From positions 141,256 through 205,255 of the forward strand of contig CANSOA010000003.1 of the NCBI GenBank assembly GCA_947648495.1: a stretch of 64,000 nt of DNA, in the 5' to 3' direction. This DNA is from an uncultured Clostridium sp. Lineage in GTDB: Bacteria; Bacillota; Clostridia; TANB77; CAG-508. Shown here in pieces: positions 1 through 64,000 of this stretch. The notes beneath the pieces are model-generated. The model was not told the DNA's origin. It ran no database searches and saw only the letters and a list, made by a program, of their open reading frames with translations. A program made the translations under genes and the position numbers. Every line of letters starts with the position of its first letter. Position 1 is the first letter of the stretch.

Positions 1-764
1 GCTGGAATATCCGCATTTTGTAAAAATTGATTAAGTTCAATGCTTTCAATTTTATCTTCACCAAAAAAATCCCTTACTTTTCGATTTGCTTCTTGTTCCG
101 AAATATCATCTCCAACAAGCCCTACTTTTTCCGCTTTATTAATATGATCCGAATACGCACCATCATAAATTAAACCTTCATACTGTTTCAAATTTGAATC
201 AATATTAGAAAATACTGAAACATTATCAACTGCTTGTGCATATTCTAAAGAATTTTTCTTTGTTAAATCCTCCCACTTAATAGCTCCTGCATACAATTCA
301 TCTGAAAGCTGATTGAGTGTTCCTTCCAATTGCACACTATATTGATGCAAAGATTTTAAATTTTCAAAATCTTCATCAGACAATTCTTCATTTTTTATAT
401 TTTTTCGAGAAAGTGAATACGAATAATCACTCACTTGATTTAAAAATTTTGCAGTTTGTGAAAGTTCCTCTGTATTCATTGGAATTCCTGTCAAGTAAAC
501 TAATGCCAAATTAGAATCTCTCCAAACTTCCGTAAGTGTTTCAGCGCTATGTTCGGCATCTTTAGAAATCATTGACTTAGCAAGCAAACTCTCCACACTA
601 TTCATATAATTTACTAAATTTCCAAATGCTTCATTATAATGATTTGTCTGTAATGTTGCATAACTTTTATTTGTATGATAGGCATAATAACCAATTGAGA
701 CAGCAATCGCAATTAATAATATAATAGCTATACTAAGCATTTTATTTTTTGTTCCACAATTCAT
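1..764 (-). CDS. ypeB: YpeB-like sporulation/germination protein (PepSY family), N-terminal part; ORF runs off the window start
   Basis: Translated by hand from rc of 1-764: MNCGTKNKMLSIAIILLIAIAVSIGYYAYH...EVWRDSNLALVYLTGIPM...SDYSYSLSRKN. N-terminal TM plus blocks matching the B. subtilis YpeB N-terminus. ATG at 764-762 with an AAGGAAGG RBS. Not in ORF track because no stop lies inside the window. Confidence 0.65.
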   Translation of the reverse strand, partial: MNCGTKNKMLSIAIILLIAIAVSIGYYAYHTNKSYATLQTNHYNEAFGNLVNYMNSVESLLAKSMISKDAEHSAETLTEVWRDSNLALVYLTGIPMNTEELSQTAKFLNQVSDYSYSLSRKNIKNEELSDEDFENLKSLHQYSVQLEGTLNQLSDELYAGAIKWEDLTKKNSLEYAQAVDNVSVFSNIDSNLKQYEGLIYDGAYSDHINKAEKVGLVGDDISEQEANRKVRDFFGEDKIESIELNQFLQNADIP

Positions 765-854
765 TTTTTCTTTTTCCTTCCTTTTAATTTATTTTATTAT
801 TTCCAGATTTTTTTTGAATATTCCAAATATTGTAATTTTAATATTTTTAATTTT

Positions 855-985
855 GGAATTTGGGGAAGTAGTTTGGGGGACGTTTTGGAAAAAGTTTGGG
901 GAGGCAGTTTTGGGAAACGGTTTTTTTGGGGAGGAAAGAGTTTTGAGGAGAGGTTTTTTTTGGCGGGACGGGGACAGTCTTTGTG
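855..985 (+). repeat. Degenerate TTTTGGGG-like G-rich tract ending in core GGGACGGGGACAGTCTT (core ~965-981)
   Basis: Direct reading. Same core recurs at more than 10 sites in the window. Confidence 0.8.
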
Positions 986-1039
986 AATAAAACTTTAAAA
1001 TATTTTAAAAATTAAATAAATTGAATTTTCTATTTTGTC

Positions 1040-1180
1040 TATTGGGGGAGGGCATTTGGGGGAATAGTATTTTTGGAGGAAGGAGATTTTGGGGGGAATA
1101 TTTTTGGAGGAATATTTCTGGGGGGAGAGATTTTGGGGGAAGATTTTGAGAAAGATTTTGGGGACGGGGACAGTCTTTAT
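1040..1180 (+). repeat. Second G-rich tract (multiple GGGGG runs) ending in core GGGGACGGGGACAGTCTT (1160-1178)
   Basis: Direct reading. Confidence 0.8.
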
Positions 1181-1422
1181 TAATAAAATCTAAAATATTA
1201 AAAATAAAAAATAACTTAATTAATTTTTTATTTTTAGTATTTTCAGGATAAGAACAGTTTTTCTCAAGTAAATTTCCAAAACACTTTAAAAATAAGCAAA
1301 TTTGAATTTTCACTTTTATTTTTTTGTATTCTTGTTTTGGGAATATCTTGGTAACTTGCCTTAGTTGTCTTGCAGATTTTGTTGGGAATTGTTTTGGTGT
1401 CTTAGTCTGAGTCTTGAGTCTT

Positions 1423-1477
1423 GGGGACGGGGACACTCATAAAAAATTATTTATATTAATCAAGAGTGTCCCCGTCC
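1423..1477. repeat. Inverted pair of the core: GGGGACGGGGACACTC (1423-1438) and GAGTGTCCCCGTCCC (1463-1477), 24-nt AT spacer. Predicted hairpin.
   Basis: Perfect 15-16 nt inverted repeat seen directly. Confidence 0.85.
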
Positions 1478-1640
1478 CGAAAATAAATTAAAATATAAAA
1501 TAATAATAAAAATACCCAAATTAAAAATATCTAAAAATTTAAGAAATTATAATATTGTAATTCCAATTTTTTCATGATATAATTTATAAAATAATAAAAA
1601 TAACTTAAAAACTACTAAAAACATATTTTAAGGAGATTTT

Positions 1641-2780
1641 ATGGAAAAAATTTTAATTTTTTATAGTTCCTATGGTGGAGGACATTTTTCTGCCGCAAAA
1701 TCAATTGAAAATCATATAAAATCGCACTATCCCAATATGGAAATAAAATTAGTAGATTGTATCGAATATATCAATAAACATTTAAACAAACTATTGGCAG
1801 AAAGTTACAACGAAGCAGCCAAAAAAGCTCCTTTGGCTTGGAAAACAGCCTATCACTTATCCAATGACGGACTGACTTCAAAAGCCGTAACCACTTCAAA
1901 TAAACTATTTTCAATTAAATTAAATAAATTATTACAAGACTTTCAACCAGATTTAATTATTTCAACACATCCATTCGGAACACAAATGTGTGGCGTATTA
2001 AAAAAGAAAGGAAAAATTAACTGTAAATTGGCAACCATTTTGACCGATTTTCATATTCACGGACAGTGGCTAGTTTTCAACGAATATTGCGATTATTTCT
2101 TTGTATCAAATAATCAAATGAAAAATGATATGATTGAATTAGGAGTTTTGGAACAAAAAATCTATGTTTTAGGAATTCCTGTTTCCGAAAAATTTAAAGA
2201 CAATTTCAATAAAGAAAAAATCTGTGAAGAATTTGATTTAAACCCAAATGAGCAAATTGTATTATTTTTTGCAGGGGGCGAATTTGGGCTCGGAAATAAA
2301 ACTACCGTTATGGTTTTAAAAGCATTAATCAGACTATTTTCAAAACTTCAAGTTGTTGCTATCTCTGGAAAAAATCCAAAAATGAAAGCAAAACTTGAAA
2401 CTCTTGTAAAAAACACTGATTCCGACGAACGAATTAAAATTTTAGAATATACCAATAAAGTTCCCGAATTAATGTCGATTTCATCCTTTGTTATTACGAA
2501 ACCTGGTGGTCTAACTTCAACAGAAAGTCTAACTGCACATTTACCAATGATTCTTATCAATCCTATTCCAGGTCAGGAGGAAGAAAATGCACAATTTCTA
2601 GTAGAAAAAGGAGTGGCTATTTGGATTAAAAAACATGATAATATTGCAAGAACTTTAAAAGAATTATACCGTGATCCACAAAAATTACCTCTAATGAAAC
2701 AAAACACATTTTCTTTAGCAAAACCGAGTTCGACCGCAGATATTTGTAAAATTTTGTTAGAAAGAAAGAAAGAAATTTAA
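1641..2780 (+). CDS. Glycosyltransferase, MGDG-synthase/UgtP-like (diacylglycerol glucosyltransferase family)
   Basis: 379 aa. N-terminus MEKILIFYSSYGGGHFSAAKSIENHIK and overall GT-B layout typical of the UgtP/YpfP/MGDG synthase family. Confidence 0.65.
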   Translation: MEKILIFYSSYGGGHFSAAKSIENHIKSHYPNMEIKLVDCIEYINKHLNKLLAESYNEAAKKAPLAWKTAYHLSNDGLTSKAVTTSNKLFSIKLNKLLQDFQPDLIISTHPFGTQMCGVLKKKGKINCKLATILTDFHIHGQWLVFNEYCDYFFVSNNQMKNDMIELGVLEQKIYVLGIPVSEKFKDNFNKEKICEEFDLNPNEQIVLFFAGGEFGLGNKTTVMVLKALIRLFSKLQVVAISGKNPKMKAKLETLVKNTDSDERIKILEYTNKVPELMSISSFVITKPGGLTSTESLTAHLPMILINPIPGQEEENAQFLVEKGVAIWIKKHDNIARTLKELYRDPQKLPLMKQNTFSLAKPSSTADICKILLERKKEI

Positions 2781-2802
2781 CAAACATAGAATATTGGGAA
2801 AA

Positions 2803-2835
2803 GTAAAAAACTCCAGTTTAAAACTGGAGTTTTCT
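2803..2835. terminator. Bidirectional rho-independent terminator between convergent glycosyltransferase and recR
   Basis: AAAAAACTCCAGTTTAAAACTGGAGTTTTC hairpin flanked by A-run and T-run. Confidence 0.7.
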
Positions 2836-2836
2836 T

Positions 2837-3436
2837 CTACATCTCACTTCTACCTTCCAATGCCTTCATAAGCGTAATTTCATCTGTATATTCCAAATCT
2901 CCGCCAACTGGAATACCTCTAGCAATTCTTGTCACTTTAATTCCCATTGGTTTGACCAATTTTGAAATATACATCGACGTGGCTTCCCCTTCAACACGTG
3001 GATTGGTCGCTAAAATCAATTCTTTTACATTGCCCTCCATTAATCTTGTAAGTAATTCTTTGATTTTAATATCGTCAGGACCAATCCCATTCATTGGCGA
3101 TATAGAACCATGTAATATATGGTAAATACCTTTAAATTCATGTGTTCTCTCCATTGCGAAAACATCGCGTACATCTTCTACAACACAAATCGTACTTTGA
3201 TCCCTTTTTGTATCCGAGCAAATATTACATGGATCTGTATCAGAAATATTAAAGCATTTTGAACAAAACTTCAAATTTTGTTTTGCATTTAAAATTGCAT
3301 CCGTAAATTCTTTTGCTTCTTCCTTACTTATATCTAACATATAAAAAGCCAAACGCTGAGCTGTTTTGTGCCCAATGCTTGGTAATTTTTCAAAACTTTC
3401 GATTAATTTCTCAATAGATGGTGAATAATTTGCCAT
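2837..3436 (-). CDS. recR: Recombination protein RecR
   Basis: 199 aa. HhH N-terminus ([12 protein letters not shown]), C4 zinc finger ([18 protein letters not shown]), Toprim region. Conserved dnaX-ybaB-recR order. Confidence 0.9.
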
Positions 3437-3559
3437 TTTTTGTGCCCTCTTTATTATAAATAATTTATTATTTTTATATCATATTTACTTTAAAATTTCA
3501 ACTATTTTATTTTTAACTTTATTTTAATTACCCTTTTTATCTTTATTTATCTCCTTTTT

Positions 3560-3604
3560 GTTTTTGGTATTTTAGGGGGATTTTGGGGGACGGGGACACT
3601 CTTT
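3560..3604 (+). repeat. G-tract plus core GGGGACGGGGACACTCTT (3586-3604)
   Basis: Direct reading. Lies inside the ybaB-recR spacer. Confidence 0.8.
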
Positions 3605-3687
3605 CTTAGGTAAATCTTCTAAACATTTCTAAAACCTTTATAATCTTAATTTTTAATCTTTTTTATTTTGGTTATTTAGGGGATATT

Positions 3688-3707
3688 TTTGGGACGAGGA
3701 CACTCTT
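3688..3707 (+). repeat. Degenerate core copy GGGACGAGGACACTCTT
   Basis: One mismatch versus the core. Confidence 0.6.
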
Positions 3708-3802
3708 GAAAATTATCTTACTTAATTTTTTGTATAAATAAGAGTTTCCCCAAATTTCAAATTTACCTAATTTACTTAAATTTATTTAATTTTTTATAAA
3801 AT

Positions 3803-3820
3803 CAAGACTGTCCCCGTCCC
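3803..3820 (-). repeat. Core copy in reverse orientation (AAGACTGTCCCCGTCCCC)
   Basis: Reverse complement of GGGGACGGGGACAGTCTT. Confidence 0.8.
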
Positions 3821-3877
3821 CATTTTATTTTTTATTTCTTTCTCTTCTCTGATTCTTCCTCAATTTTTTATACAGCC

Positions 3878-3895
3878 AAGACTGTCCCCGTCCCC
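3878..3895 (-). repeat. Core copy in reverse orientation (AAGACTGTCCCCGTCCCC)
   Basis: Reverse complement of the core. With 3803 and the two forward copies it forms a nested inverted arrangement. Confidence 0.8.
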
Positions 3896-3919
3896 AAATT
3901 TAAATCAATTAATATTACA

Positions 3920-3995
3920 AAATTAATTAAATCCAAATTAATTAAATACAAAATTAATTAAATACAATATTAATTAATTACAATTTAATCAACAA
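3920..3995. repeat. AT-only degenerate tandem repeat, unit ~AATTAATTAAATACA, 4-5 copies
   Basis: Seen directly: ...aattaattaaatccaaattaattaaatacaaaattaattaaatacaatattaattaattaca... Confidence 0.7.
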
Positions 3996-4100
3996 AACAA
4001 TTTAAACTCAAAAAGCAAAAAAATATCTAGCATAAAATACTAGATAAAAATTGCTACATAAATTTCTATTTTTTATTTTCAAACCATTATCTTCCAAACT

Positions 4101-4445
4101 TTACATTAATCCGGGAATATTATATTTACCCAAACTTTGACTTTGCGCATCATCTACTTTTCTCAAAGCCTCATTTACACAAGTTAAAATCAAATCTTGT
4201 AACATTTCAACATCCTCAGGATCAACAACCTCTGGATTAATTTTTATTTGCTTTATCGTTTTTGCCCCCGTAACAATTACGGAAATAGCGTTTCCGCCAG
4301 CTGATGCCTCAAATGTCTTTTCTTGTAATTCCTCTTGGGTTTTCTCCATATCCTCTTGCATTTTTTTGGCTTGTTTCATCAATTGATTCATATTCATTCC
4401 GCCAAATCCTCCCATTCCTCCTGGAAATCCTCCTCTTCTTGCCAT
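4101..4445 (-). CDS. ybaB: Nucleoid-associated protein YbaB/EbfC
   Basis: 114 aa, glycine-rich N-terminus. Conserved position between dnaX and recR. Confidence 0.85.
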   Translation of the reverse strand: MARRGGFPGGMGGFGGMNMNQLMKQAKKMQEDMEKTQEELQEKTFEASAGGNAISVIVTGAKTIKQIKINPEVVDPEDVEMLQDLILTCVNEALRKVDDAQSQSLGKYNIPGLM

Positions 4446-4537
4446 TTCATTGTCTCCTTTCTTTATTTTAATATTTTTATATATTCTGATGATAAATACT
4501 TCATAAAATAATGATATTTTCTGTAGTCTATATTTAA

Positions 4538-6106
4538 TTAATCAATAATATTAATGTCAATCCCCAAACCTTCAAAACTTGATGTATTATCTGAATTCGT
4601 TGCCAAATCAACTTTTCCATCTTTTAATTTAATATTCACTTCATTTCCCGTCAATATTGCTATTGTTTTTATTAAATCATTTTTATTATTTACATCTTCT
4701 AAAAACTCTCTATTAAATTTTGTCAAACCATTCGGAAAGCCAATTTCCCACGTTTGATCATTCAACTTGTTTAAAGAACTTGTCATTAAACAAGTATATA
4801 ACCTTATCTTTCCACTTTTTTTGAGATGCTCCAAAATCGCTTTCCAATCTTCACTTGCTTTTCCTGTTGACACGATTGTTTTTGAAATCGCTTTTTTTTC
4901 AATTCGTCGACTTGCTGATTGTCTTACAGGCTGCCTATTTTGAGCAGTTACAGAAAGCTGATTAATTTGATTTAACTTCTGTTCCAACATCGCAACTTTT
5001 TTCTCTAATTCAGAAATATCACCAGTTTCTTGATTTATACAAAGTTTTATGACACCAGATTGAAACATAATCGTTTTATGCGAAGAATTTTTGATGTTGC
5101 TTTCCAACTCCGATAATCTATAAATCACATTCAAAAGTTTCCCTTTTTCCGTTTTATCCGCCAAATTTTGTATTTGAGATAGTTCTTCTTCTGAATATAA
5201 ATCTAACTTTTTCGTGGTTTTAAAAATTAAAATATCTTTAATATATTTGATTACTTCCCACAAAAAATTATATAAATCCTTGCCGTCTTTTATAACATCA
5301 TCAACTGCTTCTAAAGCCATTATCTCATTATTTTCTAAAATCGCTTTTGCCAACTTTTGAATAAATTCTAACTGTGGCAAACCAACCAATTCTTTTACCA
5401 AATCAATTGTAATTTCCTCAGCACTTTCTTGACTACATCTTTCTAAAATACTAATCGCATCTCTCATAGCTCCTTCTGACAAAACAGCAATCGTCTTTAA
5501 CGCCTCATCTGTTATTTTTATTTTAGATTCAGAAGCTATAATCTTCAATCTTTTTATGATATTTTCTTCATTTATTTTCTTATAATCAAACCTCTGACAA
5601 CGTGAAAGAATAGTCGCTGGAAGTTTTTGCGGTTCAGTTGTTGCCAAAATAAATTTAACGTGCGCTGGCGGTTCCTCTAACGTTTTCAACAATGCATTAA
5701 ACGCCCCTACAGAAAGCATATGAACTTCGTCAATAATATAGACTCTATATTTTGCTTTTGTTGGCAAAAAATTCACTTCATCGCGAATACTACGAATATC
5801 TTCAACACTATTATTAGATGCAGCGTCCATCTCCACAACATCCGTTAAAGAGCCATCTAAAATGCTTTTACAAATTTCACATTCATTGCAAGGTTCACCA
5901 TTTTGTGGATTTAAACAATTTACAACACGTGCTAATATCTTAGCAGAAGTTGTTTTTCCCGTTCCACGTCCACCACTCATTAAATAGGCATGTCCGACGC
6001 GCCCTGCCATAATTTGATTTTTTAGTGTTTTTGTAATATGTTCTTGTCCAACCATATCTTCAAATTTGAGCGGTCTAAAAGTTCGATATAACGCTGTATA
6101 AGACAT
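4538..6106 (-). CDS. dnaX: DNA polymerase III subunits gamma/tau
   Basis: 522 aa. Walker A GGRGTGKTT, DEVHML, clamp-loader zinc module CNPQNGEPCNECEIC. Confidence 0.9.
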   Translation of the reverse strand: MSYTALYRTFRPLKFEDMVGQEHITKTLKNQIMAGRVGHAYLMSGGRGTGKTTSAKILARVVNCLNPQNGEPCNECEICKSILDGSLTDVVEMDAASNNSVEDIRSIRDEVNFLPTKAKYRVYIIDEVHMLSVGAFNALLKTLEEPPAHVKFILATTEPQKLPATILSRCQRFDYKKINEENIIKRLKIIASESKIKITDEALKTIAVLSEGAMRDAISILERCSQESAEEITIDLVKELVGLPQLEFIQKLAKAILENNEIMALEAVDDVIKDGKDLYNFLWEVIKYIKDILIFKTTKKLDLYSEEELSQIQNLADKTEKGKLLNVIYRLSELESNIKNSSHKTIMFQSGVIKLCINQETGDISELEKKVAMLEQKLNQINQLSVTAQNRQPVRQSASRRIEKKAISKTIVSTGKASEDWKAILEHLKKSGKIRLYTCLMTSSLNKLNDQTWEIGFPNGLTKFNREFLEDVNNKNDLIKTIAILTGNEVNIKLKDGKVDLATNSDNTSSFEGLGIDINIID

Positions 6107-6129
6107 ATAAAAACACCTCTTTCTATCAA

Positions 6130-6258
6130 TTTAAGACTTCTTTTAAGGAAGGCATGTAATCACATAAATACACTACTTATCGCTGCTTTCTCTCGAACCT
6201 GACGAGATTCATAGCTTTTTATTGAAACATACCTTCCTTAAAAGAAGCCTCGTTCAAT
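6130..6258 (-). ncRNA. ffs: Signal recognition particle RNA (4.5S/scRNA type)
   Basis: Minus-strand read contains the domain IV motif GUCAGGUUCGAGAGAAAGCAGC. Closed by a ~20-bp terminal helix (6134-6156 with 6229-6253). Canonical position immediately upstream of dnaX. Confidence 0.6.
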
Positions 6259-6265
6259 TTTTATT

Positions 6266-6294
6266 ATTATATAATGAAAGTTAGTGTTTGGCAA
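6266..6294 (-). promoter_or_regulatory. Sigma-A-like promoter for SRP RNA/dnaX operon (-35 TTGCCA, 17-nt spacer, -10 TATAAT)
   Basis: rc of 6266-6294 reads TTGCCAaacactaactttcattaTATAAT. Confidence 0.5.
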
Positions 6295-6355
6295 GAGTTT
6301 TTTAGGAAATTTTCTCAATTTCATTTTACTATTATTTTTAAATTTATTAATAATT

Positions 6356-7183
6356 CTAAAATTTCACTTCTTTAAAAAAATTATAATACTTCATATCTTC
6401 CAAAATTTCAATAATATACCCACTCTTCACACTTCCTTTTTCTGTCTCTAATTTTAAATTTGCACTTACATTACAAATAAAGCGCTCATCTAAATGATTT
6501 TTTAGATGAATTGTGAAACTAATCTTAGGCGATAACTCTTTTAAATTAATATCTAAATTATTAAAAATTCTGCCATCAAAAGAAACTAAACCGTTTTCTT
6601 TTGTAACTTGATAATTGTTAATAATTTCTTTATTAATATAACCAATTGTAATTGGATTTGAACAATCCGTAAAAAATACTGGCTTGTGATAATCTGTATT
6701 TTGATTTTCCTCGTTGGTATAAATAATTTCATATTCTAATTTATCTTTGATTTCGTTTTCTTCAACCATTCTAAATTTTGAAATTTCAAGCGGATTTTTA
6801 TAATACAATGTTGGAGCACCATAATGATAACCAACATCAATTTTAAAATTATCCAAATATAATTCCTTAATTGTATTTTCCTCTGTAATTTCCTCTTTAA
6901 AATTATCAATATATAAAGCAATATCTGAATATTGAGAAATGCTCAAATCTTGCAAATTCTGCTCCGCTGTATTATCCGTCGCTTCTGCGCTACTATATTT
7001 TATCATTTTGGATACACGAAAAACTGGCTCTCGATTGGCATCGGAAATAACAATTAATTCTTTCACAAATCGACTTCTGCTTGCCATTTTTGAAAAAATA
7101 AATTGATAATCAATATACAAGATTGCCAATATTATGAAACATAATATTGGCAAAGCAAACTTTCCTAAAATCTTCTTCCACAT
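6356..7183 (-). CDS. Hypothetical membrane-anchored protein
   Basis: 275 aa ORF with N-terminal TM helix. No recognisable domain. Confidence 0.35.
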   Translation of the reverse strand: MWKKILGKFALPILCFIILAILYIDYQFIFSKMASRSRFVKELIVISDANREPVFRVSKMIKYSSAEATDNTAEQNLQDLSISQYSDIALYIDNFKEEITEENTIKELYLDNFKIDVGYHYGAPTLYYKNPLEISKFRMVEENEIKDKLEYEIIYTNEENQNTDYHKPVFFTDCSNPITIGYINKEIINNYQVTKENGLVSFDGRIFNNLDINLKELSPKISFTIHLKNHLDERFICNVSANLKLETEKGSVKSGYIIEILEDMKYYNFFKEVKF

Positions 7184-7195
7184 AACAACTCCATT

Positions 7196-8647
7196 TTACA
7201 ATCTATTATACAAATATTCCATATAAGAATATACTTTATTATGCCAATTTTCGTCACTTGCATACCTCGTATTGACCGCTGAAACAGTTGGACCATTGTA
7301 ATAAGAAGCTTTGGCAACTTCGTCATCATAAATTGGCGTTCCTGCTTCATTTATGTAATTTTTAACAAGCACTCTTGCCACTAAATCAATTCCTTCTGCA
7401 TAAGTTTCAAAAGAAAATGAACTTTGATAAGGAGAACTATCATACGCTCCATAACCGAATAAATTCTTTTTATCTTGCGAAATCGCCGATGTTCCCCAAC
7501 CACTTTCGTGGATTGCCATTGATGCTAAAAAGATACCATTCATATGATAATTTTTATCTACATTATAAAACGCTTCTGCGTTGTCTGAAATAATGTGATT
7601 CTTGTCCGATTTATTGCCAGATAAAATTTTCTGGTAATCTTGCAAGGTCAAATCTGTTGACTGATTTAATGGCATATCTTGATTTAATGTCATTTTAATT
7701 TTCTGACGTCTATTGGCATCAACAATTCCTGGCGTTACTTTTGCAGAAGTCAAATTCTTGCTTTTTACAAATCCTTCCAAACCATCATAACTTATCTTGC
7801 ACCAGTCTTCCCCTTTCAATTCTTCCAACGTAACATCCAAACTTTCTAAAATCACAACAATTTCCTCTGCCGAATCTTCTGCACTTGACTTTAATATAAC
7901 TTCTTCAGTCACATACATTGTATCGCCTAAATGCACTTTATTGTTGGCTAAAAATTTAGAAGTTCCTTTATCAACAATTTGTGGTGTCGCATTTTCAATC
8001 GGAATCGTTCCTAAAATATTTTCTGATACCATTTCATTATTTTCATAAGATTTAATCACTGTAACTTGTTGTTTTCCATTAACTCCATTTTGTGTAATTT
8101 TTTCTTCCCCTTCTGGCAAATTCGGATTTTCAACATATTGGGTTTCAAATTCAATCGGACGTTCTTCCTCCGCATATTCTTTTGATTTTAAAACACTCAC
8201 ATTTTCCATCAAAATTTCTTCTATTTGAATTACATTTTCATTACTCTCTAAAATCAATTGTCCTTGGGCATTGACTGGCCTAGCTTGTTCTCCTTTTTCT
8301 TCTGTTGTTACATTTTCCATTTCTGTGACAATTTCCTCTGTTTCATTTTCTGCCACAATTTCCTGCTTTTCAGTCGTATTCTCTACCATTGTTTTAGCAA
8401 ATATCGTCGTAGAAAAAACACATGTAATTGCCACAATTACAATAGTTGTAAGTACAATAATTTGCTCTTCTCTTGCAATTCTAGCCAAATTGGTATTTTT
8501 TATTTTTCTTTTTTCTACAGCTCGTCTTCCTTTTTTCAAAAGTCTATTTTTGGCTGGTTCGATATGTTCTACACGTTTCATATCTTCCAGATTACTTTTC
8601 ATTTGCTCAAGATTTTGCTGCATTTTTTCAAAATTGTTTACTCCCAT
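7196..8647 (-). CDS. Membrane-anchored peptidoglycan hydrolase with C-terminal GH73 N-acetylglucosaminidase domain
   Basis: 483 aa. C-terminus NGIFLASMAIHESGWGTS...NLFGYGAYD matches the mannosyl-glycoprotein endo-beta-N-acetylglucosaminidase (FlgJ/LytD-type) domain. SH3b-like segment upstream. Confidence 0.55.
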   Translation of the reverse strand: MGVNNFEKMQQNLEQMKSNLEDMKRVEHIEPAKNRLLKKGRRAVEKRKIKNTNLARIAREEQIIVLTTIVIVAITCVFSTTIFAKTMVENTTEKQEIVAENETEEIVTEMENVTTEEKGEQARPVNAQGQLILESNENVIQIEEILMENVSVLKSKEYAEEERPIEFETQYVENPNLPEGEEKITQNGVNGKQQVTVIKSYENNEMVSENILGTIPIENATPQIVDKGTSKFLANNKVHLGDTMYVTEEVILKSSAEDSAEEIVVILESLDVTLEELKGEDWCKISYDGLEGFVKSKNLTSAKVTPGIVDANRRQKIKMTLNQDMPLNQSTDLTLQDYQKILSGNKSDKNHIISDNAEAFYNVDKNYHMNGIFLASMAIHESGWGTSAISQDKKNLFGYGAYDSSPYQSSFSFETYAEGIDLVARVLVKNYINEAGTPIYDDEVAKASYYNGPTVSAVNTRYASDENWHNKVYSYMEYLYNRL

Positions 8648-8734
8648 AATTTTTTCCTACTTTTTAAAATTCTACAAGTTTATTATATTATATTTTATTT
8701 TAATTGTCCATACAATTTTTTAGATAATCTGGAA

Positions 8735-9463
8735 TTATATTCTTTTAAACACAACTTCACTAAAATCTGTTATTTCAAAATTAGCTGAACCATTTGCTAT
8801 TACACCTTCAGCAGGCAATTCTAGCGAAATTGTTCCTTTATAAGTTACATTTTTATTGGTCTGGATTAAAATATCAAAACTTAAAGCAAATCGAATTTCT
8901 TCAAAATTTATATTAAGATTTTCTAATAGTTTTCCATCATACGTTATTTCTGTAGAATCGTTGGAAATATATGTTCCCAAATTATCCAAAGAAACTCTGC
9001 AACTAATCACGCCTCCATTATTGGCAATTTCTAACGTTTTTAAATCGTCAATCGTAGCTCCTGTGTAAGTAATGCTTTCACCTAAATAGTTTTGCTCGCT
9101 ATGTGTATACGTTTTTCCCAAATCTCCAGTTGGTCTGTAAATTGCCACTTCTCCTTTAGCAGGCGCTTTTGTTACATTAAAATTTTGAATTGTAATTTGT
9201 TTAATTGTCTCTTCTGTGACTTCACTTTTATCAATATAAAAATATAAATCATTAGCTTGTTTTACATTAATATTCCAAATATTTTGTCCATCATCTTTTG
9301 GTGTTCCCTCTACAGTACTAATTACAAAAATCTTAGAAAGACCATATGGCAACGTTTTTTCCCCTTCTACGTGATACTTCACCATAACTGAAATCACAAC
9401 CATCAATACAATCATCACGCAAAATAAAAACAGACATTTTTTAAATATTTGACTTTTTCTCAT
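8735..9463 (-). CDS. Hypothetical membrane-anchored protein
   Basis: 242 aa, N-terminal TM. No domain recognised. Confidence 0.35.
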   Translation of the reverse strand: MRKSQIFKKCLFLFCVMIVLMVVISVMVKYHVEGEKTLPYGLSKIFVISTVEGTPKDDGQNIWNINVKQANDLYFYIDKSEVTEETIKQITIQNFNVTKAPAKGEVAIYRPTGDLGKTYTHSEQNYLGESITYTGATIDDLKTLEIANNGGVISCRVSLDNLGTYISNDSTEITYDGKLLENLNINFEEIRFALSFDILIQTNKNVTYKGTISLELPAEGVIANGSANFEITDFSEVVFKRI

Positions 9464-9900
9464 TTTTATTTCTCTCCCTCAACTTTTTAAAAAACGTTTT
9501 CAAAATCGTTTCACACTCGTCCTTTAATATATATTTCTCAACCTCAATTTTATGATTAAATTTATATTCCAGCAAATTTAAAACAGAGCCACAAGCACCT
9601 GTTTTGTCGTCTTGCGTGCCAATATACAATTTTCTAATTCTAGCATTGATAAGCGCCCCAGCGCACATAGAACATGGTTCTAATGTTACATACATATCAC
9701 AATCTGTTAGGCGCCAAGTTCCTAGTTTTTTGCATGCTTTCTGAATTGCCAAAATCTCCGCATGACTTGTCGCATCACACTTTAATTCTTTTATATTATG
9801 AGCTCTAGCTATAATTTTGTTATCCTTCACAATCACTGCACCAACTGGCACTTCTTCTTTATCAAATGCTTTTCCGCGCTTCTTTTAATGCTTCTTTCAT
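9441..9900 (-). CDS. tadA: tRNA-specific adenosine deaminase TadA; N-terminal reading-frame break at in-frame CGG (9874-9876)
   Basis: HAEILAIQ...TLEPCSMCAGAL CMP/dCMP deaminase zinc motifs. Upstream frame encodes MKEALKEA(R). Frame shifts by one base at GCG CGG AAA AGC. Confidence 0.75.
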
Positions 9901-9984
9901 AAATTTTTCTTCCATAAGTCACCTTTTATTTTTTAAATTATCTTATATTTATATCATATTTTGCATTTTTTGACAAGTATTTTT

Positions 9985-10030
9985 GCACAAGAAAAACACT
10001 GCTACAAAAACTATTACTGTAGCAGTGTTT
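9985..10030 (-). terminator. Rho-independent terminator downstream of the SleB-like gene
   Basis: AACACTGCTACA...TGTAGCAGTGTT hairpin followed by a T-run on the minus strand. Confidence 0.6.
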
Positions 10031-10064
10031 CCCTTAAGAAGATGATTTTCGCTTTCATTTTATT

Positions 10065-10925
10065 TTACCGACACTTCTCATAATAGTCCATCGGTATACC
10101 ATAAAATTGATCCGGATTTTCAAGCCCCGCACTCTTTACCTTTCCTGCCATCCAAGCTTGTTCTTCCCTTGTTTGATACAAAACTTCTTCTGGCAAAATT
10201 TCTATTGTTCCATTTATCAAACCTTCTGCAATACATAAAGATTTTTCAGAAGGTTCTCTTCCCGATTCAACATATTGAATCGTCTCTGGAGCATATTGTC
10301 TCTCTCCACCAATTACTTGGTAGAGAACTTCTTTGACTGTATTCACACTCAAAAAATCATCGTAAACCGTGCGAACACGATTTAAAGAAACTGACATTAC
10401 TCGAAACAATGCCACTTCGTCATTCGGATCTGCTTCTGCTTCTCCCAGCAGTGCTAATGTATCTGTTTCAGGCTTAACATGCGCAAATTGCATGCGCTGT
10501 TTGCCTATTTTGGCCTCCTTTATTTTATTTTCCCTTTCTTGCTCCTTTTCTGCTGGAGACCTTAGATTCCACCTTTCTTTTGATCTTATACTAGCTCTTT
10601 CATAATATTCTGTTTCTTCCTCCTTTTTTTTCTCCTTTTCTTTCATTTCTTGTTCCTTCTTTTTTTGTTCCATTTCAGAAACCATTTCTGAAATGGAAAT
10701 TTCTGGTGAATAATCTTTTTGGGAGGATTTAGAAACAAGATCTTCAATGGAAAGATCAACTTCTACTACTGGCAAAAATTCTTGAGTTTGATTTGCTGAA
10801 GCTTGCATATTAGGGATTAAACAAGCTATTGCTGTAGTAGCAACTGCGACTACACTAACTTGCAACTTGTTTTTTATCCCCCATGTTTGCTCCAACCGCG
10901 AATAATCTCCTGGATCGTTATCCAT
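10065..10925 (-). CDS. SleB/CwlJ-family (Hydrolase_2) cell wall hydrolase-like protein
   Basis: LALLGEAEADPNDEVALFRVMSVSLNRVRT resembles the SleB catalytic-domain block (LARLVxAEAxGE...NRV). Charged KE-rich linker. Confidence 0.45.
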   Translation of the reverse strand: MDNDPGDYSRLEQTWGIKNKLQVSVVAVATTAIACLIPNMQASANQTQEFLPVVEVDLSIEDLVSKSSQKDYSPEISISEMVSEMEQKKKEQEMKEKEKKKEEETEYYERASIRSKERWNLRSPAEKEQERENKIKEAKIGKQRMQFAHVKPETDTLALLGEAEADPNDEVALFRVMSVSLNRVRTVYDDFLSVNTVKEVLYQVIGGERQYAPETIQYVESGREPSEKSLCIAEGLINGTIEILPEEVLYQTREEQAWMAGKVKSAGLENPDQFYGIPMDYYEKCR

Positions 10926-11115
10926 CTTTTCTTCTCCTTTCCTTAGCCCACAGAGGGCTTTTTTTCGCTATTGTAGAAATAAAATCTACTAGGCATTTTG
11001 CATTATAACACATTTTACATAATTTGGCAATACCTTTTTTCAACTTTTTGCTACATTTGTAGCGTTTTTTTCAAAAAATAAACCGTTATCAAAATGACAA
11101 CCGTTTATTTTTGTA

Positions 11116-13239
11116 TTATTTTAAAATCCATATTTTATTATTTTGTGGTGTTCGCTCATAATTTTCATGCAAATATTTCCTTAAATAATCATCATATCCA
11201 GATATTTCCCACGCTTTTAAATCTTCGTCATATACAACAAGTTGGGGATGTTTATTTATTAAATCTTCAATTGTATCTAACTCATACCAATCCATATACC
11301 AAGGAAGAATAAAACCTAAACGGTTGATGGGTTCCCTATTTTTATAAATTAAATAGACTGATGGGTTTGAATAAATATCAAAAAATATTTCTTCTGTTTC
11401 TGAAGTTTGCGAAATAATTTTTTGGTCTAGACTTGTAATTGGTTCCTCTTTTTTAAATAAATACATCGTACAATGGTTCATATAATTTCCTACTATAAAT
11501 AAAATAGCAACTACAAAAACTATTTTTGAAATGGACATTTTATAAAAATCAACATATGTTACAACAATAGTTAATATAGATGTCCAGGTTACAATAGCAT
11601 GAAACGGTTCATTTGTTCTAGTAAATCCAAAGCTGATGAACAAAAATAGAATTATTCCTTCTAAATATTGCTTCCTTTTTAATTGATCCACTAAAAAAAT
11701 TATTAAATTAGCAGCTAAAATTATATTTACAATAGAAGCTATTACCTCTTTGCACTCGATTATATTTTGTATTGCGTTTGGAATGATTTGTATAAAATTA
11801 CGAATTCCAATAAAGAAAGGTTGTATCACATTGGTGCCAAATCCATCATCTAAGTAATAAGAATATACTTGTCGATTAAATACAAATGCTTGTTTATAAA
11901 AATCAATTAATGAATGCGTTGCTACAAAATAGCAAAATAACAAGACAAATGGAACTGCGCACGCAATTACCAATTTCCAATATCTTGCAAAAGCGCTTTT
12001 AAAATCAATTAATTTACGTCTTTTCCAATACAAAATTTCCTTAAAAAATACCCCTAACCCAATCGCAAAAATCGCATAAATACTTACAAATGCAGAGCAA
12101 AAAGCACCAAAAATACAAATCGAAACAATGCTTACACGCATCCAATCCAATTTTTCATCTTTTAAATATTGTAAAAATTCCAATAGGAAAGCAGTCATAC
12201 AAATAGCTTGAATGTTATCACTCAAAATCATGACACTTTCTTTTGCAATTAACATACCAAACATAATCTGTAAAACTGGTAATAACGCCATTTTTGCTTT
12301 TCCAAAATTCTCTTTGTGTCTCAAATATAATGCTATATAAGCAAATGTTATCATGACATAATAAATCAATCGAAATTGTTCTACAGAACCTGCCCCAAAA
12401 ATGGAAAATATCGCACACAAAAGATATGCAAATGGAGTATGTTGTGTATAATAATCCACATATAAAATTTTTCCTTTTTCAATTAACATGCCACCAATGA
12501 TATTATCCACCTCATCGGAAAACGATTCCATTCTAGCAAATACCGCCAATAATGCAAAAATAGCAATTCCTAACAAACCTACCTGAACTAAAACATTTGA
12601 TTTAATCGATTTTTGTTTTGTATACAAACATAAAATATAAATTAACAAAGCGACCACATAAACTTCACAGACCAAAGCAAAAACAAACCAAAAAGCATTT
12701 GAATCTCCTCCGTAAATATTCATGCACAAATTGGCTTCATATAAATTTCCGTTATAATATAAATTTCCACTATTCTCAGCACTTTTATCCACATAAAATG
12801 CCACACCATTTTCATGATTTACTCTTGATTTTGCCTTTATGATAACAGAAAATTGATGTGTTGTATCAATTTTTATTGGAGAATTTAACATTAATTGATA
12901 TGTTTCGTTGTCTTTTGCTCTGCTAGTATTAAACGTAAAAGATGCAATTTGCTGATTGGTTGTTTGATCCATAACCAATAATTCATATCTTGAATTATTT
13001 TCTCTCCCATACGTTCCAACTGTTAAGCCAATTCCTTGAAATAGTTCATACGGAATTGTAAATTCCTGCTCAATCCAAAAGTTATTGTCAGACAAATCTA
13101 AACTATCTTCACAATTTGTTCCAATATAAGTATATTCTAAATAAGTCACTTTCTGAGTCGATTGTCTTAACACAAATACACATAATGCAAACACAGCGAT
13201 AACAATTATAGCAATCCAAAATTTTTGTTTTTTAGACAT
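11116..13239 (-). CDS. Large polytopic membrane protein, GT-C-like (YfhO/ArnT/PMT-like candidate)
   Basis: 707 aa. N-terminal TM, ~150-aa extracytoplasmic segment, then more than 10 TM helices. Directly downstream of the GT2 gene and glf. Confidence 0.4.
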   Translation of the reverse strand: MSKKQKFWIAIIVIAVFALCVFVLRQSTQKVTYLEYTYIGTNCEDSLDLSDNNFWIEQEFTIPYELFQGIGLTVGTYGRENNSRYELLVMDQTTNQQIASFTFNTSRAKDNETYQLMLNSPIKIDTTHQFSVIIKAKSRVNHENGVAFYVDKSAENSGNLYYNGNLYEANLCMNIYGGDSNAFWFVFALVCEVYVVALLIYILCLYTKQKSIKSNVLVQVGLLGIAIFALLAVFARMESFSDEVDNIIGGMLIEKGKILYVDYYTQHTPFAYLLCAIFSIFGAGSVEQFRLIYYVMITFAYIALYLRHKENFGKAKMALLPVLQIMFGMLIAKESVMILSDNIQAICMTAFLLEFLQYLKDEKLDWMRVSIVSICIFGAFCSAFVSIYAIFAIGLGVFFKEILYWKRRKLIDFKSAFARYWKLVIACAVPFVLLFCYFVATHSLIDFYKQAFVFNRQVYSYYLDDGFGTNVIQPFFIGIRNFIQIIPNAIQNIIECKEVIASIVNIILAANLIIFLVDQLKRKQYLEGIILFLFISFGFTRTNEPFHAIVTWTSILTIVVTYVDFYKMSISKIVFVVAILFIVGNYMNHCTMYLFKKEEPITSLDQKIISQTSETEEIFFDIYSNPSVYLIYKNREPINRLGFILPWYMDWYELDTIEDLINKHPQLVVYDEDLKAWEISGYDDYLRKYLHENYERTPQNNKIWILK

Positions 13240-13240
13240 C

Positions 13241-13963
13241 TTACTTTATTTCCTTTAACATTTTATTAATTTCCCTAAAATTCTTTATCGCTTGTACTCC
13301 TATTTTACAAATTTTCTTTAAGTTAATTGAATTTACGCCACCCTGTCTTTGTCTAAAAGTAATCGGTATGTATTTTACAGAGTATTTTTTCTTAGCATAA
13401 ATAACAGAAATAATCACATTAGACAAATTAAATTTCTCTGGTATGAATTTCAAATTTTGTTTTAAAGTGTCTGCTTTCATTAAGCGAAATGGCGTGTTAG
13501 CATCAATTGTGGTAACACCAAAACAAAATTTGATAGTATATTTCAAAACTTTGGTTACAAGATAACGTGAAAATCCATCTTCTCTTTTACTTCGATGTCC
13601 AATTACCATTTCATAATCATGCCTAACATCCCAAAACTGTTCAAATTCACTTGGCAAAGTTTGCCCATCTGAATCTGTCTGAAAGACATAATCTGCTCCA
13701 TTTTCTATGGCATACTGATAACCATACAAAACAGTAGCACCATGTCCTTCATTTGGTTTTGTAATCGCTTTTATGAGTGGATATTTTTGAGCACATTCTT
13801 TTATAATAGAATAAGTGTTATCTTTGCTTCCATCGTCAATTAGGACAAATCTAGATTCTCCATTTCCATTATATTTTTCAATAATTGGATACCATTCTTC
13901 AATTACTTTTTTTATGTTCGCTTCTTCATTGTAAACAGGTATTACTATGTATAATTTTTCCAT
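13241..13963 (-). CDS. Family 2 glycosyltransferase (polyprenyl-phosphate sugar transferase-like, GtrB/CsbB type)
   Basis: IVIPVYNEEANI...LIDDGSKDNT...DSDGQ motifs of GT2. Confidence 0.7.
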   Translation of the reverse strand: MEKLYIVIPVYNEEANIKKVIEEWYPIIEKYNGNGESRFVLIDDGSKDNTYSIIKECAQKYPLIKAITKPNEGHGATVLYGYQYAIENGADYVFQTDSDGQTLPSEFEQFWDVRHDYEMVIGHRSKREDGFSRYLVTKVLKYTIKFCFGVTTIDANTPFRLMKADTLKQNLKFIPEKFNLSNVIISVIYAKKKYSVKYIPITFRQRQGGVNSINLKKICKIGVQAIKNFREINKMLKEIK

Positions 13964-14092
13964 TTTTATTTCCTTTTTATTTGGATTGATTTGAGGTATT
14001 TTTTATTTTTGTCTTTGTTTTATATTCATTTTTAATTTACATTTTCAGCATTCACCTCTATTCCCAGAAAAGAAGGCAATTGATAATTGCCT

Positions 14093-15190
14093 CTACAAGA
14101 ACGTATAGCAGGTATTTAGAGCTTGTTTGATAACCTTGTCCATGTCGTAATATTGGTATTGACCTAATCGACCACCAAAAATTACATTTGGGTCATTATT
14201 TGCCAATGTTTTATATTTTTCGTATAAAGCATTATTCTTTTCATCATTAATTGGATAATATGGCTCTTTTGTAATATCCCAAAAATCTGGATATTCTTTT
14301 GTTATAATTGTTTTTGGCTGATTCCCAAATTCAAAATGTTTATGCTCAATAATTCTTGTATAAGGAACTTCGTATTGCGTATAATTCACAACACTATTTC
14401 CTTGATAATTTTCCATATTCAAAATTTCTGTCTCAAATCTCAAACTTCTATATTCCAATTCCCCAAATTGATAATCGTAGTACTGATCAATTGGACCTGT
14501 AAAAATAATTGTTTCTGCAATATTTTCCAATTCTGTTTTATGCTCAAAATAATCACAATTTAATTTCACTTCAATTCCTTCCAGCATTTTTTCAATCATT
14601 TTAGTATAACCACCAATTGGAATTCCTTGATACGTGTCATTAAAATAATTATTATCATACGTAAAACGAACAGGCAATCTTTTGATAATAAAGGCTGGCA
14701 AATCAGTTGCCTTTTTCCCCCATTGTTTTTGAGTATACCCTTTTATCAATTTTTCATAAATTGTTTTTCCAACTAATTTAATCGCCTGTTCTTCCAAATT
14801 CTTTGGTTCTTGAATGTGAACTTCTTCTAACTCTTGCTCGATTTTTTGTTTCGCCTCTTCTGGTGTAAAAATGCCCCAAAGTTGATGAAATGTATTCATA
14901 TTAAATGGCAAATTATAAACTTCATCTTTGTATTTTGCAATCGGCGAATTCGTATAGCGATTAAATTCAGCAAATTGATTAATATAATCCCAAACTTGTT
15001 TGTCACTCGTGTGGAAAATATGCGCACCATATTTGTGAACATTAATATTTTCAATTTCTTCTGTATAAATATTTCCTGCAATATGTGAACGTTTGTCTAT
15101 TATCAAACATTTTTTACCTTTTTGAGTCGCCTCATGAGCAAATATCGCTCCAAATAATCCACATCCTACAATTAGATAATCGTATTTCAT
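14093..15190 (-). CDS. glf: UDP-galactopyranose mutase
   Basis: MKYDYLIVGCGLFGA...KYGAHIFHT...YNLPFNMNTFHQLWG. Near-colinear with E. coli Glf. Confidence 0.9.
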   Translation of the reverse strand: MKYDYLIVGCGLFGAIFAHEATQKGKKCLIIDKRSHIAGNIYTEEIENINVHKYGAHIFHTSDKQVWDYINQFAEFNRYTNSPIAKYKDEVYNLPFNMNTFHQLWGIFTPEEAKQKIEQELEEVHIQEPKNLEEQAIKLVGKTIYEKLIKGYTQKQWGKKATDLPAFIIKRLPVRFTYDNNYFNDTYQGIPIGGYTKMIEKMLEGIEVKLNCDYFEHKTELENIAETIIFTGPIDQYYDYQFGELEYRSLRFETEILNMENYQGNSVVNYTQYEVPYTRIIEHKHFEFGNQPKTIITKEYPDFWDITKEPYYPINDEKNNALYEKYKTLANNDPNVIFGGRLGQYQYYDMDKVIKQALNTCYTFL

Positions 15191-15206
15191 TTTTCTACCT
15201 CTTTTT

Positions 15207-15283
15207 TGGTGTACCCAACTGGAATCGAACCAGCGACCTTCCGCTTAGGAGGCGGACGCTCTATCCTACTGAGCTATGGATAC
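15207..15283 (-). tRNA. tRNA-Arg (anticodon CCT)
   Basis: rc folds as a cloverleaf: GTATCCA acceptor, GCTC-AGTAGGATA-GAGC D-arm, anticodon loop CUCCUAA, TTCGATT T-loop, 3' CCA encoded. Confidence 0.85.
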
Positions 15284-15327
15284 ATATAATTTAAAGGCAA
15301 GGCAAGCCCTGCCCCTACTTGTCCTTT

Positions 15328-15510
15328 TTATGCATTTAATTTTGCTACTAATTCTTCCACATCAATTCCATGAACTGCACACGCCTCTTCTAATGTTTCA
15401 GCCTGTGACGCTGGACATCCTAAACAATGCATTCCTGCTTCCAATAAAATATCTGCTTTATCTGGAAATTGTTCTAATAAATCACCTATTTTCGTTGTTT
15501 TTTCTATCAT
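15328..15510 (-). CDS. Small DUF1858-like redox/disulfide-domain protein
   Basis: 60 aa, GMHCLGCP motif typical of hybrid-cluster-protein-associated small redox proteins. Confidence 0.45.
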   Translation of the reverse strand: MIEKTTKIGDLLEQFPDKADILLEAGMHCLGCPASQAETLEEACAVHGIDVEELVAKLNA

Positions 15511-15776
15511 AATTCTCCTCCTTTTTCATTCAAAATAAAAATTTTTTATAATTTTATCACAAATTTTCAAAAAAGTATAGACATTTTTCAAAATTTGTTA
15601 TATTATATTTGTAATTTGAAAAGAAAATTTTTTTCTAAACTGATTTTCTTATCAGTTTTAAATGTTTTTTCATATTGCAGTTTCTTGCAAATTTTCAAAT
15701 TATTAAAATTTATTATATTCATTGGAGGTGATAAAAATACAAATTATTTTTATTTCATTAAGAAAGGAGTTTTGTT

Positions 15777-16106
15777 ATGAAACGAAAAAAAGTCTTATTC
15801 ATTTTTACTATTTTTGTATCAGCCATATTTTTTTGCGCACTCAGCAATATTTCCTTCGCTGCTGACCCAAAATTAGTAACAACCTTAACAGGTGCCTTCA
15901 CCAAACTAGAAGGCTACATCGTAAAAATAGCTACATCATTTGCTGCTGTAGCTGTAGCAACTGGATTATTAATGCGAAAATTTAGTTTAGGCGATGAGAA
16001 AAAAATTTACAGAGCAAACAACTTAATAAAGGGAAGTATCACATCTTATGTACTAATCATATGCATTGATTTAATTCTTTCTTTAATTAGTACCGTTTTA
16101 AGCTAG
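15777..16106 (+). CDS. Small secreted two-TM protein (signal peptide plus hydrophobic hairpin)
   Basis: 109 aa. GGA RBS, cleavable-looking N-terminus ...SFAADPK. First of three co-directional membrane-protein genes. Confidence 0.4.
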   Translation: MKRKKVLFIFTIFVSAIFFCALSNISFAADPKLVTTLTGAFTKLEGYIVKIATSFAAVAVATGLLMRKFSLGDEKKIYRANNLIKGSITSYVLIICIDLILSLISTVLS

Positions 16107-16120
16107 AAAAGAGGCTAATT

Positions 16121-16993
16121 TTGAATGAAACAATTAACTTAAGCAATTTAATTTGCGACTCTTTAAACAGCATTTTCTTTAAAATTTTCTCATCCATAGA
16201 CAATACCATTTATTCTAATTTAGATAATATTCTTTTTATAAATTCTGATATAATAAATAACTTAAAATTCCAACAAATTTTTGGAACCGACTCAAGCAAC
16301 GGCTTGTTACTTCTTGCCAACAGCTTAATTTTCGGTATTGTATTATTTTATATTCTCAGCTTTGCAGTTTCACATCTAATCTATTCAAAAATAGATTCCC
16401 CCTATCAATTTTTATTTAAGTGTATTATTTTTGCAACTTGTATGAATTCTTCTTTGTGGATTTGCGAAAACTTAATTTATTTAATAACGACTCTTACAGA
16501 CTTCATTCGAGAAATTGGAAGTTCTATAAATGGATTTGAAATTACTTTTTCAAACCTAATCAATCATATCAATTCCACACTTTATCCAACCATAGAAACC
16601 TTTGACATTTTCTCATTTGACGGAATATTAAAATTCGCAACCACCATTGGAATTATTTACATTTTGCTAATCTATTCCACGCGCTATATTTTATGCAAAA
16701 TTTTAATACTGCTTACACCTTTTGCATTTTTATCTTTGATTAATCATCGTTTTGACGGATTTTTTAAAGGCTGGTTAAAACAATTTCTAACACTTTTATC
16801 CATGCAAATTTTTGTAAGCCTTATCTTAGTATTAGGATTTTCATTAGAATTTCAAGCTGGAAATACCTTATCAAAACTAATCTATTTCGGAATTATTGCT
16901 ATCATTGCAAAATGTCACTATAATGTAAAAGAAATTTTCTCTTTTCTTTTTCAATATAGTCACAATACATTAAAAAAATTAATTGAAATTTAA
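16121..16993 (+). CDS. Polytopic membrane protein (~7 TM), unknown function
   Basis: 290 aa. Start is 15 nt after the upstream stop. Confidence 0.4.
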   Translation: MNETINLSNLICDSLNSIFFKIFSSIDNTIYSNLDNILFINSDIINNLKFQQIFGTDSSNGLLLLANSLIFGIVLFYILSFAVSHLIYSKIDSPYQFLFKCIIFATCMNSSLWICENLIYLITTLTDFIREIGSSINGFEITFSNLINHINSTLYPTIETFDIFSFDGILKFATTIGIIYILLIYSTRYILCKILILLTPFAFLSLINHRFDGFFKGWLKQFLTLLSMQIFVSLILVLGFSLEFQAGNTLSKLIYFGIIAIIAKCHYNVKEIFSFLFQYSHNTLKKLIEI

Positions 16994-17004
16994 AAGGAGG
17001 ATTT

Positions 17005-17304
17005 ATGAATTTTATCATACCAAAAAATTATAAATTTAAAGCCAAACTATTTGGTTTAATAGATTACCAAACTGCTTTACTAGACAGTATTTGGGCAGGA
17101 ATTTTATATCTCATCGTCAACCTGATATTTTCAAGTTTCACAATAAAAATATACTTTTTTATTGGATTATTCATACCATTTTTCTTATTCAGCATTGTTG
17201 GAATTAATCAGGAAAATATGATAAGCGTATTTATTTATATCCTTAAATTTTACAAAAACCAAAAAATTTATTTATATAAGAAACGAAATCTAAAGCATTC
17301 TTAG
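17005..17304 (+). CDS. Small two-TM membrane protein
   Basis: 99 aa, AAGGAGG RBS. Confidence 0.35.
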   Translation: MNFIIPKNYKFKAKLFGLIDYQTALLDSIWAGILYLIVNLIFSSFTIKIYFFIGLFIPFFLFSIVGINQENMISVFIYILKFYKNQKIYLYKKRNLKHS

Positions 17305-17350
17305 GCTACTTTTTGCCATGCTTTAATCTCGTATTATCTTTTATTCTTTT

Positions 17351-17384
17351 AAAAAGCTATTTGGCTATGCCAATAGCTTTTTTT
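17351..17384 (+). terminator. Rho-independent terminator after the 3-gene membrane operon
   Basis: AAAAAGCTATTTGGCTATGCCAATAGCTTTTTTT. Confidence 0.65.
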
Positions 17385-17549
17385 CTTACGTGCAAGCGTC
17401 TCTTATCACCAAATATATTTTCTATATTGTTTTTTTTGTGTGTTGATGGTATAATTTAATTACTGTACAAAAGAGTTTTTAGGGGGGAATTTAAAACGCA
17501 AAATTCTTAAAGATTTTGCGTCTAAAAATATAAAAATGGGGGCTTTTAT

Positions 17550-18503
17550 ATGAAACTAATAGCAAATGACAAATCTTTTCTATTTTCAAGTACAGAAATA
17601 CCAGACATATTTTTTACAGAATATTTACCTGAAACAAAAAGTGAATTTGTTAAGGTTTATTTTTATATCCTTTTTTTGTCAAAATACAACACCGAAATCA
17701 AAATCAATGATTTGTCAAAAACGCTAAGTCTCGATTTTCCAACCGTTCAAGACGCTATAAAATATTGGGAAAAGCAAGGTCTTTTAATCAAAAACCCAAC
17801 TGGCTATGCTTTAGCAAATTTGCAAGAAATTGAACTCAATAAATTATACAATCCAAAAATCAGCCTTGCCCCTGAAACCATAGAAAAAAACGCTGAAAAT
17901 CAATATCGCGCAAAAGTGATGGATAGCATCAATTCTCAATTTTTCTCTGGAACCATGTCACCTTCTTGGTATGCAGACATCGATTTATGGTTTGAGAAAT
18001 ACGGTTTTGACGAACAAGTCATGCTCGCATTATTCAACTACGCCTACGACAACCGCGCCCTTCACCGCAATTACATTCAAACTGTCGCAGACGCTTGGTA
18101 CAAAGAAAATATCAAAACATTCAACGATTTAGATTTATATTTTGAGCGCAGAGAAAAAATTAACATCTTAAAGAAAAATATCGCCAAAAAGCTGAATTTA
18201 TCTCGCAATCTCACAGCTTATGACGAAGAATATATTTTAAAATGGCACGAAACCTATCATTATAACCTTAATATCATCGAAATTGCCCTTAAAAAATCTG
18301 CCACCAAAAACACTATCAGTTTTGAATATATCGACAAATTATTGTCAGACTGGCACGAAAAAGGTCTTACCACCATATCTGACGTCAATACCTATTTAGA
18401 TTCTTTAAAAACAAAAGACAAAAAGACAAAACAAATCAAGCAAATTGCTCTAGAATACACCCAAAGCACTTTTGATAACTGGGACGCATTATACGATAAT
18501 TAA
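17550..18503 (+). CDS. DnaD-domain replication initiation/primosome protein (Firmicute DnaB/DnaD type)
   Basis: 317 aa. DDBH2/DnaD-like C-terminal domain (WYADIDLWFEKYGF...LALFNYAYDNRA...YIQTVADAWYKENI). Immediately upstream of dnaI, as in the chromosomal dnaB-dnaI operon. Confidence 0.6.
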   Translation: MKLIANDKSFLFSSTEIPDIFFTEYLPETKSEFVKVYFYILFLSKYNTEIKINDLSKTLSLDFPTVQDAIKYWEKQGLLIKNPTGYALANLQEIELNKLYNPKISLAPETIEKNAENQYRAKVMDSINSQFFSGTMSPSWYADIDLWFEKYGFDEQVMLALFNYAYDNRALHRNYIQTVADAWYKENIKTFNDLDLYFERREKINILKKNIAKKLNLSRNLTAYDEEYILKWHETYHYNLNIIEIALKKSATKNTISFEYIDKLLSDWHEKGLTTISDVNTYLDSLKTKDKKTKQIKQIALEYTQSTFDNWDALYDN

Positions 18504-18517
18504 GAAAGAGGAAAAAA

Positions 18518-19529
18518 ATGGACCATTTAGTACTAAAAATTATTCTAAGGGAATATGAAATAAAGCGAAATCGAGCCATACAAGAAGCTGAAACCAGAAA
18601 ACGAGAGCTACTAAAAGTAAATCCGAAATTATCTGAAATAGAAACAGAACTTGCCAACCTTTCGCTCCAAACAGCAAAATCTATTTTACAAACAGAAAAT
18701 GAAAATCAAAAAAAATTATTAGCCGATTTAAAAAAGCAATCCGCTCAATTAATTAAGGAAAAAAATAGCTTTTTGAAAAATCTTGTAAAAGATAGCAACT
18801 TTTTGAAACCTCGTTTTGAATGTAAATCCTGCAAAGACACAGGTTACATCGAAAAAGACGGTATTTCCACCATGTGTAACTGTCTAAAACAACGAATTTT
18901 TAACACTTACTACAATAAATCAAATATTGGTAACTTAGAAAAAGAAAATTTCAAGAAATTCAACATCAACATTTTCTCAAATGACAAAAATCAAGAACTT
19001 TATAAATCCAAACTTTCTCCCAGAGAAAATATGGAATTTATCAAAGAAAAAGCACAAAACTTCATCAAAAATTTCAATCAACCAGACGAAAAAAACCTTT
19101 TATTCACAGGCAATACTGGACTTGGTAAAACATTTATGACAAACTGCATCGCCAGCGAAATTTTATCCTCGCGGAAAAACCGTTTTATACCAAACAGCAC
19201 CTGTCATGTTTGACGAAATCATTGATGCAAAATTTGGCAAAGAAAATTCCAAATTCGATTTAATACACAATATTTTAACAACTGATTTACTCATTATTGA
19301 TGACTTAGGAACCGAACGCACCAATGAACTGCATTTAACCGAATTATTTACCATCATCAATACCAGACTTTTAAATCAAAACAACAAAATCACAAAAACG
19401 ATTATTTCTACCAACCTACGACCAGATGAAATAGAAAAAATCTACACCACAAGAATTTCTTCGAGGATTGCAGGATATTATAGGATTTTGAGGTTCTTTG
19501 GGGAAGATTTGAGATTTAAAAAAAGGTGA
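18518..19529 (+). CDS. dnaI: Primosomal helicase loader DnaI; reading-frame break at in-frame CGG (19172-19174)
   Basis: N-terminal Zn module CKSCKDTGYIEKDGISTMCNC, Walker A GNTGLGKT, then a frame switch. Walker B LLIIDDLGTE and IstB/DnaC C-terminus resume in the +1 frame (ORF 19206-19529). Confidence 0.75.
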
Positions 19530-19558
19530 AAAGGTAACCAGTTGGTTACCTTTTCGTT
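19528..19558. terminator. Bidirectional terminator between dnaI and a convergent small gene
   Basis: AAGGTAACCAGTTGGTTACCTTTT perfect hairpin. Confidence 0.65.
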
Positions 19559-19899
19559 TAGCGAATACTCATTTCAAATTTTGTTTCTGTAATGATCATA
19601 CCAAAGCCTAATAGCTGAAGTTCATACTCTGTCTCTTTTAGGGAAAAGCAGTCTTCTTGAGAAAACTTCTCGATTTCTTTCATGACCTCAGTGGTTAAAA
19701 AACCACTGAGGTCAGTCTCTTTGTTAGCAGAATAACCCCATTGCCCATCATTGCAAAAAATCTTCACAATCTTGCTGTATTCCAACTCCAACTCATCATT
19801 TGCTTTTTCCCAAAATGCTATCAGTAAGTCAAGCAATTCTAGCTCCTTCCTTTTTTCTAGCATTTTTAAAATCCGCTTTTTTTGGTTTGTTGTTACCAT
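19558..19899 (-). CDS. Hypothetical protein
   Basis: 113 aa ORF with GGAGG RBS. No domain recognised. Confidence 0.35.
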   Translation of the reverse strand: MVTTNQKKRILKMLEKRKELELLDLLIAFWEKANDELELEYSKIVKIFCNDGQWGYSANKETDLSGFLTTEVMKEIEKFSQEDCFSLKETEYELQLLGFGMIITETKFEMSIR

Positions 19900-20036
19900 A
19901 ATTTTTCCTCCTTTTGCTCATTTGCACAACATTCGATGTTTTTTGTTTTAAGAACGGAGTAATAATGTTCTATTAATTAAATTATACTACATTTTACATA
20001 AAATGTCAATAGCTAAAAAAATAGATTAGAACAAGT

Positions 20037-20375
20037 CTAATCCATTTCTTCATCACTAAAATTTTTAATTCTTTTAGTAATCACAATCATAACAATAATA
20101 GTCGCTCCAATTAATATTGGAACATTATAGGAGTTTGTAGCTACTATACAACTCAAAATAATTAAATATATGATAAAACTTAACCATTCAATGATTGCCC
20201 AAAAGCGTTTACTTTCCTTCGTTGCCAACATAGCCATGCTAACTCCTATGCCTGTAACAGCTAATATTTTAGGTTCTTTTTGTGCTGTTATTAACGTAAG
20301 AAAAACGCCCACTGACCAAAACATTATTAGCACAATCCGTGCTATCACTTTGCAATCTTCTTTCAAATTTTTCAA
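20037..20375 (-). CDS. Small membrane protein (3-4 TM)
   Basis: 112 aa hydrophobic ORF. Confidence 0.35.
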   Translation of the reverse strand: MKNLKEDCKVIARIVLIMFWSVGVFLTLITAQKEPKILAVTGIGVSMAMLATKESKRFWAIIEWLSFIIYLIILSCIVATNSYNVPILIGATIIVMIVITKRIKNFSDEEMD

Positions 20376-20522
20376 AAAAAATCACCCTTTCTATCAATTT
20401 ATAATTTGAACTATAGCACATTTCAACAAAAAAGTCAATAGGTTACAACCATTAAAAACCGTTTACATGCATTTATACTTTCTTTTTTTCTTTAACTTTT
20501 TGACAATTTTTTTCAAACCATA

Positions 20523-20552
20523 TTGACTATTGCCACCAAAATAAGGTACAAT
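20523..20552 (+). promoter_or_regulatory. Candidate sigma-A promoter (TTGACT, 18 nt, TACAAT) for the HD-GYP regulator
   Basis: Direct reading. The ORF-track start at 20523 lies inside it. The real start is likely ATG 20580, which has an AAAGGAG RBS. Confidence 0.4.
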
Positions 20553-20579
20553 AAAGAAAATAAAAAAGGAGATTATGCC

Positions 20580-21635
20580 ATGAGACTTTCTCAACAAAAT
20601 AAAGTTTCCGAAAAAAACAACTATAAAATCATTGCAGTCGATGACGAAGGCGGGATCATTGATTCACTATCTGTATTTTTGCGTCGTTCAGGCTATACTC
20701 TAGTTGGTTGCACCAATCCACTAGAAGCCATTGAACGTGTTAAAAATGAGCATTTTGACCTTATGCTACTCGATTTTATCATGGCACCAATTCATGGTGA
20801 TCAAGTAGTCGAGAAAATCCGAAAATTCAATCAAGAATTATACATCATTTTGCTAACTGGTCACAAAGACTTAGCTCCTCCTTTAGAAACCATCAAACGT
20901 CTGTCAATACAAGGATACTGCGAAAAAAATGATAAATTTGACCAGTTATTACTATTAATCGAATCTGCCATCAAATCAATCAAACAAATGCAAATCATTC
21001 AAGAAATTAACGCAGAATTAAAAGAATCTCGTGAAAATTTGGAAAAAGCATATTTAGAAAGCATTGAAATTATTCGTCATACGGTTGAAGCAAAAGATAC
21101 TTATACACGTGGTCATTCTGACAGAGTTTCCGAATATTCTGTTCTAATTGGAAAATATATGGGGCTATCAGAAAACGATTTACATACCTTAAAAATTGGT
21201 GGACTTTTCCACGACATTGGAAAAATCGGAATTCCAGATAGTATTTTACTAAAAGAAGCCAAACTAACCGATGATGAATATTCTCAAATCAAAAATCATC
21301 CAGCGATTGGAAAACATATCCTTGCCAATGCTACTATTTTTCAAGAAATTGTACCAATTGTTTTTCACCATCATGAAAAATTCGATGGTAGGGGTTATCC
21401 TTCTGGATTAGCTGGAGAAAATATTCCACTTTTTGCAAGAATTACAGCCGTTGCTGACACTTTTGATGCTATGACGTCAAAACGTTCATACCGAAATGCA
21501 CTTCCATTAGAAGTTGTAATTGCAGAAATTGAAAAATGCTCAGGAACGCAATTTGACCCAAAAATTGCAGAGGTATTTTTAGATATTTTGAAAAATCATT
21601 ATGAAGAAATTGAGGAAATTCAAAATAAATACTAA
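20580..21635 (+). CDS. Response regulator with HD-GYP phosphodiesterase output domain
   Basis: REC domain (IIAVDDEGGIIDS...LMLLDFIM) followed by HD...HHHEKFDGRGYP, the HD-GYP signature. Confidence 0.8.
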   Translation: MRLSQQNKVSEKNNYKIIAVDDEGGIIDSLSVFLRRSGYTLVGCTNPLEAIERVKNEHFDLMLLDFIMAPIHGDQVVEKIRKFNQELYIILLTGHKDLAPPLETIKRLSIQGYCEKNDKFDQLLLLIESAIKSIKQMQIIQEINAELKESRENLEKAYLESIEIIRHTVEAKDTYTRGHSDRVSEYSVLIGKYMGLSENDLHTLKIGGLFHDIGKIGIPDSILLKEAKLTDDEYSQIKNHPAIGKHILANATIFQEIVPIVFHHHEKFDGRGYPSGLAGENIPLFARITAVADTFDAMTSKRSYRNALPLEVVIAEIEKCSGTQFDPKIAEVFLDILKNHYEEIEEIQNKY

Positions 21636-21688
21636 ATTTTTGTAAATATTTATTTCCTAATTCATCTAATTAACACAGTTGCAGTCTC

Positions 21689-21717
21689 TTGACAATTTTA
21701 TGTAAATATGTTATAAT
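21689..21717 (+). promoter_or_regulatory. Consensus sigma-A promoter: TTGACA, 17 nt, TATAAT
   Basis: TTGACAattttatgtaaatatgtTATAAT, perfect hexamers and spacing. About 35 nt upstream of the GGAGG RBS and ATG at 21752. Confidence 0.7.
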
Positions 21718-21751
21718 ATTGTATATTAAAATTTTATGGAGGAATGATTTT

Positions 21752-22324
21752 ATGGTTAATAATTTACTGTATCAAAAAAGTTGGAAAAACCAAACAATTG
21801 ATGGAAAACTTGTAAACAATGTTAGAGTGCGGATATTTAAATCCCCAATTGATGTGATTTCTGATAACTACGAAAAAGTAGTTGCAACCGATGGACAAAC
21901 TTTCCAAAAAAGTAGACATACTTCTAGAAAACACACTAAAAATCACTCTTACGTAGTGCTTTCTACTGGACTTTACGAGAAATTTTCTGGTAATTTACAT
22001 CTGTATATAAAATTATATCTAACAGATAATTTTACTATATCATGTCTAAAAGATGCAGATTTTCTAGGAAAAATCTATGTTGTTGAAACAATTGAGAAAT
22101 ATTTGAATAATGAAGAAGATATTCCACTGTCGCCGTTACAGAATTACTTGCAGAAAAAAGTCGGCAACAATTATGCAGAACTTTATTCCACTTTAATAAC
22201 TGCGGCTCAAGAATCTCATTTTAACCTAGTTCAACAACTTTTTAAAACGTACAAAATTTCCACCAAATTTCAGGCTCTTTTCTGGAAAGAGCTTTATCAA
22301 CAAACAGCAAAAACAAAGCAATAA
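21752..22324 (+). CDS. Hypothetical protein
   Basis: ORF-track frame 21689-22324 trimmed to ATG 21752 (MVNNLLYQ...), preceded by a GGAGG RBS. Confidence 0.4.
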   Translation: MVNNLLYQKSWKNQTIDGKLVNNVRVRIFKSPIDVISDNYEKVVATDGQTFQKSRHTSRKHTKNHSYVVLSTGLYEKFSGNLHLYIKLYLTDNFTISCLKDADFLGKIYVVETIEKYLNNEEDIPLSPLQNYLQKKVGNNYAELYSTLITAAQESHFNLVQQLFKTYKISTKFQALFWKELYQQTAKTKQ

Positions 22325-22366
22325 TTTCAAATTTGAAAAGGACCTTATTTCCAGAAGGTCCTTTTT

Positions 22367-24518
22367 CTATTTCATACTCAAACTCACCTTATGCTTTTCT
22401 CCGTCAATCCCAATGACTTTCACCTTTACAATATCGCCCACAGACACAACCTCTGACGGATTTCTTACAAATTTATCCGCCATTTCAGAAATATGCACTA
22501 ATCCATCATATTTTACGCCAATATCCACAAATGCCCCAAAATCAATCACATTTCTGACTGTTCCCGTCAGCTCCATACCTTCTTTCAAATCCTCAAATTT
22601 TAAAACATCGCTACGCAAAATTGGTTTTGGTAAATTTTCTCTCGGATCCCTTCCTGGTTTTGACAATTCATCTATAATATCTTTTAATGTCAATTTTCCA
22701 ACCTCTAATTCTTTCGCCGTTTTTTCCACATCCATCTGCTTAAAACTGTTTTTAATCTCTTCTAACTTTTCTTTATCCAACAAGTTTTCCACAGAATATC
22801 CAAATTTTGTCAATAACTTTTCTGCGATTTCATAACTTTCTGGATGAACACTTGTCACTTCTAATGGATTTTTTCCGCCAAAAATTCGGATAAATCCTGC
22901 ACATTGTTTAAACGCTGCAGGTCCTAACTTTGGCACCTTTAAAAGCTCTTTTCTTTGCTTCAATTCCCCATTTTCATCACGATATTTCACAATGTTTTTC
23001 GCAATAGTTCCGATTAATTCCAGCGACATACGATAAAAGCGATGGAGTCGCAGTATTAACATCCACTCCAACTGAATTTACTGCATCTTCCACAACACCT
23101 GTTAAACTTTCATTCAACCTCTTTTGATTGACATCATGCTGATATTGCCCAACTCCAATTGATTTTGGATCAATTTTCACAAGCTCAGAAAGCGGATCTT
23201 GTAACCTGCGCGCAATCGAAATCGCGCCTCGAAGTGAAACATTAATATCTGGATATTCCTCTGTTGCCAATTTAGAAGCCGAATACACCGACGCTCCCGC
23301 TTCACTCACAATCGCATAATAAATTTCGCCTTCCATTTCTTTTATCATATCCGAAACAAACACCTCTGATTCACGCGAAGCCGTACCATTTCCAATCGCA
23401 ATCATATTGACATGATATTGATTGATTAATTCTTTCAAAACTGTTTTTGCCCCATTTATATCATTTTGAGGCTCTGTTGGATAAACGGTTGTTGTTGCCA
23501 ATACTTTTCCTGTTTTGTCAATCACTGCAATTTTGCAACCTGTACGGTAAGCTGGGTCAAACCCCATAACTGTCATATTTTTGATGGGTGGTTGCAACAA
23601 CAATTGTTTTGCATTTTTGCCAAATACTTTAATGGCTTGTTCTTCCGCTTTTTCCGTCAAATCAGAACGAATTTCTCGTTCAATCGAAGGTTCAATCAAT
23701 CTTTTGTAAGCTTCTAAAATTGCCTTTTCTAAAACTTCTGCAAACTGACTTTTGTAATCTTGAATAATTTGTTTTTTCAAATAATCGATAATTTTTTCCT
23801 CTGGCTTTTCCAATTTAACTTTCAAAAATTCCTCATTTTCTCCGCGATTAATCGCCAAAATTCGGTGACTTGGCATCTTTAAAATCGTTTCTTTATAATC
23901 GTAATACATTTCATAAGGCGACTTTTCGTCTTTTGCCATTTTTGTTGAAATCACTGCTTCACGAAAACAAAATGACTTAATCTTTTTACGATAATCACTA
24001 TTATCTGCAATATTTTCTGCAATAATGTCTAGAGCGCCATTTATAGCCTCTTCTTCTGAATTTACGCCTTTTTCTTCGCTTATAAATTCTTTCGCAATCT
24101 CAAATAAATCTCTTTTTTCCTTTTGTAAATAAATAATATTGCTAAATGGCTCCAAACCTTTTTCTTTAGCAATGGTTGCACGTGTTCTCTTTTTCGGCTT
24201 AAAGGGGCGATAAATATCTTCTAATTCAGATAAAACCATTGTACTGGTAATTTTAATCGTTAATTCATCCGTCAATTTTCCTTGAGCCTCAATCAAACGG
24301 ATAATTTCCTCTTTTCTATTTTCTAAATTACGCAAATATTTTAGTCTTTCGTCCAACTGACGTAAAACTTCGTCACTTAAGTTTCCTGTTACCTCTTTTC
24401 TGTAACGCGCAATAAAGGGAATCGTATTTCCTTCGTCAATTAGTTTGACTGTGCTTTCTACTTGCGATTCGCGAATTTGTAATTCTTCCGCTATTTTTTG
24501 ATAGATTTTGTTGATCAT
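22367..24518 (-). CDS. tex: Transcription accessory protein Tex (YqgF + HhH + S1); reading-frame break at in-frame CGG (23010-23012)
   Basis: The N-terminal 513-aa ORF carries Tex-like YqgF/RuvC and helix-hairpin-helix regions, ending ...LLSYVAGINR. The C-terminal ORF resumes in +1 with TIAKNIV...LKVPKLGPAAFKQCAGF and the S1 domain. Confidence 0.8.
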
Positions 24519-24522
24519 ATTT

Positions 24523-24978
24523 TTATCTCCTATTCCAAAACTTTTTGATAAAATTCCATAATTTTTTGAAAAATGGCTCTTTATATTCCACTAATGCAGT
24601 TTCTTCTTTTCTTTCCATATGTTCCCAAGTTTGTTCTTGAGAAAATTCCAAATTTTTGAATAAGTTTTCTGGATTATACTTTTCTTTTAGTTCCTCTTGA
24701 TATTTTCTCTCGTTTTCTTCTAATTCCTTTTGCCAGTCCTTTTTTTCCTCTTCTGTACAAAAATACTGATATGAAATTACAGCCAACATTTCTTTTGTCT
24801 GCATTTCCAAATTCAAATCTTCCAAAGCAATTTGTGGTTTGATATAACTAACATCGTAGGAAGCATTTTTTTCTATTTCGTCTAACAACTTTTTTGGTAT
24901 TTTACGATAAGAATTTTCATCTAACTGCTTTAAAATAATATTTAATTCTGATACTGCTTTTTTATTGTTTGTCCACAT
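24523..24978 (-). CDS. Hypothetical protein (start taken at internal ATG after an AAGGAGG RBS)
   Basis: The ORF-track frame begins at TTG 25014. AAGGAGG plus ATG (MWTNNKK) overlaps the stop of the upstream gene, suggesting coupling. Confidence 0.35.
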   Translation of the reverse strand: MWTNNKKAVSELNIILKQLDENSYRKIPKKLLDEIEKNASYDVSYIKPQIALEDLNLEMQTKEMLAVISYQYFCTEEEKKDWQKELEENERKYQEELKEKYNPENLFKNLEFSQEQTWEHMERKEETALVEYKEPFFKKLWNFIKKFWNRR

Positions 24979-25909
24979 CTTGCGAATTTTCCTCCTTCGT
25001 TTTATCTTTGGCAAAAAAGTTTTTTATTTTCATTGCCATCTGATTAAATTTTGAAAGTAGCATTTCTTTTTTGGAATATTGTTTGATTTCGTCCATTGTT
25101 CTTTTTGTAGGATAATGTTCTTCTTGTTTTATTCCTTTATCGGAATATTGTTCATATTCTTCTGGATGTTCTCTATATCGATTATTCTGTTCTATTATTG
25201 TTTCATTTATTTCATCTTTTTTTATATCGCTACCTCTAAGTCCCTTTTTTATTTTATAGTCCCACAAAACTTCATCTGGACAGACTAATCCATCATTTTT
25301 ATAATCATGAATCTCAGTATAGTTTGGATTTGTTACAAATTGAGTCATTTTACCATGTTCAAATTCTACCGTTCCTAAAATATATTCTGGTAATAACACA
25401 GTCTGCTTTAATTCTTCCACTACCCCCATTCCGCCACCTTGTTCAGCTATATCATCTGTTTGAAATAAAATTGGTTTCGTTTCTCCCTCAATATATTCTA
25501 AAGCAGTATTTGGTATTTTCATGATAACACATCTTGCATCATCTTCTTTCCCCCAACCACTTTTGTATCCATATGCATCTCTGACATTAATTAATAATGT
25601 CATATTATCTTTATATCTACTTGTAGTATAGTCTAAGTCACTACCCCCAGCAATCGGCAACCCTTGCTCGAAACATTCTTCCTTTGTTCTTTTTGAAGTT
25701 CTATGAATTAATATGGTATAATCCGGATTACTATTTTCTTTTACTAGCATCTCTCCAATTTCTTTTGGTATTTTTCCATCTGTTTCTTTGCATATTTCTC
25801 CAAAAAAATCTACTCTATTTTTATCTTCTTGCTTTAGTTTTCTTCTGTCCATTTTCAAAAGTTTTTGTACTTTAGGGTTCAATACAGTTCTTAAATCAAA
25901 ATATTCCAT
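24962..25909 (-). CDS. Hypothetical protein, no recognisable domain
   Basis: 315 aa ORF. Charged termini, central globular region. Confidence 0.4.
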   Translation of the reverse strand: MEYFDLRTVLNPKVQKLLKMDRRKLKQEDKNRVDFFGEICKETDGKIPKEIGEMLVKENSNPDYTILIHRTSKRTKEECFEQGLPIAGGSDLDYTTSRYKDNMTLLINVRDAYGYKSGWGKEDDARCVIMKIPNTALEYIEGETKPILFQTDDIAEQGGGMGVVEELKQTVLLPEYILGTVEFEHGKMTQFVTNPNYTEIHDYKNDGLVCPDEVLWDYKIKKGLRGSDIKKDEINETIIEQNNRYREHPEEYEQYSDKGIKQEEHYPTKRTMDEIKQYSKKEMLLSKFNQMAMKIKNFFAKDKTKEENSQDVDKQ

Positions 25910-26100
25910 TTTTTCTTCCTCTATTTTACTTTTTTCTTTATTTTATTTCATAAATGAAAAAAAGTAAAGACAGTTTACCTAAATACTTATAATTTAAAAA
26001 AATTCCCCAAAAGCTTGCACTTTTATGTAAAATATAGTATAATATAATTAACTAAAAATATATTTGCATCGTTGCGCTAGCAACAAAAGGAGGTCATACA

Positions 26101-26304
26101 ATGAAAAAACAAAATCAAAATCGGCAAAATTTTGCTGAAAAAACGAAACAATTAGTATTTCTCGATCGGTGTTTGGAGGATTGTAAAAACACAGGCAAAA
26201 AGCCGTTTGAAAATTCTAGCATCGAAGAAGGTTGTAGTTTATATGCGTTTCATCGTTCTAGTCGCTTAATGGCTGATATGACATTTTTGCGACCAAAATA
26301 TTAA
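26101..26304 (+). CDS. Small hypothetical protein (67 aa)
   Basis: Strong AAAGGAGG RBS and a downstream terminator. Contains two in-frame CGG codons. Confidence 0.4.
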   Translation: MKKQNQNRQNFAEKTKQLVFLDRCLEDCKNTGKKPFENSSIEEGCSLYAFHRSSRLMADMTFLRPKY

Positions 26305-26305
26305 G

Positions 26306-26330
26306 AAAAGGGGCTGTAAAAAGCCCCTTT
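26306..26330. terminator. Bidirectional terminator (small ORF / ABC-F convergent)
   Basis: AAAAGGGGCTGTAAAAAGCCCCTTTT. Confidence 0.7.
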
Positions 26331-26338
26331 TTTCTGTT

Positions 26339-27919
26339 CTATTTTTCTTGTAAATATTCATCATACGTACATTCTCTAACAACCACTTCATTATTCGTAA
26401 TATCAATAATCTTATTGGCAACCGTTTGCGTCAATTGATGGTCATGGGAAGTAAAAATCATAACACCTTTGTATTTTTGCATTCCTTCATTTAATGCAGT
26501 AATTGATTCCATATCTAAATGGTTGGTTGGTTCATCAAAAATTAAGAAATTAGCACCTGAAAGCATCAATTTGGACAACACACAGCGTACTTTTTCTCCT
26601 CCTGACATAACATTTACTTTTTTTAAAGCTTCTTCGCCAGAAAATAACATACGACCCAAAAATCCTCTTACATAGGTTTCATCTGGATCTTTGGAATATT
26701 GGCGTAGCCAATCTACAATGTTCAAATCGTCTTCAAATAAGTAATTATTATCTTTTGGAAAATAATCTTTTGTAATCGTTGTTCCCCAAATAATTTCACC
26801 AGAATCTGGCTCGATTTGACCCGCTAATATTTGGAATAATACTGTTTTTGCAATTTCATTGTCAGAAAGTAAAGCAATTTTGTCATCTCTTTTGACTGTA
26901 AAACTGATGTTATCTAATATTTTTTCTCCGTTTATTGTTTTAGTTAAATTTTTGATTTCCAAAACTTCTTTTCCTTGCTCTCGTTCTGGCTTGAAATCAA
27001 CATAAGGATATTTTCGGTTGGATGGTTTGATTTCGTCAAGCTCGATTTTCTCCAAAGATTTTTTCCTCGAAGTCGCCTGCTTTGACTTTGATGCATTGGC
27101 ACTAAAACGCGCAATGAATTCTTGCAATTCTTTGATGCGTTCTTCTTTCTTTTTGTTTGCCTCTTTCATCTGCTTTAACGCCAATTGACTTGATTCATAC
27201 CAAAAATCATAATTTCCCGGATATACTTTAATTTTCCCAAAATCTACATCCGCAATATGTGTACAAACTTTATTCAAAAAATAACGGTCATGTGAAACAA
27301 CAATAACTGTATTTTCAAAATCAATCAAGAAATCTTGCAACCAATTAATAGTTTTAACATCCAAATCATTGGTAGGCTCGTCTAGCAAAAGAACATCTGG
27401 ATTACCAAATAGGCTTTGGGCAAGTAGCACTTTTACTTTGTCTCTTGCTTCGATTTCACTCATATATTTGTAGTGTAAGTCACTTTCAATGCCTAAATCA
27501 TTAAGTAATTTAGCACTATCCGTTTCTGCATTCCAACCATCTAATTCTGCAAAACGTTCTTCTAGTTTTGCAGCTTTCATGCCATCTGCTTCTGAGAAAT
27601 CTGGTTTGCTATAGATTTCATCTTTTTCTTTCATAATTCTATAAAGTTCACTATTTCCAAGCATAACTGTATCTAAAACTGTGTATCCTTCAAACGCATA
27701 GTGATCTTGTTTTAACATGGATAATCTTTCCCCTTTGTCTAATACAATTTCACCTTTGTTGGGTTCAATTTCACCCGATAAAATCTTTAAAAATGTCGAT
27801 TTTCCAGCACCGTTGGCACCAATTAAACCATAACAATTTCCTTTTGTAAATTTTATATTGACATCTTCAAATAATACTCTTTTCCCAAATCTAAGAGTAA
27901 CGCCATTTGAAATAAGCAT
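26339..27919 (-). CDS. ABC-F family ATPase (two ABC domains, no TMD; EttA/Uup-like translation factor)
   Basis: 526 aa. Two Walker A sites (GANGAGKST, and a second in the C-terminal half), LSGGEK signatures, interdomain linker. Confidence 0.8.
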   Translation of the reverse strand: MLISNGVTLRFGKRVLFEDVNIKFTKGNCYGLIGANGAGKSTFLKILSGEIEPNKGEIVLDKGERLSMLKQDHYAFEGYTVLDTVMLGNSELYRIMKEKDEIYSKPDFSEADGMKAAKLEERFAELDGWNAETDSAKLLNDLGIESDLHYKYMSEIEARDKVKVLLAQSLFGNPDVLLLDEPTNDLDVKTINWLQDFLIDFENTVIVVSHDRYFLNKVCTHIADVDFGKIKVYPGNYDFWYESSQLALKQMKEANKKKEERIKELQEFIARFSANASKSKQATSRKKSLEKIELDEIKPSNRKYPYVDFKPEREQGKEVLEIKNLTKTINGEKILDNISFTVKRDDKIALLSDNEIAKTVLFQILAGQIEPDSGEIIWGTTITKDYFPKDNNYLFEDDLNIVDWLRQYSKDPDETYVRGFLGRMLFSGEEALKKVNVMSGGEKVRCVLSKLMLSGANFLIFDEPTNHLDMESITALNEGMQKYKGVMIFTSHDHQLTQTVANKIIDITNNEVVVRECTYDEYLQEK

Positions 27920-28202
27920 TTTATCTCTCCTTTTCTTTTATCATTGATTTTTATATTATACCTTATTTACAGTAATTTTGCAATGTTTTTATGCTTTATT
28001 TTCTCTACTATTTCAAATTATTTTATCAAACAATTGATATTTTTTCAAGGATTTTCGCAAAAAACTACACTTGTTACATAAATGTAATCAAAATTTAACA
28101 TAATTGTATTTGCGTTTTTCTTTGTGTAAAGTTAAAATGTTACTATGTTATAGTGAATAAAATTGGATTTTTTTATAATTATTCTGTACAAAGGAGGAGA
28201 AA

Positions 28203-29918
28203 ATGGCTGATTTTGATATTAATACAATTTCACTTGATTTTTACCGTGCTTCTAAAGAAGCTTTTTTGAAACAAGTCAGAGATTCAGATAAAACAAAACC
28301 TTATTACTTTATCAAAAAGTCCGTTTTTATAGAAACTTTCACAGTTGAATTTCAAAAAACTTGTCGTTCCTTAGCTAAGCAATATTCTTTGGAACCTTCT
28401 GCTATTCAAGATTTTATTCTGCCAAGACTTGATGCGCAATCTGGAACGCCTATTATAAGTACAACTTCTTCATTAGATACTTCTAAAATTAAAGATTCAA
28501 TTCAATCTTATATAAATAAATATTCTACTGAAATGATACAAGAAAAACTCAATGGAAATCTTGAGAAAAATGAGACCACAATTTCTGAAGAAAAAAATTC
28601 TTTGTCAGCAGAAGAACAAGAGAAGAAAGAACATTTTTATCAGTTATTTGAAGAGTATAGTAAATTGGAAACTTTTGAAGAAAAAAGGAATTTTATCGCA
28701 AAAAATTATAACATTCATATGGCTGAATTAGAGCAGGAAGAACAAGAAAACTTCATTTCTCAATTTGAAAAAACAATGACTTTTTCTAAAAAACTAGACA
28801 CCATGATAACCGATGATATGAATTTAGAACAAATCGAAGAACTAAAAAATAAACTTGCTAAAGAATTACATATACCAGAAGAAAATATTCCTAAAATTGA
28901 AGAATTATATGATTCTATCATAAATGGAAATCAAGAAAATGCGATTAAAATTGCAAAAGAAATGGGTATGACTGAGAAAGAAATCGAAAAAATATCAGGA
29001 GAAATAAAAGAACAAGAAACAGAAAGTGATACTTCTTTTAAAAAGTCATATGACTCAACCCAAAACATAATAGAACCCCATTTTGATATTTCACTTCAAA
29101 ATGATGATGAACTAACTGCGTTATTTGATGCCGAACCTACTGAAGAAATTACATATGAAGAAGATAAAAAAGAAACAGATATTAATAATACTTTAGAATT
29201 TGCAAATGATGATTTTGATAATTTATTCGAAAACGAAGACGAACTAACTGCTTTATTTGATGCCGAACCTACTGAAGAAATTACATATGAAGAGGATAAA
29301 AAAGAAACAGACATTAATAATACTTTAGAATTTGTAAATGATGATTTTGATAATTTATTCGAAAACGAAGACGAAATAAGTGTTTTGTTCGATACAGAAC
29401 CTATTGAAGAAATTGATATAAATATGGCAAATTCCGACCAGCAAATACCCGATGCTCAAAAAGAAACTTTATCAGGTCACCCTTCTATGATGCTTGGCGC
29501 AGAACCGCAAGATTATATTGATGATATACAAATTTCAAAAATGCAAGAATTTTTCAAAAACATAACAGATAAATTAAAAACCATACCAATTATCAAAAAT
29601 CTATTCATTCCAAAAAATACGCTTTTAGAGGCTGGACAACCACAAATAACTCAAACTCAACAAACAAGCAATTTACCAGCAAAACAAACTCTATTTACAC
29701 GAGCAAGGGCATTTTTATTAAACCTAACATCGAAAAATGAAGCTACCCATAATCAGTCTACTCATTATATAGAGCCAGAAAAACAGGATTTTAGTTACAC
29801 TGGTCCACTAAATCCTATCGAACCACAAAATTCAAGACCAGAAATAATCTCAATTGACTTACAAAATAATGCTACTCAAACAGACATAAAGCAGGAAAAT
29901 GCTTTCGAAATTGAATAA
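28203..29918 (+). CDS. Acidic hypothetical protein with internal 44-aa tandem repeats
   Basis: 571 aa. ELTALFDAEPTEEITYEEDKKETDINNTLEF(A/V)NDDFDNLFENED x2 plus a diverged third copy. Confidence 0.5.
   Translation: MADFDINTISLDFYRASKEAFLKQVRDSDKTKPYYFIKKSVFIETFTVEFQKTCRSLAKQYSLEPSAIQDFILPRLDAQSGTPIISTTSSLDTSKIKDSIQSYINKYSTEMIQEKLNGNLEKNETTISEEKNSLSAEEQEKKEHFYQLFEEYSKLETFEEKRNFIAKNYNIHMAELEQEEQENFISQFEKTMTFSKKLDTMITDDMNLEQIEELKNKLAKELHIPEENIPKIEELYDSIINGNQENAIKIAKEMGMTEKEIEKISGEIKEQETESDTSFKKSYDSTQNIIEPHFDISLQNDDELTALFDAEPTEEITYEEDKKETDINNTLEFANDDFDNLFENEDELTALFDAEPTEEITYEEDKKETDINNTLEFVNDDFDNLFENEDEISVLFDTEPIEEIDINMANSDQQIPDAQKETLSGHPSMMLGAEPQDYIDDIQISKMQEFFKNITDKLKTIPIIKNLFIPKNTLLEAGQPQITQTQQTSNLPAKQTLFTRARAFLLNLTSKNEATHNQSTHYIEPEKQDFSYTGPLNPIEPQNSRPEIISIDLQNNATQTDIKQENAFEIE
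29109..29420 (+). repeat. 132-bp tandem repeat (about 2.4 copies) inside the 28203-29918 CDS
   Basis: Copies starting 29109 and 29241 differ at only a few bases. Third copy from ~29373 is diverged. Confidence 0.8.
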
Positions 29919-29963
29919 ACAACCGTAGAATTAAACGGTTGTTTATTTATTTTTCCATTTACT

Positions 29964-30411
29964 TTAACGTCCACCATCAGATTTATATTGCTCTTTTGTT
30001 AATCTGTTTACTTTAGTAAAAAAGCCAACATCTCCTCCATCAGTTGTTCGTATTTGGTCAATCAATCCCGCTCCATTGCATAATGCTATAAAAGTTTCCA
30101 TTCTTCTTTTTTGTCCCTCAAGGTTACTTCCTTCTGTACCATGTGTACACATCGCATTTAATGCAACACGTTTGAAACTACCGTTTTCTTTCTCCTACTG
30201 CTTCTCCTACTGTCACTAAGGCTTCTACTAATTCGTCCTTTCGCTCCATTAATTTTTTTCTATCAAAAGCAAGTGGAACTTTATCTCTATTACAACCTGC
30301 TTGATAATGATAAATAATATCTTCTTTTGTAGCTGTTTGAATTGGCTTTTTACAATGAGCATATACTTTGGCTGCGGTTCCCACAATTTCATTGTATAAA
30401 TTTACATCCAT
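29964..30411 (-). CDS. Small protein (~145 aa) split into two ORFs at an in-frame CGG (30181-30183)
   Basis: ORF 30178-30411 ends ...GERKR*. ORF 29964-30152 continues in +1 (GSFKRVALNAMCTHG...). Skipping C30183 (minus-strand sense) fuses them. Function unknown. Confidence 0.35.
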
Positions 30412-30500
30412 TTCTACATCTCCTTTTCTACTTTATGTTAATATTATACCATACATATTTACATTTGTCAATATTTTCCATAAAATTTTATTTTTCCTGC

Positions 30501-32795
30501 CTATTCTACAATTTCCAACCCTGCAAACTTTGCCATTAATCTTTTATGTCCTGCTTTTTCAAATTGAATATCTACTTTCAAGTCGTCTCCTTCTGATTCA
30601 ACAGAATTAATTCTGCCTTCACCAAATTTTTTGTGATATACTTTAACACCTGCTTGATAGGCATCTAAATCAATATTATTTTCTGGCTTATTTAAATTAG
30701 CCAAAAAACTTTCCGCACTCTTAAATCCATAACTTGACGCAGTCACTTTTTTAGGAATTGGATTACTTTTATGAGATGTTATTGTACTGCTAAACAATCC
30801 ACTATTGTCCGATTTTCCATAATTCCATTCGTATTTGCTGTCGTCAAATTTATTATAATTACTTTTTTCTAACTCATCATAACCATCCAGCATATTGAAT
30901 GGAATCTCTTTGATAAATCTGGAAATTGCATTAAAACTTGTGGAACCAAAAATAGTTCTTTGTTTAGCACACGTCATAAATAATTTCTCTTTTGCACGTG
31001 TAATTCCAACGTAACACAATCTGCGCTCTTCTTCTAATTCTTTTGGCTCTCCAATGGATTTATAACCCGGAAAAATTCCCTCTTCCATGCCAACTAAAAA
31101 TACGGTTGGAAATTCCAGTCCTTTTGCACTATGTAATGTCATCAATGTAACAGATTGTTCTGTTTCTTCCATGTTATCTAAATCGGAACTTAGCGTAATT
31201 CCTTCTAAAAATTCTGTTAATGAATTATCGACAGATTGTTCTTCAAATTCGATGGCAACAGTTAAAAATTCTTCTAAGTTTTGAATTCTATTTTCTGCTT
31301 CAATTGTATTTTCGTCTTTTAAACTTTGCATATAACCTGTTTTTTTCAAAGTATCTTTTATTAATTCTGAAATAACTTTTGAATCTTTGCTATCGCGTAA
31401 TTCTTCTATGCTTTGAATGAATTCACGTGTATTAGAAAATACACGATTTAGACCAAATTCATCTGCTCGTTTAATGACTTCATACATCGAAATTCCGTTA
31501 CGGCTGGCAACCTCCTCTACATTGTCTAAACTCGTTTTTCCAATGCCACGTTTTGGTTCATTAATAATTCTTGTTAAACTCAAATTATCTGAAAAGTTAT
31601 GAATTAATCTTAAATAGGCAATAATATCTTTAATTTCTTTTCTTTCATAGAATTTTAGCCCACCAATAATTTTATAGGGAATATTTTCTCTACGCAAAAT
31701 ATCTTCAATACTACGTGATTGGGTATTCATTCGATACAATATCGCAAAATCAGAATAGTTATAATATTCATTTCGGCGCAAAGCGTTTATTTCACTAATA
31801 ATATAATTTGCTTCATCATACTCATTTTCTGCTCGATAAACTTTTGGTAAACTTCCAGGTTCATTGCTGGTCCACAATTTCTTTTCATATTTGGTTTCAT
31901 TGTTTTTGATAACTTCATTGGCTACATTTAAAACATTTTGTGTGCATCTGTAGTTTTGTTCTAATTTTATAATTCTTGTGCCTGGAAAATCTCTTTCAAA
32001 ATTCAAAATATTGGCAATATCGGCTCCTCTGAAAGAATAAATTCCTTGATCATTATCTCCTACAACTGTAATATTCCCAAATTTGCTAGCAAGCAACGTT
32101 ACTAATGTAAATTGTGCCTTATTCGTATCTTGATATTCATCTACTAAAACATATTTAAATTTATCAGAATAAAACTCCAAAATGTCTGGATTATCTAGTA
32201 ATATTTCAATTGTGAAATTGATAATATCATCAAAATCAACCGCATTATTTTCTTTTAAACGTTTTTGATAAATGCTGTAAATTTCGCCAATTTTCTCTTT
32301 TCTAAAATCATTGTTATAACGCGCCATATATTGCGCTGGTGTTAACATTTCATTTTTCGCATTGCTGATTTCGTAAAGAACAGATTTATCCGTAAAAATT
32401 TTATCGTCTAAATTCTGCTCTTTTAATATTTTTTTCACCATTGTTTTTTGGTCAGATGTATCAAAAATTACGAAAGAATTATCAAATCCAATTCGATCAA
32501 TCGTTTTCCTTAAAATTCGTACACAAATAGAGTGAAATGTACCCATCCAAATGTCATTAGCCGTTTCTCCAATTAAATTTTTTACTCTTTCTTTCATTTC
32601 ATTTGCCGCTTTGTTTGTGAAAGTAATGGCTAATATATTCCAAGGTTTTACGTTTTTTTCACTAATTAAATAAGCAATTTTATGCGTTAAAACTTTCGTT
32701 TTTCCACTTCCTGCACCTGCAATGACTAAACTTGGACCTTCTGTGTAAGTTACAGCTTCGTATTGTTTATCATTTAATTCATCTAATAATCCCAT
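30501..32795 (-). CDS. pcrA: ATP-dependent DNA helicase PcrA (UvrD family)
   Basis: 764 aa. AGAGSGKT, DEYQDTN, VGDNDQGIYSFRGA, TLHSAKGLEF, VGITRAKE motifs. Confidence 0.9.
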   Translation of the reverse strand: MGLLDELNDKQYEAVTYTEGPSLVIAGAGSGKTKVLTHKIAYLISEKNVKPWNILAITFTNKAANEMKERVKNLIGETANDIWMGTFHSICVRILRKTIDRIGFDNSFVIFDTSDQKTMVKKILKEQNLDDKIFTDKSVLYEISNAKNEMLTPAQYMARYNNDFRKEKIGEIYSIYQKRLKENNAVDFDDIINFTIEILLDNPDILEFYSDKFKYVLVDEYQDTNKAQFTLVTLLASKFGNITVVGDNDQGIYSFRGADIANILNFERDFPGTRIIKLEQNYRCTQNVLNVANEVIKNNETKYEKKLWTSNEPGSLPKVYRAENEYDEANYIISEINALRRNEYYNYSDFAILYRMNTQSRSIEDILRRENIPYKIIGGLKFYERKEIKDIIAYLRLIHNFSDNLSLTRIINEPKRGIGKTSLDNVEEVASRNGISMYEVIKRADEFGLNRVFSNTREFIQSIEELRDSKDSKVISELIKDTLKKTGYMQSLKDENTIEAENRIQNLEEFLTVAIEFEEQSVDNSLTEFLEGITLSSDLDNMEETEQSVTLMTLHSAKGLEFPTVFLVGMEEGIFPGYKSIGEPKELEEERRLCYVGITRAKEKLFMTCAKQRTIFGSTSFNAISRFIKEIPFNMLDGYDELEKSNYNKFDDSKYEWNYGKSDNSGLFSSTITSHKSNPIPKKVTASSYGFKSAESFLANLNKPENNIDLDAYQAGVKVYHKKFGEGRINSVESEGDDLKVDIQFEKAGHKRLMAKFAGLEIVE

Positions 32796-32955
32796 TTTTG
32801 CTCCTCTTTTTTCGTATTTTTATAAAACTTATGTTTGTCTTATTATATCATTTTTTGGAGAATTGTCAAGAATAAAAACGCATATTTAACTTAAATTATA
32901 TATTAAAAATACACCTCCAATTTTTTTGAGGTGTATTTTATATTTTGATTTATTT

Positions 32956-35394
32956 TTATTCTTGACCCTCTTCTTCAGGCTCTAAAGTTGCCATTCCTAC
33001 AACTTTCCCATCATTGGTCCTCATTAAAGTAACACCTTGGGTAAATCTTCCTAAAATGCTAATTTCTGAAACTTTTAGGCGAATAATTGTACCTGTATCA
33101 GTAACTAACATTACATCTTCATCACCATTTACAATTTTTATACCTACAATATCACCTGTTTTTGGCGTTATTTTATAAGAAATAACCCCTTTTCCGCCTC
33201 TACCTTGAACTTTATATTCATCCAAATCGGTTCTTTTTCCAAATCCATTTTCTGTGATGGCAAGTAACGTTGCTTTCCCTCCTCTGATAATTGGCTCCAT
33301 TCCGATTACCTCGTCTAACTCGTCTAAACGCATAGCAATCACGCCTTTTGCGCCTCTACTTAGTGGTCTAACGTCTTTTTCATCAAAGGTAATACATTTT
33401 CCTTTTTTTGAAACAAGAACGACATTGTCCTCTCCATCTGTTAATCTAACATCAATTAGAGCGTCTCCTTCTCTTAATGTAATACCCATTAAACCAATTT
33501 TTCGATTGGTATCATATTCTTTTAAAGCAGTCTTTTTAATCATTCCATTTTTAGTTGCCATTAAAATATATTTTCCTTCGGCAAAATTCTGGATTGGAAT
33601 CGTAGCTGATATTTTTTCATCCGATTCTAAATTTAGTAAATTTACAATCGCTGTTCCTTTAGCCGTTCTGCTTGCTTCTGGCACCTCGTACCCACGTAAT
33701 CTGTACATTTTACCTTTGTTACTGAAGAATAAAATCGTATCATGAGTCGATGTTGTGAAAATTTCTTTGACAAAATCCTCTTCTCTCGTTGTCATACCCA
33801 TAATTCCTCTTCCGCCTCTTTTTTGACTTTTATAGGTATCCACTGGAACTCTTTTGATATATCCAAAATTAGTTAATGCTACAACAGTTTGCTCTTCTCT
33901 AATTAAATCTTCTACATCAATTTCACCTTCTGCTGCTACAATTTTTGTCAATCTTTCGTCACCAAATTTCTGCTTGATTTCAAGTAATTCTTCTTTTATC
34001 ATGTTAAATACTAATGTTTCACTTGCTAAAATCTCTTTTAAATGGGCAATCAATTTCATTAGTTCTGCATATTCTTCTTCTATTTTTTCACGTTGCAAAC
34101 CTGATAGCCTTTTCAATTGCATATCCAAAATAGCTTGTGCTTGAATATCAGAAAGACCAAATCGTTCCATTAATTTTTCTTTGGCATCGTCATAGGCTGA
34201 ACGAATAATATTGATTACTTCGTCAATATTATCAATTGCAATACGCAATCCTTCTAAAATATGTGCTCTTGCTTCTGCTTTATCCAATTCAAATTGCGTT
34301 CTACGTAAAATAACACCTTTTCTGTGTTTAATGAACTCATCCAAACATTGTCTTAATGTTAGAATTTTAGGTTCTCCATCTACTAAAGCAAGCATGATAA
34401 CTCCAAAAGAATCTTGCATAGCTGTATGTTTATACAATTGATTTAAAGTAACTTGTGGTCTTGCATCTCTTTTTAACTCGATTACAATTCTTACTTTTTC
34501 TTGTCTATCTGATTCATCTCTGATATCCGAGATTCCATCTATTCTTTTATCTCGCACTAAAGCTGCAATATTCTCTATTAATTTTGCTTTATTTACTTGA
34601 TATGGCAAAGATGTAACTACAATTCTCTGTCTATTCCCTGACATTTCTTCAATTTCAGATTCAGCTCTTAAGACAATTTTTCCACGACCTGTTGTATAGG
34701 CATCTTTGATGCCTTCTTTTCCTAAAATCATAGCTCCTGTTGGAAAGTCTGGTCCTTTGATAACTTTCATCAAATCTTCGTCTGTTACATTATCTTCATC
34801 AATTATTTTTATAATTCCATCAACAATTTCATTTAGATTATGTGGCGGAATATTGGTTGCCATACCAACTGCAATTCCTGATGAGCCATTGATTAATAAG
34901 GTTGGAACTTTTGTTGGTAACACCGTTGGTTCTTGTAATCTATCATCGTAGTTTGGCATGAAATCAACCGTGTTTTTTTCGATATCCGCTAGCATTTGCT
35001 CAGAAATTTTCGCCATCCTAGCTTCAGTATACCTCATAGCTGCGGCAGTATCCCCATCGACTGAACCAAAGTTTCCGTGCCCATCAATTAACATATAACG
35101 CATTGAAAAATCCTGTGCCAATCTTACCATTGCATCATAAACTGAGCTATCGCCATGTGGGTGATATCTTCCTAAAACAGAACCTACTGTATTGGCGCAT
35201 TTTCTATATGGCTTGTCCGAAGTAATACCATCTTCATGCATGGAATATAAAATTCTTCTATGTACTGGTTTTAAACCATCTCGAACATCTGGCAAAGCAC
35301 GAGAAACAATAACGCTCATGGCATAATCAATATAGGCTGTTTTCATCTCTTCTTCAATATTTCTCTCAACAATATTTTCCTCTTGTCTATCCAT
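32956..35394 (-). CDS. gyrA: DNA gyrase subunit A
   Basis: 812 aa. [33 protein letters not shown], and GyrA-box-like QKRGGRG in the C-terminal beta-pinwheel region. Confidence 0.9.
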
Positions 35395-35579
35395 TTTTTC
35401 CCTCTTTTCTTTTTTATTTTATAGGATTATTATATAAAAATATTTTGAAAAATGCAAGGAATTTTGGAAAAATTTATTAATCTGATAAACATATCTTTGT
35501 TTAATTTTTATCTATTGTCTCCTTAAAAAATATTCAAGTTTTTTCGTATAAACTGTCAATATTTCTTTGCTATCCTTTA

Positions 35580-36630
35580 TTACTTTATAGAATAAATCTT
35601 CCTATAAATCTTCTCATATTCTCTTTTTATCTCTCTTTTATATACACTTTTATTAATCATCAAGTTATAGCTATCCATATATTTCATTTTTCCAATAAAC
35701 TTTATCTCTGGGAATAATTCTTCTAAAATTGCATCCGAAATTTGATACATATTACTTTTGTTTAGTATTATTTTTATTTTTGAACTTGCTATTTTCCAAT
35801 CATTTTCTAGTACTTCTAACATATTTTTGGATTTTTTTACGCCTAAGATATTAGGCTCCAGAAGAAATAATATTTCATTGCTATTATAAAATATTCTTTT
35901 TGTATATTCATTTTCTAGTTTTGACGATGTATCAATAATAATAAAATTATATTCCTCTTTCAATTGATTAATGATTTCCTGAATTTTAATATAATTTATT
36001 TCATCTTTATTTGAAAATAAATAATCCATATGACATAAAACATCGAAATTTTTTGTAACATTTATTGCTAAATCTCTTATATTATTTGTATATTGTGGCT
36101 GTTTTTTTATTTTGAGTAATGTTCTAATTTGACTTTCCTCTAAATCAAAATCAATTAGCAATATTTTCATATTTCTATCTTCCACATTTTTAGCAAGAAA
36201 AGTGGAAAACGCACTTTTTCCGAACCCCACTCGCTCCAGAAATTGCAACTACCTTTGAATTACATTTTTGCATATTTTTCTGTATTGTTTTTTGAAAAAT
36301 CTTTTCTATAAATTTCCAATCTACTTCTAAACTTGTATATATTTTTAAATTATCATCTTCTTTTAAAGTACCTTCTACCTTCTCTTCTTGAAAAAGAATT
36401 ATGAAAATATCTGTTTGTAGCTTTCTAATAATTCTTATAAATTCATCTACTTTATAATGTTTAATAATTTTACTACACAAAAATAAAAATGCAATTTCTT
36501 CTTCCCTTTCCAGCCATTCAATCAATTCTTCATCTTTGGCAATATCATTTGTTAAAATTTGATAACCCTCCATTTCCTTCAGATTTTTATTAAAAATTGG
36601 ATTTCCAATCGCTGTTAAAATTTTCTTCAC
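35580..36630 (-). CDS. ParA/MinD/CpaE-like ATPase with N-terminal receiver-like domain; reading-frame break at in-frame CGG (36220-36222)
   Basis: Upstream ORF ends ...VVAISGASGVRKK. The +1 frame continues GKSAFSTFLAKNV...KILLIDFDL. Removing the C gives the deviant Walker A GASGVGKS. Confidence 0.5.
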
Positions 36631-36640
36631 AAAATACCTC

Positions 36641-39047
36641 CTAAATGATTAAATTTTTTTCATATTCCGATGACTCAATTTTCGCTAAAATATGGTCTTC
36701 TCCTATAAACATTAAACTTTCGCCTCTTTTTAAAGACTTAATTTCAATTCTTTCTTTTTCTGAAACGTTTGCATATTTTTCTAAAACCAAAATATTTTCT
36801 TCTTCTAATGAAAAAAATGATTTAATACTGCAATTATTCAAAATTGCCTTCCCATAAGTTCCGTTTTCTAAACTAAATAAATCTGAAACATCTTGTGTTA
36901 TTGCAACTGCACTTCCTCCAAATTTTCGTATGGTTTTAAAAATCTTATAAATAAAACTTGCCACAAATCCACTTGACGTCACACCAATCAAACGCCAAAT
37001 TTCGTCTAAATAAATAGCTTTATTTTCAGAACGATTTTTCTTAATTTTGTCCCAAAAAATATCCGTAAACATATACATTCCATATTTCAAATTTTCTTCC
37101 CCTAAATCGTAAATATCTCCAATAATCAGCTTATTATCTAGCACAACATTTGTATGATGATTAAAAAACTTCAAAGAACCTTTGATAAACGGATATAATT
37201 TTAATTTAAAAAATTTATCCTTTTCATCTTCCAAAATATTGTACAAATCCTCTAAAATCGGCATTTCATCTGTTGTTTTAAACTGAGGAATAATTGTAAT
37301 TTTGCCATCTTGGGGTTTTTGATACAACGTTTCATCATCAAATGTAATACCCTTTTTTTCATACATTTGAATTAATTTTTCTTCTAAAATCGCTACTTTT
37401 TCTTCGTCCATTTCGCCAAAAATCAAACTAAAAAATCCCCTTAATTTCAGCAATTTACTACTCAAATATCCGTGCTCCATCTTCAATACTTTCTTCACGA
37501 ATATCCAAAATATTCAAATAAGTATTGGAGCTTGGACCTAATTTTATCAAAGTTCCATCTAAGCTTTGTGCTACTTTATTATATTCTCTTTCTGGGTCAA
37601 TGACATATTGCTCAATGCCAAGCAAACGATAGCGCAAAATTAGCAATTTAATATAAAACGATTTTCCAGCACCACTTGTACCAAACACGCACATATTTGC
37701 ATTTTTGTATTTATCTTTGTTAAATCGGTCAACTAAAATCATAGAATTATTGTAAAGATTACTTCCTAAAAAAATGCCATTTTCATCACACAAAGTAGAT
37801 GAAATAAATGGATAAGTTCCGTGCTAAACCTTGTGTTAAAATATTTCTCCTTGTAACTTCTTTTAAATCATTACTATTCTCCATAATTGGCAAACACGCT
37901 TGAAATGTTTGCTCTTGCCTAAAATTTGCTTTTTTTGTTACAAAACCAGAAGCTTGCAAAATCCCATCAATTTTTGCCAAACTTCTTTGCAATTCTTTTT
38001 CAGTTTCTGCCAATACAACGCAATAAGTATATAAATAATACAAGTCTTCATTGTTTACTTGCATCTCTTTTCTTATGTATTTTGCATCATTATATGAAAA
38101 TGCTGCTAAATCAATATCTTCTTTGTTCGTATTACCAAATTTCAAATCAACACCTGTATTTCCAATCGCATATGTCAAATCTTTAATACTCTTAAATGTA
38201 TCTTGCTTTTCATAAAAAATCGAAATATTGGCATTAACATTGCTATTAATAAGATTTCTAAAAATAATTTCATTATATTCTCTGTAATAATCTACAATTA
38301 ACAATCCTGCACAATATTTACCATTTATTTCCGCATATTTCGGATTTGCAAAATTAAGATAACTTGGCGCTAATTTATCTTTTAAATTTAGTGTACCACG
38401 TAAAAAATCTTCTATTTTTTCCACCTCTATTCTATTTGTATTTTTGGGATTTTACTTTATAAAAATATTTTTTATAAAAAAGAATGAAAAATATTTATAA
38501 TATCTTGTTTTGAATAAACTTCATCAACTGTGTTTCCACATCTGGTCAATGTTTCTTTTATTTTGAAATAACATTCGTTCAAATATTCGTAAGCTTTACT
38601 TTCTTCACTAAAAAAAACGTCTGCCTTTGCATTTAAAATATTTACTTTTTTCCTAATGATGATATAAAAATTTTTGGAAGATGAATTTTTTTCTTTGTTC
38701 ATCTGGGTTATAAAATCAATATAATTTTCTTGAATTTCTTGAATTTTTTCATTTGATTCTTTTACATTTTTAATCTGGGAAATGGTTTTAGAAATATCTT
38801 CTTTTTTACTTTGAATCAGTATTTGAATATCAAAATCACATGTCTTTAAAAAATTTTTATAGGAATTTAAAATTGATTCTTTCTCTAAATTAGATTTCAA
38901 ATCATAATTAATTGGATAAATTTTTAGAATTTTAATAAAATTATTCTTATAAAATAATAACCCACTTTCGTAAATATTCTCAAAAGGCAACCATTCTTGC
39001 GTAGTTTGCTCTTTTTTGAATTTCAAAATCTCCTCTCCTTTCTTCAA
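36641..39047 (-). pseudogene. VirB4/TraE/TcpF-like conjugative-transfer ATPase broken into 4 ORFs (38472-39047, 37786-38424, 37458-37793, 36641-37498)
   Basis: Pieces in order give a Firmicute-type VirB4 N-domain (LKDKLAPSYLNF...), Walker A GTSGAGKSF...VIDPEREY, then Walker B/C-terminal IYLDEIWRL...RKFGGSAVAITQ. Two junctions are at in-frame CGG (37819-37821, 37470-37472). The 38424-38472 junction is blocked in all frames. Confidence 0.6.
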
Positions 39048-39835
39048 AATTTTCTAAATAATACAACATATATTTACATTTGTCAATATATTTTTGCAAA
39101 TTTTTTAAAATTTTCTGAATATTTTTTCAAAATTCGACAATACTATGATTATAAGGTTTATATTAACCTAACTTAGAGTAATACGAGGTCAATTTTGGCT
39201 TTTTATTATTCGAGCTAAGATGTTATATAGCTGAAGCAATCCTTTGGTTATATAATGTCGGACGCAACCGAGTATATTATTTGTTTGTAAGCTATTTATC
39301 TTTTCGTTTTTTCGAGCCAATTAAATGGTTGAATAATAGGTAATATATTCCAAGTCATGATGATACTTGTATTTCGTCGTGGTTGTTAATAGTCTCATTT
39401 TGAGATGAATATGGCTACTGCAAGTGCATTTATTGTCTAGCAACTGATTAATATAGGTGGTATATAGGTTATTCTTATAGTGATATAAGTTAGCTTAGAC
39501 TATTATGTATATTAGTTTTAGCTGAAAGCTAATATAAGCTTTATCGATGAACCTAGCTTTAAGTGTATTCTTAAGCTAGGTTTCAATTTTTATGCTATTT
39601 TCATAATTTACAGGTACATTTTACTAAGCATTTTGAATAAAAAATATAACCGTTATATATTATTTTACTTACAATTATCAAATATAATTTCAACAAAAAA
39701 ACAGAAATAACCAAAATTATTTCTGTAATATCCCCTAACTTTTATTATATCATATTTATGCAAACTTGTCAATTGACAAATCATTAAAAATATGCTCTCA
39801 ATTGATTTTACTTAATTTGAGGTCTTTTCTTAGGT

Positions 39836-39853
39836 AAGAGTGTCCCCGTCCCC
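39836..39853 (-). repeat. Solo core copy (AAGAGTGTCCCCGTCCCC)
   Basis: Reverse complement of the GGGGACGGGGACACTCTT core. Confidence 0.8.
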
Positions 39854-40022
39854 AACTAAACCAACTTAACCATCTTCATTCTACAAAAATTTAAAATTTC
39901 TGCAAAACTTTTTATTTTTATCTTGACATCTGTAATTTTTTCTTGTACAATACATTTACTTTTTATCTCAAAAATTTATTTCCAAATAAAACTTCCACAA
40001 AATAAAATTTAATTAATAGGAG

Positions 40023-42611
40023 ATGATTATCATAAACTTTTTTTCAAAACGCAAAAAATATTTATCTAAAATAAGCGATTTTTTAAATAAAATTAACACT
40101 TATCAAAACCATTATATAACAGCAAAAACACAAAAGAATTTACTTAGAAAATACAAACCCGTTTATTATTTCTTCAAATTTCATTTTAAAAATAAAAAAA
40201 TTAGAAAATTCTTTAAACTCTATTCTAATTTAGAAAATCTCATAAAAGCGCAAAATAGCATTTATTTAAAAAATCAATTAAATAACTATGAAAACTTACT
40301 CAATAATATTGACGGAAAAAGCCTAGATTTGCAACAAAAAATGGCTGTCTTAAGTGAAGAAACCAACACTTTAGTCATTGCTGGTGCAGGAAGCGGAAAA
40401 ACACTAACCATCTCTGGAAAAGTAAAATATCTTATTGAATCCAAAAAAGCCAAACCAGACGAAATATTACTCATTTCTTTCACCGACAAAGCCGTCAAAG
40501 AAATGACTGAACGCCTACATAGAATTGATATTGAGGTACAAGCCAAAACCTTTCACAAACTTGGCTTAGACATTATAACAAACTTTCAACAAACACGTCC
40601 AAACATTGCCACAGGCGAATTTTTAGATAATATTATTTCCAACTACTTCAAAAAAGAAATTCTAAATTTTCCAAACCAAATCAAATACATTCTCGAATTT
40701 ATGACCGCCTATTTATACATTCCAGAAGACATTTCCAACTTTAAAAATCTTGGTGATTACATTGATAATTTCCGAAATATTGACTACGAAACCATTCAAA
40801 GCAAATATCTAAAATCCACACACAAAAATGATGAAAAATTCCATCAAAAAGTACGTCGTTTAGATGATTTAATCATTGCCAATTTTCTTTATTTAAACCA
40901 AATTAATTACCACTACGATTATTTATATCCATACAAAGCCGAAAATTCTTTTAAAAGGAACGTCAAAATGAACTTTTATCTTCCCGATTATGATTTATAC
41001 TTAGAACATTTTTCCATAGACGAAAAAGGCCGCTCCAAATTTTTAACCAAATATGAGGAACAAAAATATTTAGCACAAATAAATCTAAAGCGAAATTTAC
41101 ATTCTATCCACAATACAAAATTAATTGAAACATATTCTTATTACAATAAAGATAAAACTTTGCTTTCTAAACTAGAAAATTTACTTGTGGAAAAACAAGT
41201 AAATTTAAAACAAGCTAATTTGCAAGATATTTTTGAAAAAATTTATATTCTACAAAAAGATAAACAATTTGAAGAGTTTATCAAATTAATCACAACCTTC
41301 TTAAGTCTCTTTAAATCTAACAATTTGCAATTATCTGACATTGAAAAATTACTTGTGGAAAACCAAAATTTAAAGAACAATTTTTTAAAATTGCGCAATG
41401 AATTATTTTTAAAAATTTTTAGAAATTTTTTAGATTTTTATGAAAGTTCTTTAAATTTAACTGGAAAAATTGATTTCAATGACATGATAAATAAATCTAC
41501 GGAAATTATAAATCTAGGGTTTATCCACAGTGACTATCAATACATTATTATTGATGAATATCAAGATATTTCTGTTAGTCGTTTTAAATTAATTAAAGCT
41601 TTACAAAATAAAACAAATGCAAAAGTAATTTGCGTTGGAGACGATTGGCAGTCCATTTATCGTTTTTCTGGAAGCGATATTGACTTGTTTAGTAATTTTG
41701 AAAAATATTTTGGTCCTTCTCAATTTTTAAAAATTGAAAAGACTTATCGAAATTCACAAGAACTAATTGATATTGCAAGCGATTTTGTCACGCAAAATCC
41801 AAGTCAACTAACCAAAAATTTAAAATCTGATAAGCACATTGAAAATCCAATCAAAGTTATGACTTATTCTGAAAATATTGTGGAAGCTGTCGAAAATGCA
41901 ATTAAAGATATTATCATCGAATTTGGAGAAAAAGCAGAAATCTTATTACTTGGACGAACCAAATATGATATTTTCAGCATTTTAGAAAATAATGACAAAT
42001 TTAAAGCAAACGAGGATTTTTCTGAAATTATCTATCAAACCATTCCTACTTTAAAAATCTCATTTTTAACTATCCACAGGTCCAAAGGACTTGAAGCTGA
42101 CAATGTCATTTTGCTAAATATGCAAAATAACTTATTAGGTTTTCCCAATCGCATTTCCAGTGATCCTATTTTGTCGCTCGTTTTAGCCAATAAAGAAGAA
42201 TATTTATATGCTGAAGAAAGACGCTTATTTTACGTGGCTATTACACGCACCAAAAATCGAACCTATTTAATCGCACCCCAAATGCACTATTCGCAATTTT
42301 TAGAAGAGCTAATTTCTAATAATTCCATTGAAAAACCGCAAAATGAAGATAAACTTTCCATAGAAAGTCAACCAAAATGTCTAAAATGCGGAAAAGGACA
42401 TCTGGTTTTACGAACCAATAACGCTACCAATATGGATTTTTTAGGTTGTAGTAATTATCCACATTGCGATTTTGCAATTAATGACATAAATATTTTACAA
42501 AAACAAATTATTTGCAAAAAATGTGGTGGTTATATTATTCAAAAACATTCCTCCAACGGGGAATTTTATGCCTGTTCAAATTATCCGTTTTGTAAAAATG
42601 TAGAAAAATAA
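40023..42611 (+). CDS. UvrD/Rep-family SF1 helicase with two C-terminal topoisomerase-type C4 zinc ribbons
   Basis: 862 aa. AGAGSGKT, IIIDEYQDIS, VGDDWQSIYRFSG, LTIHRSKGLEAD, VAITRTKN. Then CLKCGKG...CSNYPHC and CKKCGG...CSNYPFC. Confidence 0.7.
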   Translation: MIIINFFSKRKKYLSKISDFLNKINTYQNHYITAKTQKNLLRKYKPVYYFFKFHFKNKKIRKFFKLYSNLENLIKAQNSIYLKNQLNNYENLLNNIDGKSLDLQQKMAVLSEETNTLVIAGAGSGKTLTISGKVKYLIESKKAKPDEILLISFTDKAVKEMTERLHRIDIEVQAKTFHKLGLDIITNFQQTRPNIATGEFLDNIISNYFKKEILNFPNQIKYILEFMTAYLYIPEDISNFKNLGDYIDNFRNIDYETIQSKYLKSTHKNDEKFHQKVRRLDDLIIANFLYLNQINYHYDYLYPYKAENSFKRNVKMNFYLPDYDLYLEHFSIDEKGRSKFLTKYEEQKYLAQINLKRNLHSIHNTKLIETYSYYNKDKTLLSKLENLLVEKQVNLKQANLQDIFEKIYILQKDKQFEEFIKLITTFLSLFKSNNLQLSDIEKLLVENQNLKNNFLKLRNELFLKIFRNFLDFYESSLNLTGKIDFNDMINKSTEIINLGFIHSDYQYIIIDEYQDISVSRFKLIKALQNKTNAKVICVGDDWQSIYRFSGSDIDLFSNFEKYFGPSQFLKIEKTYRNSQELIDIASDFVTQNPSQLTKNLKSDKHIENPIKVMTYSENIVEAVENAIKDIIIEFGEKAEILLLGRTKYDIFSILENNDKFKANEDFSEIIYQTIPTLKISFLTIHRSKGLEADNVILLNMQNNLLGFPNRISSDPILSLVLANKEEYLYAEERRLFYVAITRTKNRTYLIAPQMHYSQFLEELISNNSIEKPQNEDKLSIESQPKCLKCGKGHLVLRTNNATNMDFLGCSNYPHCDFAINDINILQKQIICKKCGGYIIQKHSSNGEFYACSNYPFCKNVEK

Positions 42612-42644
42612 AAAACTATCTAAGAGAAACCCAATATGTCTCTT

Positions 42645-42679
42645 CAGAGAAGTTTAAGCCCAGACTCTCTGTATTTTTT
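42645..42679 (+). terminator. Rho-independent terminator after the helicase gene
   Basis: CAGAGA...TCTCTG stem followed by TATTTTTT. Confidence 0.5.
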
Positions 42680-42754
42680 AAAATCTCTGGATAAATTTCT
42701 CCATTTTCTATAGCACGTGAACCAAAAATAATTATATTCTTATCTTAAAAATTC

Positions 42755-42798
42755 AAAAAAAATCTGTCAATTTGCAATAAAATTGACAGAAGTTTTTT
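42755..42798 (-). terminator. Terminator downstream of the DapB-like gene
   Basis: TCTGTCAATTTGCAATAAAATTGACAGA hairpin flanked by an A-run and a T-run. Confidence 0.6.
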
Positions 42799-43875
42799 CT
42801 ATTTCACATACTCATTTAATGCCTTCAACTTAAAACTCAAATCCCCCATTTTTTCCGTTGGAACATATCCTGCCTCTGAGTTTACCACATCTGGCAGACG
42901 ATTAACAATTGTCGCACAAGTTAATTCCACTGTTGCTGGTCTTTCAACAACAATTGTTGTATTTGGCTCACCTTCTACTGTCCAAATATTCTTGTCATAT
43001 TCTTCTGGTGCATAGACTTTTCCAATACATTCAGATTCAATTGTAATTCCTTCTTTAGTTGTCGTAGTTACAACCGCACTCATTCCTGTTGCGTCTCCTG
43101 CTTTTACTGTCATATTTAATGTCTTAGAAAAAATATCCTCTTGATACGTTTGTGGAACACACTTCTGTATCTGGGAAGTTACCGTCAAACCTAATTTTTC
43201 AGCAAGCCAACCATTTACATTCCACATATATGATGGCAAATATTCACCTTTTTCAATTATTTCCTGCCTTGCTTCTGATGAAATATTATCCGCTGACGCA
43301 ATCTCTCTTTCAAAATCCGCTAATGTCAATCCTGCACCATGTGCCTGTGCTAAAGCAATTCCATAATCCTCCACATTATAGCTTGAACTTCCTTTTATCT
43401 TCGTAATTTTTTGTGTGGAACCTGCAATAGATGCAATCAATTGTCCCCAATAAATATCCTGATAGCCACTTCCCGTAATGGTGCAATTGTTTTTCTTGGC
43501 TAATTCGTCAATTTTCTTTGTCAAAGTTGGATTTGAATTCATTGGGAAAAAAGCTTCTTCACATGTTGTTATTGCATTAATTCCAAGTTCTGCACATAAC
43601 ATCAAAGGTTCTTCAACATCTTTTAATAAACTCATTGTCGTAACAATCACAATGTCTGGCTTTGTTTCTTGTAAAACTGTTCTTGCATCTTTGGCATCTT
43701 TTATGATAACATTTTTATTTTCACATCCCATGATTTCTCCAATATCTTTACCAATTACATTAGGATTTACATCCACAGCGCCAACAATTTCAGCTCCTTT
43801 TTCATAAACATAACGCATCGTATACACTGACATTTTCCCCGTTCCATATTGAAACACTTTTAATTTTCTTTCCAT
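42799..43875 (-). CDS. DapB-like NAD(P)-binding oxidoreductase (resembles the 2,4-diaminopentanoate dehydrogenase / dihydrodipicolinate-reductase-like family)
   Basis: 358 aa. N-terminal Rossmann KVFQYGTGKMSVYT...GAVDVNP. Family assignment from memory only. Confidence 0.4.
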   Translation of the reverse strand: MERKLKVFQYGTGKMSVYTMRYVYEKGAEIVGAVDVNPNVIGKDIGEIMGCENKNVIIKDAKDARTVLQETKPDIVIVTTMSLLKDVEEPLMLCAELGINAITTCEEAFFPMNSNPTLTKKIDELAKKNNCTITGSGYQDIYWGQLIASIAGSTQKITKIKGSSSYNVEDYGIALAQAHGAGLTLADFEREIASADNISSEARQEIIEKGEYLPSYMWNVNGWLAEKLGLTVTSQIQKCVPQTYQEDIFSKTLNMTVKAGDATGMSAVVTTTTKEGITIESECIGKVYAPEEYDKNIWTVEGEPNTTIVVERPATVELTCATIVNRLPDVVNSEAGYVPTEKMGDLSFKLKALNEYVK

Positions 43876-44019
43876 AAAAACCTCCTTAAAAATCTAATGC
43901 TTATTTGTATTATATCAAATAACTATTATATAAATCCTATTTTTCCAAAAAAATAAAAAATTATTTCTCTTGATTTTGCCAATCCAAATTGCTATAATAT
44001 TAAAAGAAAGAAGGTATCT

Positions 44020-46164
44020 ATGAACCAAGCACAAAATTTATTAAAAAAATATTTCGGGTACGAAACTTTTCGACCGGGTCAACACGAAATAATCGAACAA
44101 ATATTAACTGGAAAAGATGCTCTAGCCATTATGCCAACTGGCGCTGGAAAATCAGTCTGTTATCAAATTCCAGCAATGCTTCTACCGGGTATTACCCTTG
44201 TTATTTCACCACTTATTTCTTTGATGAAAGACCAAGTAAACAACCTAAATGAAATCGGAATTCCATCTGCGTACATCAATAGCACTCTCAATAATTCTGA
44301 GTATTCTCAAGTATTACAAAATACTTTATCTAATTTTTATAAAATTATTTATGTTGCGCCAGAAAGACTTAGTTTAGATTCGTTCATTCACTTCCTAAAT
44401 CAATTAAATATTTCCATGATAACCGTTGACGAAGCACACTGTGTTTCACAATGGGGTCACGATTTTAGACCAAGTTATCGTGAAATTGCAAATGTTATTT
44501 CTACATTAAAAAAACGCCCTATTTTATCTGCCTTTACAGCAACTGCCACGGAAATTGTCAAAAACGATATTATTAATTTACTAAATTTAAATGACCCTTT
44601 CACTTTAACAACTGGTTTTAACCGCGCTAATTTAAATTTTTCCGTTGAAACTCCAAAAAATAAAACAGAATATATTGTTAATTTTTTGAAAAATAATGCG
44701 AAAAATTCTGGAATTATTTATTGTTCTACACGAAAACAAGTAGATACTTTATTTAGCAACCTTTCCCAACACGGTTACAAGGTTTCAAAATATCATGGAG
44801 GCATGAGTGAAATAGCAAGAAGTACATCACAGGAAGACTTTACTTATGATAAAACAACCATTATGATTGCTACAAATGCATTTGGTATGGGAATTGATAA
44901 ATCCAATATTCGCTATGTTGTACATTATAACATGCCAAAAGACTTAGAAAGTTACTATCAAGAAGCTGGCCGTGCTGGTCGCGATGGCGATAATGCGCAA
45001 TGCATTTTGCTTTTTAGCCGAAGTGACATTATTACAAATAAATTTCTCATTGAGCAAACCCTTTCAGATACAAATCACAAAATAGAATACGATAAATTAA
45101 ACGACATCATTGATTATTGCAACACTGACAAATGCCTTAGAAAATATATTTTAGAATATTTTGGCGAAATACCAGATTTTGAAAATTGTAAATATTGTAG
45201 CAATTGTTTATCCGAATTAGAAATAACGGATATTACTTTGGACGCAAAAAAAATATTATCTTGCATTAAAAGGATGAACCAAAGATTTGGAGCAGGGCTG
45301 GTTGCAGATGTTTTAAAGGGCTCAAAATCTGCCAAAGTGAAAAATTTCGGATTTGACCAATTATCTACCTATGGAATTATGCATGAATATTCGAAAAATA
45401 CAATTACGGAACTGATTTATTTTTTAATCACAGAAGGCTATATTAAAACCATTGGTAATCAATATCCTACTTTAGCATTAGATAAATCAGCAGATAACAT
45501 TTTATTTCATAATGAGGAAGTTTTTATAAAACGAAAAATTGAAAGGGAAATTGTTTTCAAAAATAACTTAAATTACGACGAGGATTTATTTGAAATTTTA
45601 AAATGTCTAAGAAAAGAAATCGCCGACATCAATCAAATTCCGCCATTTATCGTATTTGCTGATATTTCTTTAAAAGAAATGTGCACTTATTATCCAATTT
45701 GTGTGGAGCATATGTTGAGAATCAGTGGCGTTGGTATGAAGAAATTAGAAAAATATGGAAACGTTTTTATCGAAACTATCCACAAATATGTGATAAAAAA
45801 CAATATTACCCCAATTGAAAAAATCTCCGGTCAAAATAGCCAAACAGACAATTCCTCAAAAGAAAATACCAATATGATTTCATATGCTTTATATAAAGAA
45901 GGAAAAAATATTGACGAAATTGCCAAAATTCGTGGTTTAACAAGACAAACAATTGAAAGCCATTTAATCAAATGTTACGAAATGGATTTAGAAATTGACC
46001 TTACAAAAGATGTCAAACTACAATTTGAAAATGATATTTTCCATGCTATTGACCAATTTGGATTGGAACGATTAAAGATTTTGAAAGGAAATTTGCCAAG
46101 TAAAGTTAGTTATTTTGATATTCGATATTTTGTCGTAAAATATAAGAAAAAGCATTTGGCTTAA
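44020..46164 (+). CDS. recQ: ATP-dependent DNA helicase RecQ
   Basis: 714 aa. FRPGQHEII, PTGAGKSVCYQ, DEAHCVSQWGHDFRP, RQC zinc module, C-terminal HRDC-like region. Confidence 0.9.
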   Translation: MNQAQNLLKKYFGYETFRPGQHEIIEQILTGKDALAIMPTGAGKSVCYQIPAMLLPGITLVISPLISLMKDQVNNLNEIGIPSAYINSTLNNSEYSQVLQNTLSNFYKIIYVAPERLSLDSFIHFLNQLNISMITVDEAHCVSQWGHDFRPSYREIANVISTLKKRPILSAFTATATEIVKNDIINLLNLNDPFTLTTGFNRANLNFSVETPKNKTEYIVNFLKNNAKNSGIIYCSTRKQVDTLFSNLSQHGYKVSKYHGGMSEIARSTSQEDFTYDKTTIMIATNAFGMGIDKSNIRYVVHYNMPKDLESYYQEAGRAGRDGDNAQCILLFSRSDIITNKFLIEQTLSDTNHKIEYDKLNDIIDYCNTDKCLRKYILEYFGEIPDFENCKYCSNCLSELEITDITLDAKKILSCIKRMNQRFGAGLVADVLKGSKSAKVKNFGFDQLSTYGIMHEYSKNTITELIYFLITEGYIKTIGNQYPTLALDKSADNILFHNEEVFIKRKIEREIVFKNNLNYDEDLFEILKCLRKEIADINQIPPFIVFADISLKEMCTYYPICVEHMLRISGVGMKKLEKYGNVFIETIHKYVIKNNITPIEKISGQNSQTDNSSKENTNMISYALYKEGKNIDEIAKIRGLTRQTIESHLIKCYEMDLEIDLTKDVKLQFENDIFHAIDQFGLERLKILKGNLPSKVSYFDIRYFVVKYKKKHLA

Positions 46165-46175
46165 CAATAAATTTT

Positions 46176-46832
46176 TTAGAATTTTTCTATTTCTCCACCA
46201 ACAAAAGAAACTTCTCCCTCGTCATAAATAACAGCTTGCTCATCAGTTATTGCATAGATTGGAAAAGAATTATTTTGTAACGTTTCCTTTAAAAAATCTT
46301 TATTCCATTTTTGATGATCTTCTCTTTTATAATGTGGGACGATATTAAAATTTACTAAACCTAAAGTTTTATTTTCAATTTCGCGATTTGTAACATCATA
46401 TCTTGCTTTCCAATATTCATCACTTTCAATTTGTTTTCCTAGAACAATAGAGCCTGCCGATGTTCCCATCACGGCTTTTTCTTGAGCGAATTCCTTCAAA
46501 ACCTCATTAAATTCCGTCTCTTTAAATAAATCTGGCAAAATAAAGTTTTTTCCCCCTACAATATACATCAAATCAGCATTTTGCAATCTTTCTCTAATTT
46601 CCACTTTATCATACGCTCTTAAATTCACAAAATCAATTACGCCACCTATGTATTTTTCTAGGCGAGATAACTCTTTTATCAGCCATCTTTTATCTCTTTT
46701 TTCTGACAAGGCTACATATGCCTCATTAATTATAGCAATATTGATATTTTGCAAAGGTTTCCCCACCAATTTAGAAACTGCCTGTGCAATTTGATTGGTT
46801 GTAAAACCTTGTGATGTTAAAATTAATTTCAT
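46176..46832 (-). CDS. Peptidase S51 / dipeptidase E-like protein
   Basis: 218 aa. GGKNFILP...MGTSAGS is the S51 nucleophile block. Confidence 0.5.
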   Translation of the reverse strand: MKLILTSQGFTTNQIAQAVSKLVGKPLQNINIAIINEAYVALSEKRDKRWLIKELSRLEKYIGGVIDFVNLRAYDKVEIRERLQNADLMYIVGGKNFILPDLFKETEFNEVLKEFAQEKAVMGTSAGSIVLGKQIESDEYWKARYDVTNREIENKTLGLVNFNIVPHYKREDHQKWNKDFLKETLQNNSFPIYAITDEQAVIYDEGEVSFVGGEIEKF

Positions 46833-46849
46833 TTTTATCCTCCAAAAAT

Positions 46850-47281
46850 TTATTTTAATATTTCTAAAATTTCTTCTTTTCCGATAACTCCAACTGTTCT
46901 ACTAACTTCTTCACCATTTTTTATAACAACAAGTGTCGGTATTGACATAATTCCATATTGTACTGCCAAATCTTGATTTTCATCAATATTAATTCTACAT
47001 ACTTTTATAGCATCATTTTCTGTCGCAATTTGCTCAACAATCGGAGCCAACATTTTACATGGTCCACACCAAATCGCATAAAAATCCACTAAAACTGGTT
47101 TTTCACTTTTCAAAACCTCTTCTTCAAAATTGTTACTTGTAACCTCTAAAACACTCATTTTATCCTCCTTTAAATTTTCACCTTTTCTATTATTTTCTTG
47201 ACTTTTAAGCACATTATTTACAGCGAACAAACCACCTATAAAAATAATACATAAACCAATTATTACAAATTTATTTTTCAT
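46850..47281 (-). CDS. Membrane-anchored thioredoxin
   Basis: WCGPCK active site plus an N-terminal signal anchor. Confidence 0.7.
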   Translation of the reverse strand: MKNKFVIIGLCIIFIGGLFAVNNVLKSQENNRKGENLKEDKMSVLEVTSNNFEEEVLKSEKPVLVDFYAIWCGPCKMLAPIVEQIATENDAIKVCRINIDENQDLAVQYGIMSIPTLVVIKNGEEVSRTVGVIGKEEILEILK

Positions 47282-47292
47282 ATTTTTCTCCT

Positions 47293-47934
47293 CTAAAAGA
47301 AAATCATATACATTCCCATGCCAATTAAAACTACGCCAGAAACCTTTTTTATTTTGCCAAAATTCCTTTTTATTACCTCAAAAACGCCCTTTAGTTTTTC
47401 AATTAATACGACCGATAAAATAAACGGAATTCCAATTCCTATGCAATAGACCAACATTAGCAAAATTCCTTTTAAGATTTGTTGTTGTTTGGCAATCAGC
47501 AATAAAGCTGAACTTAAAAAAGTTCCAATACAAGGCGTCCCACTAATTGAAAATAACATTCCAAATAAAAATGATTTTATAAAATTTAAGTTCTGCAAAT
47601 TAGCATTGCTTCCTTTCATTTTACTCATAAATTTTAAATTTAGCAATTCCATATAATTTAATCCAAATACTATAATTACTATTCCAAATATAATTTTTAT
47701 ATATTTCATATTACTACTGACCAATTTTCCAAGCTGACTTGCAAATACTGCCAATAGCAAAAATACAGCTGAAAATCCACAGACAAAACCAATTGCATTT
47801 ATGACAGTTTTCTTCGTCTTTTGTTCGTCTTTACCTGCAAAATAAGCAATATAAATTGGAAGCATTGGCAACAAGCAGGGCGATATAAAACTCGCTATTC
47901 CTTCAAAAAAAGTAAATAAATATTCCATTTTCAT
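47293..47934 (-). CDS. ccdA: Cytochrome c-type biogenesis / thiol-disulfide transporter CcdA (DsbD family)
   Basis: 6-TM protein with a conserved Cys in TM1 (FISPCLLPMLPIY) and a second (GTPC). Adjacent to the thioredoxin, like stoA/resA-ccdA pairs. Confidence 0.7.
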   Translation of the reverse strand: MKMEYLFTFFEGIASFISPCLLPMLPIYIAYFAGKDEQKTKKTVINAIGFVCGFSAVFLLLAVFASQLGKLVSSNMKYIKIIFGIVIIVFGLNYMELLNLKFMSKMKGSNANLQNLNFIKSFLFGMLFSISGTPCIGTFLSSALLLIAKQQQILKGILLMLVYCIGIGIPFILSVVLIEKLKGVFEVIKRNFGKIKKVSGVVLIGMGMYMIFF

Positions 47935-48009
47935 TCCTTTATTCTATTTTTTCGCAAATTTTCTATTGTATACATATATTATCATAATTTTAGAAAAAAA
48001 TCTAGCTTT

Positions 48010-48158
48010 AAAAGCTTTTGGAGGTTTTAGTTTTGACTTTTTGGGTGTTTTGGTCTTTGGTGGAGGTTTTGGGAGGAGATTTTAGGGGGAGATTTTTAAG
48101 GAAGATTTTTGTTTTTTTGTTTTTTTGGGGGAAGGTTTTGGGGACGGGGACACTCTTT
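48010..48158 (+). repeat. G-rich TTTTGG(G) tract ending in core GGGGACGGGGACACTCTT (48140-48158)
   Basis: Direct reading. Confidence 0.8.
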
Positions 48159-48321
48159 GTAAGAAAAGTCTCTAAAACCCTCTAAAATAAAGTGAGAGCA
48201 TATTTTTTATTTTTTGTCAACTTTACATAATAGCAAAAATATGATATAATGAAAGTTGGAGCATGTTGATAAAAATAATTCATATTTATTATGCTAATAA
48301 AGAAGGCTTTTAAACCTTCTT

Positions 48322-49053
48322 TTATTTTATAATTTGTTCCATTCTTCCATAAACTAGATTCGTCCAGTTAGGATTAACTGGGCAAAATCTTGTCCTAACA
48401 GCAGACAATGTTTTTCCATGATAAAATCTTCCACCTTCAGATAAATAATTTTTGTGCAAAGTACTAGCTGCTCTCTCAAGCCCTTCTTCTACTGAACTAA
48501 ATTGAATTAGAGAACCACCATTTCCCATTAAACTAATATAATTATGCGTTCTTCTATGATTTCCAGCTATGTTCCATCCAGATTCTGCCGAAATTAATCC
48601 GCAGAAAAAAATCTCATTTAACTGATATTTTTCACATATATCATAAATTAGCCCCGCATTTTGCTCAAAAAATCCTGATGTATCTGCTCTTACGCTCGCC
48701 ATTAATTGGATGAAGTCTTCTCTCGAAATATTGCATCTTATGGTCAAATCCATGTCTTTTGTAATTGTAATTTCATTGATTGAATTGTACATTTCACGTT
48801 GACGTGCCCTAGCATATCTTGAAACCACTTCATCAGTAGCAACTTCCTTTTTGGGCGTATATGATGCAACAATCATTTTTGAATCTAAAACTTTTTTGTT
48901 TTCTATATTATTTTGTTCCTTTTTCGTTAAACTCGCTATTTTATCATTAACTTGCCCTAAGTTTAAAATTCCAATAACAATACCTGTAATCATTAGGATA
49001 ACACATATTATAATAAGTTGTTTTAAATTTTGAGCACTTCTCTTGTTTTCCAT
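48322..49053 (-). CDS. Membrane-anchored GH73 N-acetylglucosaminidase-domain protein
   Basis: 243 aa. FFCGLISAESGWN glucosaminidase block plus N-terminal TM. Confidence 0.5.
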   Translation of the reverse strand: MENKRSAQNLKQLIIICVILMITGIVIGILNLGQVNDKIASLTKKEQNNIENKKVLDSKMIVASYTPKKEVATDEVVSRYARARQREMYNSINEITITKDMDLTIRCNISREDFIQLMASVRADTSGFFEQNAGLIYDICEKYQLNEIFFCGLISAESGWNIAGNHRRTHNYISLMGNGGSLIQFSSVEEGLERAASTLHKNYLSEGGRFYHGKTLSAVRTRFCPVNPNWTNLVYGRMEQIIK

Positions 49054-49149
49054 TTTTTTCCCTTTCCTTTATGGTCGATTTTAATATATCATTAATTTAA
49101 AAAAATGTCAAATTCGGAATGAGAATTGTTTAGAAATTTTAAATCTATT

Positions 49150-49450
49150 TTTAATTATTTTGGGATGGTGGATGTAGGTAGGGGTGGTGAGGAATAGCTG
49201 GGTGGGGGACTGGCTGGGTGAGATGGATTTGGGGGATTTTTTTTTGGGGGGACTTTTTTGGTTTTTTGGGGATTTTTTTGGGGACGGGGACACTCTTTGG
49301 TTTTGTTATGTAGAAAAATAGAGTAAAAATGAGAAAAATGAAGATAATTAATTTTTAAGAGTGTCCCCGTCCCACCAATCCCCAAAATCCCACAAAATTC
49401 CTCAAAATCTCACAAAAACCAAAATCCCAACCCACCAAAAAAACACCAGA
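49150..49450. repeat. Composite palindromic element: G-tract, core (49280-49298), 58-nt AT spacer, inverted core (49357-49373), C-rich mirror tract
   Basis: Direct reading. ORF-track entries 49108-49385 (proline-rich) are translation artefacts of the C-tract. Confidence 0.8.
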
Positions 49451-49586
49451 AACAAAAAATAAAATAATTAAAATTACCAAAACAATTAAAATCTCAAAAC
49501 ACTGAAATTAACACTTACTTAAAAACTTAATTAATTAACAACCTCCAAAATTTTAAACACTATTATTTTACAAAAGTGCTTCTATT

Positions 49587-50196
49587 TTATTTAATTTCCT
49601 CAAATCTCCTACTTACTTCATTCCAATTTATAATATTCCAGAAACTACTCACATAATCTGCACGATTTGCCTTATACTGCAAAAAATAAGAATGCTCCCA
49701 CATATCCAGTACAAGTAGAGGAACACATCTCCAAAGCGTTAAATTCTGATGTTTTTCACATTGCAAAATTTGTAATTTCTTCCACTTTGGTACCCACACA
49801 AGCAAATTCCACCCGAGAAGCTTCAACTACTTTACTACTTGCCGTAAATTGACTTTTAAAAACTGGAAAAGTTCCAAAATCCTGATTGATTTGATTCATT
49901 AATTTCACACTTGGTCTACTTTGTGTTGCAGGTCCCATATTGGTGAAAAATAATTCATGTAAAATAACACCCGAACCCTGAAATGATAGTTCCTTTTCTA
50001 AACATTTTATATTCTCAAAATCATTACTTTTCCTAGCTTGCTTTAATTTTTCTTCCACTTTATTTGTGTTATCAACATAGGCTGAATATAAAGTATGATA
50101 ATGAATATTTAATGTTTCTCTACTATAAAACGGCTCTAACGCATTTAAGTTATATGGCAAATTTATTTTTTCTAACATCTCAAACCTCCTTAACAT
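49587..50196 (-). CDS. sod: Fe/Mn superoxide dismutase; reading-frame break at in-frame CGG (49813-49815)
   Basis: N-terminal ORF has LPYNLNALEPF...HYHTLY. C-terminal ORF has LDMWEHSYF...FWNIINW. Skipping the C restores ...VVEASGWNLLVW, matching the Bacillus subtilis SodA alignment (...GRFGSGWAWLVV). Confidence 0.75.
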
Positions 50197-50336
50197 AAAT
50201 TATATTTATAAAAATATAATTTATGTCATAGACAATAAGAAATATTTTTTATTTCATCAATCAATTTTCTTGACTTTTTATGTAAATTATTATAAAATAA
50301 TAGTACTCTAAATTAGAAAAATAGGAGGAAAATATT

Positions 50337-50519
50337 ATGACACTAAATTTAGACAATAAAAAAATCCAAAAAGAGCGGACAAAAAAAGGATTATCTCGCC
50401 ATGAACTAGCTGTTTTATGTGATATTCCTTTAGACGAATTAATCGCTCTTGAAAATAACAGTAAAAAATTTCCAGATTCTTTAAACAAAATATCCAAAGC
50501 TTTAGATTTAAAACTGTGA
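50337..50519 (+). CDS. XRE-family HTH transcriptional regulator (60 aa)
   Basis: AGGAGG RBS. KGLSRHELAVLCDIPLDELIALEN is an HTH_3 helix-turn-helix. Contains one in-frame CGG. Confidence 0.6.
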   Translation: MTLNLDNKKIQKERTKKGLSRHELAVLCDIPLDELIALENNSKKFPDSLNKISKALDLKL

Positions 50520-50538
50520 TATTTTTCGTTTTCAAACA

Positions 50539-50577
50539 AAAAAGCATGATTGAATTGAGAATTCAATCATGCTTTTT
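50539..50577. terminator. Bidirectional terminator
   Basis: AAAAAGCATGATTGAATTGAGAATTCAATCATGCTTTTT. Confidence 0.7.
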
Positions 50578-50578
50578 C

Positions 50579-53545
50579 CTATCTCTCTGCCAAAGCCATC
50601 ATATCTTTTTTCAATTTGGCTAATTGCTGATCTGCCTCTTCCATTGTCTTTCCTTTCACTCCCATGTAAAACTTAATCTTTGGCTCTGTTCCAGAAGGTC
50701 GTACGCAACACCATACATCGTTTTCCATTGCGTAATATAAAACATTCGAGATTGGCAATCCTGTTTTTGCCTCTTTTCCAGTTTTTGTATCGACCATTAT
50801 TCCTGTCTTATAATCCCTTATCTCAAGCACTTTATAACCACCAATTTCTTTTGGGGGATTACTTCTTATCGCATCCATAATTTCCTTAATTTTGACCGCT
50901 CCATCAGCACCTTTTAACGTAATCATTACGGTTTCTTCTTTATAAAATCCATATTTCCTATAAATATTTAACATCTGATCCCATAAAGTCAAACCTTGCT
51001 TTTTATAAAATGCTGCAGCTTCACAAAGCATCATAACCGCTGTAATTCCGTCTTTATCCCTTGCGTGTGTTCCAACCAAACAGCCATAACTTTCCTCAAA
51101 TCCAAAAACATATTCATGTTTTCCTGTTTCTTCAAAATTTCTAATTTGCTCACCGATAAACTTGAAACCAGTAAGTGTTTCTACAAAATGCATACCATAT
51201 TCTCTTGCAATCGCGCCTGCCAAATTTGAGGAAACTATCGTTGATACAAAAGCTGGATTTTTCGGCATCAAATTTTTCTCTTTTCTTTGTGATAACACAT
51301 ATTCCGCAATTAGCAATGCTGACATATTTCCTGAAAAAGGAATATATTCTCCTGTTTTTGAATCTTTTGAAAATACCCCTAATCGATCCGCATCTGGATC
51401 AGTTGCTAGTACAACATCTGCATTTACTTTTTTAGCCAATTTTAATGCCAATGCAAATGCTTTCACATCTTCTGGATTTGGATACTCTACGGTTGGAAAA
51501 TTCCCATTTGGCAATTCCTGTTCTGGAACCACAAATACGTTTGTAAATCCTAATTCCGACAAAACTCTTTGTACTGGCTTATTTCCTGTTCCATGCAAAG
51601 GCGTATAAACGATATTTAAATCTTTTTCCACTTCTTTGATAATTTCTGAATTTAAAACCTGTTTTTTTATAGCATTCAAATACAATTTATCCATTGCACT
51701 TCCTATAATATTGTACAATCCAGTATTTTGAGCCTCTTCATAAGAGATTCTTTTAACCAATGAATAATCTGTTACATTATTGACTTCTTCAATAATTTCC
51801 TTATCTTTCGGTGCCACAATTTGCGCTCCATCGTCCCAATAAACTTTATATCCATTATATTCTGGTGGATTATGGCTAGCTGTAATCATAATTCCTGCTG
51901 TACATCCAAGCTCCCTTACAGCAAATGACAATTCTGGCACAGGCTTAATTTCGTCGAAAATATATGTTTTAATTCCATTGGCATTTAAACATAACGCTGT
52001 CTCAATCGCAAATTCTTTTGACATTCTTCTAGAATCATACGAAATTGCAACACCTTTACTTTCGCTACCTTCTCTTAAAATAAAATTTGCCAAACCTTGT
52101 GTAGCTTTTGTAACCGTATAGACATTCATTCGATTAGTACCATTGCCGATTACACCTCTTAAACCTGCTGTTCCAAATTCCAAGTCTTTGTAAAATCGAT
52201 CTTTGATTTCCTCTTCGTCACCAGCAATTAATAATAATTCATGACGTGTTTCTTCGTCAAAAGCTGGATTTGTGCACCATTGACTATATTTTTTCATATA
52301 ATTTAATTTTGAGAAAAAGTCCGTATACAATTTTCTCGCTGTTTCTGGACTATCCACACCTTCCGCATTTTTAATTGGCGCAAATTCTTCTTCTCTTTTT
52401 ACTCTTAAAATAAGCACATCATTCAACATTTCAAAGGCATCAAAAATAAACATTTCAAATTTATACGCATTTGGTTTATCACTTACAATTAATTTTCCAT
52501 CTTTGTCGATATAATTCGCCTTTTTTACAGCGGTATGATAAGGTAATTTCAAATTTGTGACTTTTTCTAAAGCTTTCATATTAAACAATTGCATAATTAC
52601 ATTGGAATCTCCATAAACCAAAGAACCATAGTCATCTCTCATATTAGCCATTTCACTTGATATTTCAGTATATTCAATAACACCAACTCTTCCATTTTTC
52701 TTACAAATAACACCAACTTTTTCTTTTGGGTCAATTTTTTCAACTGATTTTACTGCACTATAAACTTTATTCGAAATTGCCATTCCAATTAACAATGGGT
52801 CAACTAAATTAGCCAAAATATTATCCACACCACTTACAAAAATCCATTCTACGCCATTTTCCTTCATTTCATTAATCACATTACTTCTTTCCATTGATTG
52901 AAGTGTTCCACCATGACCATTTGCCGCTTCTTTAATGCCTCCATTTTCATTTAGCAATATTTTCCCATCCAAATCAAGCATTGGTAATTGTCCTTGTTTA
53001 AAGAAATGCACCGCTTCTTTTGGATAACCAAAATAATTGTGTTCCTCAAAAAATTGAATAGTTTGATCATTATTTTCTTGACTTGTCATAATATACCAAG
53101 GAATAATAGCTTCATATTTAAACATCGCTTTTTTGATGCCTTCGCACAAAAGTTCAAAAATTGATTTATGCGAATCTAAGCCTAAATCATACGTACCTTT
53201 TGGACCCTTATGACCCAATCTTGTGCCTTGACCACCAGCCATTGTAACAACTGCATATTTTCCTTTTTTGATGGCTTCAATTCCTTTTTGCTCATAGATA
53301 TTTCTTTCGGCTGTCGTTAATTTAGATTTTTCTATATAATCTACAGGCTCAATTACTTCCTTTTTTAAATTATCATTTTTATTTACATTTTTATACAAAT
53401 GATCCATTAATTGAAAATCAATATTTTCAACTTTATTTAATAATTCATTTTGCTCTTTCTCATTCATTTTGTTGTAGAACATTAATAAATGTTCTTGTCC
53501 ATATTTTTCTAATTTGCTTTTTATTTCTGCAAGTTTATCCCCCAT
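50579..53545 (-). CDS. Fusion: N-terminal UDP-sugar pyrophosphorylase (UAP/UDPGP family) + C-terminal alpha-D-phosphohexomutase (PGM/PMM)
   Basis: aa ~95-120 VVTMAGGQGTRLGHKGPKG (UDPGP). aa ~450 onward FGTAGLRG...ITASHNPPEYNGYKVY...FGFEESYG (phosphohexomutase). Confidence 0.75.
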   Translation of the reverse strand: MGDKLAEIKSKLEKYGQEHLLMFYNKMNEKEQNELLNKVENIDFQLMDHLYKNVNKNDNLKKEVIEPVDYIEKSKLTTAERNIYEQKGIEAIKKGKYAVVTMAGGQGTRLGHKGPKGTYDLGLDSHKSIFELLCEGIKKAMFKYEAIIPWYIMTSQENNDQTIQFFEEHNYFGYPKEAVHFFKQGQLPMLDLDGKILLNENGGIKEAANGHGGTLQSMERSNVINEMKENGVEWIFVSGVDNILANLVDPLLIGMAISNKVYSAVKSVEKIDPKEKVGVICKKNGRVGVIEYTEISSEMANMRDDYGSLVYGDSNVIMQLFNMKALEKVTNLKLPYHTAVKKANYIDKDGKLIVSDKPNAYKFEMFIFDAFEMLNDVLILRVKREEEFAPIKNAEGVDSPETARKLYTDFFSKLNYMKKYSQWCTNPAFDEETRHELLLIAGDEEEIKDRFYKDLEFGTAGLRGVIGNGTNRMNVYTVTKATQGLANFILREGSESKGVAISYDSRRMSKEFAIETALCLNANGIKTYIFDEIKPVPELSFAVRELGCTAGIMITASHNPPEYNGYKVYWDDGAQIVAPKDKEIIEEVNNVTDYSLVKRISYEEAQNTGLYNIIGSAMDKLYLNAIKKQVLNSEIIKEVEKDLNIVYTPLHGTGNKPVQRVLSELGFTNVFVVPEQELPNGNFPTVEYPNPEDVKAFALALKLAKKVNADVVLATDPDADRLGVFSKDSKTGEYIPFSGNMSALLIAEYVLSQRKEKNLMPKNPAFVSTIVSSNLAGAIAREYGMHFVETLTGFKFIGEQIRNFEETGKHEYVFGFEESYGCLVGTHARDKDGITAVMMLCEAAAFYKKQGLTLWDQMLNIYRKYGFYKEETVMITLKGADGAVKIKEIMDAIRSNPPKEIGGYKVLEIRDYKTGIMVDTKTGKEAKTGLPISNVLYYAMENDVWCCVRPSGTEPKIKFYMGVKGKTMEEADQQLAKLKKDMMALAER

Positions 53546-53704
53546 TTAAAAATAGTCTCCTTTCAAAAATATCCTTTATCATATTATCAAATTTCTTTAC
53601 ATTCTATACCATTTTATTTTATAAGTCAACAGTCGTCTTAGGTCATAAATTAAAAAATATAGGAATTATTTAATTTTGAGACATTTTTTTAGAATTATGA
53701 ATTT

Positions 53705-64000: not shown

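What the first reader, a model, noticed from the sequence alone, without database searches (positions are those of the whole stretch)
49150..49450. Largest copy: ~300-bp near-symmetric element (G-tract, core, 58-nt spacer, inverted core, C-tract) between sod and a peptidoglycan hydrolase
The left arm (49150-49298) is G/T-rich and ends in the core. The right arm (49357-~49450) is its C/A-rich mirror (CCACCAATCCCCAAAATCCCACAAAATTCC...). The whole could extrude as a cruciform or a long RNA hairpin with G4-capable single strands. The proline-rich ORFs in the ORF track here are artefacts.
Basis: seen in the sequence. Interest (0 to 1): 0.55.

Follow-up and report, generated by a model that had tools for sequence, protein, structure and literature searches.

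The report
Transposase-linked inverted repeat with G-rich tails
The 300-bp "mirror" is a 95-bp mobile-type inverted-repeat doublet, whose 17-bp ends are the same repeats that flank a domesticated RAYT-like tyrosine transposase gene in related gut Clostridia, and in this genome each outer edge has separately grown a G-rich tandem-repeat tail.

Summary
A perfect 17-bp inverted repeat (GGGACGGGGACACTCTT, 49281-49297 / 49357-49373) flanks a 59-bp spacer, with a G/T-rich stretch on the left and a C/A-rich stretch on the right. The two arms are not reverse complements: 63 matches against 64.8±3.7 in shuffles.

The core occurs 14 times in the window (0 expected), always between genes. In related uncultured low-GC Clostridia the same core flanks, in inverted orientation, a single-copy 170-190 aa HUH/Y1 transposase. 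Its model best matches E. coli TnpA-REP (4ER8). The core contains the published GGGGWSAS motif of TIRYT/"TIRtron" repeats.

The real unit is the ~95-bp core-spacer-core doublet, conserved across at least five assemblies. The orthologous sod-hydrolase gap is empty in one relative and holds tail-less doublets in two others.

The tails are lineage-specific degenerate 10-14-nt tandem arrays that start at the outer edge of each core. Arrays abut 9 of 14 outer edges, 1 of 14 inner edges, against an 11% background. They hold every strong G4-prone segment of the window.

I infer that repeated transposase nicking or slippage at the core terminus produced them; this is untested. The system is a new member of a known kind, and the tails are an undescribed variant feature.

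The parts
49162..49279 (+). Left tail. A G/T-rich, C-poor degenerate tandem-repeat tract that abuts the outer edge of the left core. The units are a T-run, a G-run and A(C), for example TTTTTTGGGGAT x1.9 at 49262-49284, which runs into the core.
   Evidence: Composition. Tandem Repeats Finder rows at 49248-49284. G4Hunter at least 1.5 along 49160-49293. Similarity to TTTTGGGGAC decays with distance from the core. Absent at the orthologous site in L088, L089 and L090.
49280..49297 (+). Left core: GGGGAC GGGGAC ACTCTT, a TIR-type repeat that contains GGGGACAC, which fits GGGGWSAS.
   Evidence: The motif is described in PMC3733652 and PMC6006769.
49298..49356 (.). 59-nt A/T- and purine-rich spacer of the doublet. 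It belongs to the conserved 'TTGTATAGAAAAAT..AAG..' spacer subfamily.
   Evidence: 77% identical to the reverse complement of spacer 53723-53781 (z 3.5). Aligns with doublets from L088, L007, L033, L070 and L083 at 79% mean column identity (A4).
49357..49373 (-). Right core in inverted orientation (AAGAGTGTCCCCGTCCC on the + strand).
   Evidence: (I7).
49374..49458 (-). Right tail. C/A-rich on the + strand, so G/T-rich on the - strand. It is a period-10 degenerate array (AATCCCACAA x4.2 at 49377-49417) and is not homologous to the left tail.
   Evidence: (D1-D2).
49083..49111 (-). Context: sigma-70-type promoter of the downstream 243-aa gene (TTGACA-17-TATATT, 11 of 12 matches). The left tail has pushed it about 170 nt away from the doublet; the distance is 10-11 nt in L088 and L089.
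843..1177 (+). Two tandem units of tail, core and trailer (cores at 965 and 1161). This is a local duplication of the whole ~196-nt unit.
   Evidence: Both tract and trailer are similar between the two units (z 3.0 and 3.3).
1399..1478 (.). Tight doublet (cores 1424+ and 1462-1478-, 21-nt spacer). A GTCTTGA x3.9 array abuts the left core.
3554..3983 (.). Cluster of two direct and two inverted cores (3587+, 3691+, 3804-3820-, 3878-3894-). This is the same 2+2 layout that flanks the transposase gene in L049, but here only 96 nt lie between the inner cores. An AT-rich 16-nt x5 array (3902-3983) abuts the outermost right core.
39836..39872 (-). Solo core with a short 9-nt x2.3 array (CCAACTAAA) at its outer edge. 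Its trailer is homologous to that of 48141+.
48027..48157 (+). Solo core (48141-48157) with a ~115-nt G/T-rich tail. The insertion is present only in this lineage.
53706..53864 (.). Doublet of the same spacer subfamily in opposite orientation (cores 53706+ and 53782-53798-, 59-nt spacer). The tail is on one side only and is G/A-rich on the - strand.

Best explanation
What it is. The feature is a copy of a dispersed, non-autonomous repeat family. The family's 17-18-bp core (T)GGGGACGGGGACA(C/G)TCTT is the terminal inverted repeat of a domesticated, single-copy HUH/Y1 tyrosine transposase. That enzyme is of the RAYT/TIRYT kind and occurs in a narrow clade of uncultured low-GC gut Clostridia.

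The unit. The mobile or propagated unit at this locus is the ~95-bp doublet 49280-49373, made of a core, a 59-nt conserved spacer and an inverted core. It is analogous to a REPIN. It sits between the 3' end of a frameshifted sod gene and the promoter of the next gene.

How it most likely works (inferred from the biochemistry of IS608 TnpA and E. coli TnpA-REP). On single-stranded DNA the two cores pair into a 17-bp stem. The Y1 enzyme recognises this hairpin and cuts at its foot, at the outer edge of the core.

The arms. The G/T-rich and C/A-rich arms are not part of that unit. They are two independent, degenerate 10-14-nt tandem-repeat arrays that grew outward from the outer edge of each core in this lineage. 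They look mirrored only because the same polar process acted on each inverted core.

Origin of the tails (inference, about 35%). Repeated nicking at the core terminus leaves a 3'-OH on the flank. Repair or replication synthesis then slips on the T-run/G-run junction and re-copies 'T-run + GGGGA(C)', adding new units next to the core. Plain hairpin-stalled replication slippage would give the same pattern.
For: Shown:
1. The core occurs 14 times in 64 kb against 0 expected, always between genes. It is abundant only in a few low-GC Clostridia MAGs. It is absent from 340 kb of more distant relatives.
2. In L049 a 170-aa protein is flanked by two direct cores on the left and two inverted cores on the right. 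It hits Pfam Y1_Tnp at 30.9 bits (cutoff 23), and its best NCBIfam hit is REP_Tyr_transpos at E 5e-15.
3. In L086/L087 a 64%-identical homologue is flanked by core(+) 51 nt upstream and core(-) 22 nt downstream.
4. ~250-aa relatives carry their own related inverted repeats, such as TTTGGGACGGAGCAAAA.
5. The HUH motif and catalytic Tyr are invariant in the family alignment. The AlphaFold model (pLDDT 90.5) best matches 4ER8, TnpA-REP bound to a REP hairpin, at TM 0.68-0.69, followed by IS608 and ISDra2 TnpA. The sequence profile also hits 4ER8 at E 3.5e-4.
6. The core contains GGGGACAC/GGGGACAG, which fits the GGGGWSAS motif reported for repeats flanking TIRYT genes.
7. The doublet is a conserved unit across at least five assemblies, and conservation stops exactly at GGGG...CCCC.
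8. The orthologous sod-hydrolase gap is empty in L090, holds a tail-less doublet in L088, and holds a variant-core tail-less doublet in L089.
9. On the tails: the arms are not homologous. Tandem arrays abut 9 of 14 outer core edges, 1 of 14 inner edges, against an 11% background (P 3e-6). Several arrays include the first GGGGA of the core. Similarity to TTTTGGGGAC decays outward. Copies sharing a 76%-identical trailer differ in having a 115-nt tail or almost none.
Against: - No transposase gene lies in the 64-kb window. Its presence in this genome is not shown.
- The NCBIfam RAYT hit is below the curated cutoff (55.7-67.6 bits against 80).
- One homologue locus (L085) keeps only the right core.
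- Mobility is inferred only from presence or absence between species. No excision or insertion event and no within-species polymorphism was seen.
- A single core does not fold on its own. How a hairpin-reading Y1 enzyme would handle solo cores is unclear.
- For the tail mechanism, several tails have similar lengths (~115-125 nt), which random slippage does not predict.
- Other MAGs with the same cores show no excess of arrays at the outer edge (13 of 81 outer against 16 of 81 inner). If the transposase causes the tails, something else must differ in this lineage.
Confidence: 0.75

Rival explanations
1. The whole ~300 bp is one functional structural element. It would be a long cruciform or RNA hairpin with G-quadruplex-capable strands, selected to regulate or insulate sod and the downstream gene.
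For: The predicted long hairpin is more stable than shuffles (z -3.7). All strong G4Hunter segments of the window lie in these tracts. The element sits just upstream of a strong promoter.
Against: The arms are not complementary beyond composition (z -0.5). The tails are absent from the orthologous doublets in L088 and L089, and the site is empty in L090, so the neighbouring genes work without them. Tail sequence, length and even base type (G/T or G/A) differ between copies. There is no Rfam family and no terminator-like site.
Confidence: 0.08
2. In this genome the tail is part of the transposed unit. A longer element variant of about 120 nt of G-rich tract plus the core would move as a whole, rather than the tail growing in place.
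For: Four tails have similar lengths of ~115-125 nt. The solo core-plus-tail at 48027-48157 is an insertion seen only in this lineage. The tandem units 843-1177 share similarity in both tract and trailer.
Against: The cores are identical, yet tails of different copies are no more alike than shuffled sequence (z -0.6, -2.4, 1.3 and -0.5). The exception is the local tandem duplicate. 48141+ and 39852- share a 76%-identical trailer but have a 115-nt tail and a ~20-nt tail respectively. The orthologous doublet in L088, with the same spacer subfamily and orientation, has no tails. Arrays of quite different composition also abut cores: AT-rich 16-mers at 3902-3983 and GTCTTGA at 1399-1423.
Confidence: 0.12
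3. The family is a miniature inverted-repeat element (MITE) of a classical DDE transposon. The cores would be its terminal inverted repeats.
For: The architecture of inverted 17-18-bp ends around a short internal region resembles a MITE. A T-G often precedes the core (T at 79%, G at 89%), which recalls TG...CA ends.
Against: There is no convincing target-site duplication: 8 doublets with a direct repeat of at least 4 nt at fixed offset, against 6.0±1.9 in permuted pairs (P 0.2). The only gene found bounded by the cores is a Y1/HUH protein, in two species.
Confidence: 0.03
4. The cores are protein-binding or uptake-type signals unrelated to transposition. They would be DNA-uptake sequences or bidirectional terminators, which often occur as inverted pairs after genes.
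For: The density is about 1 per 4.6 kb. Inverted pairs are frequent, and many copies in other MAGs lie just after terminator hairpins.
Against: No T-run follows the hairpin, and the loops are 21-173 nt, so none scores as a terminator. The tight link to a Y1 transposase gene and the conserved spacers explain the pairs better. The family is confined to a narrow clade.
Confidence: 0.02

Closest known systems
TIRtrons / TIRYT-associated TIR repeat families (Di Nocera et al. 2013, PMC3733652). These correspond to TnpA-REP subclass 2.1 of Quentin et al. 2018 (PMC6006769) and RAYT group 1 of Bertels et al. 2017 (PMC5581495).
   Same: A RAYT-like Y1 gene is flanked by terminal inverted repeats that are not self-palindromic. 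The repeats share the GGGGWSAS motif, here GGGGACAC/GGGGACAG. Copies are dispersed between genes as singles, dimers and clusters. Longer relatives carry a weak C-terminal helix-turn-helix domain, as described for subclass 2.1.
   Different: The hosts are uncultured low-GC Clostridia rather than Proteobacteria or Acidobacteria. The associated enzyme clade is short (170-190 aa) and lacks the C-terminal helix-turn-helix domain. The core has a duplicated GGGGAC hexamer. Density is high, at 14 per 64 kb. The doublets have conserved spacers. In this genome there are G-rich tandem-repeat tails at the outer edges, which the papers I read do not mention. Assignment to subclass 2.1 / group 1 is inferred, not tested by phylogeny.
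REPIN-RAYT systems (Bertels & Rainey 2011, PMC3116915; REP/BIME and TnpA-REP of E. coli, PDB 4ER8)
   Same: Two inverted repeats with a spacer form a hairpin-capable doublet. The Y1 gene is single-copy, flanked by the repeats and held at a syntenic position across species. The location is between genes. The modelled fold is closest to 4ER8.
   Different: Classical REPs are 20-40-nt imperfect palindromes with a 5' GTAG/GT[AG]G foot. This core does not fold on its own and has no GTAG. REPIN populations have been tied to RAYT groups 2 and 3 in Gammaproteobacteria.
IS200/IS605 (IS608, ISDra2) and their palindrome-associated derivatives
   Same: The same HUH/Y1 fold. Single-strand hairpin recognition, no target-site duplication, and cleavage at a fixed distance from a hairpin.
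   Different: Those are multi-copy autonomous insertion sequences with different left and right subterminal hairpins. Here the gene is single-copy and only the short repeats are multiplied.
Ciliate telomeric T4G4 repeats / G-quadruplex minisatellites
   Same: Runs such as TTTTGGGG recur at a ~10-14-nt period and score as G4-prone.
   Different: The resemblance is superficial. These are internal and degenerate, sit in a bacterial chromosome, are attached to a transposase-type repeat, and are sometimes G/A-rich or AT-rich instead.

Membership tests
TIRtron / TIRYT-associated TIR repeats | A RAYT-like HUH/Y1 transposase gene is bounded by inverted copies of the same repeat. | tested here: met
   L049 has two direct cores on the left and two inverted cores on the right of a 170-aa Y1 protein. 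L086/L087 have core(+) 51 nt upstream and core(-) 22 nt downstream. This was shown in related MAGs, not in the window itself.
TIRtron / TIRYT-associated TIR repeats | The inverted repeat carries the GGGGWSAS motif and is not itself a palindrome. | tested here: met
   The core holds GGGGACAC or GGGGACAG. A single core folds at 0 to -0.5 kcal/mol. The motif is taken from PMC3733652 and PMC6006769.
TIRtron / TIRYT-associated TIR repeats | Repeat copies are dispersed between genes as singles, dimers or clusters. | tested here: met
   The window has 14 copies: 3 doublets, a 2+2 cluster, 2 tandem copies and 2 solo copies, all outside ORFs.
TIRtron / TIRYT-associated TIR repeats | The cognate transposase gene is present in the same genome as the repeats. 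| not testable with these tools
   There is no homologue in the 64-kb window (tblastn), and the rest of the genome is not available. It is met for MAG CANEDP01 (L049).
RAYT / TnpA-REP protein family (HUH-Y1) | An HUH motif, a catalytic Tyr and the TnpA-REP-like fold. | tested here: met
   H60, H62 and Y120 are invariant in 30-37 homologues. Pfam Y1_Tnp is above its cutoff. The model has pLDDT 90.5 and its top match is 4ER8 at TM 0.68. The NCBIfam equivalog NF047646 is the best hit but below its cutoff.
Classical REP / REPIN (RAYT groups 2 and 3) | Each REP is a 20-40-nt imperfect palindrome with a conserved 5' GTAG-type tetranucleotide. | tested here: not met
   The core is not self-complementary and has no GTAG.
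Classical REP / REPIN (RAYT groups 2 and 3) | Doublets of inverted repeats with a short spacer form a hairpin and are the replicated unit. | tested here: met
   The doublet is conserved as a unit across assemblies. The 17-bp stem gives z -5.05. 39 doublets were found, with recurring spacer-length classes of 53-68 nt and ~170 nt.
Classical REP / REPIN (RAYT groups 2 and 3) | A single-copy, vertically inherited transposase at a conserved chromosomal position. | tested here: inconclusive
   The same upstream non-coding sequence and downstream small ORF flank the gene in L049 and L086; L085 shares only the upstream sequence. Most protein clusters are seen on few contigs. No phylogenetic congruence test was done.
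DDE-transposon MITE | A fixed-length target-site duplication flanks the inverted repeats. | tested here: not met
   8 against 6.0±1.9 expected at fixed offset (P 0.2). Only a weak signal appears with free offsets.
Intrinsic terminator | A GC-rich stem with a short loop followed by a T-run. | tested here: not met
   0 terminator-like sites in 48900-49700. The loop is 59 nt and no T-run follows on either strand.
G-quadruplex-forming sequence | At least four G-runs within reach of each other, and actual folding into a quadruplex. | tested here: inconclusive
   The sequence propensity is met, with G4Hunter up to 1.9-2.2 in the tails. Folding cannot be tested with these tools.

The most novel reading that the evidence does not exclude
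The G-rich tails are a genomic footprint of the Y1 enzyme's own activity. Repeated nicking at the outer foot of the core primes slipped re-synthesis, which adds telomere-like 'T-run + GGGGA(C)' units next to the core. This would make them the first in-vivo read-out of where and how often a RAYT/TIRYT-type enzyme cuts. Together with the conserved 95-bp doublets, it would mean that a short, HTH-less relative of group-1 RAYTs drives an active REPIN-like population in Firmicutes. In the work I read, only RAYT groups 2 and 3 showed flanking 16-mers more abundant than those of insertion sequences; Escherichia and Pseudomonas were the genera chosen for those two groups (PMC5581495).
Probability: 0.25. 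Interest if true: 0.6.

Novelty: new variant of a known kind. Interest (0 to 1): 0.45.

Why it matters
- Repeats tied to RAYT-type domesticated transposases are a model for long-lived intragenomic replicators. The paper I read (PMC5581495) ties highly abundant flanking repeats only to RAYT groups 2 and 3 and studies those groups in Escherichia and Pseudomonas; it reports few repeats for the group-1/TIRYT branch.
- This case shows a dense family (about 1 core per 4.6 kb) with conserved doublets in uncultured gut Clostridia. It is linked to a short Y1 enzyme kept at a syntenic site.
- The tails localise tandem-duplication activity precisely to the outer edge of the core. If the enzyme causes them, they give a testable handle on its cleavage site and on how such elements reshape promoter-proximal DNA. 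Here the doublet-to-promoter distance has grown from about 10 nt to about 170 nt.
- Practically, these tracts are the only strong G4-prone sequences in the region and are likely assembly breakpoints in metagenomes.

Tried and rejected
- Rfam at gathering thresholds found only a tRNA and the SRP RNA, and nothing at the element.
- tblastn for the transposase in the window found nothing. A search of the window for the genes that neighbour the transposase in L049 also found nothing.
- phmmer of the single protein against the PDB found nothing. A family profile and a structure model were needed.
- Target-site duplication as evidence for a DDE-type MITE was rejected.
- The terminator reading was rejected.
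- The idea that elements insert next to pre-existing G/T-rich DNA was rejected for this locus. The empty site in L090 and the filled sites in L088 and L089 have no such tract.
- The idea that the two arms are diverged mirror copies was rejected.
- An assembly artefact is unlikely. A Logan assembly of run SRR15510239 is 100% identical over 5.5 kb including the element. It is not known whether the window comes from the same run.
- The closest relative (P0122, 87% identity) was uninformative. Both contigs end 34-37 nt upstream of the gene, just where the repeat region would begin.
- P0004 was not on record for a context look-up.
- The metagenome scan returned only relatives at 45-78% identity, with no cores in 340 kb. 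It gave no within-species tail polymorphism.
- I considered strand-specific deamination (A to G and C to T) as the source of the G/T bias. I dropped it because one tail is G/A-rich and others are AT-rich tandem arrays.
- Literature searches for the core sequence, and for RAYT together with G-quadruplex or slippage, found no prior description.
Full report

At 49281-49297 (+) and 49357-49373 (-) there is a perfect 17-nt inverted repeat, GGGACGGGGACACTCTT, with 59 nt between the arms. With the preceding G, the left copy reads GGGGAC GGGGAC ACTCTT.

The left flank (49162-49279) is G 45%, T 39%, C 3%. The right flank is C/A-rich on the + strand; on the - strand it is G 29%, T 56%, C 1%.

The core is not a chance event. 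Allowing three mismatches, it occurs 14 times in the 64-kb window, each copy with at most one mismatch, against 0.00 in 100 dinucleotide-preserving shuffles.

- A global alignment of the 110-nt left arm with the reverse complement of the right arm gives 63 matches, against 64.8±3.7 for shuffles (z -0.5).
- The best local score is 34. Unrelated tracts from other copies score 25-44 against each other.
- The predicted long hairpin is more stable than shuffles (z -3.7). Composition alone already gives the shuffles -38 kcal/mol, and the 17-bp core supplies most of the excess.

The real symmetry is therefore the core plus mirrored base composition.

**2. What the family looks like**

All 14 cores lie between ORFs:
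- three doublets (1424/1478, 49281/49373, 53706/53798);
- a cluster of two direct plus two inverted cores (3587, 3691, 3820, 3894);
- two tandem copies (965, 1161);
- two solo copies (39852, 48141).

A profile of 95 copies from the window and related loci shows an invariant block, (T)GGGGACGGGGACA(C/G)TCTT. Conservation ends abruptly on the outer side, the outer flank is C-depleted, and the inner side is A-rich. A single core does not fold (0 to -0.5 kcal/mol). A tight doublet folds at -22 kcal/mol.

**3. Where else it occurs**

An exact-pattern scan of one genome per species found the core in many copies only in a few low-GC assemblies labelled uncultured Clostridia, Eubacteriales or Clostridium (CANEDP01, CAOJUE01, CAOJGX01). 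One further low-GC assembly, CABSIM01 (uncultured Clostridiaceae), gave a single hit. Other hits were single chance matches, mostly in high-GC genomes.

None of those loci is the window's own genome. An independent Logan assembly of run SRR15510239 is 100% identical over 5.5 kb including the element, so it is not an assembler artefact.

In 340 kb around orthologues of the neighbouring gene from more distant relatives (45-78% protein identity; rumen and human-gut metagenomes) there is not one core. The family belongs to a narrow clade.

**4. The link to a transposase**

In L049 (CANEDP01) two direct cores, a 170-aa ORF and two inverted cores form one block. The protein hits Pfam Y1_Tnp at 30.9 bits (cutoff 23). 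Its best NCBIfam family is the REP-associated tyrosine transposase (E 5e-15, below the curated cutoff).

A search of the large protein collection found two groups of homologues:
- a tight clade of 170-190-aa proteins at 60-80% identity;
- a broader ~250-aa family, some members of which are named 'REP element-mobilizing transposase RayT'.

A 64%-identical homologue in another species (L086/L087, GC 26%) is again bounded by core(+) 51 nt upstream and core(-) 22 nt downstream. An 80%-identical one (L085) keeps only the right core. The ~250-aa relatives sit among housekeeping genes and carry their own related inverted repeats, for example TTTGGGACGGAGCAAAA twice on the left and once inverted on the right.

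The HUH histidines and the tyrosine are invariant. A family profile hits PDB 4ER8 (E. coli TnpA-REP) at E 3.5e-4. An AlphaFold model (pLDDT 90.5, pTM 0.86) has 4ER8 as its best structural match (TM 0.68/0.69), followed by the IS608 and ISDra2 transposases.

The same upstream non-coding sequence and downstream small ORF flank the gene in L049 and L086; L085 shares only the upstream sequence. This points to a single-copy, vertically inherited gene.

The window itself has no such gene. Whether this genome has one cannot be told from 64 kb.

**5. Comparison with the literature**

Di Nocera et al. (PMC3733652) described RAYT-like genes flanked not by REP palindromes but by terminal inverted repeats. 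They named these 'TIRtrons' and their enzymes 'TIRYT'. Many of the repeats share the motif GGGGWSAS, and some form moderately abundant families arranged as singles, dimers or clusters.

Quentin et al. (PMC6006769) place most of these in TnpA-REP subclass 2.1, which has a C-terminal helix-turn-helix domain and equals RAYT group 1 of Bertels et al. According to PMC5581495, group 1 is also found in Clostridia but is associated with few repeats (12 occurrences of the flanking 16-mers).

The core here contains GGGGACAC/GGGGACAG, an exact fit to GGGGWSAS. The ~250-aa relatives have weak C-terminal helix-turn-helix hits, and the 170-aa clade lacks that domain.

I therefore file the family under TIRYT-associated repeats. 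It works like a REPIN-RAYT system but is not a classical REP: it has no self-palindrome and no GTAG. A search of the paper library for the core sequence found no bacterial description.

**6. What the unit is, and the history of this locus**

Aligning doublets of the same spacer type from the window (49281/49373, and 53706/53798 in the opposite orientation) and from L088, L007, L033, L070 and L083 gives 79% mean column identity from GGGG to CCCC, and none outside. The spacers at 49298-49356 and 53723-53781 are 77% identical (z 3.5). The repeated unit is therefore the ~95-bp doublet.

The orthologous interval between sod and the 243-aa gene differs between relatives:

| Genome | Identity of the 243-aa protein | What lies between sod and the promoter |
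|---|---|---|
| L090 | 80% | 76 nt in total, no element |
| L089 | 80% | Tail-less doublet with both hexamers changed (GGGGCCGGGGCCACTCTT), 10 nt from the -35 box |
| L088 | 85% | Tail-less doublet, 11 nt from the -35 box |
| Window | - | Doublet plus tails, about 170 nt from the -35 box (TTGACA-17-TATATT, 49083-49111) |

The solo core-plus-tail at 48027-48157 is absent from all three relatives. I found no convincing target-site duplication, which is consistent with a Y1 rather than a DDE mechanism.

**7. The tails**

Tandem Repeats Finder shows that the tracts are degenerate arrays of 8-14-nt units. Examples:
- AGATTTTTGGGGGA x4.5 at 1084-1147;
- TTTTTTGGGGAT x1.9 at 49262-49284;
- AATCCCACAA x4.2 at 49377-49417.

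Arrays lie within 6 nt of the outer edge of 9 of 14 cores, but of only 1 of 14 inner edges. The background for non-coding positions is 11% (binomial P 3e-6). Several arrays run into the first GGGGA of the core.

Some arrays are not G-rich at all: AT-rich 16-mers at 3902-3983, GTCTTGA at 1399-1423, and a G/A-rich tract at 53799-53864. The common factor is therefore tandem duplication of whatever adjoins the core terminus.

Similarity to TTTTGGGGAC falls from 7.5 of 10 next to the core to background by 120-140 nt. Copies with a 76%-identical trailer (48141+ and 39852-) have a 115-nt tail and a ~20-nt tail respectively. Tails of different copies are no more alike than shuffles, except for the local tandem duplicate at 843-1177.

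In the other assemblies that carry the same cores there is no outer-edge excess (13 of 81 outer against 16 of 81 inner), although short G-rich tails occur in places (for example L023 and L055). The phenomenon is strongest in this lineage. Every G4Hunter segment of at least 1.5 in the window lies in these tails.

**8. Mechanism: what is shown and what is inferred**

Shown:
- the identity and distribution of the family;
- its physical link to a RAYT-fold Y1 protein in related genomes;
- the doublet as the conserved unit;
- presence or absence at orthologous sites;
- the polar, edge-localised tandem duplication.

Inferred from the known biochemistry of IS608 TnpA and E. coli TnpA-REP (single-strand hairpin recognition, cleavage at the hairpin foot, a 5'-phosphotyrosine link that leaves a 3'-OH): the enzyme recognises the stem formed by the two cores on single-stranded DNA and cuts at the outer edge.

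Further inference (about 35%): repeated nicking there, followed by slipped re-synthesis on the T-run/G-run junction, adds units next to the core. Hairpin-stalled replication slippage is an alternative with the same outcome. Co-transposition of tail and core (about 12%) and selection for a structural or regulatory role (about 8%) are less well supported.

**9. Verdict**

The feature is real. Its interpretation as a 300-bp palindrome is wrong. It is a new member of the known TIRYT/RAYT-associated repeat kind, in a host group where such families are little documented. Its undescribed variant feature is the G4-prone tandem-repeat tails at the outer core edges. Interest is moderate.

Noticed in passing
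window 48200-48320 (+) and 39660-39790 (-); also L085:5040-5150, L012:~5500, L070 just upstream of the core at 5114: A second small repeat family. It has a strong promoter-like site (TTGTCAAcTTGACA-17-TATGATATAAT), then AAAGTTAGGGCATATT, then a short hairpin with a T-run. That amounts to a promoter directly followed by a terminator, giving a ~45-75-nt transcript. At 48262 there is a 16-codon ORF after GGAG. In the window both copies lie about 55 nt inside the two 'solo' cores, so those may be larger composite units.
   Followed up: partly
window 49587-50196 (-): The Fe/Mn superoxide dismutase gene is split into two ORFs, 146 aa with Sod_Fe_N and 79 aa with Sod_Fe_C. This looks like a frameshift or pseudogene. 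L088 has only a 145-aa call with the Sod_Fe_N domain. The gene is intact (195-199 aa) in L089, L090 and L091.
   Followed up: partly
L089:2875-2947: The orthologous doublet in a related species has both hexamers of both cores changed in concert (GGGGCC GGGGCC ACTCTT instead of GGGGAC GGGGAC). This hints at co-evolution of the core with its binding protein, or at replacement by that species' own master sequence.
   Followed up: no
window 3587-3894: Two direct plus two inverted cores at ~74-104-nt spacing reproduce the layout that flanks the transposase gene in L049, but only 96 nt lie between the inner cores. This could be an emptied TIRtron or a nested double doublet. The flanks are not syntenic with L049.
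   Followed up: partly
L049:1800-1900, L085:3830-3930, L086:2090-2170: A conserved non-coding stretch (ttttacggaaatt...gttaaattt.cattaca...) lies just upstream of the transposase block in three species. A conserved small ORF (MNNNMDINKLL...) lies downstream in L049 and L086 (not in L085). The function of both is unknown.
   Followed up: no
window 29080-29414: A 132-nt tandem repeat, 2.5 copies, 90% matches (Tandem Repeats Finder score 535). It is probably a repeat inside a coding region.
   Followed up: no
L096 and L097 (contig ends): Two independent short-read contigs from the closest relative (87% identity) both end 34-37 nt upstream of the 243-aa gene, inside its promoter. This is consistent with assemblies breaking at the repeat or low-complexity region.
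   Followed up: no
window 50579-53545 (-): A 988-aa ORF fuses a UDP-sugar pyrophosphorylase-type domain to a phosphoglucomutase-type domain. The domain assignments come from the gene calls on the orthologues in L090 and L091, not from a scan of this ORF. In L091 the region is called as two overlapping genes.
   Followed up: no
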